Positions 1-64,000 of a DNA stretch of 64,000 nt are shown piece by piece; position 1 is the first letter of the stretch, and the number at the start of each line of letters is the position of its first letter. Location: NCBI RefSeq assembly GCF_044704955.1, contig NC_091992.1, forward strand, positions 130,882,001-130,946,000, written 5' to 3'. The stretch is from Pristiophorus japonicus. Taxonomy: Eukaryota. Both the position numbers and the translations under genes were made by a program. The notes beneath the pieces were generated by a model. That model saw only the letters and a program-made list of their open reading frames with translations, made no database searches and had not been told where the DNA came from.

Positions 1-190
1 GTCTGGACAGAGTAGAGAGAGAGAAACTGTTCCCATTTTGATGGAAGAGTTGAGAACCAGAGGACCCAGATTTAAGGTGATTGGCAGAAGAGCCAGAGGC
101 GACACGAGGGAAAACCTTTTTAGGCAGCGAGTGGTTAGGATCTGGAATGCACGGCCTGAGAGGGTGGCGGAGGCAGACTCAATCATGCTG
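1..190 (+). mobile_element. CR1-clade LINE 3' ORF2 fragment
   Basis: Encodes a decayed GLDRVERE-LFP...RTRG..FKV...FRQRVVRIWNA motif, the CR1 ORF2 C-terminus also seen at 5170-5455. Confidence 0.7.
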
Positions 191-374
191 TAACCGTTCT
201 GTGACTCTTACATGAGGCAGTGATAGTGAGGACAGGGGTGCTCGGCGCTGAAGGAAGCGATTTTGCTGCAAAATGACACTGCCATTGACCCAGAGCCGCA
301 CAGCGATAGTAACCGTTAAATAACTCGAACACTTTGATTGATGAGATCACGTTACAAATGGAACTGCCTGCGCT

Positions 375-388
375 GTTCCCATGGCAAC
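375..388. promoter_or_regulatory. Candidate RFX X-box
   Basis: GTTCCCATGGCAAC is one mismatch from the palindromic consensus GTTGCCATGGCAAC and lies in non-repetitive sequence. Confidence 0.4.
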
Positions 389-875
389 AACGACAGCCCA
401 GAGGTATCTGAGACAGCAGTGGGATTGCAAGCTGCACAGCTGAGGTTTGTCCCAGCTTGTGCATCTCCTGCTTCAAATCAGCGTGACACCAGCACCCGGG
501 CCAGTCAAAGCTAGCGCTGCCCCTTTAACTCTTGCTGAGATATGCTTAAAGGAGCAGCGCACCACTTTCTGTAGGCAGAGGAAACCCGCCAGGGTGCCCC
601 AGGAGCTCAGCAAGTGGATCACATCACATGGACGGGGGGGGCGGGAGGAGGCAATTTGAACCTAAGTAGTCCATTGGGAAACTGACGGGAGGGGGTGCAC
701 CGGCCCCGCCCCGCCCAGGCAGCAGGGAGGAATATCGGGCGGGGTGTAAAACCGACGTTCCACCCGATCCCGCGAGATTCCCGCCCGGCGAGTTCGGTTA
801 AAATGACTCCAAGTCAGCGTCCGGTTCCGGGCACTCCAACCTTACACCAGATTTGGTGAATTTCACATTACAAAG

Positions 876-1290
876 GAAAAAAGAAAGACTTGCATTTATA
901 TAGCACCTTTCACGACCACCGGACGTCTCAAGCGGTTTACAGCCAATGAAGTACTTTTGGAGTGTAGTCACTGTTGCAATGTGGGAAACGCGGCACCCAA
1001 TTTGCGCACAGCAAGCTCCCACAAACAGAAATGTGATAATGACCAGATAATCTGTTTTTGTTATGTTGATTGAGGGGTAAATATTGGCCCCAGGACACCG
1101 GGGATAACTCCCCTGCTCTTCTTTGAAATAGTGCCATGGGATCTTTTACGTTCAATTCAGACAGGGGCCTCGGTCTAATGTCTCATCCGAAAGATGGTAC
1201 CTCCAACACTGCGGCACTCCCTCAGCACTGCACTGGGGTGTCAGCCTAGACTTATATTCTCACCTTCCTGGAGGGGAACTCGAACCCACA
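876..1290 (-). mobile_element. tRNA-derived Deu-domain SINE (SacSINE1/AmnSINE-like)
   Basis: Reverse complement has a B-box-like GGTTCGAGTTCC, the Deu core (AAAGATCCCATGGCACTATTT...CCCCGGTGTCCTGG) and the tail TATATAAATGCAAGTCTTTCTTT. It matches the copies at 10703 and 32729. Confidence 0.8.
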
Positions 1291-1589
1291 ACCTTCTGAC
1301 TCAAACCTTCCTGCCCATGGCAGCTACACCACAGACTGCAGGAATGGCACTGGAGAAAATCTCTTTAAAATAACAAACAGCGTCTGTTTAAAATCAGTCG
1401 TTGGTCCTCACTCTCTCTCTCTCTCTCTCCAATCAATCAATGACTTGATTAATATGATCATAAATTGCAGCATCATTCCGGGAGTCAAAGCGTCTATTCC
1501 AACCACTTGTCCCACACTCATTGCTCCAGACTTTAACCTTTGACCTGTTGGAAATTGCATTCTTCATATAATCCCTGGAAACCGGAAAG

Positions 1590-1945
1590 AAAGTCTTGCA
1601 TTTATATAGCGCCTTTCATGAGTCTCAGAATGTCCCAAACGCTTCACAGCCAATGAAGTACTTTTGGAGTGTAGTCACTGCTGTAATGTAGGAAATGCGG
1701 CAGCCAAATTTGTGAACAGCAAGATCCCACAACAGCAATGTGATAATGACCAGATAATCTGTTTTGGTGATATTGATTGAGGGATAAATATTGGCTAGGA
1801 CACTGGGGATAACTCCCCTGCTCTTCTTTGTAATAGTGCCATGGGATCTTTTACATCTACCTGAGAGAGCAGACGGGGCCTCGGGTTAATGTCTTATCCG
1901 AAAGACCGACAATGTCATATTCCCTCAGCACTGTACTGGGAACGT
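1590..1945 (-). mobile_element. Deu-domain SINE, 5'-truncated
   Basis: Aligns by eye with the copy at 876-1290. Confidence 0.8.
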
Positions 1946-2639
1946 CATGGACACTATCTTCATGAAACCATGCTTGGGTGTTTTTACATTATTTCATTCA
2001 GATTACAAAGAGTGGCATCCATGTGTTAATTTCCCAAGTTTATGCAATCAAAACCAACTCCCTTCTCCCATCAGGAGAACTGTAAAGCAAAAAAGCCACT
2101 TGGCCCCATATTTACAGAGGCGAAGGACCTAACGCCTGTTTCAGGCGTGGGGACACAGGTGCCTGGATTTCAACCTTTGCCAATATGGCAGGCGGCGCAT
2201 TTCTGGCGCTGAACATGTGCGCACACTGCCCGACATGTTGAATGCTTAAAACAGGCAAGGCATTAACGAAGCTCTTGGCCGAGGAATGGCTGCCCAAAGC
2301 AGGAGGTTCGTGGTACTTGTGGAGCTATTCCTCAGCCCAGAGGGAATCCATTCAGGAGAAAGGAGGTCTGGGGAAGATTGAAAGGAAGAACCAGACAGCA
2401 GTTTACCTCAGTAACACTGGGGAAGGATTAATTAGCAACAGCTTTTAAATGGAAACCGGTGAGAATCTCGGCACTTGAAGTTTTATAGAAAACAAACAAG
2501 CAGATGGTTACAGCAGGAACACACTGGGCCTGACAGGAGAATGCCTCGGGTAGAAAGCTCCCCGCCCCTATTTACACAGTGCTGAACGTAATAGCAGGCG
2601 GCAGCCAACAACAGCCCTGACTGTCACACTACAAAAAGG

Positions 2640-5553
2640 GCCACACTACATCATAATTCTAAAAGGACAAAGGGTGTTAAAAAAAACAAGCCTGTCTTAA
2701 TGCAAGGAGTATCTGTAATAAGGTGGATGAATTAACTGTGCAAATAGATGTTAACAGATATGATGTGATTCGGATTACAGAGACGTGGCTCCAGGATGAT
2801 CAGGGCTGGGAACTCAACATCCAAGGGTATTCAACATTCAGGAAGGATATAATAAAAGGAAAAGGAGGTGGGGTAGCATTGCTGGTTAAAGAGGAGATTA
2901 ATGCAATAGTTAGGAAGGACATTAGCTTGGGTGATGTGGAATCTATATGGGTATAGCTGCAGAACACCAAAGGGCAAAAAACATTAGTGGGAGTTGTGTA
3001 CAGACCTCCAGACAGCAGTAGTGATGTTGGGGAGGGCATCAAACAGGAAATTAGGGGTGCATGCAATAAAGGTGCAGCAGTTATCATGGGTGACTTTAAT
3101 ATGCATATAGATTGGGCTAACCAAACTGGAAGCAATACGGTGGAGGAGGATTTCTTGGAGTGCATAAGGGATGGTTTTCTAGACCAATATGTCGAGGAAC
3201 CAAATAGGGGGGAGGCCATCTTAGACTGGGTGTTGTGTAATGAAAGAGGATTAATTAACAATCTCGTTGTGCGAGGCCCCTTGGGGAAGAGTGACCATAA
3301 TTTGGTGGAATTCTACATTAGGATGGAGAATGAAACAGTTAATTCAGAGACCATGGTCCAGAACTTAAAGAAGGCTATCTTTGAAGGTATGAGGCGTGAA
3401 TTGGCTAGGATAGACTGGCGAATGGTACTTAAGGGGTTGACAGTGGATGGGCAATGGCAGACATTTAGAGACTGCATGGATGAACTACAACAATTGTACA
3501 TTCCTGTCTGGCGTAAAAATAAAAAAGGGAAGGTGGCTCAACCGTGGCTATCAAGGGAAATCAGGGATAGTATTAAAGCCAAGGAAGTGGCATACAAATT
3601 GGCCAGAAATAGCAGCGAATCCGGGAACTGCGAGAAATTTAGAACTCAGCAGAGGAGGACAAAGCGTTTGATTAGGGCAGGGAAAATAGAGTACGAGAGG
3701 AAGCTTGCAGGGAACATTAAGACGGACTGCAAAAGTTTCTATAGATATGTAAAGAGAAAAAGGTTAGTAAAGACAAACATAGGTCCCCTGCAGTCAGAAT
3801 CAGGGGAAGTCATAACGGGGAACAAAGAAATGGCAGACCAATTGAACAAGTATTTTGGTTCGGTATTCACTAAGGAGGACACAAACAACCTTCCGAATAT
3901 AAAAGGGGTCAGAGGGTCTAATAAGAAGGAGGAACTGAGGGAAATCCTTATTAGTCGGGAAATTGTGTTGGGGAAATTGATGGGATTGAAGGCCGATAAA
4001 TCACAAGGGCGTGATGGTCTGCATCCCAGAGTACTTAAGGAGGTGGCCTTGGAAATAGAGGATGCATTGACAGTCATTTTCCAACATTCCATAGACCCTG
4101 GATTAGTTCCTATGGAGTGGAGGGTAGCCAATGTTACAGGGAATTATAGACCGGTCAGCCTGACATCGGTAGTGGGTAAAATGATGGAATCAATTATAAA
4201 GGATGTCATAGCAGCGCATTTGGAAAGAGGTGGCACGATAGGTCCAAGTCAGCATGGATTTGTGAAAGGGAAATAATGCTTGACAAATCTTCCAGAATTT
4301 TTTGAGGATGTTTCCAGTAGAGTGGACAAGGGAGAACCAGTTGATGTGGTGTATTTGGACTTTCAGAAGGCTTTCGACAAGGTCCCACACAAGAGATTAA
4401 TGTGCAAAGTTAAAGCACATGGGATTGGGGGTAGTGTGCTGACATGGATTGAGAACTGATTGGCAGATAAGAAGCAAAAAGTAGGAGTAAATGGGTACTT
4501 TTCAGAATGGCAGGCAGTGACTAGTGGGGTACCGCAAGGTTCTGTGCTGGGGCCTCAGCTGTTTACATTGTACATTAATGATTTAAACGAGGGGATTAAA
4601 TGTAGTATCTCCAAATTTGCAAATGACACTAAGTTGGGTGGCAGTGTGAGCTCTGAGGAGGATGCTATGAGGCTGCAGAGTGACTTGGATAGGTTAGGTG
4701 AGTGGGCAAATGCATGGCAGATGAAGTATAATGTGGATAAATGTGAGGTTATGCACTTTGGTGGTAAAAACAGAGAGACAAACGATTATCCGAATGGTGC
4801 CAGATTAGGAAAAGGGGAGGTGCAACGAGACCTGGGTGTCATGGTACATCAGTCATTGAAGGTTGGCATGCAGGTACAGCAGGCGGTTAAGAAAGCAAAT
4901 GGCATGTTGGCCTTTATAGCGAGGGGATTTGAGTACAGGGGCAGGGAGGTGTTACTACAGTTGCACAGGGCCTTGGTGAGGCCACACCTGGAGTATTGTG
5001 TACAGTTTTGGTCTCCTAACTTGAGGAAGGACATTCTTGCTATTGAGGGAGTGCAGCGAAGGTTCACCAGACTGATTCCCGGGATGGCGGGACTGACATA
5101 TCAAGAAAGACTGGATCAACTGGGCTTGTATTCACTGGAGTTCAGAAGAATGAGAGGGGATCTCATAGAAACGTTTAAAATACTGACGGGTTTAGACAGG
5201 TTAGATGCAGGAAGAATGTTCCCAATGTTGGGGAAGTCCAGAACCAGGGGTGACAGTCTAAGGATAAGGGGTAAGCCATTTAGGACCGAGATGAGGAGAA
5301 ACTTCTTCACCCAGAGAGTGGTGAACCTGTGGAATTCTCTACCACAGAAAGTTGTTGAGGCCAATTCACTAAATATATTCAAAAAGGAGTTAGATGAGGT
5401 CCTTACTACTCGGGGGATCAAGGGGTATGGCGAGAAAGCAGGAATGGGGTACTGAAGTTTCATGTTCAGCCATGAACTCATTGAATGGTGGTGCAGGCTA
5501 GAGGGGCCGAATGGCCTATTCCTGCACCTATTTTCTATGTTTCTATGTTTCTA
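2640..5553 (+). mobile_element. CR1-clade LINE, nearly complete ORF2 (APE endonuclease + RT), inactivated
   Basis: ORFs 2723-2956, 2987-4276 and 4460-5455 carry [48 protein letters not shown] and LEYCVQFWSP. In-frame stops and a small deletion (PLFKKGGREK missing) inactivate it. It ends with the 3' hairpin and (TTTCTATG)n tail. Confidence 0.95.
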
Positions 5554-6782
5554 TGTCCGCGGTGATCCCTTCCACTCTCGGCCCTGAGTGTCCGCGGTAA
5601 ACCCACCCTCGGCCCTGAGTGTCCGCGGTAAACCCACCCTCGGCCCTGAGTGTCCGCGGTAAACCCACTCTCGGCCCTGACTGCCCGCGGTAAACCCACC
5701 CTCGACCCTGAGTGTCCGCGGTAAACCCACTCTCGGCCCTGAGTGTCCGCGGTAAACCCACTCTCGGCCCTGACTGTCCGCGGTAAACCCACTCTCGGCC
5801 CTGAGTGTCCGCGGTTAACCAACTCTCGGCCCTGAGTGTCCGCGGTAAACCCACTCTCGGCCCTGAGTGTCCGCGGTAAACCCATTCTCGGCCCTGAGTG
5901 TCCGCGGTAAACCCACTCTCGGCCCTGACTGTCCGCGGTAAACCCACTCTCGGCCCTGAGTGTCCGCGGTTAACCAACTCTCGGCCCTGAGTGTCCGCGG
6001 TAAACCCACTCTCGGCCCTGAGTGTCCGCGGTAAACCCATTCTCGGCCCTGAGTGTCCGCGGTAAACCCACTCTCGGCCCTGAGTGTCCGCGGTAAACCC
6101 ACTCTCGGCCCTGAGTGTCCGCGGTAAACCCACTCTCGGCCCTGAGTGTCCGCGGTAAACCCACTCTCGGCCCTGAGTGTCCGCGGTAAACCCACTCTCG
6201 GCCCTGAGTGTCCGCGGTAAACCCACTCTCGGCCCTGAGTGTCCGCGGTAAACCCACTCTCGGCCCTGACTGTCCGCGGTAAACCCACCCTCGGCCCTGA
6301 GTGTCCGCGGTAAACCCACCCTCGGCCCTGAGTGTCCGCGGTAAACCCACTCTCGGCCCTGAGTGTCCGCGGTAAACCCACTCTCGGCCCTGACTGTCCG
6401 CGGTAAACCCACCCTCGGCCCTGAGTGTCCGCGGTAAACCCACCCTCGGCCCTGAGTGTCCACGGTAAACCCACTCTCGGCCCTGACTGTCCGCGGTAAA
6501 CCCACTCTCGGCCCTGAGTGTCCGTGGTAAACCCACTCTCGGCCCTGAGTGTCCGCGGTAAACCCACCCTCAGCCCTGAGTGTCCGCGGTCCCTGAGTGT
6601 CCGCGGTAAACCCACCCTCGGCCCTGAGTGTCCGCGGTAAACCCACTCTCGGCCCTGACTGTCCACGGTAAACCCACCCTCGGCCCTGAGTGTCCGCGGT
6701 AAACCCACTCTCGGCCCTGAGTGTCCGCGGTAAACCCACTCTCGGCCCTGAGTGTCCGCGGTAAACCCACTCTTGGTCCTGA
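5554..6782. repeat. 31-bp CpG-rich minisatellite, ~40 copies
   Basis: Unit GTCCGCGGTAAACCCACTCTCGGCCCTGAGT. It begins directly at the CR1 tail. Confidence 0.97.
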
Positions 6783-7133
6783 CGGGAACCATGGACGGGG
6801 CATTGCAAGCCAGATCCTCTAACTATTCCTTCCCCGCCCCTTCTCGGCCTCTGCACGCTCAACACCCAGGACTTCGAGGATAGGCAAGGCAACTGTAATG
6901 TAATTGCTCCTTGGGTTCTTTGCTTAAGAATTCAAAGCAACACATTGCTATTAAGAACTAGTTGGTTTATTAGCAAAGGTTTAACAATCACACTACACAT
7001 TACCGGTTCATCCACCAGGATCACAACCACCTGCCTCATCGTGGACACCCTGAACCCAACTGGCTGGGGTTTTATTGAGTATTGTGAACATCACGTGACT
7101 GGCTAAGCCACTCCCAATTCAACACCTCTACAA

Positions 7134-8216
7134 CTATTTTAATTGAGCATTAATACAAGTGCCCCCTTATTAAAGAGGCACTAAACTAACAAATAAACAA
7201 ATTAAACTTTTGGCGTTAAATAAATCAAATTTAAATTTGGTTGCCGGGGGTGATGATGCACTCAGTCCCTCCGGTGCCCACCTCTCACGGAAAGCCGCCA
7301 GCGGACCGGTGGACACTGCGTGCTCCATCTCCAGGGACACCCTGGCTCAGATGTAACCATGGAAGAGAGGCAGGCAGTTGGGCTGAATGACCCCCTCGAC
7401 CGCCCGCTGCCTGGATCGGCTGATGGCCCCCTTGCCCATGCCCAGGAGCAGTCTTATGAGGAAGCCTTCCAACCTGCCCACTCCACTCCGCACAGGGTGC
7501 CCAAAGATCAGGAATGTGGTACTGAAGTGCAACCAGAATTTCAGGAATAGCCCCTTCAAATAATGGAAGAGGGGCTGCAACCTCACACATTGAACATACA
7601 CATGGAACACGGACTCCTCTAGACTGCAGAAATTACAGGCGGCCCGAGAGCCCGTGAACTGACTTAAAAACGTATTGCACGGGACTGCCCCTTGCACCAC
7701 CCTCCAGGCCAAGTCCCCAATAAATACAGGGAGGACTCCCGCGTAGAGAGCACTCCATTGGGGACCCCCGCCTCCTCTGGACGGCAAGATGGTGCACCAT
7801 GGCGTGTCCAGATGGCAGTCGAGGATGGCAACGTGGAGAGTGTGCAGGAGCAGCCCGTACAGGAATCCCCTTCACGCAGAACTGAAAAGCACGGAGGGGA
7901 TTTCCCCGAGGAGGCTCAAGTTGTGAGGTGCCGGCTCCCGAGGGAGGTTTCGGGGCTTGGCGCCGATGAGGAATTCCATCCGGACGGGGGTCAGTTCGGA
8001 TGGGATTGCCCCATGTGCTTGAGCCTCCTCGCTGCACCGAACGGAGTCGGGGCCAGTGCCGTTTTTAGCGACTCGATGGCAATGGCCGCGCGCCGGATGT
8101 CGGCCCGGGATAGGCACCATGCCAGCATGTCCGGCGCCATCCAGCCCGCTCCTCCACCATCGAGCAGGTCCCTGACCCTGGTCACCTTGCCAAACACAGC
8201 TCTCTCATCCGCCTGT
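7134..8216 (-). mobile_element. Tx1/L1-clade non-LTR retrotransposon, 5'-truncated copy A
   Basis: Encodes the zf-RVT-type C-terminal region (GDLAWRVVQGAVPCN...CNFCSLEESVFHVYVQC). It is flanked by the 15-bp repeat TCAACA(C/G)CTCTACAA at 7119-7133 and 8217-8231. Confidence 0.85.
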
Positions 8217-8231
8217 TCAACAGCTCTACAA

Positions 8232-9414
8232 CTATTTTAAGTTGTGATCAGTAATCAAGTGCCCCCTGATTAAAGGGGGTGGGACACTCCAAAAACTTTT
8301 CAAGTGCCACCTTGTTTTTTTTTGTTTTTATTGTGTTTTTTTTTGAAGGCACTAAAACCACAACTTATACAAGTGTCCCCTGGCTAAAAGGGTGGGGGCA
8401 CTAAAAGCGGACAATAAACAAATTAAACTTTAGACAAAAAAACATCAAATTAAAATTTGGTTGCCGGGTGTGATGATGCACTCCAGTCCTTCCGGCGCCC
8501 ACCTCGCGCGGAAGGCCACGAGCGTACCGGTGGACACCGCGTGCTCCATCTCCAGGGACACCCTGGTTCAGATGTAAGCGCGGAAGAGAGGCGGGCAGTC
8601 GGGCTGAACGACCCCCTCGACCGCCCGCTGCCTGGACCGGCTGATGGCACCCTTGGCCGTGCCCAGGAGCAGCCCTACGAGGAGGCTCTCGGACCTGCCC
8701 GCTCCCCTCCGCACAGGGTGCCCAAAGATTAGGAGTGTGGGACTGAAGTGCAGCCAGAAATTGAGGAGCAACCCCTTTAAATAATAAATCAGGGGCTGCA
8801 ACCTCGCACACTCAATAAAAACATGGAACACGGACTCCTCCAGACCGCAGAAATTGCAGGCGGCCTGGGAGCCCGTGAACCGGCTTAAAAATTTATTGCA
8901 CGGGACTGCTCCGTGCACCACCCTCCAGGCCAAGTCCCCGATAAACAGTGGGAGGACTCCCACGTAGAGTGCACTCCATCGGGGACCCCCGCCTCCTCCG
9001 GACGGCAAGATGGTATGCCATGGCGTGTCCAGATGGCAGACGAAGATGGCAAAGTGGAGAGTGTGCAGGAGCAGCCCGTACAGGAAACCCCTCTGCGCAG
9101 AACTGAAAGGCACGGAGGGGATTTCCCCGAGGCGGCTCAAGTTGTGAGGCGCCGGCTCCCGAGGGAGGTTTCGGGGTTTGGCGCCGATGAGGAATTCCGT
9201 CCGGACGGGGGTCAGTTCGGACGGGATCTCCCCACGTGCTTGAGCCTCCTCGACGCACCTAACGGAGTCAGGGCCCAGCGCCGTTTTAAACGACTCGATG
9301 GTATTGGCCACGCGCCATGCCAGTATGTCCGGCGCCATCCAGCCCACTCCTCCACCATCGAGCAGGTCCCTGACCCTGGTCACCTTGCCAAACACAGCCC
9401 TCTCGTCTGCCTGC
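8232..9414 (-). mobile_element. Tx1/L1-clade non-LTR retrotransposon, 5'-truncated copy B
   Basis: ORF 8568-9395 (275 aa) contains WRVVHGAVPCN...CNFCGLEESVFHVFIEC. It is flanked by TCAACAGCTCTACAA at 8217-8231 and 9415-9429. Confidence 0.85.
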
Positions 9415-10702
9415 TCAACAGCTCTACAAACCCGTGAGCATGTTCACAGGTGCATACCTTACAGCTTGGGACCCGACAGTAAGGATCATCAAGCTTTTCC
9501 ATCACAGGGGCATCACATTCAATCCACCCCCTCCCCCCATTGATCACTTCAGCTGATCTGTTCATTGATAAAACAGTGCCCATCGGTGGGCTGAAATGAA
9601 ATAGAAAGAGTTTGCCCCTGAAATTGAGATAGTGACCCTGCTGGATCTGGATTGCTGTCTAACTGTCCAATGAACGCCACAGGAAAGTGCTCAGCCATCC
9701 AAATGGGGCAGGTTGTCAATGTAGCAAGTATCGGTTGGTTGCAGTGTTGATGTTCCCCCACTGAAAGCAGCACAGCTCAATCAGGTCACACTTACACCGG
9801 ATCGAGGCATAGACTTTCATTGCTGCACACACATCAATGCTGGTATTTAATTCATGGGAACTCCAGAAAAAGTGGTCTTTTCTCACCCAACATGCATTTC
9901 CCAGTATTGCAGCAATCTGAAGTCTGGCCCCGGCCCACTTTGCCCTCAGCAGTCTGGCTGCACTGCGCTGCGGTCAATGTTCATACGCCCTGGCTGGGAT
10001 CAGCACAGTCTCGGGATCCAACCCTGGGGCCTCGTTGGCCTGGCTCGGCTCGGCTCGGCTCGGCTGGGCTCACCACCCCACCCCACCATCTGGTGCATCC
10101 TGCTCACTCCTGGCTCGCCTCCCACCTCTCTGTAGTGTGTGTGTGACTATCTCGCTCAAATACACTTGCTATGAAACCACTCATTTTTACAACATTGCTG
10201 TCATTCTTTATTTCTGGTTGGGTCGCTGTTCGCAGCTGCACACATTCTAATCTGTTGACCCTCTGCCTCTCAGCGAGGACCCCGAAATAAATGGGCTCCA
10301 GGTGCCATCTGCTGGTGTTGTTCCGTATGACATGAAAAGCTTCCAATGGGATGCCTAGTTTGGCTCTCCATTCGATGGCCTCCCGCGATGCCGAGTGGGG
10401 ATATGAAGTGCCTCCTGCAACGGATCTCAGTGGGCAGGTCAATGTGATGTGTCCCATGGTCTGGGACTCATGGCTCTGTCCACAGAGGATTCACCCACTG
10501 ACTTACACCATTATAGTCAATGACAGCAGATCCTGCACAATATCACATTGCAGGCACTGCAAGCGCCCAGTACAACCAGCAGACAGCCTGCAGTTTTACT
10601 GGTCACCCAGTTCCCATTTGTTTCAATAACAGTATTTATGAAAACTCCTAGATCTGCAGGGAGAAATACAAGAAACAGACCTGGGGCTCATCCACGAGCT
10701 AG

Positions 10703-11083
10703 TGCCAGCCGTGGGTCAGTGGGCAACACTCCCGCTTCTGGGTCAGAAGATTGTGGGTTCAAGTCCCACTCCACAGAAATCGAGACTGACACTCTGAGGG
10801 AGTGCTACACTGTCTTTTGGATGAGAGGTTAAACTGAGATCCCATCTACTCTCTCAAGAGTTATCCCCAGTATCCTAGCCAATATTTATTCCTCAATCAA
10901 CATAACAAAAAAACAGATTATCTGGTCATTATCACTTTACTGTTTGTGGGAGCTTGCTGTGCACAAATTGGCTGCTGTGTTTCCCACAGTGACTACACAT
11001 GAAAAGTACTTCATTGGGTGTAAAGCGCTTTGAGACTTCCGGTGGTCGTGAAAGGCGCTATATAAATGCAAGTCTTTCTTTCT
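10703..11083 (+). mobile_element. Deu-domain tRNA-SINE, internally deleted
   Basis: tRNA-like head (GTGGGTCAGTGG...GGTTCAAGTCC) and tail GGCGCTATATAAATGCAAGTCTTTCTTTC. Confidence 0.8.
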
Positions 11084-11367
11084 TAACGCAGTCCTTAGAA
11101 GTTGTACTGGAAATTAGGATAATTTTCATCAAGGCACAATGTAACTATTCCGGCTCTTAATTTTGAAATTGGTCCTTTCTCTCTTTCTCTCTCTCTCCCA
11201 ATTTAGCTGTGGATCTGGGCGTTGGTCCTGGGTGAGAGAGTGTGGCACTACACGACTGTGCTCTGTCTCCTGCTTGCCCCTTCACCCCTTGGCATTAATT
11301 CAGAGTGCCCAGTGCTGCACGGAGTGGATTGAATGGAAGCAACCTAAAGGCCGCAGAAGGACTGAGG

Positions 11368-12140
11368 GAGATTATAATGCATCAACGATGAGGTCCAACA
11401 TCGCCTCCAGTGCGCCAGCGCAGCCTTCGGTCTCCTGAGGAAGAGAGTGTTTGAAGACCAGGATCTTACATCCGGAACCAAGCTCATGGTCTACAAGGCA
11501 GTAATGATACCTGCCCTCCTATAAGGCTCAGAGACGTGGACTATGTACAGCAAACACCTCAAAGTACTGGAGAAATACCACCAACGCTGTCTCCGCAAGA
11601 TCCTGCAAATCCCCCGGGAGGATAGATGTACCAATGTCAGTGTTCTCGCTCAGGCCAACATCCCCAGCGTCGAAATATTGACCATGCTTGATCAGCTCCG
11701 TTGGGTGGGCCACATTGTCCGCATGCCCGACACGAGACTCCCAAAACAAACACTCTACTCGGAGCTTCGACACGCCAAGCGAGCCCCAGGTGGGCAGAGG
11801 AAATGTTTCAAAGACACCCTTAAAGCCTCCTTGACAAAGTGCAACCTCCCCACTGACACCTGGGAATCCCTGACCAAAGACCGCCCAAAATGGAGGAAGA
11901 GCATCCGGGAGGGCGCTGAGCACCTCGAGTCTCGTCGCTGAGAACAAGCAGAAACCAAGTGTAGACAGTGAAGGAGCGTGCGGTAAACCAGGCTCCCCAC
12001 CCACCCTTTCCTTCAACCACTGTCTGCCCCTCCTGTGACAGAGACTGCAATTCCCGTATTGGACTGTTCAGTCACCTGAGAACTCACTTTTAGAGTGGAA
12101 GCAAGCCTTCCTCAATTCCGAGGGACTGCCTATGATGACG
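11368..12140 (+). mobile_element. RTE-clade LINE 3' fragment
   Basis: ORF 11543-11941 contains HQRCLRKIL, QLRWVGHIVRMPDTRLPKQ and WESL..DRPKWR. It continues into a CPSCDRDC...SHLRTH zinc finger and an (ATG)n tail. Confidence 0.9.
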
Positions 12141-12719
12141 AAGGTGAGGACAAGCCCTCTTTGTTCCAGGAGGCGGCTGTGATTCCGCCTGCACTGTGCA
12201 GCCACTGGGGATCGATCCAGTTTGCATCAATGATGGGTGAACCTGACTGAGGAAATCACAGCACGTCCTTTGTGAAACTTTGCATCCAGTGTTACTGCTG
12301 CTAAATAGCAGTGTGTATATTATAGAGTTTAAGTGATAACTACTTCAACTAGTACAGAAGACAAGCTTCAGACCTGAAAGCTGCAACCTATATCTTTCTA
12401 AGCATTGTGATAATATATCTGTATGTGCGTGAAAAGAAATTTGGTTAATTACTGAATTCTGTGTGCAGTTTCTGATCTCATTCTACCATAAGTTGTAAGT
12501 CATTTTCACAGGAGAGTCCGCTAATTAAACACCGTTATTTATTTATTTTTACATTCATTCTGGGGATGCGGGTGTTGCTGCCAATGGTGGCATTTATTGC
12601 CCAGCCCTAGTTGCCCTGGAATAGTTGCTTTGGCAACTTCTGAAATTAAATTCACAAAGGCGCTAACTCATGCTTGGCAGAGGAAGGACAGGATTCAGAT
12701 GGCCTCTGTCATCCTATCG

Positions 12720-12882
12720 GAAAGATGGATCAATCAATTTTTGGAATCTAAGGGAATCAAGGGATATGGGGATCGGGCGGGAAAGTGGAGTTGAGGTCAA
12801 AGATCAGCCATGATCTTATTGAATGACGGAGCAGGCTCGAGGGGCCGAATGGCTGACTCCTGTTCCTAATTCTTATGTTCTT
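12720..12882 (+). mobile_element. CR1 3' terminal fragment
   Basis: KGIKGYGDRAGKWS-stop followed by the GATCAGCCATGATCTTATTGAATG...CTTATGTTCTT tail. Confidence 0.85.
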
Positions 12883-13845
12883 CTGACTGAGTGGAGCTGC
12901 AGCATAATGAGAGGAGGGCGTGTACAGCCATTGTCCAGGATCCAGTCCCTAATGCAGGCAGGATCTCTCTTAGAAAGGAAATATTATATTGAATCCATTA
13001 TAAAAAACATATCATGCGTCACTGCATAATATAAAACTGCCTGCTAAGTCACAACTGAATTGCACAATAGAGTTTCCAATTTGTGAACTTTAAATAGAAC
13101 ATCTGAACAGACTCTATCCGCAGGTTAGGTTTAATTCTGAAAACTTAGCCAGTTCACTGACTCCTCGACAATGTCATACAGTAACCTTGAACAGGATTTA
13201 TGTTCCAATGGTACCGTCATTCTTGTAAAGGAAATAACTTGTATTTATAGAGAGTCATTCATAACCTTAGGATGTTTGAAAGCACTTTAGAGCCAATGGA
13301 TTAAGTTTGCAACTCACTGCGAGATCGCACACACAGCATCGAGGTGAATGACCAGATTTACAATTTCATCTCATTTTTCTCTCTTTTAACAGCAACTATT
13401 TTTCATTCTTCTGGTGAGGACACACTGGGGTCAGAGAGGAAGGTCAGAGGGGAGAGTGAATATTGCCCGTGCTCACTTGGGGTCAGAGAGGAGAAGGTCA
13501 GGGAGGAGAGTGAAAACTGCCCTGTGCTCACTTGCCCAGTTACCGGGACTGGTACAATTTCTTTTAAGGCTACTAGGAAATGTGGGTAGATCACATGATC
13601 ATAAGACAAGCTAGGCCATTCAGCCCCTCTAATCCCATACGTTTAGAGATAAAAGACTCACACCAACCCCCTCCCCTCCACCATCACAACAGCTAACGGG
13701 TTCCTGATTGACGGGCTTTTGTCTCTGCTGTTTTCTCAGAATCCCATCCCAAGTATGGATCACTCTTTATGGAAAGAAACTCTTCCTGAAGTCAGTCCCG
13801 AATTTGCCTTTCAATATTTTGAATCTATGCCTCTTTGCCTTACTG

Positions 13846-14975
13846 TCATCATCGGCAGTCCCTCGGAATCGAGGAAGACTTGCTTCCACTCTTAAAATGA
13901 GTCCTCAGGTAGCTGAACAGTCCAATACAAGAACCACAGTCCCTGTCACAGGTGGGACAGATAGTCATTGAGGGAAGGGGTGGGTGGGACTGGTTTGCCG
14001 CACACTCTTTCCATTGCCTGCGCTTCATTTCTGCATGCTCTCGGCGATGAGACTCGAGGTGCTCAGTGCCCTCCCAGATGCACTTCCTCCACTTAGGGTG
14101 GTCTTTGGCCAGGGACTCCCAGGTGTCAGTGGGGATGTTACACTTTATCAGGGAGGTTTTGAGGGTGTCCTTGTAACATTTCTGCTGTCCACCTTTGGCT
14201 TGTTTGGCATGAAGGAATTCCGAGTAGAGCGCTTGCTTTGGGAGTCTCGTGTCTGGCATGTGGACAATGTGGTCTGCCCAGTGGAGCTGATCAAGTGTGG
14301 TCAGTATTTCAATGCTGGGGATGTTGGCCTGGTCGAGGACGCTAATGTTGGTGCGTCTGTCCTCCCAGGGGATTTGTAGCATCTTGCGGAGACATCGTTG
14401 GTGGTATTTCTCCAGTGACTTGAGGTGTCTACTGTACATGGTCCATGTCTCTGAGCCATACAGGAGGGCGAGTATTACTACAGCCCTGTAGACCATGAGC
14501 TTGGTGGCAGTTTTGAGGGCCTGGTCTTCAAACGCTCTTTTCCTCAGGCGGCCGAAGGCTGCACTGGCACACTGGAGGCGGTGTTGAATCTCATCTTCAA
14601 TGCTTGCTCTTGTTGATAAGAGGCTCCTGAGGAATGGGAAGTGGTCCACATTGTCCAGGGCTGCGCCGTGGATCTTGATGACTGGGAGGCAGTGCTTTGC
14701 GGTGAGGACAGGCTGGTGGAAGACCTTTGTCTTATGGAAGTTTAGCGTAAGGCCTATGCTTTCGTATGCCTCAGTAAATGCGTCGACTATGTCCTGGAGT
14801 TCAGCCTCTGTATGTGCGCAGACACAGGCGCCGTCCGCGTACTGTAGCTTGACGATAGAGGTTGGGGTGGTCTTGGACCTGGCCTGGAGGCGGAGAATGT
14901 TGAACAGGTTCCCACTGGTTCTGTAGCTTAGTTCCACTCCAGCGGGGAGCTTGTTGACTGTAAGGTGGAGCATAG
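13846..14975 (-). mobile_element. RTE-clade LINE, RT C-terminal half and 3' end
   Basis: ORF 13849-15054 contains LQYADG, ALLYGSETW, HWADHIVHMPDTRLPKQ and CPTCDRDC. Confidence 0.9.
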
Positions 14976-15616
14976 TTACCCAGGAACTTCGATGCTTTGA
15001 TATCGACATCGCTGCCCTAAGCGAGATCTGACGGGCAGGGGAAGGCCAGCTCAAGGAACAAGGTGACCTTTTTCTGGAAAGGGAAAGCAGAGGAAGAACG
15101 CCGCCTCCACGGAATCGGTTTCGCCATCAAAAACAAGCTGGTCGACCGTCTCAAAGACTCCCCCTGGGGGGCTAACGAACGCCTCATGACTCTTTGACTC
15201 ACCCTATCCCGGAACCAGTGCGCCACAGTCATCAGTGCGTACGCCCCAACACGCGATGCAACAGATGAGGCCAAAGAGGGTTTTTACTCCAACCTTGAAA
15301 AATCCATGACAAACCAATCCCCCTCAGTGACTTCAACGCCAGGGTTGGCAAGGACACAGACCTCTGGGGAGGCGTGATTGGTAGAGAGTGGGTAGGGAAA
15401 GCCAACTCCAGCGGTACCCTACTCCTGAAAAAATGTCTAGAACATGAACTTGTCATCACCAACACCAACAAGGATGTGCGCATCACCCGCGCCATGACAG
15501 GAGCTGACGACAGCTGGATGGACCAGCACCTTATCCGGTCCATCATTGACATCAACATAGCCCCAAAGTGGAGGGGGCAGCAGAAGCATTGCCACAAAAA
15601 AGTCAATGCCGGGGCA
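14976..15616 (+). mobile_element. RTE endonuclease segment, inverted relative to the adjacent RT segment
   Basis: The plus strand gives decayed DIDIAALSE, FFWKG, GIGFAIKN, ERLMTL, SAYAPT and DFNARVG motifs of the RTE APE domain. Confidence 0.8.
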
Positions 15617-15727
15617 TTTTACCTTGTAGAATATTCGGGACACGCATTTCTGTCAGGTCTCTCCTCAATTGCTGCCTTTCAAAGCTGGAAAGACCCAGTT
15701 GCTCTGGTCTTCCCATAAAGCTCTTTG

Positions 15728-16245
15728 CACCCCCAACTCACCACCCCACTACCCCCACCCCATCCTTCACCCCCACAATCCCCACCCCAACTCACCCCCA
15801 ACTCACCACCCCACCACCCACTCCCCATCCTTCCCCCCCACAATCCCCACCCCAACCCATCCCCGACCCACCCCCAACTCACCACCTCACCACCCACTCC
15901 CCATCCTTCACCCCCACAATCCCCACCCCAACCCACCCCCACCACCCACTCCCCATCCTTCCCCCCCACAATCCCCACCCCAACCCAACCCCGACCCACC
16001 CCCACCCCACCACCCACTCCCCATCCTTCCCCCCCACAATCCCCACCCCAACCCATCCCCGACCCACCCCCAACTCACCACCTCACTAGCCCCACCCCAC
16101 CACCCACTCCCCATCCTCAACCCCCCCACCCCCACCAACCATCCACCCATCATCCTCACCCACCATCCCCCGCCCCCCCAACTCACCACCCCCCATCCTC
16201 ACCCACCATCCCCCGCCCCCCCAACTCACCACCCCCCCAACCCCA
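15728..16245. repeat. Degenerate C-rich tandem repeat (G-rich on minus strand)
   Basis: Recurring CCCCACAATCCCCACCCCAAC and CACCACCCACTCCCCATCCTT units. Confidence 0.9.
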
Positions 16246-16259
16246 GAACCAAGACAAAA

Positions 16260-16452
16260 GCAAAATACTGTGGATGCTGGAATCTGAAATAAAAACAGAA
16301 AATGCTGTAAATCTCAGCAGGTCAGGCAACATCTGTGGAGAGAGAAACAGAGTTAACGCTTCAGCTCGATAACCGTTCTGAAACATTAACTCTGTTTCTC
16401 TCTCCACAGATGCCGCCTGACCTGCTGAGAATTCCAGCATTTTCTGTTTTTA
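16260..16452. mobile_element. Penelope-type terminal sequence as an ~80-bp-arm inverted repeat
   Basis: AAAAACAGAAAATGCTG...CAGAGTTAAC is followed by its reverse complement TTAACTCTG...CAGCATTTTCTGTTTTT. Related single arms lie at 21143-21225 and 31419-31516. The Penelope assignment rests on recalled family similarity. Confidence 0.65.
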
Positions 16453-16927
16453 CACCAGAACTAAGTGTCTCCCTTGTGTCCTGGTACAGACATAATGGGC
16501 TGAACGGCCACTTTCTGTGCCATAAATTTCTATGATTCGATGGTGACCATAACTGAAGACAATACCATCTGACCAGCGCACGAGACAGTTCCACTTTCAC
16601 TTGTATTCTGCTGATTTGCCAACACAGCCCAGCATTTTCTTATGCCTTGTTATTTTGCATTGTTAAATGTCCCAGGGCGCTTCACAGGAGCGCAATCAGA
16701 CAATAATTGACACCGAGCCAAAGAAGGAGACATTACGACAGGTAATCAAAAGCTTGGTCAGAGAGGTAGGTTTTAAGCGGAGTCTTAAAGCAGGAGAGAG
16801 AGGCGTAGAGGCGAAGGGATTGGGGGAGGGAATTCATGTGTTATCAAAATTCTTCTAAATGCTATGTAATATTATACAGCCATAGCTTACATTTCAACTA
16901 AAATATCTAGTGAAGGTACCATTTGAT

Positions 16928-16933
16928 TTTATT
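16928..16933 (-). promoter_or_regulatory. Candidate polyadenylation signal for CACNG5
   Basis: First minus-strand AATAAA found downstream of the stop codon, in an AT-rich context. Confidence 0.4.
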
Positions 16934-17221
16934 AATGTCGACAGTACATTGGTTGAACATGACAATATTTAAATTATTTTAATATCCAAATAAAAAGTCT
17001 TACCATTGCATTTAAAAATGACAACATTTAAGCTGCTCCATTCAATCAGAAATGTATTACATGGAAAAGTGAGGAGATTTAATACAGGAGCAGAATCTTG
17101 CCTTCTCTCGGCTGTCTCACTTGACATGCTGCACAAGCCTGTTGTGACTCTCCGCTTCTAGCATCTGCAAGTATGTTTCTCGGTAATATCGAGCCTAGCA
17201 ACCACCTCCATATGGCAAGAG

Positions 17222-17409
17222 TCTATCCTAGCAACTAGCTCTAGGTGACCGAATCTATCCTAGCAACTAGCTCTAGGTGACCGAATCTATCCTAGCAACT
17301 AGCTCTAGGTGACCGAATCTATCCTATCAACTAGCTCTAGGTGACCGAATCTATCCTAGCAACTAGCTCTAGGTGACCGAGTTTAGCCTAGCAACTAGCT
17401 CTAGGTGAC
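17222..17409. repeat. 32-bp minisatellite, ~6 copies
   Basis: Unit TCTATCCTAGCAACTAGCTCTAGGTGACCGAA. Confidence 0.95.
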
Positions 17410-17469
17410 ATATATCTCAGTCACTCGATTGCACAAAACTAATTCTCCAAACTCAAATTACAGCATAAA

Positions 17470-17765
17470 TGGGAACATAGGGACAGGAGGAGGTCATTCA
17501 ACTCCCCGAGCCTGTTCCGCCATTCAATGAGATCATAGCTGTTCTGCATCATAACTCCATCTAACCACCTTGGTTCCATAATCCTTAATACCCTTGCCTA
17601 ACAAAAATCTATCAATCTCGGTTTTGAAATTTTCAATTGCTCCCCAGCCTCAAAAGCTTTTTGAGGGCGAGAGTTCCAGATTTTCACTGCCCTTTGTGTG
17701 AAGAAGTGCTTCCTGTCATCACCCCTGAACGGCCTGACTCTAATTTTAAGGTGATGCCCCCATAG
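17470..17765 (-). mobile_element. CR1 3' fragment
   Basis: Reverse complement of the CR1 ORF2 end and 3' UTR hairpin. Confidence 0.75.
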
Positions 17766-17931
17766 TTCCTCCCCACAGTGCCATAGCAGTCAATCACCTT
17801 ATCTTAAGGACCATTAAGTGAAACCACTGTTAACTTTTTAAAACATAACATTCTTAACTGCATCAAGTTGATTTGCGGAAACATCATGCACTTAAACTGT
17901 TATGCGCTGTATAAATGTACCACTTCCCGAT

Positions 17932-18206
17932 TGTAATGTATGCACCGGTGAGGATGCTCATAGGTTTGTAGAGCTGCTGCATTGTGAGTGGCTTAGCCAG
18001 TCACGTGATGTTCACAAGACTCAATAAAATCCCCAGTCTGTTGGGTCTAGGTCATCCACAACCAGGTATGCAGTTGTAAGCCTAGTGGATGAACTGATAA
18101 TGTGTAGTGTGATAGTTAAACCTTTGCTAATAAACCAACCAGTTCTTAACAGCAACGTGTTGCTATGAATTCTTAAGCAAAGAACCCACGAAGCAAATAC
18201 ATTACA
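17932..18206 (+). mobile_element. Intact solo LTR (275 bp)
   Basis: Termini TGTAATGTA...TACATTACA form a 9-bp inverted repeat. It has internal AATAAA motifs and a 5-bp TSD CCGAT/CCAAT with one CpG-type mismatch. Confidence 0.8.
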
Positions 18207-18533
18207 CCAATGACATTTTGTGTTCTCGGTTCCAGACATTTGAGTGGATGAAACCATTGCAAAAAATAATTACACATTATTACAAAATGACAGAAGATGA
18301 TACCTTCATTTGTGTCAAGTACCCCCCCCCCCGCCCCCCACCCTCCCTCCACCCCCACAGCAAGCTGATAGTTTGTGTTCTGCAAAGGGGCAAACACTGA
18401 AACTCGAGGTCCGGCCGATGGTTGGTGTTAAGCTTGTCCTGGACGATTGAGTTCTCACCACCACAATGGAAAAGACAAAGGGGGATCCAGGACACCGCAG
18501 CTGCTCCGAGGCAGACGTCTGGCAGGCCGGAGC

Positions 18534-18791
18534 TCAGCAGTGCGAGGAGGACATCGGGTCGTAATCTGGGCACTTGAGGAGCGCCGGATAGTTGGCGCTC
18601 ATCTGCAGGGAGGCGTCGCTGGAGATGTCGGAGGGGCTCCGCCCGCGGGGCCAGCCGTCCGGGTGCAGGAACTGGCCCGAGTAGTCGGAGCTGTTGCTCA
18701 GCCTCGGTCTGTAGAAGCTGGGGTGGGGTCTGTAAATCTCCTCGGCAGTGTATCTCTTCATGAAGAGGTAGACTGACATTACTCCGGCACT
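18534..18791 (-). CDS. CACNG5: CACNG5 coding exon 5 (TM4 end and cytoplasmic tail)
   Basis: Acceptor ttcttgcag|AGT. Encodes SAGVMSVYLFMKRYTAEEIYRPHPSFYRPRLSNSSDYSGQFLHPDGW...CPDYDPMSSSHC-TGA (258 nt). Confidence 0.95.
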   Translation of the reverse strand, partial: SAGVMSVYLFMKRYTAEEIYRPHPSFYRPRLSNSSDYSGQFLHPDGWPRGRSPSDISSDASLQMSANYPALLKCPDYDPMSSSHC

Positions 18792-19139
18792 CTGCAAGAA
18801 CACAAAGTACAACATTGCAGGGTGTGATTTGTTTTGTGCTCATCGCATTGAGGCCTGCAAGTGTTGGGAAATAAAACACTTCCTCTCCCCCCGCCCCATG
18901 TCATCCCTAAATTGCAGTGCCTGTACACATCCCCACCCCCACCCCCACGATTGGCTCAGCCCCCCCCCCCCCGCCCCCCTGGGGTAAGAAGCCTTGTAGT
19001 AGAACACCCAGCTTCTCCTGGGGACCAGAGAATATGCAAGGTGCTGGGAGAGAACCCCTCATGTGAATGTCTTCATCTCCAACGGAACTCACGCCCCTCT
19101 GAATGGGATTCTCAATTTAGTGCTCAGTTAGGGAAGAGT

Positions 19140-19350
19140 TTTGTATTGTGTACTTGAATGCACTGCCCGAAAGGATGCTGGAGGCAGATTCAATAGTAAC
19201 TTTCAAAAAGGAATTGGAGATATACTTGAAGTGGAAAAATCTACAGGGCTATGGGGAAAGAGCAAAGAGTGGGACTTACTGGATACCACTTTCAAAGAAC
19301 CGGCATGGGCCAATGGGCCGAACAGCCTCCTTCTGTGCTGTATGATTCAA
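19140..19350 (+). mobile_element. CR1-type 3' fragment
   Basis: NALPERMLEADSIVTFKKELEIYLK..NLQGYGERA followed by a hairpin tail. Confidence 0.7.
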
Positions 19351-19414
19351 AGAACTGCAATTGGGTCACCTAGGTCTTTTACAATCAGCAATTGGAGCAA
19401 ACAAAATCAAACAC

Positions 19415-20436
19415 CAAAGGAAACTTTGATGGTATGAGACGTGAATTGGCTAGGACAGACTGGAGAATGATACTTAAAGGATTGATGGTGGATAGGCAAT
19501 GGCAGACATTTAAATATCACATGGATGAACTACAACGATTGTGCATCCCTGTGTGGTGTAAGAATAAAAAAGGAAGGTGGCTCAACCGTGGCTAACAAGG
19601 GAAATTAGGGAAAGTGTTAAATCCAAGGAAGAGGCATATAAATTGGCCAGAAAAAGCAGCAAACCTGAAGACTGGGAGAAATTTGGAATTCAACAGAGGA
19701 GGACTAAGGGTTTAATTAGGAGGGGGAAAATAGACTATGAGAGTAAGCTTGCAGGGAACATAAAAACTGACTGCAAAAGCTTCTATATGTGAAAAGAAAA
19801 AGATTAGTGAAGACTAATGTAGGTCCCTTGCAGTCAGAATCAGCTGAATTCATAATGGGGAACAAGGAAATGGCAGACCAATTGAACAAATACTTTGGTT
19901 CAGTCTTCACTAAGGAAGACACGAATAACCTCCCGAAAATACTAGGGGACCGAGGGTCTATGAGAAGGGGGAACTGAGGGAAATTCTTATTAGTCAGGAA
20001 ATGGTGTTAGGGAAATTGAAGGGACTGAAGGCCGATAAATCCCCAGGGCCTGATAGTCTGCATCCCAGAGTACTTAAGGAAGTGGCCCTAGAAATAGTAG
20101 ATGCATTGGTGGTCATTTTCCAACATTCCATGGACTCTGGTTCAGTTCCTATGGATTGGAGGGTAGCTAATGTAACCCCACTTTTTAAAAAAGGAGGAAG
20201 AGAGAAAACAGGTAATTATAGACCAGTTAGCTTGACAGAAAGTTGTTGAGTCCAGATCGTTGGACATATTCAAAAGGGAGTTAGATGTGGCCCTTACGGC
20301 TAAAGGGATCAGGGGGTATGGAGAGAAGGCAGGGGTGGGGTACTGAGGTTGCATGATCAGCCATGATCATATTGAATGGCGGTGCAGGCTCGAAGGGCCG
20401 AATGGCCTGCTCCTGCAGCTATTTTCTATGTTTCTA
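19415..20436 (+). mobile_element. CR1 LINE fragment with a large internal deletion
   Basis: Homologous to 3370-4165 (QPWLTREIR, KSPGPDSLHPRVLKE, NYRPVSLT). At ~20237 it jumps straight to the 3' end. Confidence 0.9.
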
Positions 20437-21142
20437 TCTCCCTCGCCTGGATTCAATCTGAGGTCCCAGAGTTGGAGTGTTGACGGGTCAGGGAGAGTGT
20501 TGCTGGGTCCGGGAGAGTGTGAACCTCTTGCATCAGTCAGTTCTCAAGCGGTTTTCTGTCATGAATCACTTTAAAATCCCACTGATCAATTTTCAAACAG
20601 TGACATTGGTTATAATCAGAAATAATATACCTAACTGTAACAGTTCATCAGTGTTATTGACTATTGAAACTGGGACAGTAAAGGAATTAAATGCAGATGT
20701 TGAATATATTGTAACAGGTGCAGTGAGGCTGCCAGATTCACAGAGGTGTTACTGTGATTGGAGCTCAATGAACGATGTCTGACAAGTCTGCAGTCTTGGG
20801 GTTCAGAAGCAGTCTTTATCCCCTCCCTCTGCCAAGGGAGTGCACCCAATATTCCGCATATAACTGTGGCGGGAGCATCAAGGGAGATGGGAAACATTTC
20901 TCGGAGAAGAGAGTGAAGATTTGTCCCAGAAGGAGGAAAATAAAATGTGGAGCGGAGTCCCTCTGAACTGCGTTCCCGTATCCCTCAGCAGCCAATGAAG
21001 AGCAGCACGGAGAGTGAGCAGGCAGCAAGTCTGCCCTGAATGGATGTCGACTATTGTGTGATGAGACATAATTCACAATAGCACCACGTGACGAGAGCAC
21101 AAAGAGTGGTACCCGGGTGAGCCAAACAAAGCCATATTTTCT

Positions 21143-21225
21143 GACCTGAAACGTTAACTCTGTTTCTCTCTCCATGGAGGCTGCCTGAGCCTGCTGAGCA
21201 TTTCCAGCATTTTCTGCTTTTATAA
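21143..21225 (+). mobile_element. Penelope-type terminal fragment
   Basis: GACCTGAAACGTTAACTCTGTTTCTCTCTCC...CAGCATTTTCTG, the same family as 16260-16452. Confidence 0.6.
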
Positions 21226-21438
21226 CTATATTTTGGCAATTCAATCTGTCACCCAATCTGTGCAGCAAATCACCCCAGTAGATGCTCATGGTGGCCCGTT
21301 GACCTTGGTTATTTTGTACGGTTTAGATCACGGTCCAATCTGGTCAAACCCATTGCCCTGTTTCGTTGATTTGGGATTAAATATAACGAGCTGAGCCAGG
21401 TACGGGCAACGTCTGGCTGAATTTGGACGGATAATTAC

Positions 21439-21584
21439 CTCGGTCAGCAGGAACGATATGGCTGAAAAGGCAAAGGACCATCCGTACTTGTAGTGGAAAT
21501 AGCTGTCCGAGTCTGGGGTCCTGTTCAACATTTCATCGTTGATGCTGGATATGTACAGCACGAGGCCAACAACCAGTGACAAGC
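21439..21584 (-). CDS. CACNG5: CACNG5 coding exon 4
   Basis: ttgcag|GC...GAG|gtaatt. Encodes GLSLVVGLVLYISSINDEMLNRTPDSDSYFHYKYGWSFAFSAISFLLTE (146 nt). Confidence 0.95.
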
Positions 21585-21752
21585 CTGCAATTGTACAAAG
21601 GTGATTCATCATAAAGCACCAGTGTCGTGTAAACGGTAAGAAGTTGTGATTAATATTATCGATCATTCCAACCTGTGGTTGGCTAAAGAACATCAAAATA
21701 TGTGACGACAAAAAAAATATCAAAAGGAGATGCCAGGAAGCAAGTTGGCATA

Positions 21753-22044
21753 GTGGCACAGCCTGTTGGTGCCCCCGCAGATTGCAGGGCAGAGTGGCAC
21801 AGCCTGTTGGTGCCCCCGCAGATTGCAGGGCAGAGTGGCACAGCCTGTTGGTGCCCCCGCAGATTGCAGGGCAGAGTGGCACAGCCTGTTGGTGCCCCCG
21901 CAGATTGCAGGGCAGAGTGGCACAGCCTGTTGGTGCCCCCGCAGATTGCAGGGCAGAGTGGCACAGCCTGTTGGTGCCCCCGCAGATTGCAGGGCAGAAT
22001 GGCACAGCCTGTTGGTGCCCCCGCAGATTGCAGGGCAGAGTGGC
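21753..22044. repeat. 41-bp minisatellite, 7 copies, intronic
   Basis: Unit GTGGCACAGCCTGTTGGTGCCCCCGCAGATTGCAGGGCAGA, near-perfect copies. Confidence 0.97.
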
Positions 22045-22455
22045 AGATTCAAGAGGGAACTGGATAGACAGTTGGCAGAATCAGGATTCGAGGGAGTAGG
22101 AGAGACAGTGCATGGTATTTTTCATATATTGGGAACAGCCAGATGAACCGCAGAAGCATCTTTGGTCCTGTACACCGCTCGTGTGCTGCCAGGACGCAAG
22201 TCAACGGCAGCAGTGCCATTACCAGGCAGTGTTAGTGGATGCTTGACATTCCTCCTCTCAGCACAAAGTGATGAAGAGCACAGGAGTGTCACCACAGGCC
22301 GCCCTCGCAGACACTCTCCCATCAGGTCACCTTTCCCACCTTCTCAAGCAGGGAAATACCTCACAGCCCAAAAGATGACTAAACAAATTGGGAGGACAGA
22401 AAAACACATTGAATTTATTGTTTGTTCTTTTTTCTTCTTCTTTCTTGACCATTAC

Positions 22456-22596
22456 CTGAAAGTATGAAGAAGATTCCTGACACAAATGCTAAGATGGTCC
22501 TGTGAGGTCTGATATGTCCAATGTTGTTCATCACAAAGCCAATGAACATGAAGAACAGGCTGACTAGTGGGAAAGGGGTAGATGAGCGAATCATTT
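22456..22596 (-). CDS. CACNG5: CACNG5 coding exon 3
   Basis: tttccacag|AA...TCAG|gtaatg. Encodes MIRSSTPFPLVSLFFMFIGFVMNNIGHIRPHRTILAFVSGIFFILS (141 nt). Confidence 0.95.
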
Positions 22597-22649
22597 CTGT
22601 GGAAAGGAAAAGATCTGAGGAACCAGTAATCACCAGCAAGAAATAATGA

Positions 22650-22935
22650 ATCTGCATTTATATAGCGATTTTCATGACCTCAAGACGTCCCAAAGTGCTT
22701 CACAGCCAATGAAGTACTTGTGAAGTGTGGTCATGTTGTATTGTAGGAAACGCAGCAAACCAATCTTTTGGATGAGACGTTAAACCGAGGCCCCGTCTGC
22801 TCTCTCAGGTGGGCATGGTGCTATTTCGAAGAAGAACAGGGATGTTATCTGGTCAAAGTGACAACGCTTCACAAGTAAAGCACTTTGGGACATCCTGAAG
22901 CTGTGAAAGGCACTGTAGAAATACACGTCTTTCTG
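22650..22935. mobile_element. Two Deu-SINE fragments in opposite orientations
   Basis: A minus-strand tail at 22650-22765 is followed by a plus-strand Deu core and tail at 22766-22935. Confidence 0.65.
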
Positions 22936-23309
22936 TTACATGCACAAAATTAGCTGCCACACTTTCCTACATAAAAATAACTGCACTTCAAAATAATTAA
23001 TTGTATGTGAAGCACTTTGAGATGTTTGAGAGTTGCAATAAAGTCTTTGCTACCACAAGGAGTAGTTGAGGTGAATAGTATAGATGCATTTAAGGGCAGG
23101 CTAGATATTTGGGAGAAAGGAATAGAAAGATCTGTTCATGGGGTGAGATGAAGAGGGGTGGGAAGAGGCCCGAGGGGTGCATAAACCCCGGCACGGACCA
23201 GTTGGGCCGAATGCCTGTTTCTGTGCTGTAGACTCGATGTAATTCTCTGCAACCTGTTCTTATTTACTTAAATATTGAACTTCTGATTGGACCCAGAATG
23301 GATACTGAC

Positions 23310-23396
23310 TTAGAACACTGACGGTGGATTCGGAGGTCAGCTGCACGTTCATTGGCATCACGTACTCGATGGTAAAGCAGTGCCCACGCTCCTTCC
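23310..23396 (-). CDS. CACNG5: CACNG5 coding exon 2 (not in ORF track)
   Basis: cccgcag|GG...CTAA|gtcagt. Encodes KERGHCFTIEYVMPMNVQLTSESTVSVL (87 nt), and the phases match the flanking exons. Confidence 0.93.
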
Positions 23397-23749
23397 CTGC
23401 GGGTACAAACAGCAGGCTGGTAAAAACTGTCACTCAGTACAGCTCACAGCAACAGCAGGGGAAAAAACACATCAAAAACCCAATAGGAAATCTTGAAAAT
23501 GGCAGCACCTGAGACACTGTCTCCCCACACAGCAGCGCTATGTCTGTACCACAGAATACCATCCATAGCACAGCAGGCTAATGACGCTGTAAAGTGCAGA
23601 ACATTATACAGAGAGGAATATTACTTCTGTAAAATCAAACTATTATATTTACAACAGCGGGATACATTACAAAGCACATACTAGTATGTTACCATTGTAA
23701 GACTTTATTATTAGATTTTTATGAGGCAGACTGTTAGACCTCTGTAAGG

Positions 23750-24050
23750 CAGTTATATATATATGATATATTTCAGTATGGCAGTGTCGTATATACAGGG
23801 CGTTTAAAACCTCTATAAGGTCATGTATATGATATATATACATTTAATACCACTATACTTGAGTGTATATGATATGCAGAAGTATTTTCTACCTATATAA
23901 TGTATATGATATATACAGGAGTGATCGATATCTCGATACAGCAGTGTATATGATATATACATGAGTATTTATATCTATATAATGTATGATATATACAGGA
24001 GTGGTTTATACATTATTGAGCTATAAGCCACTCCTGTATATAACATATAT
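23750..24050. repeat. Degenerate AT-rich repeat
   Basis: Recurrent GTATATGATATATAC motif. Confidence 0.6.
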
Positions 24051-24592
24051 GTTCGTTTTTCAAACATTATTAGCAGTTAGGTGCAAAAACCTTTGGAGTG
24101 ATTTAAAAGTCAGTGGATTTCTGTGAGTTTTTCTAGAGGGACTAAGATGGGCCAAATGGTCACCTTCATATTTATCAGGATAGAAATCGGTACGGGTTGC
24201 ATCCATTTTTTAGATGCAAAATGAGCTCAGAGCACATCAATTTATCAGTAGGACGGCCTGCATCTAACCTGCACATTGCTGAATGATAAAGAGGCCTTTT
24301 TTAGGTGCACGGAGGCATTAGGCTTCTTAAATATGTAAATTATGGGCTTAACCACCATTGAAGGACCCCCATCGACAAATTAGTATTCATCTGCGGCCAC
24401 CAGGAGGAGCAGGGGTGCTCCCCGGATTCCCCATGAGGCAGAATTGCCTCCCGCCTCCTCCCCGGCCCCCTGGGACTTATCTGCTGGCGAGGCAGGTGGC
24501 CTGGCATTGATGTCTTTGGTCGGGCAGGCTGCCTAGGGAGGCGTGTCCATCAGTATGTTGATGAGGCCCGAGGATTGTTCTCCATCAATTAA

Positions 24593-24920
24593 TCATAGAA
24601 TCATAGAAATTTACATAACAGAAGGAGGCCATTCCGGCCCATCGTGTCCATGCCGGCCAACAAGACGCTATCCTGCCTAATCCCACTTTCCAGCTCCTGG
24701 TCTGTAACCATGTAGGTTATGGCACTTCAAGTGCACATCCAAGTATTTTTTAAATGCGGTGAGGGTTTCTGCCTCTATCACCCTTTCAGGCAGAGTTCCA
24801 GACCCTCACCACCCTCTGGGTGAATACATTTCCCCTCAAATCCCCTCTAAACCTCCTACCAGTTACTTTAAATCTATGCCCCCGGTTGTTGACAGCTCTG
24901 CAAAGAGAAATAGGTCCTTC
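24593..24920 (-). mobile_element. CR1-type 3' fragment
   Basis: RGHRFKVTGRRFRGDLRGNVFTQRVVRVWN and a (TTCTATGA)n tail. Confidence 0.8.
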
Positions 24921-25142
24921 CGGGCCCCTTGGACCGGGCGCGCACGGATCACGCAGCGCCAAGTCTAAACGGGCCCAGACTAATTTCAAGGCTGTCAAAT
25001 GAAAACAGAAAATGGCAGAAATGCACAGAAGGTCAGTCCGCCTCTGAAAGAGCAAAACAGGCCGAGGTTTTGAGTTGGACGCTGCCAGTTTTCTTTCTCG
25101 GCTCATGAGCAATGAAACTGGTGCTGAGGACAATGCCCGTAC

Positions 25143-25338
25143 CTGCCAGAAAACAGACCCTCCACAGGCCAGAGTGCAGCGACATCTTGACTTCTGTTGT
25201 CATGTTGATGGGGGAAATGGTCCCTTCCTCCAGGTACAGCCAGTAGTCGGTGCTCACCGCCACCCCGAGCAGACCCAGCCCACACACAGCGAACACGCTG
25301 CTCAGGAGAGTCAGAGCTTTCCTGCCACATGAGGTCAT
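25143..25338 (-). CDS. CACNG5: CACNG5 first coding exon (voltage-dependent calcium channel gamma-5 / TARP gamma-5)
   Basis: Encodes MTSCGRKALTLLSSVFAVCGLGLLGVAVSTDYWLYLEEG...SLHSGLWRVCFLA (claudin-family W-GLW-C motif; 196 nt) with donor G|gtacgg. An acceptor ttttcttccag starts the exon at 25359. The spliced product is 275 aa, and the N-terminus matches gamma-5 rather than gamma-7. Confidence 0.95.
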
Positions 25339-26021
25339 TCCACACAGCATCCGGATCGTCTGGAAGAAAATGCAGGGCACCAAATATACAAATTAATCGT
25401 TCACAATGTAACCCAAAAAACACATTTTACATTCTCCCCAAGTTGGGTCGCCAACTCTGGTTGGCCATATTCCTGGAGGTTTCATCACATTACCTACCGC
25501 CCCGCTCGGTTAAACAGCCTTTTCTCCATTCTGAAATACTTTCATAACTAATAAATGAAAGTGTTCACAAAAACACACAATTCTTGTACCTGGACAATAC
25601 ATAACATCTCGAAAGGTTAAAAGTCATCCGCAGGCTCCCCAAACAGTCACGGTGTCACGTAAATGATGGCCACTGGGGCAAGCTATTGGAGGGCACCTGT
25701 TGTCCATGGAGGGGTGGGAAGAAAATTGTTGGGGGGAAAAAAAAATAAGAAAACTTACTTCGAAAAAATTCTTGGCCTCTGCTTTGGGATTTTTTTCCCC
25801 CCAAATGTTCCCCTTCTCTCCTGAAGACATTGATTCTTCCAGGAATTGGTGACACTTGCTCAAGCAATCAAAGACAACCCGATGCCTTGGTATCATTCTC
25901 AATGATTTGAACAACAATATTCACCAACCAAGAGTGTGGGAGTGAATCTCAGGTTTGGAGCCTTGAACTAATTATCTTTTCATTGATTTGGGAAGTGTTT
26001 GTGTGACGATGACATTAATAG

Positions 26022-27146
26022 AATAAGAACATAAGTACATAAGAACATAAGAATTAAGAACAGGAGTAGGCCATCTAGCCCCTTGAGTCTGCTCCGCCAT
26101 TCAACAAGATCATGGCTGATTTGGCTGTGGACTCAGCTCCACTTACCCGCCCGCTCCCCATAACCCTTAATTCCCTTATTGGTTAAAAATCTATCTATCT
26201 GTGACTTAAATACATTCAATGAGCTAGCCTCAACTGCTTCCTTGGGCAGAGAATTCCACAGATTCACAACCCTCTGGGAGAAGAAATTCCTTCTCAACTC
26301 GGTTTTAAATTGGCTCCCCCGTATTTTGAGGCTGTGCCCCCTAGTTCTAGTCTCCCCGACCAGTGGAAACAACCTCTCTGCCTCTATCTTGTCTATCCCT
26401 TTCATTATTTTAAATGTTTCTATAAGATCACCCCTCATCCTTCTGAACTCCAACGAGTAAAGACCCAATCTACTCAATCTATCATCATAAGGTAACCCCC
26501 TCATCTCCGGAATCAGCCTAGTGAATCATCTCTGTACCCCCTCCAAAGCTAGTATATCCTTCCTTAAGTAAGGTGACCAAAACTGCACGCAGTACTCCAG
26601 GTGCGGCCTCACCAATAACCTATACAGTTGCAGAAGGACCTCCCTGCTTTTGTACTCCATCCCTCTCGCAATGAAGGCCAACATTACATTCGCCTTTCTG
26701 ATTACCTGTTGTACCTGCAAACTAACTTTTTGGGATTCATGCACAAGGACCCCCAGGTCCCTCTGCACCACAGCATGTTGTAATTTCTCCCCATTCAAAT
26801 AATATTCCCTTTTACTGTTTTTTTTCCCCAAGGTGGATGACCTCACACTTTCCGACATTGTATTCCATCTGCCAAACCTTAGCCCATTCGCTTAACCTAT
26901 CTAAATCTCTTTGCAGCCTCTCTGTGTCCTCTACACAACCCGCTTTCCCACTAATCTTTGTTTCATCTGCAAATTGTGTTACACTACACTCTGTCCCCTC
27001 TTCCAGGTCATCTATGTATATTGTAAACAGTTTTGGTCCCAACACCGATCCCTGTGGCACACCACTAACCACTGATTTCCAACCCGAAAAGGATCCATTT
27101 ATCCCGACTCTCTGCTTTCTGTTAGCCAGCCAATTCTCTATCCAAC
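26022..27146 (-). mobile_element. CR1 LINE RT fragment with 3' end
   Basis: [28 protein letters not shown] and KGYGERAGKWS, with a (TTCTTATG)n tail. Confidence 0.93.
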
Positions 27147-27459
27147 ACTTGCAATGTCATTAACCATTTATTGACTCTGCGTAACTGCACTGATGTACAT
27201 GGGGTAGAAAGGAGCAAGAATGTTTATCTCGCTATTCCTATGCTTTTAAACAATGCTGCTGAATCGATGAATCATTAAATGACATTGCAAGTTTTAGCAA
27301 TGTTGCAATAATGATGCTATTACATTCTCAGAAAAGGTACAGATGCAAAGCACAGAGCAATCCCAGAAAAAGGTGTATAGCACAGAGAAGAAAGGGGGAA
27401 AAAATCAGAAAGAAAGGAAATGTAAATGGCAATAAAGCACTTGTATGTTTTGCATAATA

Positions 27460-28290
27460 GGCTGACAGTCTAGTGCAGTGCTGAGGGAGTGTTGCACTGT
27501 CGGATGAGATGTTAAACCAAGGCCCCTTCTGCCCTTTCAGATGCAGTATTTTGAAGAAGAGCAGGTGAGTTCTCCCTGGTGTCCTGGCCAATATTTATTT
27601 TTCAACCAGCATCACTAAAACAGATCATTTGGTCATTATCTCATTACTGTTTGTGGGAGCTTGCTGTGCGCAAATTGGCTGCTGTGTTTCCTACATCATC
27701 ATCATCATAGGCAGCCCTTTGGAATCGAGGAAGACTTGCTTCCACTCTTAACATGAGTTCATAGGTGGCTGAACAGTCCAATATGAGAACCACAGACTGT
27801 CACAAATGGGGCAGATAGTCATTGAGGGAAGGGGTGGATGGGACTGGTTTGCCGCACGCTCTTTTCGCTGCCTGCACTTGTTTTCTGCATGCTCTCGGCG
27901 ATGAGTCTCAAGGTGCTCAGCGCCCTCCTGGATGCACTTCCTCCACTTGGGGCAGTCTCTGGCCAGGGACTCCCAGGTGTCAGTGGGGATGTTGCACTTT
28001 GGCCCACCTTTGGCTCGTTTGCTGTGAAGGAGTTCGAGTAGAGCACTTGCTTTGGGAGTCTTGTGTCTGGCATGCGAACAATGTGGCCTGCCCAGCGGAG
28101 CTGATCGAGTGTGGTCAGTGCTTCAATGCTGGGAATGTTGGTCTGGCCAAGGACGCTGATGTTGGTGCATCTGTCCTTCCAGGGGATTTGTAGGATCTTG
28201 CGGAGACATTACAACAGTGACTACACTTCAAAAAGTACTTAACTGGCTGTAAAGCATTTTAGGATTTCTTGAGGTGAATTCTTTCCTTTC
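27460..28290 (+). mobile_element. Deu-SINE interrupted by an RTE fragment
   Basis: The SINE runs to ...TTTCCTACAT (~27696) and resumes at ACATTACAACAGTG (~28206). Confidence 0.8.
27694..28209 (-). mobile_element. RTE LINE 3' fragment nested in a SINE
   Basis: MPDTRLPKQVLY motif, with the tail read as (CAT)n on the plus strand. Confidence 0.88.
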
Positions 28291-29857
28291 TCATAATAAG
28301 CCAGAGCTCTGTTGATCTCAACATCGGCAAGACTGACGCCATCCTGTTGTGCGGCTCGGTCTGAAGCTGAAGATTCCGTGTCCCTTGACCCTGAGCTGAG
28401 CTTCAAACTCTACATCCAGTCCATCATCACAACAGTTACCAATTCTAGAATATCACCGGCCTACACCCATACCTCCCCCCCAGTGAAATCTCACCCACAC
28501 CTTTGCAACTTCAAGGTTGCATGTCCCCAATGCTCTCCTCTCTAGCGTCCCGTACCATCATCCCTGTCCGAAACAAAAAGGTTTATTCTTAAAAATGGGA
28601 GGCAATCTAGTCTGAGGTGAATTCTTCAAGTAATAGGTTGGATTAACGGGGTGTGATGCTTTCTGAAGGATCAATTTAGCCATAATAGTTTTTTGCAAAG
28701 AAAATAAGATTTGAGGTTTTTAAATCACTGAGGATTAAGAAGAAACCAGAGATAAGCATTCTGGCCCCAGGTGAATGCGTAAACAGATGTCTACTACTCA
28801 CCAACACTTCAGCTCAACTGCTAGAGTGATTGCGAAAGGATTATTAATCCTTCAATGATCTGCCAAGTAAATGCAGAATAAACAAAAATCATCAGGTCCT
28901 GCTTTTTATTTCAGGGAAGCATGTGAAATGATGAGGAAAATGGATTAAAATATTAACAAAATTAAAATATTACCAGCTCCAACATTCACTCAAGTTCATG
29001 CTGTCGGAACTCTTTTACGTGTCATCCTTTGCCAGGTCCTATGCTGCATGTTCTCAGACACATCACAGATATTAGCGTATGTCAGGTTAAACTTCTTCCT
29101 TGCACACTGATTAACAGGTTTGTGTCCAACTTCTGCACAGGCTTTTGTCAAAAAATAGTACACATGGGAATTTGACCCAAACGTGTTAACCCAAAAGTTT
29201 AAAAAATAAGCCCCTGGAGGAACTTCAGCCCTGTTGTGATTAACTATAATGAATCTATTAATGAACAGCCAGGAGCAACCATTCTAATCAAGACTCAGGA
29301 AATCTGGTGCTTGAGATAATAATCCTCCAATTACTGTGATGAGATCTATTTCTATGAACAATTCAAATGGTTTAATTGATCAGCACATTAAAAAATGGGA
29401 ATAAATAATATTCTCCCCTTTCAGTTCATTGTTTATTGGCTGTAAAGCATTTTTGAGACACCCAGTGATCATGAAAGATGCGATATAAATGTAAGCCTTT
29501 CTTTCTAGTTGAAGTCACATCATAAGTGCCCTACAATAGGTAGTTCTTTAATCACATTTCTTAGTGTACGTAATGTTTCCTTCACAACATTTGGACTCTT
29601 CTTTCACTCAAATCAAATCAAGCACCCCACCCACCCGTCCCGCCAAGCACCACCTGTGACAGAGACTAGATCCTGCATTAGTCTCATCAGTCACTTGAGA
29701 ACTCATTTCAGTGTGAAAGCATGTCATCCTCGACTCCGAGGGACTGCCTAAGAAGAGACTCTTTCACTGCTTACAATCATTTGCTCTCTGGATAAATTGT
29801 TATTTCTTTCTTTCATTCACCTCTCATCAGCAGCAGAGAATCCCTATTGTTAGATGG

Positions 29858-30520
29858 TCAGCTGTGGCTCAGTTGGTAGCACTCTTGCCTTGAGTTAGAA
29901 GGTTTCGGGTTCAAGTCCCACTCTGGGGATTTAGACTGACACTCCCTGTGCAGTGCTGAGGAAGCGTCATCTGCTGATGCCATAGTCGTATTTGAAGAAG
30001 AGCAGGGGAGTTGTCCTGGGGCCAATATTTATCCCTCCATCAACATCCCCCTAGAACTAGGGGGCATAATCTTAGAATAAGGGGCCGCCTATTTAAAACT
30101 GAGATGAGGAGAAATTTCTTCTCTCAGAGGGTTGTAAATCTGTGGAATTTGCTGTGTCAGAGAGCTGTAGAAGCTGGGTCATTGAATAAATTTAAGACAG
30201 AATTTAACCGATAAGTGAATAAGGGGTTATGGGGAGCGGGCAGGGAAGTGGACCGGAGTCCATTATCAGATCAGCCATGATGGTATTAAATGGCAGAGCA
30301 GGCTCGAGGGGCCGTATGGCCTACTCCTGCTCCTATTGCTTATGTTCTTATCACTAAAACAGATTATCTGATCATTATCTCATTGCTGTGTGCAAATTGG
30401 CTGCTGCATTTCTTACATTACAACAGTGACTACACTTCAAAAGTACTTCATTGGCTGTAAGGTACACTGGGACATCCTGTGGTCATAAAAGGTGCTATAG
30501 AAATGTAAGTTTTTCTTTTT
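29858..30520 (+). mobile_element. Deu-SINE interrupted by a CR1 3' fragment (~30048-30350)
   Basis: SINE head GTGGCTCAGTTGG...GGTTCAAGTCC, then CR1 RTRGHNLRIRG...QRVVNLWN plus tail, then the SINE resumes at ATCACTAAAACAGATTATCTG. Confidence 0.8.
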
Positions 30521-31167
30521 TTTTAAGCACTTTCTGTTATTCGCCTTTGGGGTGGAAATGTTTCTCAGGTCCTGGCACAGAATGGGCAGCAACGCATGGC
30601 TTGTATTATGCTACTGTCCAAGGCAGATTGCTCCTCCTTTGTCTCACCAGCGTTACCTGGCACCGGCTGCTTTTGTGAGCATGGTGGGAAGGGAGGGGGC
30701 TCAGCTGACCCCTTTCCAGACTTCCACCAATATTGCTGTGAACCAGTTGCTGGGAAGCACCCCTGGGCGATGACTCACTGATTTACGACCTCCCGATGAG
30801 TGGTGACTGGGATCTGCTGTGCACCCCTTTAATGTAAAACCCCCGAGGTCAGAAATTCAGTGGTGTGGGGGAATCAAACCTACAGCCCACCACAGTGTCA
30901 CAATCTGGTGCTGCAGAGTGCTGTGTCACCTTGCCACCACTGGGCGTTGTTCACATTGTACTTCATGTTTCTGGGAAGTTGGGCTAACCTTTGGTATTGG
31001 CTGACAAAACCAAATACTCCCAGGTTTTGACCTAAGCGCCCTGAAAGTGCACAGCTGAGTTTCCTATTGGCTTAGTTAGTAATTGCACTCAGAGTAAGGC
31101 ATCCAAGTCCAGGAAGGTCCAGGTTTGACCTGTGGTCTGCGCTAAGTTATCTGCTCTGTCAAGGTAA

Positions 31168-31345
31168 AATGAAAGACTTGCATTTCTATAACATCTTTCA
31201 CGACCACTGGACCTCCCAAAGCACTTTACTTTTGAAGTATAGTTACTGTTGTTATGTGGGAAACGCGGCAACCAATTTGCGCACAGCAAGCTCCCACAAA
31301 CAGCAATGTGACAATGACCAGATAATCTGTTTTTTTTAGTGATGA
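31168..31345 (-). mobile_element. Deu-SINE 3' half
   Basis: Matches 885-1065. Confidence 0.75.
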
Positions 31346-31418
31346 TGATTGAGGCTGTTCCTGCTCCTGCTCGAGGGGCCGAATGGCCTGCTCCTGCTCC
31401 TATTATCATATCGATAAT

Positions 31419-31516
31419 ATAAAAACAGAAAATGGTGGAAATCTTAGCAGGTCAGATAGCATCTGTGGAAAGAAACAGAGTTAATGTTTCAAGTCGATGA
31501 CCTTTCGTCAGAACTG
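31419..31516 (-). mobile_element. Penelope-type terminus with a hammerhead-like core
   Basis: Minus strand reads CAGTT-CTGACGA-AAGGTCATCGACTT-GAAA-CATT-AACTC followed by the family arm. Confidence 0.6.
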
Positions 31517-31978
31517 CTATTTCTTGGGCTCAGACTTGTGATGTGCTATTTTTAAGCCTACCTCACTGTTTCACGTAAAATGAATAATGTTCGCTTGTTG
31601 AGTCACTTGGACCCTGGGATTATATCCCAGCAAGGATCCAATGACCTCAGTGGATAATTGGCAGCAACAATATTTTAGTATTTAAAAACAACAGTAACAG
31701 CCGTCAGACTGGGAAGCGGGGGTTGGGACAAGGGGCCGGATCAAATGCAGTGAAGGTGAGTCACCGGACCAGAGTGACGGTGGTTGGTGGTCGGGAAGTG
31801 GTGACAAATGTTGCTTCTTGCTGAACCCCGCTGGTCGCTCGCTTCATCCAAAAATAACCTGCTGCTGCTGCTCAGATGGACTTGGCGATGTTCCCAGTAC
31901 TTTCCAATACTGGCGGCCTGACTTGTGAAGTAAGATCTATCATCAAACAATCACAGGGCAGTGGTGGCGTGGGCGTGC

Positions 31979-32600
31979 GGCCGCCCATCGGTACAGCCCG
32001 GGGAGGGAGGGAGGGCCGCCCATCGGTACAGCCCGGGGAGGGAGGGAGGGCCGCCCATCGGTACAGCCCGGGGAGGGAGGGAGGGCCGCCCATCGGTACA
32101 GCCCGGGGAGGGAGGGAGGGCCGCCCATCGGTACAGCCCGGGGAGGGAGGGAGGGCCGCCCATCGGTACAGCCCGGGGAGGGAGGGAGGGCCGCCCATCG
32201 GTACAGCCCGGGGAGGGAGGGCCGCCCATCGGTACAGCCCGGGGAGGGAGGGAGGGCCGCCCATCGGTACAGCCCAGGGAGGGAGGGAGGGCCGCCCATC
32301 GGTACAGCCCGTGGAGGGAGGGAGGGCCGCCCATCGGTACAGCCCGGGGAGGGAGGGCCGTCCATCGGTACAGCCCGGGGAGGGAGGGAGGGCCGCCCAT
32401 CGGTACAGCCCGGGGAGGGAGGGAGGGCCGCCCATCGGTACAGCCCGGGGAGGGAGGGAGGGCCGCCCATCGGTACAGCCCGGGGAGGGAGGGAGGGCCG
32501 CCCATCGGTACAGCCCGGGGAGGGAGGGAGGGCCGCCCATCGGTACAGCCCGGGGAGGGAGGGAGGGCCGCCCATCGGTACAGCCTGGGGAGGGAGGGAA
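31979..32600. repeat. 35-bp GC-rich minisatellite, ~18 copies
   Basis: Unit GCCGCCCATCGGTACAGCCCGGGGAGGGAGGGAGG. Confidence 0.97.
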
Positions 32601-32728
32601 GGCTGGAGCTCTCCGCTCAGCGGGCGATGCTGAAACACACACACACCCTGTTTCCCAGATGTGTGGGCTAAAATCTGTTTGGGGGGGGAGAATTAAAATC
32701 CAGGACCCCCGGTTTAGTTGCTTTACAC

Positions 32729-33175
32729 GGTCAGCTGTGGCTCAGTGGGCAGCACTCTCGCTTCTGAGTCTGAAGGTTGTGGGTTCAGGACATAAATCTA
32801 GGCTGACACTCCCAGTGCAGTGCTGAGGGAGCGCTGCACTGTCGGAGGCGCCTTCTTTCGGATGAGACGTTAAACCGAGGGCCCGTCTGCCCTCTCAGGT
32901 GAACGTAAAAGATCCCATGGCACTATTTCGAAGAGTAGGGGAGTCATCCCCGGTGTCCTGGTCAATATTTATCCCTCAATCAACAAAACAAAAAAACCCA
33001 GATTATCTAGTTATTATCACATTGTGGTTTGTGGGAGCTTGCTGTGCGCAAATTGGCCGCCACGTTTCCCACATTACAACAGTGACCACACTCCAAAACT
33101 ACTTCAATGGCTGTAAAGTGCTTCGAGATGTTCATGTGATTGTGTAAGGTGCTCTGTAAATCCAAGACTTTCATT
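32729..33175 (+). mobile_element. Near full-length Deu-domain tRNA-SINE
   Basis: A-box-like GTGGCTCAGTGG, the Deu core GGATGAGACGTTAAACCGAGG...AAAGATCCCATGGCACTATTTCG, and the tail. Confidence 0.85.
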
Positions 33176-33295
33176 TACCAAAGCATCTTAAAAGCACACA
33201 GGAGAGCGCTCTCGGTGCCTTGCTGGATGGATGTACTGCAACACCAATCATACATACCAGGTTAGGATTCTGACCTATACTGAGTTATCGCTCAA

Positions 33296-33482
33296 TAGGG
33301 TTACCAACTCTGGTTGGACATATTCCTGGAGGGTTCATCATGACTTCCAACCTCCCCGATCAAAAAGCTTCACCACCCCCCCCCCTCCCCCCCCGGCCCG
33401 GCTTTGCTCGCAGCAGTGTCCTGGAGATTAATTTTTAATTCCTGGACATTCCAGGGCAAATCCTGGAGAGTTGGAAACCCAT
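33296..33482. mobile_element. MITE with imperfect terminal inverted repeats
   Basis: TAGGGTTACCAACTC ... GAGTTGGAAACCCA. A related left end lies at ~25445. Confidence 0.55.
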
Positions 33483-33542
33483 ATTCTCAACCAGTACAGC
33501 AATACATCCCTCATCTTAGAGGGGTGGGAAAACAAAAATCAT

Positions 33543-34204
33543 CTCGGGACCCTCTCCTGATCTTTCTCCAGTCACTCCTATCCCAGGACCCGCTCCTGAT
33601 CTTCCTCCAGTCACTCCTTTCCCGGGACCCTCTCCTGATCTTCCTCCAGTCACTCCTTTCCCGGGACCCTCTCCTGATCTTTCTCCAGTCACTCCTATCC
33701 CAGGACCCTCTCCTGATCTTCCTCCAGTCACTCCTATCCCGGGACCCTCTCCTGATCTTCCTCCAGTCACTCCTTTCCCGGGACCCTCTCCTGATCTTCC
33801 TCCAGTCACTCCTATCCCAGGACCCTCTCCTGATCTTTCTCCAGTCACTCCTATCCCGGGACCCGCTCCTGATCTTCCTCCAGTCACTCCTTTCCCAGGA
33901 CCCTCTCCTGATCTTTCTCCAGTCACTCCTATCCCAGGACCCTCTCCTGATCTTTCTCCAGTCACTCCTATCCCAGGACCCTCTCCTGATCTTTCTCCAG
34001 TCACTCCTATCCCAGGACCCTCTCCTGATCTTCCTCCAGTCACTCCTATCCCGGGACCCTCTCCTGATCTTTCTCCAGTCACTCCTATCCCAGGACCCTC
34101 TCCTGATCTTCCTCCAGTCACTCCTATCCTGGGACCATCTCCTGATCTTCCTCCAGTCACTCCTATCCCGGGACCCTCTCCTGATCTTCCTCCAGTCACT
34201 CCTA
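33543..34204. repeat. 39-bp pyrimidine-rich minisatellite, ~17 copies
   Basis: Unit TCCCRGGACCCTCTCCTGATCTTYCTCCAGTCACTCCTW. Confidence 0.97.
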
Positions 34205-35544
34205 CGGAACAGTGCAGGTTTGCAGATGTTGGATGGGGAAAGGATCGGGCCCTCCTGTGATGCTCCCTACAGTCAAATAGCGTGGCAATGCTTTCTGACT
34301 AGCGCTACACATGAAGGATGGTCACTTGGCTAAGGTAACGGAGCAGGTGCTTATGGAACCCATAACCCAGCAAGAATCTCTGCTTCCTGGCGAGGAGGGT
34401 AGAGGTTTTTTTAAAGTACTGGAGAAATCAGAAGAATTAAATTGTTAATCAAATAATAAAATGATCCGATTTCAACTTTTATATATTTTAAATGACAAAA
34501 TGTAACATTGTCACATGCACTGTAGTGTTTACATTATAAAACCTTTTATAATCTCCCTCATAATTAATGTAGCTCATGCTTTAATCCACATTCACTTGTT
34601 GATGCCGATTAGCAAAAACATTCTTTCACTGTGCATGCCTTGTTCTCGATAAAAATTCTCTTATTCACTGGGAATTCTGCTATAGAAGCCTCAGCCTCTT
34701 CTTCCTTCCTCTCCTTTAATGATGGTGTAGTGCATGTTGCCAGGTTTCCAACCCCGCCAGAGTTTCTGTCCTGTCCTTGGTCATGGAGGTGAGCATAGTA
34801 CACAGGATGGAGAGGTGATCGCAGGAGGCAGCTGGGGAATGGAGAGAGAGAGTTGCCTTATGCTGAAGTGTACAAAGTATGGCAGAGTTCTGGAGGTAAT
34901 AGTTCATCTGTGGCATTGGTCATGCTGGAGGAGGTGCAATTTGTCATCTAACTAGTGGATGGGTATAATCTCGCCATCTTACAACATTGGCTACACTCCA
35001 AAAGTACATAATTGGTTGTAAAGCGCTTTGGCACGTCCGGTGGTCATGAACGGTGCTATATAAATACAAGTCTTTTTGGAGGAGCTGATCCACTCTGGTG
35101 GCCCCTTTCTCGAGCTGGACTCTGCCCGAGGTGGGTCGTTCTGGGAGCCCCCATTGTGCTAGACTGGGGAGAGGGCTGATGGAGCAGGTGGGATTCTCAG
35201 AGAGGCATAGACCTCTCGCCAGGTTAAAAGGGTTGCAATGACAATGGGATGTGTTTCTATCTCTCAGTTGGTCTCTTCAGTGGGCATATGCAGGGGGTTC
35301 ACAAGGAGGTCCTGGTCTCAATTACCAGCCATTGATTCTGCTGGGAAGCTAAGGACCAGGTCAAAGCAGTGGTGTCTAAAATACAGGAGGCCAAGTGCTT
35401 GCTCTTTTAGGGAACTGGACACACTGGAGGCATATTTTCACTCACCCAGAGGAACTTGAGGAAGTGGTTCTTCACGTCATGGAATTGTCGGGCTGATACC
35501 TTCTGGTAGCATCTGAAATTGGGAGATGAGGTGAGGAAGGATTT

Positions 35545-35780
35545 AAAAAAAATATTAATTCCTGGGATGTGGCCATCGCTGGCAAGGCCATCATTTATTG
35601 TTCATCCCCAATTGACCTTGAGAAGGTGGTGGTGAGCTGGCTTCTTGAACTGCTGCAGTCCATGTGGTGAAGGTGCTCCCACAGTGCTGTTAGGGAGGGA
35701 GTTCCAGGATTTTGACCCAGTGACGATGAAGGAACAGCAATATATTTCCAAGTCGGGGTGGTGTGTGATTTGGAAGAGAA
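35545..35780 (-). mobile_element. Divergent CR1-type LINE 3' end
   Basis: SFIVTGSKSWNSLPNSTV...QFKK.AHHHLL. A related tail lies at 12535-12620. Confidence 0.65.
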
Positions 35781-35852
35781 TAAGGATCATCCTGAATATT
35801 CATCCTTATTGTGTTTATGCTACCCAGGAGTGATGTGAGCAGGTTACACCGC

Positions 35853-36115
35853 CTAGTTATATACTGGTTGGTGGGGGGAATTCTTTTTGTACAGGGTGGC
35901 GTGTTTTGGTGCGATATGTAAACCCAACATATCTAAAGCCGGGTCTGGGCCTGTGGTCCCCCAGTGGAGTGAGAACATAGGAGGGCTGAAGCCCAGGGTG
36001 AACACTGGATGTGGGATCTGAGTACAGGGTTTTAATCCAATTCCTGAATTTGTCATCAAGAGTAATGAGGAAGAATAACCACTCCTGGCCTTTCTGTATC
36101 CAGGGAGAGTACCGA
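35853..36115 (-). mobile_element. Highly decayed L1-clade RT fragment
   Basis: EWLFF...KFRNWIKTLYSDPTSSV and LGLHIAPKHATLYKKN resemble the fish L1 RT motifs FINWIKTLY and YLGI...LYKxNF. Confidence 0.5.
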
Positions 36116-36199
36116 GCGCAGGTGTGTTGGTGCTGGAATAGTGGTGTACCACAACCTAGAACTGCGCGATGTTGTTTCTCGAGAAGTGGCCCCATATAA

Positions 36200-36790
36200 G
36201 TCTTGGAAGGGATTCCTTCGGTCATCCCACCTGCTGAAACACCAGCGAGTTCACACCGGGGAGAGGCCGTTCGCCTGCTCCGTGTGTGGGGAAGGATTTG
36301 CTCGCTTATACACCCTTCTGACACACCAGCGAGTTCACACTGGGGAAAGACAGTTCACCTGCTCCGTGTGTGGGAAGGGATTCATCGTGTCATCCCACCT
36401 GGTGAGACACCAGCGAGTTCACACTGGGGAGAGGCCATTCACCTGCTCCGTGTGTGGGAAGGGATTCACTCAGATATCCAACCTGCTGAGACATCAGCGA
36501 GTTCACAAGTGCCTGCAGGGTTTGGATTCTGCTGTTATCCCAGACTGATTCGTTCTGACAGCTGAGGTTTCTTTCTGCTGATATTGATTACCCCTATAAC
36601 GGGACTGTTTAATATTCTGGATATTGGATCAATTAATCAACGGGAAAAGGGTCAGATAAAAATAATGCTGATTGTGTTTGCATCCATACTTCACTGTTTA
36701 AAGGGCTTCATATACTGAAAGCTGCAACAAATGGAGCTAAACTTTGTTGAAGCATTGATAATAAAATTAATTGAATCTGAAAAAAAAAAA
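36200..36790 (+). pseudogene. 5'-truncated C2H2 zinc-finger fragment, probable processed retrocopy
   Basis: One partial and three complete fingers with HTGERPF linkers, stop at 36548, AATAAA at ~36760 and an A11 tract at 36780-36790. The first finger lacks its cysteines and there is no ATG. Confidence 0.7.
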
Positions 36791-36797
36791 TTTTTTT

Positions 36798-36882
36798 TGT
36801 TCAGCCATGAACTCATTGAATGGCGGTGCAGGCTCGAAGGGCCGAATTGCCTACTTCTGCACCTATTTTCTATGTTTCTATG
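36798..36882 (+). mobile_element. CR1 3' UTR tail
   Basis: TTCAGCCATGAACTCATTGAATGGCGG...TTTCTATGTTTCTATG. Confidence 0.85.
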
Positions 36883-38094
36883 ACATCCATTTAGTCTGTA
36901 TGAATCTGCCCAGGGACAACTGTATCTGGTCTAGAAGTTAGCTGTAATGGAAAGAATGTAATTTACTCAAAGCAATTGGGAATATTGCTCTCAGCCAATT
37001 GTCCCCTTTCACGATCTTAATGGCGTGGATGTTACATAAGGGAGAACCCTTTATAAATTATCTGCTCCCGGGCGGTCCTTAACCTGCAGTTTCATGTAAG
37101 AACACGGTAAAAGGGACGCGTCAGAGACACCAGTGGCTGTATGTTTATTTCCCTTTGCAACTTTGGGATAATGGGTGATTCATCAGATTATAATCCCCTT
37201 CAACAAAACATTGACAAGGAAAGAGCTGGGATTGAAGGCAAGCCCATCTAGCTGGGAGCCCAGCACTGTAGTATTACAGAGCCATCGATGCTCCTCTACA
37301 ACAGTCACAATGTAAAAAGTGTAACTCAGTTTGATATGTCACTAAATTACAAATCATGGGAAGGTAAGTGGGGGGGTAGGTGAGGGGCAGCTGTTTTGGA
37401 TTATGTCACTTCTGGACACTTTACATTTTCCTCCATTTATAGTCAACACAAAGTGGTAATGTTAGTAATGTAAATGCATATTTTGCACTGGTCTTTTCTG
37501 TTGGTTAAGCAAGTGCCGGACATGCAGAGAAACTGCACCACCCTGCTCAACAGTATCTAGCCAATGAGAAATGCACACAGCTAGATTTTCTACCCACTGT
37601 GATGTCCCCACTCTCTCCTCATTGGGATACACCCCACTCACCTAACTCCAGAGAGTTTAGATGCAAGTTGGCAAGAGCCAAGGCTTGGGATTCTCAAGTG
37701 TGTACAGAGCCACTGTTGGAGTTTAATTGGTGAAGCTGCTCAGCTTACCAACTCAGAGCACTGGGAAGTTTCCCACTGCTTGTCTGGTTAGGACCTCCCG
37801 ACCTGTTGGACACTGATTCGCAGGATTATGTGAGGGGAAATGGGAAGAATCCCAGCTCCTCAGTGACAGGTCTATGCCTCCAGGGCCATTAATTGGCCAC
37901 CTAGCCTGGCTCATCACCAGCAGTGCCCGAGAGTACTGCTGGCTTGGGTCTTGGTTACTGAGTTGGCACAAAGGGCTCTAATCTCTCATCATCAGGCACG
38001 CCAACTTGAAAAAAATGCGGCCCCAAAGTAATCCAACCTCCAGAAGGAGGAGCATGACATTGAATATTCCGCACTGCATTGTCACTTTTGTATG

Positions 38095-38492
38095 TGACAC
38101 GCGCTCTACTCAAAGCTCCGACACGGCAAGCGAGTCCAAGGTGGGCAGAGGAAACATTTCAAGGACACCCTCAAAGCCTCCTTGAAAAAGTGCAACATCC
38201 CCACCGGCATCTGGGAATCCCTGGCCCAAGACTGCTCAAAGTGTAGGAGAAGCATCTGGGAAGGTGCCGAGCACCTCGAGTCTCTTCGTCAGGAGCAAGC
38301 TGGGACCAAGCACAAACAGCGGGAGGAGCGCCCGACAACCAGGCACCCCACCCAGCCGTCCCTTCAACCTCAGTCTGCCCCACCTGTGACAGAGACTGTA
38401 GATCCCGCATTGGTCTCATCAGTCACCTGAGAACTCATATTAGTGTGGAAGCAAGCTGTCCTCGACACTGAGGGATTGCCTCAGAGAAGAAG
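38095..38492 (+). mobile_element. RTE LINE 3' fragment
   Basis: KCNIPTGIWESLAQD..RRSIWEGAEHLES, homologous to 11750-12140. Confidence 0.85.
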
Positions 38493-40111
38493 ACTGCACC
38501 ATAATCAGATCTACAGAAGTGGATTTATGGGATAAGAGAGTCCAACCAAATGCAGCCATTCACAGAAGAACGCTTGACAATAAATATAGCATTGTTTATA
38601 CATTCACTCAAAATATAAAAGTAACCATCAGGGTTAAGTATTCAACATTAAAATTATCTGTACTGTGCTAATGCCATTACCATTTCAATGCATTCGTATT
38701 TTGGGGCATAATAATTATTTAAACTTTTCTAATTTGAAAAACAAGTCCTTACTTTTCATTTTATGCATCATCCAGATTGCATTATGCCCATAAACATTTT
38801 AATTGGATCAATTTAGGAAACTTCAGTGGTGACAAAGCAGCAAATGATAATGAACAGGAGAGCTATAGTTACCTGTATGGGGAATTCTGTATTGATGGTT
38901 TACTACCTGACTACCCACTAAAAGGATTGTGTGTAATAATCCAGACTTATTAAAATCCAACTGAGTCACACAGATTAAATCTCATCAGGATGAGCATGAC
39001 CTTTGCCACAGTTGATAAATGAAGCCCATGATCTCACGTTATCCCTCAATCCTTTCTCTCTACAGAAATGCATAAAATTGCTTCGTAAGCCCACTTATAC
39101 TATCCACATCAATGACCATCCCTGGTAACTTATTCCACGAGTGTATTATTCTTTATGTAAAAAAAAAAAAGAGGTTCTTCCAGACTTCCTTCCTTACTCA
39201 CAACTTCCTTGTTTTTATCTGTATCCACTCCCTGGTATTTAAGCCTTTTGCCATATTGGAAAATGTACCCATTTTCAGCTGATTAATATGACATGATGTG
39301 CTTCCCCCAGGTGCATAAGGTTTGTCATTTCCAGAAGAAACAAATCTTCTTTCCCTCCTTCCCATTTTCATTTATTTTACTTCCTCTAAATCTGGGCTAC
39401 ACACCACTCTTCCATTGAGACGTTGGTGGGGTGGGGATGGGGGGAGAGAGGGGTGACCTGTGACTAATGTTAAACTAGCTGATTGGATAACACGGTGTGT
39501 TGAAGCACCACGTCCCATAGTGAGAGGTTGCTGAGCCAGGGTTAGTGCATTGCCACACAGGTGCAGCGAGAGTCTCCCCGAGCCCCATTGTGCAATGGCT
39601 GAATTCAAAGCAGCACTGACAAAGGTGAAGAGCCAAGGTTGTTCAACCAACCTCTTGACAATGGCTCAGCAAATGGTACAGGGATTCAAGCAGAAAAGGA
39701 CCAAATGCCTTAGTGAGAGAATCCTATCCATAAAATTAGGTGTTCAGAAGTGTACTGAGTCAACTTGTCTTTGTGTTTTCACTCTGTCTACATGAAGAAG
39801 CTTACCCCTCTCTCCAATGTCCCAGCTGCAATAAGACACTCATCAAATGGGGATTGAAATTACAAATATTTAACATTTTATTTGAACATTAATTTATAAT
39901 GTCAACATCTCTACAAAGAAAGTAGAAAGAAGCTGATACTGAACACTGCTAGGCTCCTCTGATGCTTTGGTGGGTATGTGCTCCTGAACTCTACACACTA
40001 GGAAGGTTCAATCCTTGGCCTGTGCTCAGTCAGGCAATCTGAGCTGCAACATCAGGGCACTCCAGCCAGAGATTCAGGCCTGATTGTTCATCAGTGACTC
40101 CTGTTGCAAAT

Positions 40112-40379
40112 TGCGTGTGTGTATTAGTGTGTGTGTTTGCGTTTGTGCGCGCATGTGTGTGTACGTATGTGTGTGCATTAGCGTGTGTGTTTGCGTGTAC
40201 ATGCGTTTGCGCGTGTGTGTGTATGTGTGTTTGCGCTTGTGTGTGTGCACATACGTGTATGTGTGTGCATTAGCGTGTGTATGCGTGTTTGCGCATTAGC
40301 GTGCGCGCGAGTCTGAGCGTGAGTGTGTGTACAAATGTGAATGTTTGTGTATATATATATATATATATATATGTGTGTG
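40112..40379. repeat. Imperfect (GT)n/(GC) microsatellite followed by (AT)n
   Basis: Long alternating purine-pyrimidine tract. Confidence 0.9.
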
Positions 40380-40515
40380 AGGACAGGATCAAAACCAGCT
40401 GATATAGTTCTCCCTCTCCCCCCACCCTAGTTAAAGCTTGCTGGGATCCAATGTCCAGCTTCACACATGAAGAATAGCCACTTGATGAAGTAGCACAGAA
40501 TGGTCTGCACACTTA

Positions 40516-40673
40516 GGGGAAGAATTTTGCCTTGGCAGTAGCCCTCAACGATAGTACTGGATCTGCCACCCGTTATTAACTGCAATTGAACTGAATATTA
40601 GGCGGTGCGAAGGTCAGGCAGCCCGTGTGCCATTGCCCGCTTTGTCCTACAGCCCGCGAGGAATTTCTACCCC
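40516..40673. mobile_element. Short Harbinger-type MITE
   Basis: TIRs GGGGAAGAATTT / AATTTCTACCCC with flanks TTA/TTT. Confidence 0.5.
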
Positions 40674-41444
40674 TTTGGGGGAGGTGGGGTGAAGAGATCA
40701 TTGGGACATTCCTTATAATCAATAGTCGTGACTAGTTGAGTTCAGCAAGACTCCGTCTTGCCACTTCTCATGAAGTTAATTGAAGGCCTTGATGAGGCAT
40801 TTGTAAGCAGTATTGCCAATGATGAGGAGGGAGAGAATTATCCCAAAGGGACCTGCTACCTTCCTATATTACAACAGTGAAACACTTCAAAAGTGTTTAA
40901 TTGGCTGCAAAGCACACTGGGATTGTGAAAGGCGCTACATAGATGCAAGTTCTTTAACAAATGATTGGCAATAGCATTTCAGTGTAGTAATATAACGCAT
41001 ATTGGTGTTAGAGGAAAAGAACGACCAAAAAGACTGAAGGGCACATAATGGGGTGAGCTTTGAAAATGATGAACGAGGGAGTGTAGGACATCATTTATTA
41101 AAATTACTCTCACATTGGGAGAAGACACACACTAATGAAAATGTTGGGATGTATGATCACAGGGACAGCATTCAAGCAGCTGATCTTACAAGGGAAGGTA
41201 ACTGTCAGTGATTTGTATTTGTCCATACACACCGTCCTAACATCTTTCACTTTTCTTCAAATTTTTATTTTGCAAATGTATCCTTGTTCACAGAGCTTTT
41301 CCTATGTAGCCTTCATACAATAGCAAGGCTGGGTAGATAGTAGATACTGGCATGGCACTGAGTAACAGGGCCCCTTATAGTGAGGCAGATGCATTAGTGA
41401 CACCGAGATCTGCTCGCAGTGCAACAGACACGCTGGAGTGATAC

Positions 41445-41910
41445 AGGGAGTGCAACGAAGGTTCACCAGACTGATTCCTGGGATGGGGGATTGACCTATG
41501 AGGAGAGGTGGAGTAGACCAGGTCTATATTCTCTAGAGTTCAAAAGAATGAGAGGTGATTGTACAGGGCTTGACAGGATAGATGCAAGGAGGATGTTTTC
41601 CTTGGCTGGGGGGTCTAGAAACAGGGGTCACAATTTGTGGTCGGCCTTTTAGGACTGAGATGAGGAGACAGTTCTTCACTCAGAGTGTTGTGAATCTTTG
41701 GAATTTTCTACCCCAGAGAGCTGTGGAGGCTCAGTCGTTGAGTATATTCAAGACAGAGATCGAAAGATATTTGGATTTTAAGGGAATAAAGGGATATGGG
41801 GATAGGGCAGGAAAGTGTTGAGGTAGAATATCAGCCATGATCTTATTGGATGGCGGAGTAGGCTCGAGGGGCTGAATGGCCTACTCCTGCTCCTATTTCT
41901 TATGTTCTTA
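41445..41910 (+). mobile_element. CR1 3' fragment
   Basis: LYSLEFKRMRGD, FRTEMRRQFFTQ and KGYGDRAGK, plus tail. Confidence 0.9.
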
Positions 41911-43047
41911 TACAGTATAATGAGATCTGCTTGCAGCGTGTCTCCTCATCAGCATCAGAATTGAGAATTTTTTTACCCCTTCTTTAGGCATTGATTAGGG
42001 TCTAATGCCAACCATTTGCTGAAAAGCCCAGCTAATTAATGTTTTATTTAGAAAAGGAAATCGTGGTAAATATGGTTGGATAAGAGCCACCTTCTCCTTT
42101 AACTCTCTGAAGCTTTAGTTAGATCAGGCCTAAAATAATGCATCTGGTTGTGACCCCTGTGCATTCAAAAAGATCACTGATGCATCAGAAAGTGTGCAGA
42201 GAGGAATGATGAGGATAATTGACCCTGACATTAGTCCCGTGATAGCAGCTCACAGCACTGAGCTTTTAGTAAAATTATTAAGACACAATAAATAATTTAG
42301 GCGAGGCATTATTGGGCCTCAGTGGGTCATGTTTAATTGCATAACGTTGGAGTTGGGAAATTCTTTGCAAAGAATCAGAGAGGTTGATTAAAGAAGGCAT
42401 CTGGCAGATAAATAGAAGTGCAAGAGATTGTCTCCTCTATGCCTGTGTGACACCTCTGCAAACTAACATATGGGAACAATTCCCACACAGGCTACGAACA
42501 GATCAATCAGGGGGAGGATAACTCTGTCGATACACGGGAGAAAGCTGTAAACATACAACAATATTCATCTGTAGCAGAGCAGCAGGTTATAAACTTAAGA
42601 AATAAATTTTACAAAATGGGTCAAAGGAAATGAATGGATTCCATTGACATACGAGATGGCAATAAATTAGCTGACCACTGGGACTCAAACAATAAAGGAA
42701 ATGGAGTAAATGGAAAGCATCAAGCACTGCCTTTGATCAACTGAACCACAAAGTATTAGGATGGAGATTTATGAATTTCTGATCCTGAGCATGGAGAGGG
42801 TACCAAGTGACTGAAGAGGAAAGGAAAGTTAAAGACTGACCTATCTACACCTGTTCTAACATGCTCCCTAGCAAGTGGTTCAAAAACTGCATTAACAGGT
42901 ACCCAAGAACAGGTCACTACAACAACAACAACATTTATTTATATAGTGCCTTTAAAGTAGTGAAACATCCCACGGCGCTACACAGAGGTATTATGAGATA
43001 AAAAATTTGACACCGAGCCGCACAAGTAAAAATTAGCGCAGGTAACC

Positions 43048-43518
43048 ATCATCATCATAGGCATTCCCTCGGACTTGCTTCCACTCTGAAAATGAGTCCG
43101 TCGGTGGCTGAACAGTCCAATACGAGAACTACAGTCCCTGTCATAGGTGGGGCAGATAGTCGTTGAGGGAAAGGGTGAGTGGGACTGGTTTGCCACATGC
43201 TCTTTCTGCTGCCTGCGCTTGCTTTCTGCATGCTCTCGGCAATGAGACTCGAGATGCTCAGCGCCCTCCCGGGTGCACTTCCTCCACTAAGGGCGGTCTT
43301 TGGCCAAGGACTCCCAGGTGTCAGTGAGGATGTTGCACTTTATCAGGGAGCGTTTGAAGGTATCCTTGTAACGTTTCCTCTTGCCACCTTTGGCTCGTTT
43401 GCCGTGAAGGAGTTCCGAATAGAGCGCTTGTTTTGGGAGTCTCGTGTCTGGCATGCGAACAATGTGGCCTGCCCAGCGGAGCTGATCAAGTGTGGTCAGT
43501 GCTTCAATACTGGGGATG
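43048..43518 (-). mobile_element. RTE 3' fragment nested in an L2-like/SINE tail (42918-43725)
   Basis: QLRWAGHIVRMPDTRLPKQALY and a (CAT)n tail. The host sequence resumes at GGTCAAAGAGG. Confidence 0.85.
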
Positions 43519-43726
43519 GTCAAAGAGGTATGTTTCAAAGTGCGTCTTGAAGGAGGAAGAGAAGTAGAGAGACAGAGAGGTTTAGGGAGTTCCAGAGCTT
43601 GGGGCCCAGGCAACAGAAGGCACGGCCAATAATAGTTGAGTGAATATAATCAGGGATGCTTAAGAGGGCAGAATTAGAGGAGCGCAGACATCTTGGGGTA
43701 TTGTGGGGCTGGAGGAGATTACAGGG

Positions 43727-44887
43727 AAACATAGAAACATAGAAAATAGGTGCAGGAGTAGGCCATTCGGCCCTTCGAGCCTGCACCACCATTCAATAAG
43801 ATCATGGCTGATCATTTGCTCAGTACCCCTTTCCTGCTTTCTCTCCATACCCCTTGATCCCCTTAGCCGTAAGAGCCATATCTAACTCCCTCTTGAATAT
43901 ATCCAATGAACTGGCATCAGCAACTCTCTGCGGTAGGGAATTCCACAGGTTAACAACTCTCTGAGTGAAGAAGTTTCTCCTCATCTCAGTCCTAAATGGC
44001 CTACCCTTATCCTAAGACTATGTCCCCTGGTTCTGGACCTCCCCAACATTGGGAACATTCTTCCCACATCTAACCTGTCCAGTCCCGTCAGGATTTTATA
44101 CGTTTCTATGAGATCCCCTCTCATCCTTCTAAACTCCAGTGAATAAAGGCTCAGTTGATCCAGTCTCTCCTCATATGACAGTCCAGCCATCCCTGGAATT
44201 AGTCTGGACAACCTTCGCTGCACTCCCTCAATAGCAAGAATGTCCTTCCTCAAATTAGGAGACCAAAACTGAACACAATATTCCAGGTGAGGCCTCACTA
44301 AGACCCTGTACAACTGCAGTAAGACCTCCCTGCTCCTATACTCAAATCCCCTAGCTATGAAGGCCAACATACCATTTGCCTTCTTCACCGCCTGTTGTAT
44401 CTGCATGCCAACCTTCAATGACTGATGAACCATGACACCAGTCTCGTTTCCTAATCTGCCGGCATTCAGATAATATTCTGCCTTTGTGTTTTTGCCCCCA
44501 AAATGGATAACCTCACATTTATCCACATTTTACTGCATCTGCCATACATTTGCCCACTCACCTAACCTGTCCAAGTCACCCTGCAGCCTCTTAGCGTCCC
44601 CCTCACAGCTCACACCGCCACTCAGTTTAGTGTCATCTGCAAACTTGGAGATATTACACTCAATTCCTTCATCCAAATCGTTAATGTATATTGTAAAGAG
44701 CTGGGGTCCCAGCACTGAGCCCTGCGGCACTCCACTAGTCACTGTCTGCCATTCTGAAAAGGACCCATTTATCCCGACTCTCTGCTTCCTGTCTGGCAAC
44801 CAGTTCTCTATCCACGTCAGTACATTACCCCCAATACCATGCGCTTTGACTTTGCACACCAATCTCTTGTGCGGCACCTTGTCAAAA
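43727..44887 (-). mobile_element. CR1 LINE RT fragment with 3' end
   Basis: [26 protein letters not shown] and LEYCVQFWSP, plus tail. Confidence 0.93.
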
Positions 44888-45964
44888 GGGAGGGGTGAGG
44901 CCATGGAGGGATTTGAAAGCAAGGATGAGAAGTGTTCTACAGGAGGGACAGCAGAGGAGGGCAAAATAATATTGGGAATAAAACATAAAATGGGACGCAA
45001 ATTCTTTCACCCACATTTGGACTGTGGACCACAGAGCTTGCTTTTAAACTAGGAAACCACTAACAGCGGAAGCGGAAGGAACTTATCCTTCCAAACCACG
45101 ATTAACTAATGGAATAAATAAACACCAGCAGCAGAAAAGGCGGAATCAGTATACATTTCCAAATGAGAGTAAAGCAGGATTCAGAATCAAGAGGAACTAA
45201 AGACAGTGAGCTTAGATCTGGGTCAAGATTTTGATGGCTGGCGGGATTAAGGCTGGCAGAGAAATTTTACAGATTGTATTTCTGGTGATTTCTGCACTTG
45301 GTGATGTTTGTCACTTCTGGCAAGCGAGACACTTTTTCACTTTTGTCACCCAGTGACAGCATCGTACACTCCTAAGTTAGGTGCAGCAGAATTTAAATGC
45401 AGAGTAAAATTCTCTCTACTCTGCCCCAACAATGTGTGTTAGCCTCAGAAAAGCACCTTCTAGTGCATCAGTGTGACATCACGAATATCCAACACAAGCT
45501 ACCCCGAGATCCCTCTAAGGAAACTACTTCTTGTTGTGCGACAGGACCATAAAATCCAAGATGGTCTTGCATTCAATCTCTGCTCTGCATTGAGTTAGCT
45601 ATCTCAACCAATCTTTCTTTTTTTACAAATTTTGAAAAGAATGTGACAAATAAGTTTATTTATACAGAAAGCCACAACGTTGGATCGTCTTGCCTCGTCT
45701 GATGCACAACAATTCCAGTAATCAGTTTTCATGTAGCTACTGGTTCTGAAGGTGATATTAGATTCTAAGGGATCTATTTTTTGATAGACGTTAAGGATGC
45801 AGGTCCTTACAGATCCACAAACTATTAAAGGTGCACACATTCTTAGAGTTATTACAATATCAGTATTGCTCTAAAAATCTGTTCCAAAGAAATATTAATT
45901 ATTTTTTTTAATGTCTCTTTTTTTTAATGTCTCTGTTGATTTGCAGCAACATTTTTTTATAAGG

Positions 45965-48900
45965 ACATAAGAAATAGGAGCAGGAGTAGGCCATTCGGCC
46001 CTTCGAGCCTGCTCTGCCATTCAATAAGATCATGGCTGATCTTCGACCTCTACTCCACTTTCTCGAATGATCCCTGTTGTGTCCTTAGATGCTCTAATAA
46101 TGACTCCACGAGGCAATATGTTGTACTTGAACTGTAGTGACCTTAGTCCCTTATTTGCTAACTCCAGAGTGAGGATCACACCTGGTGGCCTGCCTTTTAT
46201 ACTAGGCCTAGGCAGGTAACCTACAAGTCTCCCACTGCTGTGCCCTCTGGTGGCACACCTTGTGATAGTACCAACAGTAGCCATTTAGGATACATGACAT
46301 CACTCTCCCCTAAGCTTTTAGTGCAAATCGCCTCTGCATTGATTGTGCTCTGGGCTTAGCTCTATCTGGGCTCAGCTCTATCTGGGCTCAGCTCTATCTG
46401 GGCTCTATCTGATTGACCCTTGGCAGGTCGTTTCAATCTTGGGTGAGTGGTTGGTGCAGTAGCATGCGAGTGGTTGCTGTTTGTGTGCCTTCCTGATCAC
46501 TCCATTCTCCACCCCCCCACACACACACACACACACACACATATAGTTTATGCCGGAGGCTCATTGCATTCATATACAGTCAAGTTCAGAAAAACAAGGT
46601 TGATTACATTTGTGGTTCCATTGTAAGACAAGTACATTAGACTAGTGAGATACATTATTAATGCAGTGACCGGTGCGTAAGGACAAACTAGTTCCAGAAC
46701 TGCTGGATGGTGTCCCTGCAGCCTGGTGGCGGCGCGGTGCCCAGTGCTGGCAGTGGGAACCTGGTTGGTTCAAGTTGCCTGCTCTTGGGGCTGTTGCCGT
46801 GGTTCCTAGGGGCGGGCAGGTTCACAGATGCCTGTGACCTCCCTGTCCTTTCTTTGTGCCCTGGGTCGCTGCTGTTCCCTGAGGAGCTGTCGTCTAGCAG
46901 TGCACAGGGAACTGCTGACTCGCTGGCCTGGGCGTTATTTGGTTTGGGATCCTGGCTGGTTCCAGTCCCCTTTAGGGGGACTGTAGCGGGTGACCCTTCA
47001 TTTACAGTTATGGCCTTAGTGGCGATGGGGTCTGGGGACTGCACCTTAGCACAGTCCTCTCTTTCAAGCTCGTGACGGTTGGTGCCAGCGGGTGCCCGTG
47101 TGGTGGAACCAATCAGGGGCAGGGTATCGATATCGGTGCCGTTGCCCTGCTGAGGTCGCTTGCTCTGCAGCTCGTGTGTGTTGGCTGCTTGTGGCCATAC
47201 TCCATGGTGCATAACTCTGGTCCCCGGGATGCAGGCTACAGCATTGGGTAGCTCGCTGGACCTGCGTGCTCCCGATGGGTGTTTGCCCGCTGCATTGGCT
47301 GTGTGTAGTTGAAATCCTACATCGCACAATTTTTCATTACTTATGATGCATACTCTGTAGTTCCGATCGCGATCGCGCGACTTTTCCTCGCTTATTGCAT
47401 GTACACAACTCTGATCATCAGTTACACATTTTGTTTCTAACTTACAGATGTATTACATTGCTTGAGTGTGTGGAACTGTCCTTTTAATTGTAGTGGGTTC
47501 CTTTAAGAGAACCTTACTTGCTTTACCCCAATCCTCTTCTCCATGTGGTGCCATGTGTTGCTCCATCAGCGTTGCACCTCGTGGTCTGGCCATCTTTTTC
47601 TTCAGCGCCTCACCTCATGGTTTGGACGCCATCTTTCCTCCATCCACGATGTCGACTGCGGTGATCCTCTTCTCCCTGGCTTCTGCCACCGAAGCTGGGA
47701 AGTCGCTTCTGGATCCGATTTTCTTCCTCCGGAGTCCTGGCACTGGAGCCTGGAAGGTGCATTCGGGTCGTCTCAGCTGGATCATCTCCACGCAATCATG
47801 CTGAGCGGTCTGTGCCTCGGGTGCTGTGCTGGTCTGCTCTCTGGTGCCGGGTCCACCCTCAAGTGAGGGCTTGCTGTGTCTCCGAACACGGAGGACCTCG
47901 ATCGCTGGAGGGTTGAAGTCTTCAATGGATCGTCTCCATCCACCTTCTGCCGAGCAGCGTCGGTTCATCACCTGCAACAATCCAGAGGTAACTTGTGCAT
48001 CGCGCCATCATGGAGTACCTTTACATTCGCACTACCAACGACTGGGATAATTTCATCGGTGTAGGTGCGCAGCTTTGCCTGAACCGGGACCAACTTGAGC
48101 CGTTCAGCTTGATTGTCCCATAGCCTCTCAAAGGCTTCTTGATTCATTAGTGACTGGCACGCCCCCGTGTCCACATCCATGAAAACTGGAATGGCATCTA
48201 TCTCGACTTCCATCTTCAGCGGGGAACACTCGGTGGTGCAGGTAAACATGCTATATACCTCATCGTGGGGCTGAGCTGTCTCTCTGCCTATCGTTTCATA
48301 ATCCGCGCTGGATTCCTGGGCATCTGCAGACTTTTCATCGACGTAGTGAGTCATATTTCTCTTACACATTCGCTGGAGGTGGCCCTTTGTGCTGCAGCCT
48401 TTGCATACATAGTCTTTAAAGCGGCATTGATGAGCCCTGTGATTCCCTCCACAATGCCAACATGGAGCTACTCGATTAGCCCCCCCCTTGGCAGACTCTG
48501 AGTTAAGGGACTCGGGGGCCTGTTCTCTCTCTCCTGAGAGGGTTCACGCTCTATAGTCCAGCCTCTAAACGGCGCCACTCTGTGCACAGTACCTGCCGGG
48601 TTTGAGTCCTGAGGGTGAGTCATCTGCCTAGAGCCGCAGGTCGAGGTCATGAATGCCTGGCTCACGGAGATGGCCTTCTGCAGTGTGACTGTGGTATCTG
48701 CCGACATTAGTTTATGAAGAAGGCCCTCATGGCCAATTCCAATCACAAAAATGTCCCGCAGCGCTTCGTTGAGGTGGTTGCCGAACTCGCACAGTGCCGC
48801 CAGCCTCCTGAGGTCGGCGGCGTATTTCGTGATTTCCTGGTTTTCGGGCCGTCGGTGGGTGCAGAACCGGTCTGGCTGTGAGGATGCTTTCCTTGGGCTT

Positions 48901-49592
48901 GAGTTGCTCATGGATCAGGGTTATGAGCTCCTTGTACGTCTTGGTCGTTGTCTTCGCTGGTGTCAGCAAGTCCCTGACGAGGCCATAGACTGGTTAGCAA
49001 GATAGCTCTGCGCTTATCAGCCAGTGTGGCCGGGTCGTCTCCTGCCAGGTTGTTTGCTGTGAAGAAATGGTCGAGCCTCCCACAATGGTGTCCCAATCAT
49101 CACCATCGGCGAATTGCTGCAACGTACCAAGGGTAGCCATTTTCGTGTGAAAGTTTGTAATCTCATCGCCAATTGTTGTGTCCTTAGCTGCTCTAATAAT
49201 GACTCCACGAGGCAATGTGTGGTACTTGAACTGTAGTGACCTTAGTCCTTTATTTGCTAACTCCAGAGTGAGGATCACACCTGGTGGCCTGCTTTTTATA
49301 CTAGGCTAGGCACACCTGTACAGGTAACCTACAAGTTTCCCACTGCTGTGCCCTCTGGTGGCACACCTATGATAGTACCAACAGTAGCCATGCAGGATAC
49401 ATGACAATCCCCATATCTTTTGATTCCCTCAGTATCCAAAAATATCGCACTCTGTCTTGAATATACTCAATGACTGAGCATCCACAGCTCTCTGGGGTAG
49501 AGAATTCCAAAGATTCACAACTCTTTGAGTGAAAACATTTCTCCTCATTTCACTCCTAAATGGCCGACCCTGTGTTCGGAGACTGTGACCCC
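45965..49592 (-). mobile_element. CR1 3' end split by the LTR element (pieces 45965-46074 and 49407-49592)
   Basis: The two pieces join across the ATCCC duplication into a normal CR1 3' end. Confidence 0.8.
46075..49406 (-). mobile_element. Gypsy-type LTR retrotransposon, non-autonomous (gag-protease, no RT/RNaseH/IN)
   Basis: LTRs at 49174-49406 (5') and 46075-46299 (3'), both TG...CA, with a perfect TSD ATCCC. PBS TGGCGATGAG follows the 5' LTR and PPT GGGGAGAGTGA precedes the 3' LTR. Gag motifs DHFFTANN, LRRLAALCEFG..LRDIFVIG and two CCHC knuckles (CWHCGGNH..C; CKGCSTKGH..C) are followed by protease MDVDTGA. Confidence 0.92.
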
Positions 49593-50743
49593 TATAACAC
49601 AGTGAGCATTAGTATTATATAAAAATTACAAACACAAAAACGGGCCATTCATCCCAACCAGTCCGTGTTGGTGTTTATCCTCCACACGAGCAGTAGTTCT
49701 AATTCAATGTGCCCCCTTCCCATATCCCTTTAACCACCTATCTAACCTAAGGAAGTAAAGTCTCTGCTTCAAAGTCAAAGCTTAAAGGCACTATATCTGA
49801 ATGCGTGAAGCATTTGCAACAAAATAGATGAATTAATAACGCAGATAGAAATTAATAGGTTTGATCTAATAGCCATTACGGAGATGTGGTTGCAAAGTAA
49901 CCAAGATAGGGAACTAAATATTCCAGGATACTTAACTTTTAGAAGAGATAGGCAAAATGGAAAAGTAGGAAGGGTAGCCCTGATAATAAAGGACGGGATA
50001 AAGACAGTAGAGAGAAAGGATCTTAGCTCCAAAAATCAAGAAGTAGAATTAGTTTGGGTGGAGCTATGAAACAGCAAGGGGGAGAAAACATTAGTGGGAG
50101 TTGTTTATAGGCCCCAAAACAGTAGTTGTAATGTAGGGCAGAGTATAAATCAGGAAATTAGAGGCATCTGTAACAAGGGTAATACGGTAATCATGGGGGA
50201 CTTTAATCTACATATAGACTGGGCAAACTAAATTTGCAATAATAATGTGGAGGATGAATTCATGGAATGTATACAAGATAGTTTTCTAGATCAGTATGTT
50301 GAGGAATCAACTAGGGAGCAGGCTATTTTAGATCTAGTATTGTACAATGAGAAAGGGTTAATTAATAACCTTGTAGTAAAGGGGCCATTAGGGAAGAGTG
50401 ACCATAATATTATAGAATTTTATATTTAAGTTGAAAGTGATTTAGTTAAATTCAAAACTGCAGTCTTAAATCTAAACAAAGGAAGCTATGTAGGTATGAG
50501 GGGAGAGTTATGTAGGTATGAGGGGAGAGTTATGTAAGTATGAGGGGAGAGTTGGTTAAAGTAGATTGGGAAACTATGTAAAAAGGTATAATGGTAGACA
50601 AGCAATGGCTAGAATTTAAAGAATGAATACATAATTTACAACAAAAATACATTCCTTTAAGGCACAAAAACTCCAAAAAGTAGTCTAACTGTGGTTAAGA
50701 AGAGAAGTTAAAGATAGTATTAGATCAAAGCCAGAGGCTTTAT

Positions 50744-52127
50744 GAGCCCAAGTTTCCACATGATTTGCGCCTGATTTTTAGGAGCAACTGGTGGAGAATG
50801 GACTATCTTAGAAATCGCAATTCTCCACATTTTTTTTTCTGCAGTTCTAGTCAGGTAGAACAGTTCTACTTTGGAACAGAATTTTTTCTTCAAAAGGGGG
50901 CGTGTCCGGCCACTGACGCCTGATTTGAAAGTTTCCACAGTGAAAATGTACTCCAAACTAAAGTAGAATGGAGCAAGTGAAGATTTTTGTAGAACTGAAA
51001 AAACCTGTTCTACACATTAAAAAATCAGGCGCAGGTTACAAATTAGGCGTCCAGAACGAGGTGGGGGGGAAGGGAAGTCATTAAATTCTACAATAAATCC
51101 TTATTTATACTTATACAAATATTATACAAGTAAATCCAACCTGAATAAACATTTATAAGCAAAGAAAAAATTAAATAAACCATCTTCCTACCTGTGTGAA
51201 AGTGCTTCAGGCAGGCCTTTCGGGACCGAAGGCTGAACGAGCCGGGCCCGAGACTTCAGGCAGGTAGGTGGCGTTGGGTTGGGTCGGGGAGGTTCGGTTC
51301 GGGTCGGGGGAGGGGGAGGGAGAGGGAGAGAGAGCGGGGGAGAGAGATGGAGAGGGAGAGAGAGAGAGAGAGGAAGAGAGAGAGAGAGAGAGGGGGGGAG
51401 GGAGAGAGAGAGGGGGGGAGGGAGAGAGAGAGGGGGGGAGGGAGAGAGAGAGGGGGGGAGGGAGAGAGAGAGGGGGGGAGGGAGAGAGAGAGGGGGGGAG
51501 GGAGAGAGAGAGAGGGGGGGAGGGAGGGAGAGAGGGGGGGAGGGAGGGAGCGAGAGAGAGAGGGAGGGAGGGAGAGGGAGGGGGGAAGGTCAGGTCGGAT
51601 CCAGTCCGGGAGCGGGAGTCGGGTCGGGTCCAGTGGGTTGGGGGGTGGGAGCGCGGGTCGGGTCGGGTCGGGTCCAGTGGGTTGGGGGGTGGGAGCGCGG
51701 GTCGGGTCGGGTCCAGTCGGGGGGGCGGGGAGCGGGAACAGGAGCTTGGGTCGGGTCAGTCGGGGGGGGGGGGGTCGGGTCAGTCGGGGGGGGGGGAGCA
51801 GGAGCTGGGCGTGGGAGGAGCCTTATTCACGCAGCCCCAGTGAGGCCATTGGGCCAGGGCTAGGGGCTGCGTGCTTCGGGCCCCTCCCACACAGTTCGGC
51901 GCCTGGAGCTACTGCACTTGCGTGCCCACTGTAGCGCGCATGTGCAGAGGTCCCGGCACTGTTTTCAGCGCAGGGACCTGGCTCCGCCCCCTACAGCTCC
52001 TGCTGCGCCGAGGACCAGAGGACCTGCAGGGAGGTGGAGAATACCGAGGATTTTTTTAGGCGCACTTTGTGGCGCGAAAAACGGGCGTCCAGGTCGGGAC
52101 TGCGCCATTCTAGGCGCGTGTGGAAAC
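50744..52127. mobile_element. Non-autonomous DNA transposon (Harbinger-like) with an internal GA/G-rich simple repeat
   Basis: Ends GAGCCCAAGTTTCCACA / TGTGGAAAC interrupt the CR1 at GGCTTTAT|TAATGTTGCC. An internal (GGGAGAGAGAGAGGGGGGA)n tract lies at 51310-51590. Confidence 0.65.
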
Positions 52128-52249
52128 AAAATAATGTTGCCAAAACGAGCAGTAAGCCTGACGATTGGGAACATTTTAGAATTCAGCAAAGGAGGACCAA
52201 AAAATTAATAAAGGGAAAATAAAATATGAGTAAACTAGCGAGAGACGTG

Positions 52250-53663
52250 GGGCTAGAACCTCCACTTTTGAGCTTATTGCCCAAAAATGGGCGTTAAAAA
52301 AGGGTTTTCAGATCGCCAGCTGCTCGCCCATTCGCAAAACATCTAGTTTACATTTTTGAAAATGGGCGTTACCGCGAGCAATATCAAATGGGTGGTAGCG
52401 TTAAATTTTTCTGACCTACTGCCATAAAGTGTGGCCGTCCTTCGCAACGGCATGGCAACGCTCTATTCCCGCGATTCAGAAGGTCAAGGGTCATCATGAC
52501 ATGCGCAGAAGAGGAGACAGAGAGAGAGGGAGCTCAGAGCGTGTGTGGCTGTGGTGTGTACTTGTTTGGCTGTTGTGGGAGGAACGATGGAGACTCACGA
52601 GCAGCAAAAAGCCTACTAAGCACCAAGAACATAGTTGGCACTGAATTTTTGGCCAACAAATAACATATAACATGGAAGGGATGGAGGAGGCTCTAGAGCT
52701 GGTAGCCAGGAACACTGGTGGCAGAGGGCTCCCAATGGTCACGGAGCACTGCACCCCAAGGTGATGCACCTCCATTGCGAACCACACGAGAGCCAGCAGC
52801 AACATCTTACTTATGGTTCAGCGCACGCTCCCACCTCAGGACCGTTCTCTACAGTATCCGTCCAAGCAGTGCTTTTACCATCGCCCCCCCCTCCACCCCC
52901 CCCCCCCCAGTCTGTCACTTCGTACATTGGGCACATAATGCAGTGGAGCATTCCTTCTGGGATGTCGAGTCTGCTGCATGTATTTGGTCACCAAGAGAGG
53001 GTGAGAAAGGACAGCCCCCGCCCCCGCAGTAGCTCTCTGTTTTCCATCGATTGCTCACAAACAAGGAATGTCCGACGAACATACCTCTTCAATTCCAATC
53101 GGTCACAATGTGGTCAAGATGTTTTTAGAGATGTTCACATCAACTCCAACGACCTGCGAACTCCCCCGAGGTTGAAGCACAGCAGCCTTTTAAAGGATAC
53201 GACATGTGATCTACAATATGGCGTCCGTAACGCTGTGATTCGTTCCGGTTAGTTCCACTTTTTGTGGGCGGTTTTTTGAGCGAGCGATATTGTGGGCGAT
53301 ATGTGTGCGAGGTGGTGAAATTGATGATGGGCAATCTCCATGGCCGCTAGTTTGGGTAAATATGCTCTTTACTACAAAAAACAGTGGGTGGGCGTTAATA
53401 TTGAATCTCGGCGTTAATTCCGTGCGGCAATATTATGGGCATTGAATTCGCCCATTCTGCTGACTCTGCCCCCAAAAAATGGGCGGGCGGTAATATTTTT
53501 TCTCGCCGTTAAGCACATGGGGAAAGTAACGCTCGGCAATAAGTTTCCGAAAAATGCCTGCCAGTTTCCATTTTGTTCCAAAATAGGCGTTTTACGTCAT
53601 TTCAGCGGCAAAATGGGCATTAAGTGGGCATTAAGCAGGCAAAAAATGTGGCAATTCTAGCCC
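52250..53663. mobile_element. Non-autonomous PIF/Harbinger-like DNA transposon
   Basis: TIRs GGGCTAGAACCTCCAC / GTGGCAATTCTAGCCC with 3-bp flanks GTG/ATG. The CR1 sequence is continuous across it. Confidence 0.75.
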
Positions 53664-54800
53664 ATGAAAACAGATTGTAAAAGCTTCTATTGGTACGTAA
53701 AAAGGAAAAGATTAGTGAAAGTAGATATGGGTCCCTTGCAGGCAGAGACAGGAGAAATTGGAAATGGCAGAGAAATTAAACAAATAATGTGTCTGTGTTC
53801 ACGGAAGAAAATGCAAAAAACCTCCCGGAAATAGTGGAGAACCAAGGGTTTGGAGGAACTGAAAGAAATTAGTATTAGTAAAAAAATAGTACTGGAGAAA
53901 TTAATGGGATTGAAAGCCGATAAATCCCCTGGACCTGGTGGCCTACATCCTAGGGTTTTGTAAGAAGTGGCTATAGAGATAGTGGATGCATTGATTGTAA
54001 TCTTCCAAAATTCCATAGATTCTAGAAAGGACCCCATGGATTGGAAGGTAGCAAATTTAACCCTATTTAAAAAAGGAGGGAGAGAGAAAACGGGGAACTA
54101 CAGACCAGTTAGCCTGACATCAGTAGTAGGGAAAATGCTAGAATCTATTATTAAGGACATGGTAACGGCACTTAGAAAATAATAATAGGATTGGGCAGTC
54201 AACACGGATTTATAAAAGGGAAATCATGTTTGACAAATCTGTTAGAGTTACTTGAGGTTGTAACTCGCAGAATAGATCAGCGGGTGTGGTGTATTTGGCT
54301 TTTCAGAAGGCATTTGATAAGGTGCCACGTAAGAGGTTATTAAATAAAATTAGGGCTCATCGGATTGGGGGTAATATACTAGCATGGATTGAGGATTGGT
54401 TAACGGACAGAAAACAGAGTAGGAATAAACGGGTCATTTTCGGGTTGGCAGACTATAACTAGTGGGGTACCACAAAGATCAGTGGGCCTCAGCTATTCAC
54501 ATTCTATATCAATGATTTGTATGAGGGGACCAAATGTAATATATCCAAGTATGCTGACGATACAAAGCTAGGTGGGAATGTAAGTTGTGAGGAGCATGCA
54601 AAGAAACTTCAAGGAGATATAGACAGACTAAGCGATATATAATGTGGAGAAATGTGAAGTTATCCATTTTAGTAAGAAAAATAGAAAAGCAGAGTATTTT
54701 CTAAATGGTGAGAGATTGGGAAATGTTGGTGTTTAGAAGGACCTGGGTGCCCTTGTACACTAATCACTGAAAGTTAACATGGAGGTACAGCAAGCAATTA

Positions 54801-55180
54801 AGAAACGTTTAAAATTCTGACGGGTTTAGACAGGTTAGATGCAGGAAGAATGTTCCCAATGTTGGGGAAGTCCAGAACCAGGGGTCACAGTCTAAGGATA
54901 AGGGGTAAGCCATTTAGGACCGAGATGAGGAGAAACTTCTTCACCCAGAGAGTGGTGAACCTGTGGAATTCTCTACCGCAGAAAGTTGTTGAGGCCAATT
55001 TACTAAATATATTCAAAAAGGAGTTAGATAAAGTCCTTACTACAAGGGGGATCAAGGGGCATGGCGAGAAAGCAGGAATGGGGTACTGAAGTTGCATGTT
55101 CAGCCATGAACTTATTGAATGGCGGTGCAGGCTCGAAGGGCCGAATGGCCTACTCCTGCACCTATTTTCTATGTTTCTAT
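54801..55180 (+). mobile_element. Young CR1 3' fragment nested in the older CR1
   Basis: Nearly identical to 5168-5545. The host resumes at GAAATCAAACAGTATGTTGG. Confidence 0.88.
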
Positions 55181-56714
55181 GAAATCAAACAGTATGTTGG
55201 CCTTTATTACAAGGGGATTTGAGTATAAGAGTAAAGATGTCTTAATGCATTTATATAGGGCTCTGGTGGGACCACGCCTGGAGTATTGTGTACAGTTTGG
55301 TCTCCTTACCTAAGGAAGGATTATACTTGCCATAGAGGGAGGATATACCACCTAAGGAAGGATATACTTGCAACAAAGGCTCACCAAACCTATTCCTGGG
55401 ATGGGGGGATTGTCCTATGAGGAGAGATTGAGTAGACTAAGCCTATAGAAAATAATAATAGGATTGGGCAGTGTCAACACAGATTTATAAAAGGGAAATT
55501 ATGTTTGACAAATCTGTTAGAGTTATTTGAGGTTGTAACTCGCAGAATAGATAAGGGGGATCAGTGGGTGTGGTGTATTTGGCTTTTCGGAAGGCATTCG
55601 ATAAGAGCTTGACAGGGTAGATGCAGGGAGGATGTTTTGCCTGTCTGGGGTCACAGTCTCAAAATAAGGGGTCGGCCATTTAGGACTGAGATGAGGAGAC
55701 ATTCCTTCACTCAGGGTGGTGAATCTTTGGAATTCTCTACCCCAGAGAGCTGTGGATGCTCAGTCTTTGAGTATATTCAAGACAGAGATCAATAGATTTT
55801 TGAATCAAAAGATATGGGGATAGTGCAGGAAAGTGGAGTTCAGGTAGAAGATCAGCCATGATCTTATTGAATGGCGCAGCAGGCTTGAGGGGGGCGAATG
55901 GCCGACTCCTGCTCCTAATTCGTATGTTCTTATGTTCAATCACTAACTCAGGTAGTACATGCCACAGGCTCACTACCCTCCAGTAAAAGACGTTTATCCT
56001 AAATCTCGTACATTTAATCTTCTATCCATGACCCTGCAATCTCTGGAAACAGTCTGCTTCTATCCACTCGGTCCCATTCCGTCATCATTTTAAAAAAACC
56101 TCTATCAAATCACTCTATAATCACAAAAACAGTCCCAATTTTTTCAAGGCTTTTTTTTGTATTGGTATTCCCTCATATCATGCAGCATCCTAATGAACCT
56201 GTTTCTGTCCTATTGCCTCAACACCTTTCCTATAGTGTGGAGCTCAGAATTGTGCACAGTACTCCAGCTGAGTTCACAATGAAGTTGCACATTGATTCAC
56301 CATTACATTTCAACTTTTATAGAATCATAGAATGGTTACAGCACAGAAGGAGACCATTTGGCCTGTTGAGCCCGTGCCGGATCGCTGTTATAACACCTCA
56401 GCTAGTCCCACTCCCATGCTCCGTCCCCATAGCCAGGCAAAAAATGTTTCCTTCAGGTACTTATTCACTTTATATTCTATATCTCACCATAAAACCTATC
56501 TCTTTGACCAAGCTTTTGGTCATCTGCCGTAATTTCTTCTTATGTGGCTTGGTGTCAAATTTTTGTCTTGTTACACTCTTGTGAAGCGCCTTGGGCGTTA
56601 TATAAATACAAGTTGTTGTTGTATTCCATTCATTGTTTGTTTGGCCTCATCAATTTAAGTTGCTGCTTTTAATGTCTTATGACCCTGATTCCCCCCAATC
56701 CCTCTGTTCTGCCA

Positions 56715-56905
56715 CATCACCCAACCTTCCCCCATTCAAATAATACTTCTTTAAAATCAAAATGTAACAAATCACAATCACTGACATTGAATTCCATCTG
56801 CCACTTTCTTGCCCATTTCACCATTTTATCAATAGCCCCTTGGTCCTCATCATTATTCACTATGCCTATTTTAGTATCTGTAAATTTGGACACTGCTCCC
56901 TCCAG
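56715..56905 (-). mobile_element. Decayed CR1-type RT fragment
   Basis: SKFTDTKIG...KWARKWQMEFNV..C.LLHF. Confidence 0.65.
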
Positions 56906-57957
56906 CCCCACTGATGTCACCAACTGGCTGGAAGGGAACTTTGACCCTGACAGTGCGAGGAGGCTGAATTAATGTATCTGCACATTGAATTACCCTGAAT
57001 GTATGCTGTAGCCGTGGGAATGATTCAATGGCAAGACACTCACTCCTCCAAGCTTGTAGCACCGGAAATCATCCACACACAACAAACACATTTTAAAATA
57101 ACAGAAAACGATAAAATAATGTCAAAACAAAATCAAAATTATTTATTTCATTTAAAAAAACAAGATACTGCTAGCAAATATTGTTATTTGTCTTAATCTT
57201 GCTGGCAACATAATCTGCATATGACGAACTCAATGTAACACAAGGCTGTTCCATGACTTTGGAAGTTACATGCTTATGGCGCCGTTATAATTACAGCTGT
57301 TCATCATCCCTTAAATCAAGGTTCTGAAAAGGTGTTTTTAAGTTAACCTTGAATATAAAAAATGATAAAATAGGTTTAATTATTTCACTTAAATGCACCC
57401 CTGTCTGTCCACTTGCTCATCCATAGCTACATATTCCTCCTATTATAACGGTGATAGTGTGGTGACAGAAGACATTGTCAGTGTTGTAACTCTGTCAGTG
57501 TGCTTGCTTTGTCGGCTGTGGTTTTGTATAATTACAGTCATCACACTCCACAGTAATTACACGAGTTTTGACTGTAAGACAATGCACACTGCAGGAGGAG
57601 GTCACAGTGAATGATCTGGGTGAGCGGTATAGAGACTACTGGAAGCTCCCTGTACCTGAGGGAGAGAGAGAGAGAGTGAGAAGTGAGGGAATCACTGGCT
57701 TTCAACAGCTGTGTCTCAACCTGGAACTCCCGAGTCAGCCCTCAGACCGCAGCTATTAAAAGCAGAGTGCAAAGTCTACACAGGCACACAATCCATAAAT
57801 CGCATCAACACCTCGCGTTCGGGGGTAAACATGACATCATGTCTATTTGCCCTCCGTTAACAAGAAATAAATCAAGCATTTCTTGTTTCAAAGCTTTAAA
57901 AAAAAGTGTCAGACGTCCGCCCCCTCTCCTTTGCCCTGCTTCTCCCTTTACTCATTG

Positions 57958-60445
57958 TAGAATCATACAACACCGAAGGAGTCCATTCGGCCCATCGTGC
58001 CTGTGACAGCTCTTGGATAGAGCTATCCAATTCGTCCCACCCCCTGCCCTTTCTCCTATAGTCCCACCCCCTGCCCTTTCTCCTTTATCCCACCCCCTGC
58101 CCTTTCTCCTTTAGTCCCATCCCCTGCCCTTTCTCCTTTATCCCACCCCCTGCCCTTTCTCCTTTATCCCATCCCCTGCCCTTTCTCCTTTATCCCACCC
58201 CCTGCCCTTTCTCCTTTAGTCCCATCCCCTGCCCTTTCTCCTTTATCCCACCCCCCGCCCTTTCTCCTTTATCCCACCACCTGCCCTTTCTCCTATAGTC
58301 CCACCCCCTGCCCTTTCTCCTTTATCCCACCCCCTGCCCTTTCTCCTATAGTCCCACCCCCTGCCCTTTCTCCTTTATCCCACCCCCTGCCCTTTCTCCT
58401 ATAGTCCCACCCCCTGCCCTTTCTCCTTTATCCCACCCCCCGCCCTTTCTCCTTTATCCCACCACCTGCCCTTTCTCCTATAGTCCCACCCCCTGCCCTT
58501 TCTCCTTTATCCCACCCCCTGCCCTTTCTCCTATAGTCCCACCCCCTGCCCTTTCTCCTTTATCCCACCCCCCGCCCTTTCTCCTTTATCCCACCACCTG
58601 CCCTTTCTCCTATAGTCCCACCCCATGCCCTTTCTCCTTTATCCCACCCCCTGCCCTTTCTCCTTTATCCCACCCTCTGCCCTTTCTCCTTTATCCCACC
58701 CCCTGCCCTTTCTCCTTTATCCCACCCCCTGCCCTTTCTCCTTTATCCCACCCCCTGCCCTTTCTCCTTTATCCCACCCCCCGCCTTTCTCCTTTATCCC
58801 ACCACCTGCCCTTTCTCCTATAGTCCCACCCCCTGCCCTTTCTCCTTTATCCCACCCCCTGCCCTTTCTCCTATAGTCCCACCCTCCTGCCCTTTCTCCT
58901 TTATCCCATCCCCTGCCCTTTCTCCTTTATCCCACCCCCTGCCCTTTCTCCTTTAGTCCCATCCCCTGCCCTTTCTCCTTTATCCCACCCCCTGCCCTTT
59001 CTCCTTTAGTCCCATCCCCTGCCCTTTCTCCTATAGTCCCACCCCCTGCCCTTTCTCCTTTAGTCCCATCCCCTGCCCTTTCTCCTTTATCCCACCCCCT
59101 GCCCTTTCTCCTATAGTCCCATCCCCTGCCCTTTCTCCTTTATCCCACCCCCTGCCCTTTCTCCTATAGTCCCACCCCCTGCCCTTTCTCCTTTATCCCA
59201 TCCCCTGCCCTTTCTCCTTTATCCCATCCCCTGCCCTTTCTCCTTTATCCCATCCCCTGCCCTTTCTCCTTTATCCCACCCCCTGCCCTTTCTCCTATAG
59301 TCCCACCCCCTGCCCTTTCTCCTATAGTCCCACCCCCTGCCCTTTCTCCTTTATCCCACCCCCTGCCCTTTCTCCTTTTGTCCCATCCCCTGCCCTTTCT
59401 CCTTTAGTCCCACCCCCTGCCCTTTCTCCTTTATCCCACCCCCTGCCCTTTCTCCTTTATCCCATCCCCTGCCCTTTCTCCTTTATCCCACCCCCTGCCC
59501 TTTCTCCTTTATCCCACCCCCTGCCCTTTCTCCTTTTGTCCCACCCCCTGCCCTTTCTCCTTTAGTCACACCCCCTGCCCTTTCTCCTTTAGTCCCACCC
59601 CCTGCCCTTTCTCCTTTATCCCATCCCCTGCCCTTTCTCCTTTATCCCACCCCCTGCCCTTTCTCCTTTATCCCACCCCCTGCCCTTTCTCCTTTAGTCC
59701 CATCCCCTGCCCTTTCTCCTTTATCCCACCCCCTGCCCTTTCTCCTTTATCCCACCCCCTGCCCTTTCTCCTTTATCCCATCCCCTGCCCTTTCTCCTTT
59801 ATCCCATCCCCTGCCCTTTCTCCTTTATCCCATCCCCTGCCCTTTCTCCTTTAGTCCCACCCCCTGCCCTTTCTCCTTTATCCCATCCCCTGCCCTTTCT
59901 CCTATAGTCCCACCCCCTGCCCTTTCTCCCACCCCCCTGCCTTTTCTCCTATAGTCCCACCCCTCTGCCCTTTCTCCTTTATCCCACCCCCTGCCCTTTC
60001 TCCTTTATCCCATCCCCTGCCCTTTCTCCTATAGTCCCACCCCCTGCCCTTTCTCCTTTATCCCACCCCTCTGCCCTTTCTCCTTTATCCCACCCCCCTG
60101 CCCTTTCTCCTATAGTCCCACCCCCCTGCCCTTTCTCCTTTATCCCACCCCCTGCCCTTTCTCCTTTATCCCATCCCCTGCCCTTTCTCCTATAGTCCCA
60201 CCCCCTGCCCTTTCTCCTTTATCCCACCCCCTGCCCTTTCTCCTTTATCCCACCCCTCTGCCCTATCTCCTTTATCTCATCCCCTGCCCTTTCTCCTTTA
60301 GTCCCACCCCCTGCCCTTCCTCCTTTATCCATAGCCCTGAAAATTGTTCCCGTTCAAGTATTTATCCAATTACTTTTCGAATCTGCTCCCACCACCCTTT
60401 CAGGCAGTGCATTCCAGACCATAACAACTCGCTGTGTAAAAAAAA
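57958..60445 (-). mobile_element. CR1-type 3' end hosting a minisatellite expansion
   Basis: The left flank is the tail hairpin (GCCATTCGGCCC). The right flank encodes FFLHSELLWSGMHCLKGWWEQIR, the alternate frame of QRVVMVWNALPERVV. Confidence 0.75.
58035..60330. repeat. 26/27-bp pyrimidine-rich minisatellite, ~85-90 copies (2.3 kb)
   Basis: Unit TCCCAYCCCCTGCCCTTTCTCCTWTA(G). Confidence 0.97.
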
Positions 60446-61149
60446 CCTAATTTTCCTCCTGGATGTTTCTTTATGGTTTAGGAGCATTCTTTTTGAATAT
60501 ATATATATATATATATTCGCTTTATCCCGCACCTTTCGAACAGGTGCACTCCAATCTATGGTGAGAGGGCAGCGATTCCATCCCCAGTGCGGGGATACCC
60601 CGTGAATCTGCACAGTGTTCATGGAGAAGGGCTTTTTCAATGCTGCTTCTTGATATCTTTCATTGTCCCATTGGGAATGTCCAATGCTGTGTCGGGAGTT
60701 ACAGGTCAGTGGGTCGGGAGTAGCTGCCAGTTCATTAGCAGGGAGAATGAGTCTTTGGGAGCGAGATCCAGTCAGTAGAATGACGGCTAGTTATTGAGAA
60801 CATCGATAATTCACTCACGTTTCAGGGAAAGTGGGAAAGTAAAGGGCGGGGGGTACTTCAATTCGATTGTATCGACAGTAAAAATGTGCATTTTCCACAT
60901 GGCACGTGTTTCAGTCACAATATAAATCCAACCGAAACAGTTCATCACTTAAAATGCTGCTCTCCCTCGCTCTGTCTCTCTCTGTGCCCTGTCATAGTTT
61001 GTGGAGAAACTAGTTTCATGAGAAACATGAGAATCTTTTAAGTGGGCCATTGGAAAGCTCGGCAGAGAGCGGTCCCTGTGGGCAATCCCAGAGCGCGGAT
61101 AAGACTCCACAATCATCAATCACCCCGAGATATGTCGGTGTTTGTAATC

Positions 61150-62155
61150 ACCCAGGCTGGACACTCACTGTATATACCCCCCCCCCCACCCCCACGCTGG
61201 ACACACTGTATATACTCCCCCCCCCCCCAGGCTCACACACTGTATATACCCCCCCCCCCACCCCAGGCTGGACACTCACTGTATATACCACCCCCCCCCC
61301 CACCCCCACCCCCACCCCCACGCTGGACACACTATATATACTCTTCCCCCCCCCCCCAGGCTCACACACTGTATATACCCCCCCCCACCCCAGGCTGGAC
61401 ACTCACTGTATATACCCTCCACCCGCCCAGGCTGGACACTCACTGTATATACCCCCCCCCCCCCCCCAAGGCTGGACACTCACTGTATATACCCCCCCCC
61501 CCAAGGCTGGACACTCACTGTATATAACCCCCCCCCCCGCCAGGCTGGACACTCACTGTATATACCCCCCCCCCCCAAGGCTGGACACTCACTGTACATA
61601 CCCCCCCCCCCCACCCCAGGCTGGACACTCACTGTATATACCCCCCCCCAAGGCTGGACACTCACTGTATATACCCCCCCCCCCTCCCACCCCAGGCTGG
61701 ACACTCACTGTATATAACCCCCCCCCCCCATGCTGGACACTCACTGTATATACCCCCCCCCCAAGGCTGGACACTCACTGTATATACACCCCCCCCCCCC
61801 CCAGGCTGGACACTCACTGTATATACCCCCCCCCCCCCCGCCAGGCTGGACACTCACTGTATATACACCCCCCCCCCCCCAAGGCTGGACACTCACTGTA
61901 TATATCCCCCACCCGCCCAGGCTGGACACTCACTGTATATACACCCCCCCCCCCCCCACCCCAGGCTGGACACTCACTGTATATACCCCCCACCCCCACC
62001 CCAGGCTGGACACTCACTGTATATACCCCGCACCCGCCCAGGCTGGACACTCACTGTATATACTCCCACCCCCCCGCCCCCCCAGGCTCACACTCACTGT
62101 ATATACTCCCCCCCCGCCCCCCCAGGCTCACACTCACTGTATATACCCCCCACCC
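61150..62155. repeat. Minisatellite: constant ~23-nt core plus variable poly-C linkers, ~27 copies
   Basis: AGGCTGGACACTCACTGTATATA followed by C-tracts of roughly 8-30 nt. Confidence 0.95.
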
Positions 62156-62685
62156 CGGATACACACCGGCTCCGAGCGCTCCATTGGATCGCCGCTCCCA
62201 CCGGTTTTATGTGCTCAGTTAAAGTTTTATTTTGTAGATTAAAGTATTGATGAAATGAACAATACAGATTGTCAGAGACAATGAACCATGCAATCGATTA
62301 TAGAGCAATTGCTGTAAATGGGAAGCGTTGCATTGCACAGTCCCTTATAATTGAATCTAGATCGATCATAATGTGAAATACATACAATTTATCATGGAGA
62401 AATATCAAATATTGGATGGTTTGACACTGGAATTCCCTGTAAATCTCGCTCCCTGCCGACCTTTCAGCCCCAGGCACGACCCCAGGGAAGTGGCCCCATC
62501 AGATCAACATTGGGACAAGGCTCCTGTACAACTCGCAATTCAAACCATTCGTTTCAAAAGCTCTCGCCTCACTGACTATTCAATGCAAAGCAAACAAAGG
62601 CACCCGTTATGTTTGAGAAGGAAGCCCATTGTGACAATGTTGACGGACAGGAAAGCACACACATCCAGAATTCGATAGTTCTTAC

Positions 62686-63120
62686 CTTCTGCACTGTGGT
62701 CAGGACCTGGAGGATGGAGTTTCTGGCCAAGAGCGGTGTTCTCGCATCTACCAGCGAAGCAATACAGGTCAGGGTTTCGGGACTGTCAGATGCAGTCAAT
62801 CCGCGGGAGAAAGGAGGGGAGGAGGGTGATAAACACTTTCATTAAACACAAAGCCCGTGTGGACTTGCTGGGGGATTTGCCTTTCCTGCTGGGTGGGTTT
62901 CTCCCCTGACCGGGTAGGCGCGGATCACGGAGGAGTTTGACAGCTCGGACGCGAAGTGAACGGGAACAGATTGTTGCTGGTCGTGTGAGGGAAGCAGAAT
63001 GAGAAATAGATGGAAGGAGGAGGAGGGATTCACACCATCATCACACACGTGTTCTGGGAACTGCCAGTTCCGGCACCGAAACAGACAGACGGAGGAGTGA
63101 GCGGGGAATTTCACACAACT
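62686..63120 (-). other. Putative non-coding first exon of CACNG5 (5' boundary unknown)
   Basis: Strong donor CAGAAG|GTAAGA at 62686 in TE-free sequence with elevated CpG. The first coding exon has an acceptor and therefore needs an upstream exon. Confidence 0.35.
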
Positions 63121-63787
63121 CGCATCCTATTAACAACAGACTCTTCAACCAAAGGCTATATCATGGTGTGAACCACTGGCGAGCACTTACAATCGGGTTG
63201 GTACAAACAGGAGGAGTCTTCTTGGGTGAAGAGAGTGGAAATTGGGGGGTTGAATAAGGATTATAGGAGAGTTTGGACCAAAAAAGAGATTTCGGGGTAA
63301 GGAATAAATGAGTGTTTACCGGGGGGGCGAATGCATGAGAATTTGGAGAATTTTAAAGAATGAGATACTGTACATCAAAATAAATTATAAATATCCAGGG
63401 AGATGTGAAAGGTTGAGTGGAGCCGCGAGTCTTTGGTAAGGAATGGATAATACTTCCGCTAAGGATAATCTGAGATGGGAATCACGGGTAGGGTTAGTAG
63501 AAATGGGACTGATTCTCCGGTACCGGTACCGCTCCCACACTATTGCATCTTCCACACCCCCTATTCAATGCGAGTAACAAGGAGTGGTCTATATTTTGGG
63601 ACTGGTATTTTAAACACTTGAAAACGTTCCATTCTATTCCATGCATAGTTTTCAACATCTGTTTCTCTTCATCTGCAGATGTTGACATCTGTATATCATT
63701 AAAAATCTCGCCAATAGCCATGCATTTCTGTCGCCATTTCCCCATTCAATTTTGTTATGTCAACTGTCACAGTAAAGTTGCAGGTTC

Positions 63788-63805
63788 TGGCCACTAGGTG
63801 TCACC
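63788..63805 (+). promoter_or_regulatory. Candidate CTCF site
   Basis: TGGCCACTAGGTGTCACC versus consensus TGGCCACYAGRKGGCRCY. Confidence 0.45.
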
Positions 63806-64000
63806 TGTATAAGTTTCGGAAATCTCTCTTCCCAACTCGTTGCCATCTTGTACCTAAACATATTCTTCAATTGACTATTAGGCAACGTCACTGGCAAGTT
63901 ACTAATATTACCAAAATTCTATTATAGCTATTTTTCATTTAATTAAAAGTAGACCATAAAAATGCATCTCAGTATTAAATTAATCTGACACCAAGCTTAT

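Follow-up and report, generated by a model that had tools for sequence, protein, structure and literature searches.

Tx1-type LINE copies stacked at an apparently fixed target site in a Gypsy-type LTR of Pristiophorus japonicus

LINEs of the Tx1 type are known to settle inside other transposons. Tx1L of Xenopus laevis occupies a fixed site within the DNA transposon Tx1D (PMC4494074, PMC1950540), and Tx1-Mar lies in a Mariner (PMC4494074). A preference for LTRs is also in print, for the crocodilian elements Tx1-8_Crp and Tx1-4_AMi of the Tx1-Mar group (Kojima 2015, PMC4494074). Their likeness to the family presented here goes by description only: the targets are LTR retrotransposons in both cases, and the main text section gives no site, duplication length or stacking for the crocodilian elements. 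Like Tx1L, the family described below uses a fixed site within another transposon. In contrast to Tx1L, it targets a Gypsy-type LTR and at a later stage LINEs of the CR1 type, and it displays both stacking and shared starts, of which the portions of the Tx1L papers drawn on here make no mention (PMC4494074, PMC1950540).

Stacking is best described outside the Tx1 clade. In the R1 arrays of Drosophila 28S rDNA, new copies enter the target duplicate at the 5′ end of the resident (Stage and Eickbush 2009, PMC2718515). As in our case, the duplication is 14 bp long and stacking proceeds at the 5′ side of the resident, but R1 belongs to the R1 clade and targets rDNA, and an inherited internal truncation point is not described for it in the sections of that paper concerned with such arrays (PMC2718515). 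Tandems produced by double insertion in D. melanogaster likewise have the target duplication between their units and arise by repeat insertion (McGurk and Barbash 2018, PMC5932611). There, distinct 5′ truncations mark independent insertion, whereas here independent subfamilies share one truncation (PMC5932611). LTR preference by Tx1 elements (PMC4494074) and stacking by repeat insertion (PMC2718515, PMC5932611) are therefore already known from the parts of the literature cited. How the 5′ end of a LINE is joined and how a site-specific element changes its target are both open questions, and the lineage studied here offers old LTR-targeting as well as young, intact CR1-targeting copies, with some eight endonuclease differences and a common upstream motif.

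For the 64-kb stretch of DNA analysed (64,000 nucleotides, hereafter the window), an initial annotation had proposed a solo LTR interrupted as target, copy A, target, copy B, target, together with an uninterrupted LTR containing the single empty site. This array was recovered (Table 1). Exact copies of the 15-mer target occupy 8217-8231 and 9415-9429, a third copy at 7119-7133 has one mismatch, and the only other match to its core motif in the window is found on the minus strand at 17966, in the empty site. Alignment to the uninterrupted LTR gave 86.3% identity over 241 nt for 6894-7133 and 85.4% over 48 nt for 9416-9463, which upholds the LTR identity of the interrupted repeat. Its solo status fared less well: a 5-bp flanking duplication was looked for around the interrupted LTR and was absent (GCAAC / GCTTG), so that this label is unsupported for the interrupted copy. 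The flanks of the empty LTR (CCGAT / CCAAT) match at 4/5 positions. Three target copies are present as annotated, but the duplication reads better as 14 bp with an ambiguous T than as 15 bp, because the terminal T of the element coincides with the next base of the LTR. At the CR1 sites discussed below the host base at the ambiguous position is A, and a T found there is the last base of the element.

Table 1. Positions of the features discussed, numbered from the first base of the window.
Feature	Position	Strand	Basis or remark
LTR start, 35 bases, flank upstream of target	9429..9463	-	85% to LTR 1-48 of 17932-18206
CACCTG, ends 18 bases upstream of cut; candidate targeting signal	9447..9452	-	motif and spacing as at both CR1 sites
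Target-site duplication, 14 bp, upstream copy	9415..9428	-	window sequence comparison
Copy B, Tx1-type, 5′-truncated, long 3′ UTR subfamily; probably the later insertion	8231..9414	-	
Target-site duplication, middle copy	8217..8230	-	window sequence comparison
Copy A, Tx1-type, short 3′ UTR subfamily; probably the earlier insertion	7133..8216	-	
Target-site duplication, downstream copy, one mismatch	7119..7132	-	window sequence comparison
Rest of Gypsy-type LTR, about positions 50-275	6894..7118	-	86% to 17932-18206
Uninterrupted LTR, same family	17932..18206	+	empty site 17967-17980
Upstream hexamer of empty LTR, CACCGG (versus CACCTG)	17943-17948		within 17932..18206

The two inserts are as diverged as had been noted, with 949 of 1069 aligned bases identical, a 24-nt indel and 3′ UTRs of ~105 nt (copy A) and ~227 nt (copy B). 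Each codes on the minus strand for the C-terminal part of a LINE ORF2 and has a zf-RVT match below the Pfam cut-off (E 2.4e-5 and 1.3e-4); the C-terminus encoded by copy B shares 85% identity with the undamaged ORF2 of L205 and 39% with Tx1L. Intact sister copies, reached via an RT search of the whole 5.9-Gb genome, contain open frames of 703 and 1306 residues. Their ORF2 has matches to an AP-type endonuclease, an RT and zf-RVT and their ORF1 a weak zinc knuckle, the features by which the Tx1 clade is defined. In the intact copy L205, PF03372 and PF00078 scored above and PF13966 and PF00098 below the cut-off. The best named full-length relative is the Tx1L ORF2 (YTX2_XENLA, P0006), with 49% identity over 100% of the 1299-aa ORF2 of an intact sister copy, and the element groups with Tx1L (SH-aLRT 99) in a quick protein tree of 22 rows picked among 120 listed matches, which holds no L1 or CR1 outgroup. 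Judged from the two-ORF layout, this similarity and the grouping, the window copies are Tx1-type LINEs of the Tx1 clade, as first annotated, and the proposed search for a full-length element led to intact copies that fall beside Tx1L in this outgroup-free tree.

Genome-wide, the exact joint between the 3′ end and the target occurs 10,025 times and the control joint 0 times. When the query was freed of target sequence, the target adjoined 28 of the 30 best matches. A 22-mer of the 3′ UTR has 2,397 exact matches, and the 30 that come first along contig 1 served as a position-ordered sample. In it the target lay beside 22 of 30 3′ ends, corresponding to 18 of 26 loci, and the LTR stood next to it in 16 of these 18; the on-target fraction is thus an estimate from samples of 30. 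The rule for target-specific LINEs requires a single type of target to make up more than 20% of flanks (Kojima 2015, PMC4494074), a share that the family exceeds in both samples. Most copies therefore abut the LTR target, as the initial annotation had predicted, and the unrelated flanks that it had named as the contrary outcome did not appear. The duplication measures 14-16 bases, ambiguous T included, in 30 of 38 complete loci, and 71 exact full-length 5′ joints were found. From these sequences, specific targeting of the Gypsy-type LTR by the Tx1-type LINE is almost certain: at thousands of loci one and the same base of the LTR adjoins the 3′ end, the duplication is 14 bp long and the truncations are independent. 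By analogy to the biochemistry of Tx1L and R1, the AP-type endonuclease would nick the site and the RT would perform target-primed reverse transcription. Of 3,729 LTR-left sites, the 30 that come first were sampled and 19 of them were occupied, meaning that one transposon fills most of the sampled copies of another's LTR. Two other accounts of the repeated units were discarded. The motif is not an LTR-like internal sequence of the element, as it precedes units at many ORF2 positions, and a fixed-length non-autonomous derivative beginning at the base shared by A and B is at odds with starts that vary between loci.

The suggested specialisation on an LTR retrotransposon holds for the targeting itself but not as a permanent state, since 8 of the 30 position-ordered ends are off target (six of them beginning with TGTA) and the youngest members of the lineage reside at CR1 sites. 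These youngest copies (terminal branch 0.003) have intact reading frames and lie antisense in the RT region of a CR1-type LINE, where 15,987 exact joints were counted. An intermediate group occupies a second CR1-like site. A tree of 70 copies, rooted at its midpoint and poorly supported in its inner branches, is ladder-shaped, with short-T LTR copies at one end and CR1 copies at the other. CR1-targeting copies start with a sequence resembling the LTR target (11/11 bases in L256), which is consistent with descent from LTR-inserted copies. Full-length R1 transcripts that carry upstream target sequence provide a precedent for such a retained relic (PMC2718515). Quite probably, then, the lineage switched from the LTR to CR1; while the age series is an observation, its direction is our interpretation. 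The move would have led to two CR1 sites with the same upstream hexamer, the relic of the LTR target being kept at the 5′ end. The endonucleases of LTR- and CR1-targeting copies differ at about 8 of 245 positions. A loop change accounting for the switch was sought by comparing the hairpin tip, and none was clear: the tip is V in CR1-targeting and several LTR-targeting copies and R or K in six others.

Common to the LTR and both CR1 sites is the hexamer CACCTG, which ends 18 bases ahead of the cut. At the eight off-target sites, CANNTG occurs at the same spacing in three, in a form shifted by one base or partial in two and not at all in three. The hexamer is intact in 40 of 72 filled and 7 of 26 empty LTRs (p 0.021), leaving 32 filled LTRs without it, and in the position-ordered subset alone the difference (11 of 19 filled versus 2 of 11 empty, p 0.057) is not significant. 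A similar motif in the 3′ UTR of the element itself stands 23-25 or 33-36 bases from the end, not 18. From these comparisons CACCTG may well have a function in targeting. Site choice would then involve the hexamer 18 bases upstream along with the bases at the cut, a correlation that would also account for re-insertion being confined to the upstream duplicate: the whole signal is kept there alone, so that stacks extend 5′-wards. In the window itself, the filled LTR has CACCTG and the empty one CACCGG.

The hexamer resembles an E-box, and the site might accordingly be chosen not by ORF2 but by a host DNA-binding protein reading this sequence, or by target sequence flanking the element RNA. We consider this rather unlikely, although several observations speak for it: only ~8 endonuclease positions separate LTR- from CR1-targeting copies while the cut bases vary widely, CANNTG variants occur at off-target sites, CR1-targeting copies retain the LTR-target-like 5′ end, and R1 transcripts with upstream target sequence are described (PMC2718515). 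Against it, the purified Tx1L endonuclease is reported to be sequence-specific by itself (PMC1950540), and a target variant at position 5 in L148 was carried into the 3′ duplicate, which argues against RNA templating there. Selection by a host factor or by RNA is compatible with the account of stacking and of copied 5′ ends given below.

Stacks reach nine units, and their internal order is far from random with respect to subfamily. Of the pairs that combine a G-ending (...GAGT) with a T-ending copy (...TAGT), 17 have the G-ending copy upstream and 2 have it downstream (p 7e-4); similarly, long 3′ UTRs are upstream of short ones in 16 pairs versus 1 in the reverse order (p 3e-4). The order-breaking pairs comprise two T-above-G and one short-above-long. 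Rare-allele load (medians 0.019 for G, 0.025 for long T and 0.033 for short T) and terminal branch length (0.032, 0.051 and 0.060) rank the subfamilies identically from young to old as G, long T and short T. Taken together, the order of end types and UTRs and the age ranking indicate that stacks grow at the upstream duplicate, and growth towards the upstream (5′) side is very probable. A paired age test pointed weakly the same way, with the upstream copy lower in 18 and higher in 13 of 33 pairs (p 0.02). These results support the earlier proposal that the element re-inserts into its own regenerated target. Tandem duplication occurs as well: the L156 array consists simply of a block of two units repeated, and L161 contains a block duplication inside the array.

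Start points are shared far more often by neighbours than by chance. The same start was found in 46 of 102 neighbouring pairs, the window pair included, compared with 85 of 3000 random pairs, and 56 of the 102 had no common start. A script had counted 48, but on visual inspection the starts in L095 and L279 proved to lie 13 nt from each other and these two pairs were removed; the figure of 46 may run slightly high since some arrays were extended after shared starts had been noticed. At least one same-start pair is present in 32 of 56 arrays, and the end types differ in 25 of the 35 same-start pairs with both ends visible. The upstream copy repeats rare alleles of its downstream neighbour along a gradient: up to 15 nt from the joint it does so at 41 of 68 positions (some of them duplication bases), from 15 to 120 nt at 38 of 141, from 120 to 250 nt at 17 of 152 and beyond 250 nt at 13 of 399, while controls from other loci give about 3-4%. 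The contrast persists when CpG sites are left out (34 of 116 versus 10 of 327, p 8e-14, contributed by 19 of the 37 informative pairs). Shared starts also occur in young stacks at the CR1 site, 1-3% diverged and with differing 3′ UTRs, where 6 of the 8 arrays that hold truncated units display them; the first differences appear 28-80 nt past the joint, in copies too alike for tract length to be read.

Duplication predicts even sharing, whereas the gradient implies a chimeric upstream copy whose front is that of the resident. It is likely, therefore, that the upstream, younger copy takes its 5′ end from the resident. In nearly half of the re-insertions the cDNA would pair with, or its synthesis switch onto, the resident behind the nick, yielding a chimera of the first ~50-150 bases and the truncation point of the resident with the newcomer's own 3′ part. 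The chimeric pattern is observed, and the mechanism is a reconstruction. For R2, a branched intermediate is described before second-strand cleavage (PMC6895275). The chimeric joints in thousands of stacks record the 5′-joining step. In our literature search, with Repbase and most subscription journals outside its coverage, we recognised no account of inherited truncation points, CR1-targeting Tx1 elements, target switches by Tx1 elements, shark Tx1 targets or this LINE family.

An identical chimera would result if, at a genuinely targeted site, same-start neighbours were copied in place by recombination between the target duplications of one copy and the 3′ part of the upstream unit was later overwritten by cDNA or gene conversion. 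Block duplications do exist in the arrays L156 and L161. Nevertheless, this sequence of events is improbable: it requires two rare events for each of 46 of 102 pairs, the pattern is already established in young stacks only 1-3% diverged (6 of 8 arrays), and unmodified duplicates would be expected to be common, whereas sharing beyond 250 nt is at background.

The transfer of the resident's front can be combined with the hexamer in a more speculative scheme, in which a two-part address, a six-base anchor 18 bases upstream plus a flexible cut, goes along with routine finishing of the 5′ end off the cis neighbour. We put this forward tentatively, and with the same reserve that the anchor could be recognised elsewhere than in the active site of the endonuclease, or by an E-box factor of the host. 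If true, an endonuclease that hardly changed allowed the lineage to hop from the LTR to two CR1 sites, and homology-directed 5′ joining left a dated record in thousands of stacks.

Returning to the window, copies A and B are truncated at the identical base. This ordinarily hints at a tandem duplication, and an explanation was needed if they are two insertions. Copy A clusters with short-UTR copies in the 70-copy tree, the terminal branches measure 0.028 for B and 0.057 for A, and the two are not sisters, their subfamilies differing by 3′ UTR type as well as by position in the tree. As A is a short-T and B a long-T copy, A was probably inserted first and B second. We estimate a probability of roughly 0.8 that the array arose by two separate insertions at the fixed LTR site, the second into the upstream target copy and with its front end taken over from the resident. 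Decay of an old tandem duplication of a single insertion could account for the common truncation base, for an identity of 89% that falls in the range of the family and for the stop that both copies have at the identical CpG codon near the ORF2 end. It is nonetheless very unlikely and was rejected, because the short and long 3′ UTRs represent separate subfamilies known at other loci, the copies are not sisters, and the shared rare alleles drop from 4 of 10 within the first 190 nt to 1 of 35 beyond. A common truncation point does not by itself prove tandem duplication.

That one ancestral insertion was merely spread by the LTR element without any targeting is hardly credible, although the site, judged from its position, lies in the LTR part that would be copied from the 3′ LTR to both ends. 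The 73 LTR-left joints are spread over 62 positions (coinciding ones differ in joint sequence, full-length copies excepted). Of 20 PBS-bearing elements, 2 have both LTR starts visible, and in these just one LTR is filled (L148; L134 with L149). Moreover, the site is used by several subfamilies of different age. With truncation points varying in this way between loci, the LTR association does not go back to a single amplified insertion, the second contrary outcome considered at the outset.

The host repeat is by domain order a Gypsy-type LTR retrotransposon. Between the two LTRs of L148, matches to RVT_1, RT_RNaseH_2 and rve follow each other in the Gypsy order of RT, RNase H and integrase; a gag-like frame in the same element gave no match in a Pfam search. 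A PBS-like motif (TGGYG) directly follows the LTR end at 175 joints (control 0) and leads into internal sequence that the elements have in common, and a purine run is located ahead of 3′ LTRs. In general appearance, the repeats of the window would suit a cartilaginous fish. A small DNA transposon with 10-bp inverted ends had also been considered and was ruled out by the PBS-like motif and the internal pol. The LTR unit is 275 bp long, with about 6,500 search candidates genome-wide and TG...CA ends, and the 5-bp flanks match at 4/5 positions or better in 17 of the 30 best LTR matches. The LINE is inserted in the sense direction of the LTR, 35 bases from its start.

A young sister subfamily of the Tx1-type LINE, with intact reading frames (loci L203, L205–L207, L212, L213, L218 and G000:C1:9710121-9765228 of the sampled assembly), inserts at one antisense site within a CR1-type LINE, and 15,987 exact joints with this site were found. 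Full-length copies of the subfamily are arrayed head-to-tail on contig 1, where nine joints follow one another at a spacing of mostly ~7.2 kb. A second CR1-like target site was identified at the 5′ joints of L256, L204 and L201, copies of intermediate age; here CACCTG, the candidate targeting hexamer, stands at the same spacing as at the first site.

Some insertions at the CR1 site comprise only 12–33 bases of the 3′ end of the element, with the duplication full (L290, L294, L297, L299 and L303). Three identical members of this very short class are located near the start of contig 1 and are probably part of a duplicated block.

Three other copies (L124, L200 and L202) have one off-target flank in common. 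This flank occurs on small contigs as well as in a repeated region close to the end of a contig. The hexamer is absent from it, and it could represent either one more target or a block that has been duplicated.

The LTR itself exists as two variants that differ immediately past the target, and both are found filled (L035–L060 and the filled loci). Two other kinds of repeat, CR1 copies and an abundant, unrelated Gypsy family, often break up or border the LINE copies (L149, L092, L094, L120 and L122). Within the window, a minisatellite precedes the interrupted LTR by a gap of ~110 bases, and the empty LTR sits ~330 bases past the stop of an open frame that may be CACNG5-like.

Further features of the window
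Feature	Position	Strand
31-bp minisatellite, ~38 copies	about 5540-6780	
Open frame resembling the final coding exon of a host gene	18534-18790	-
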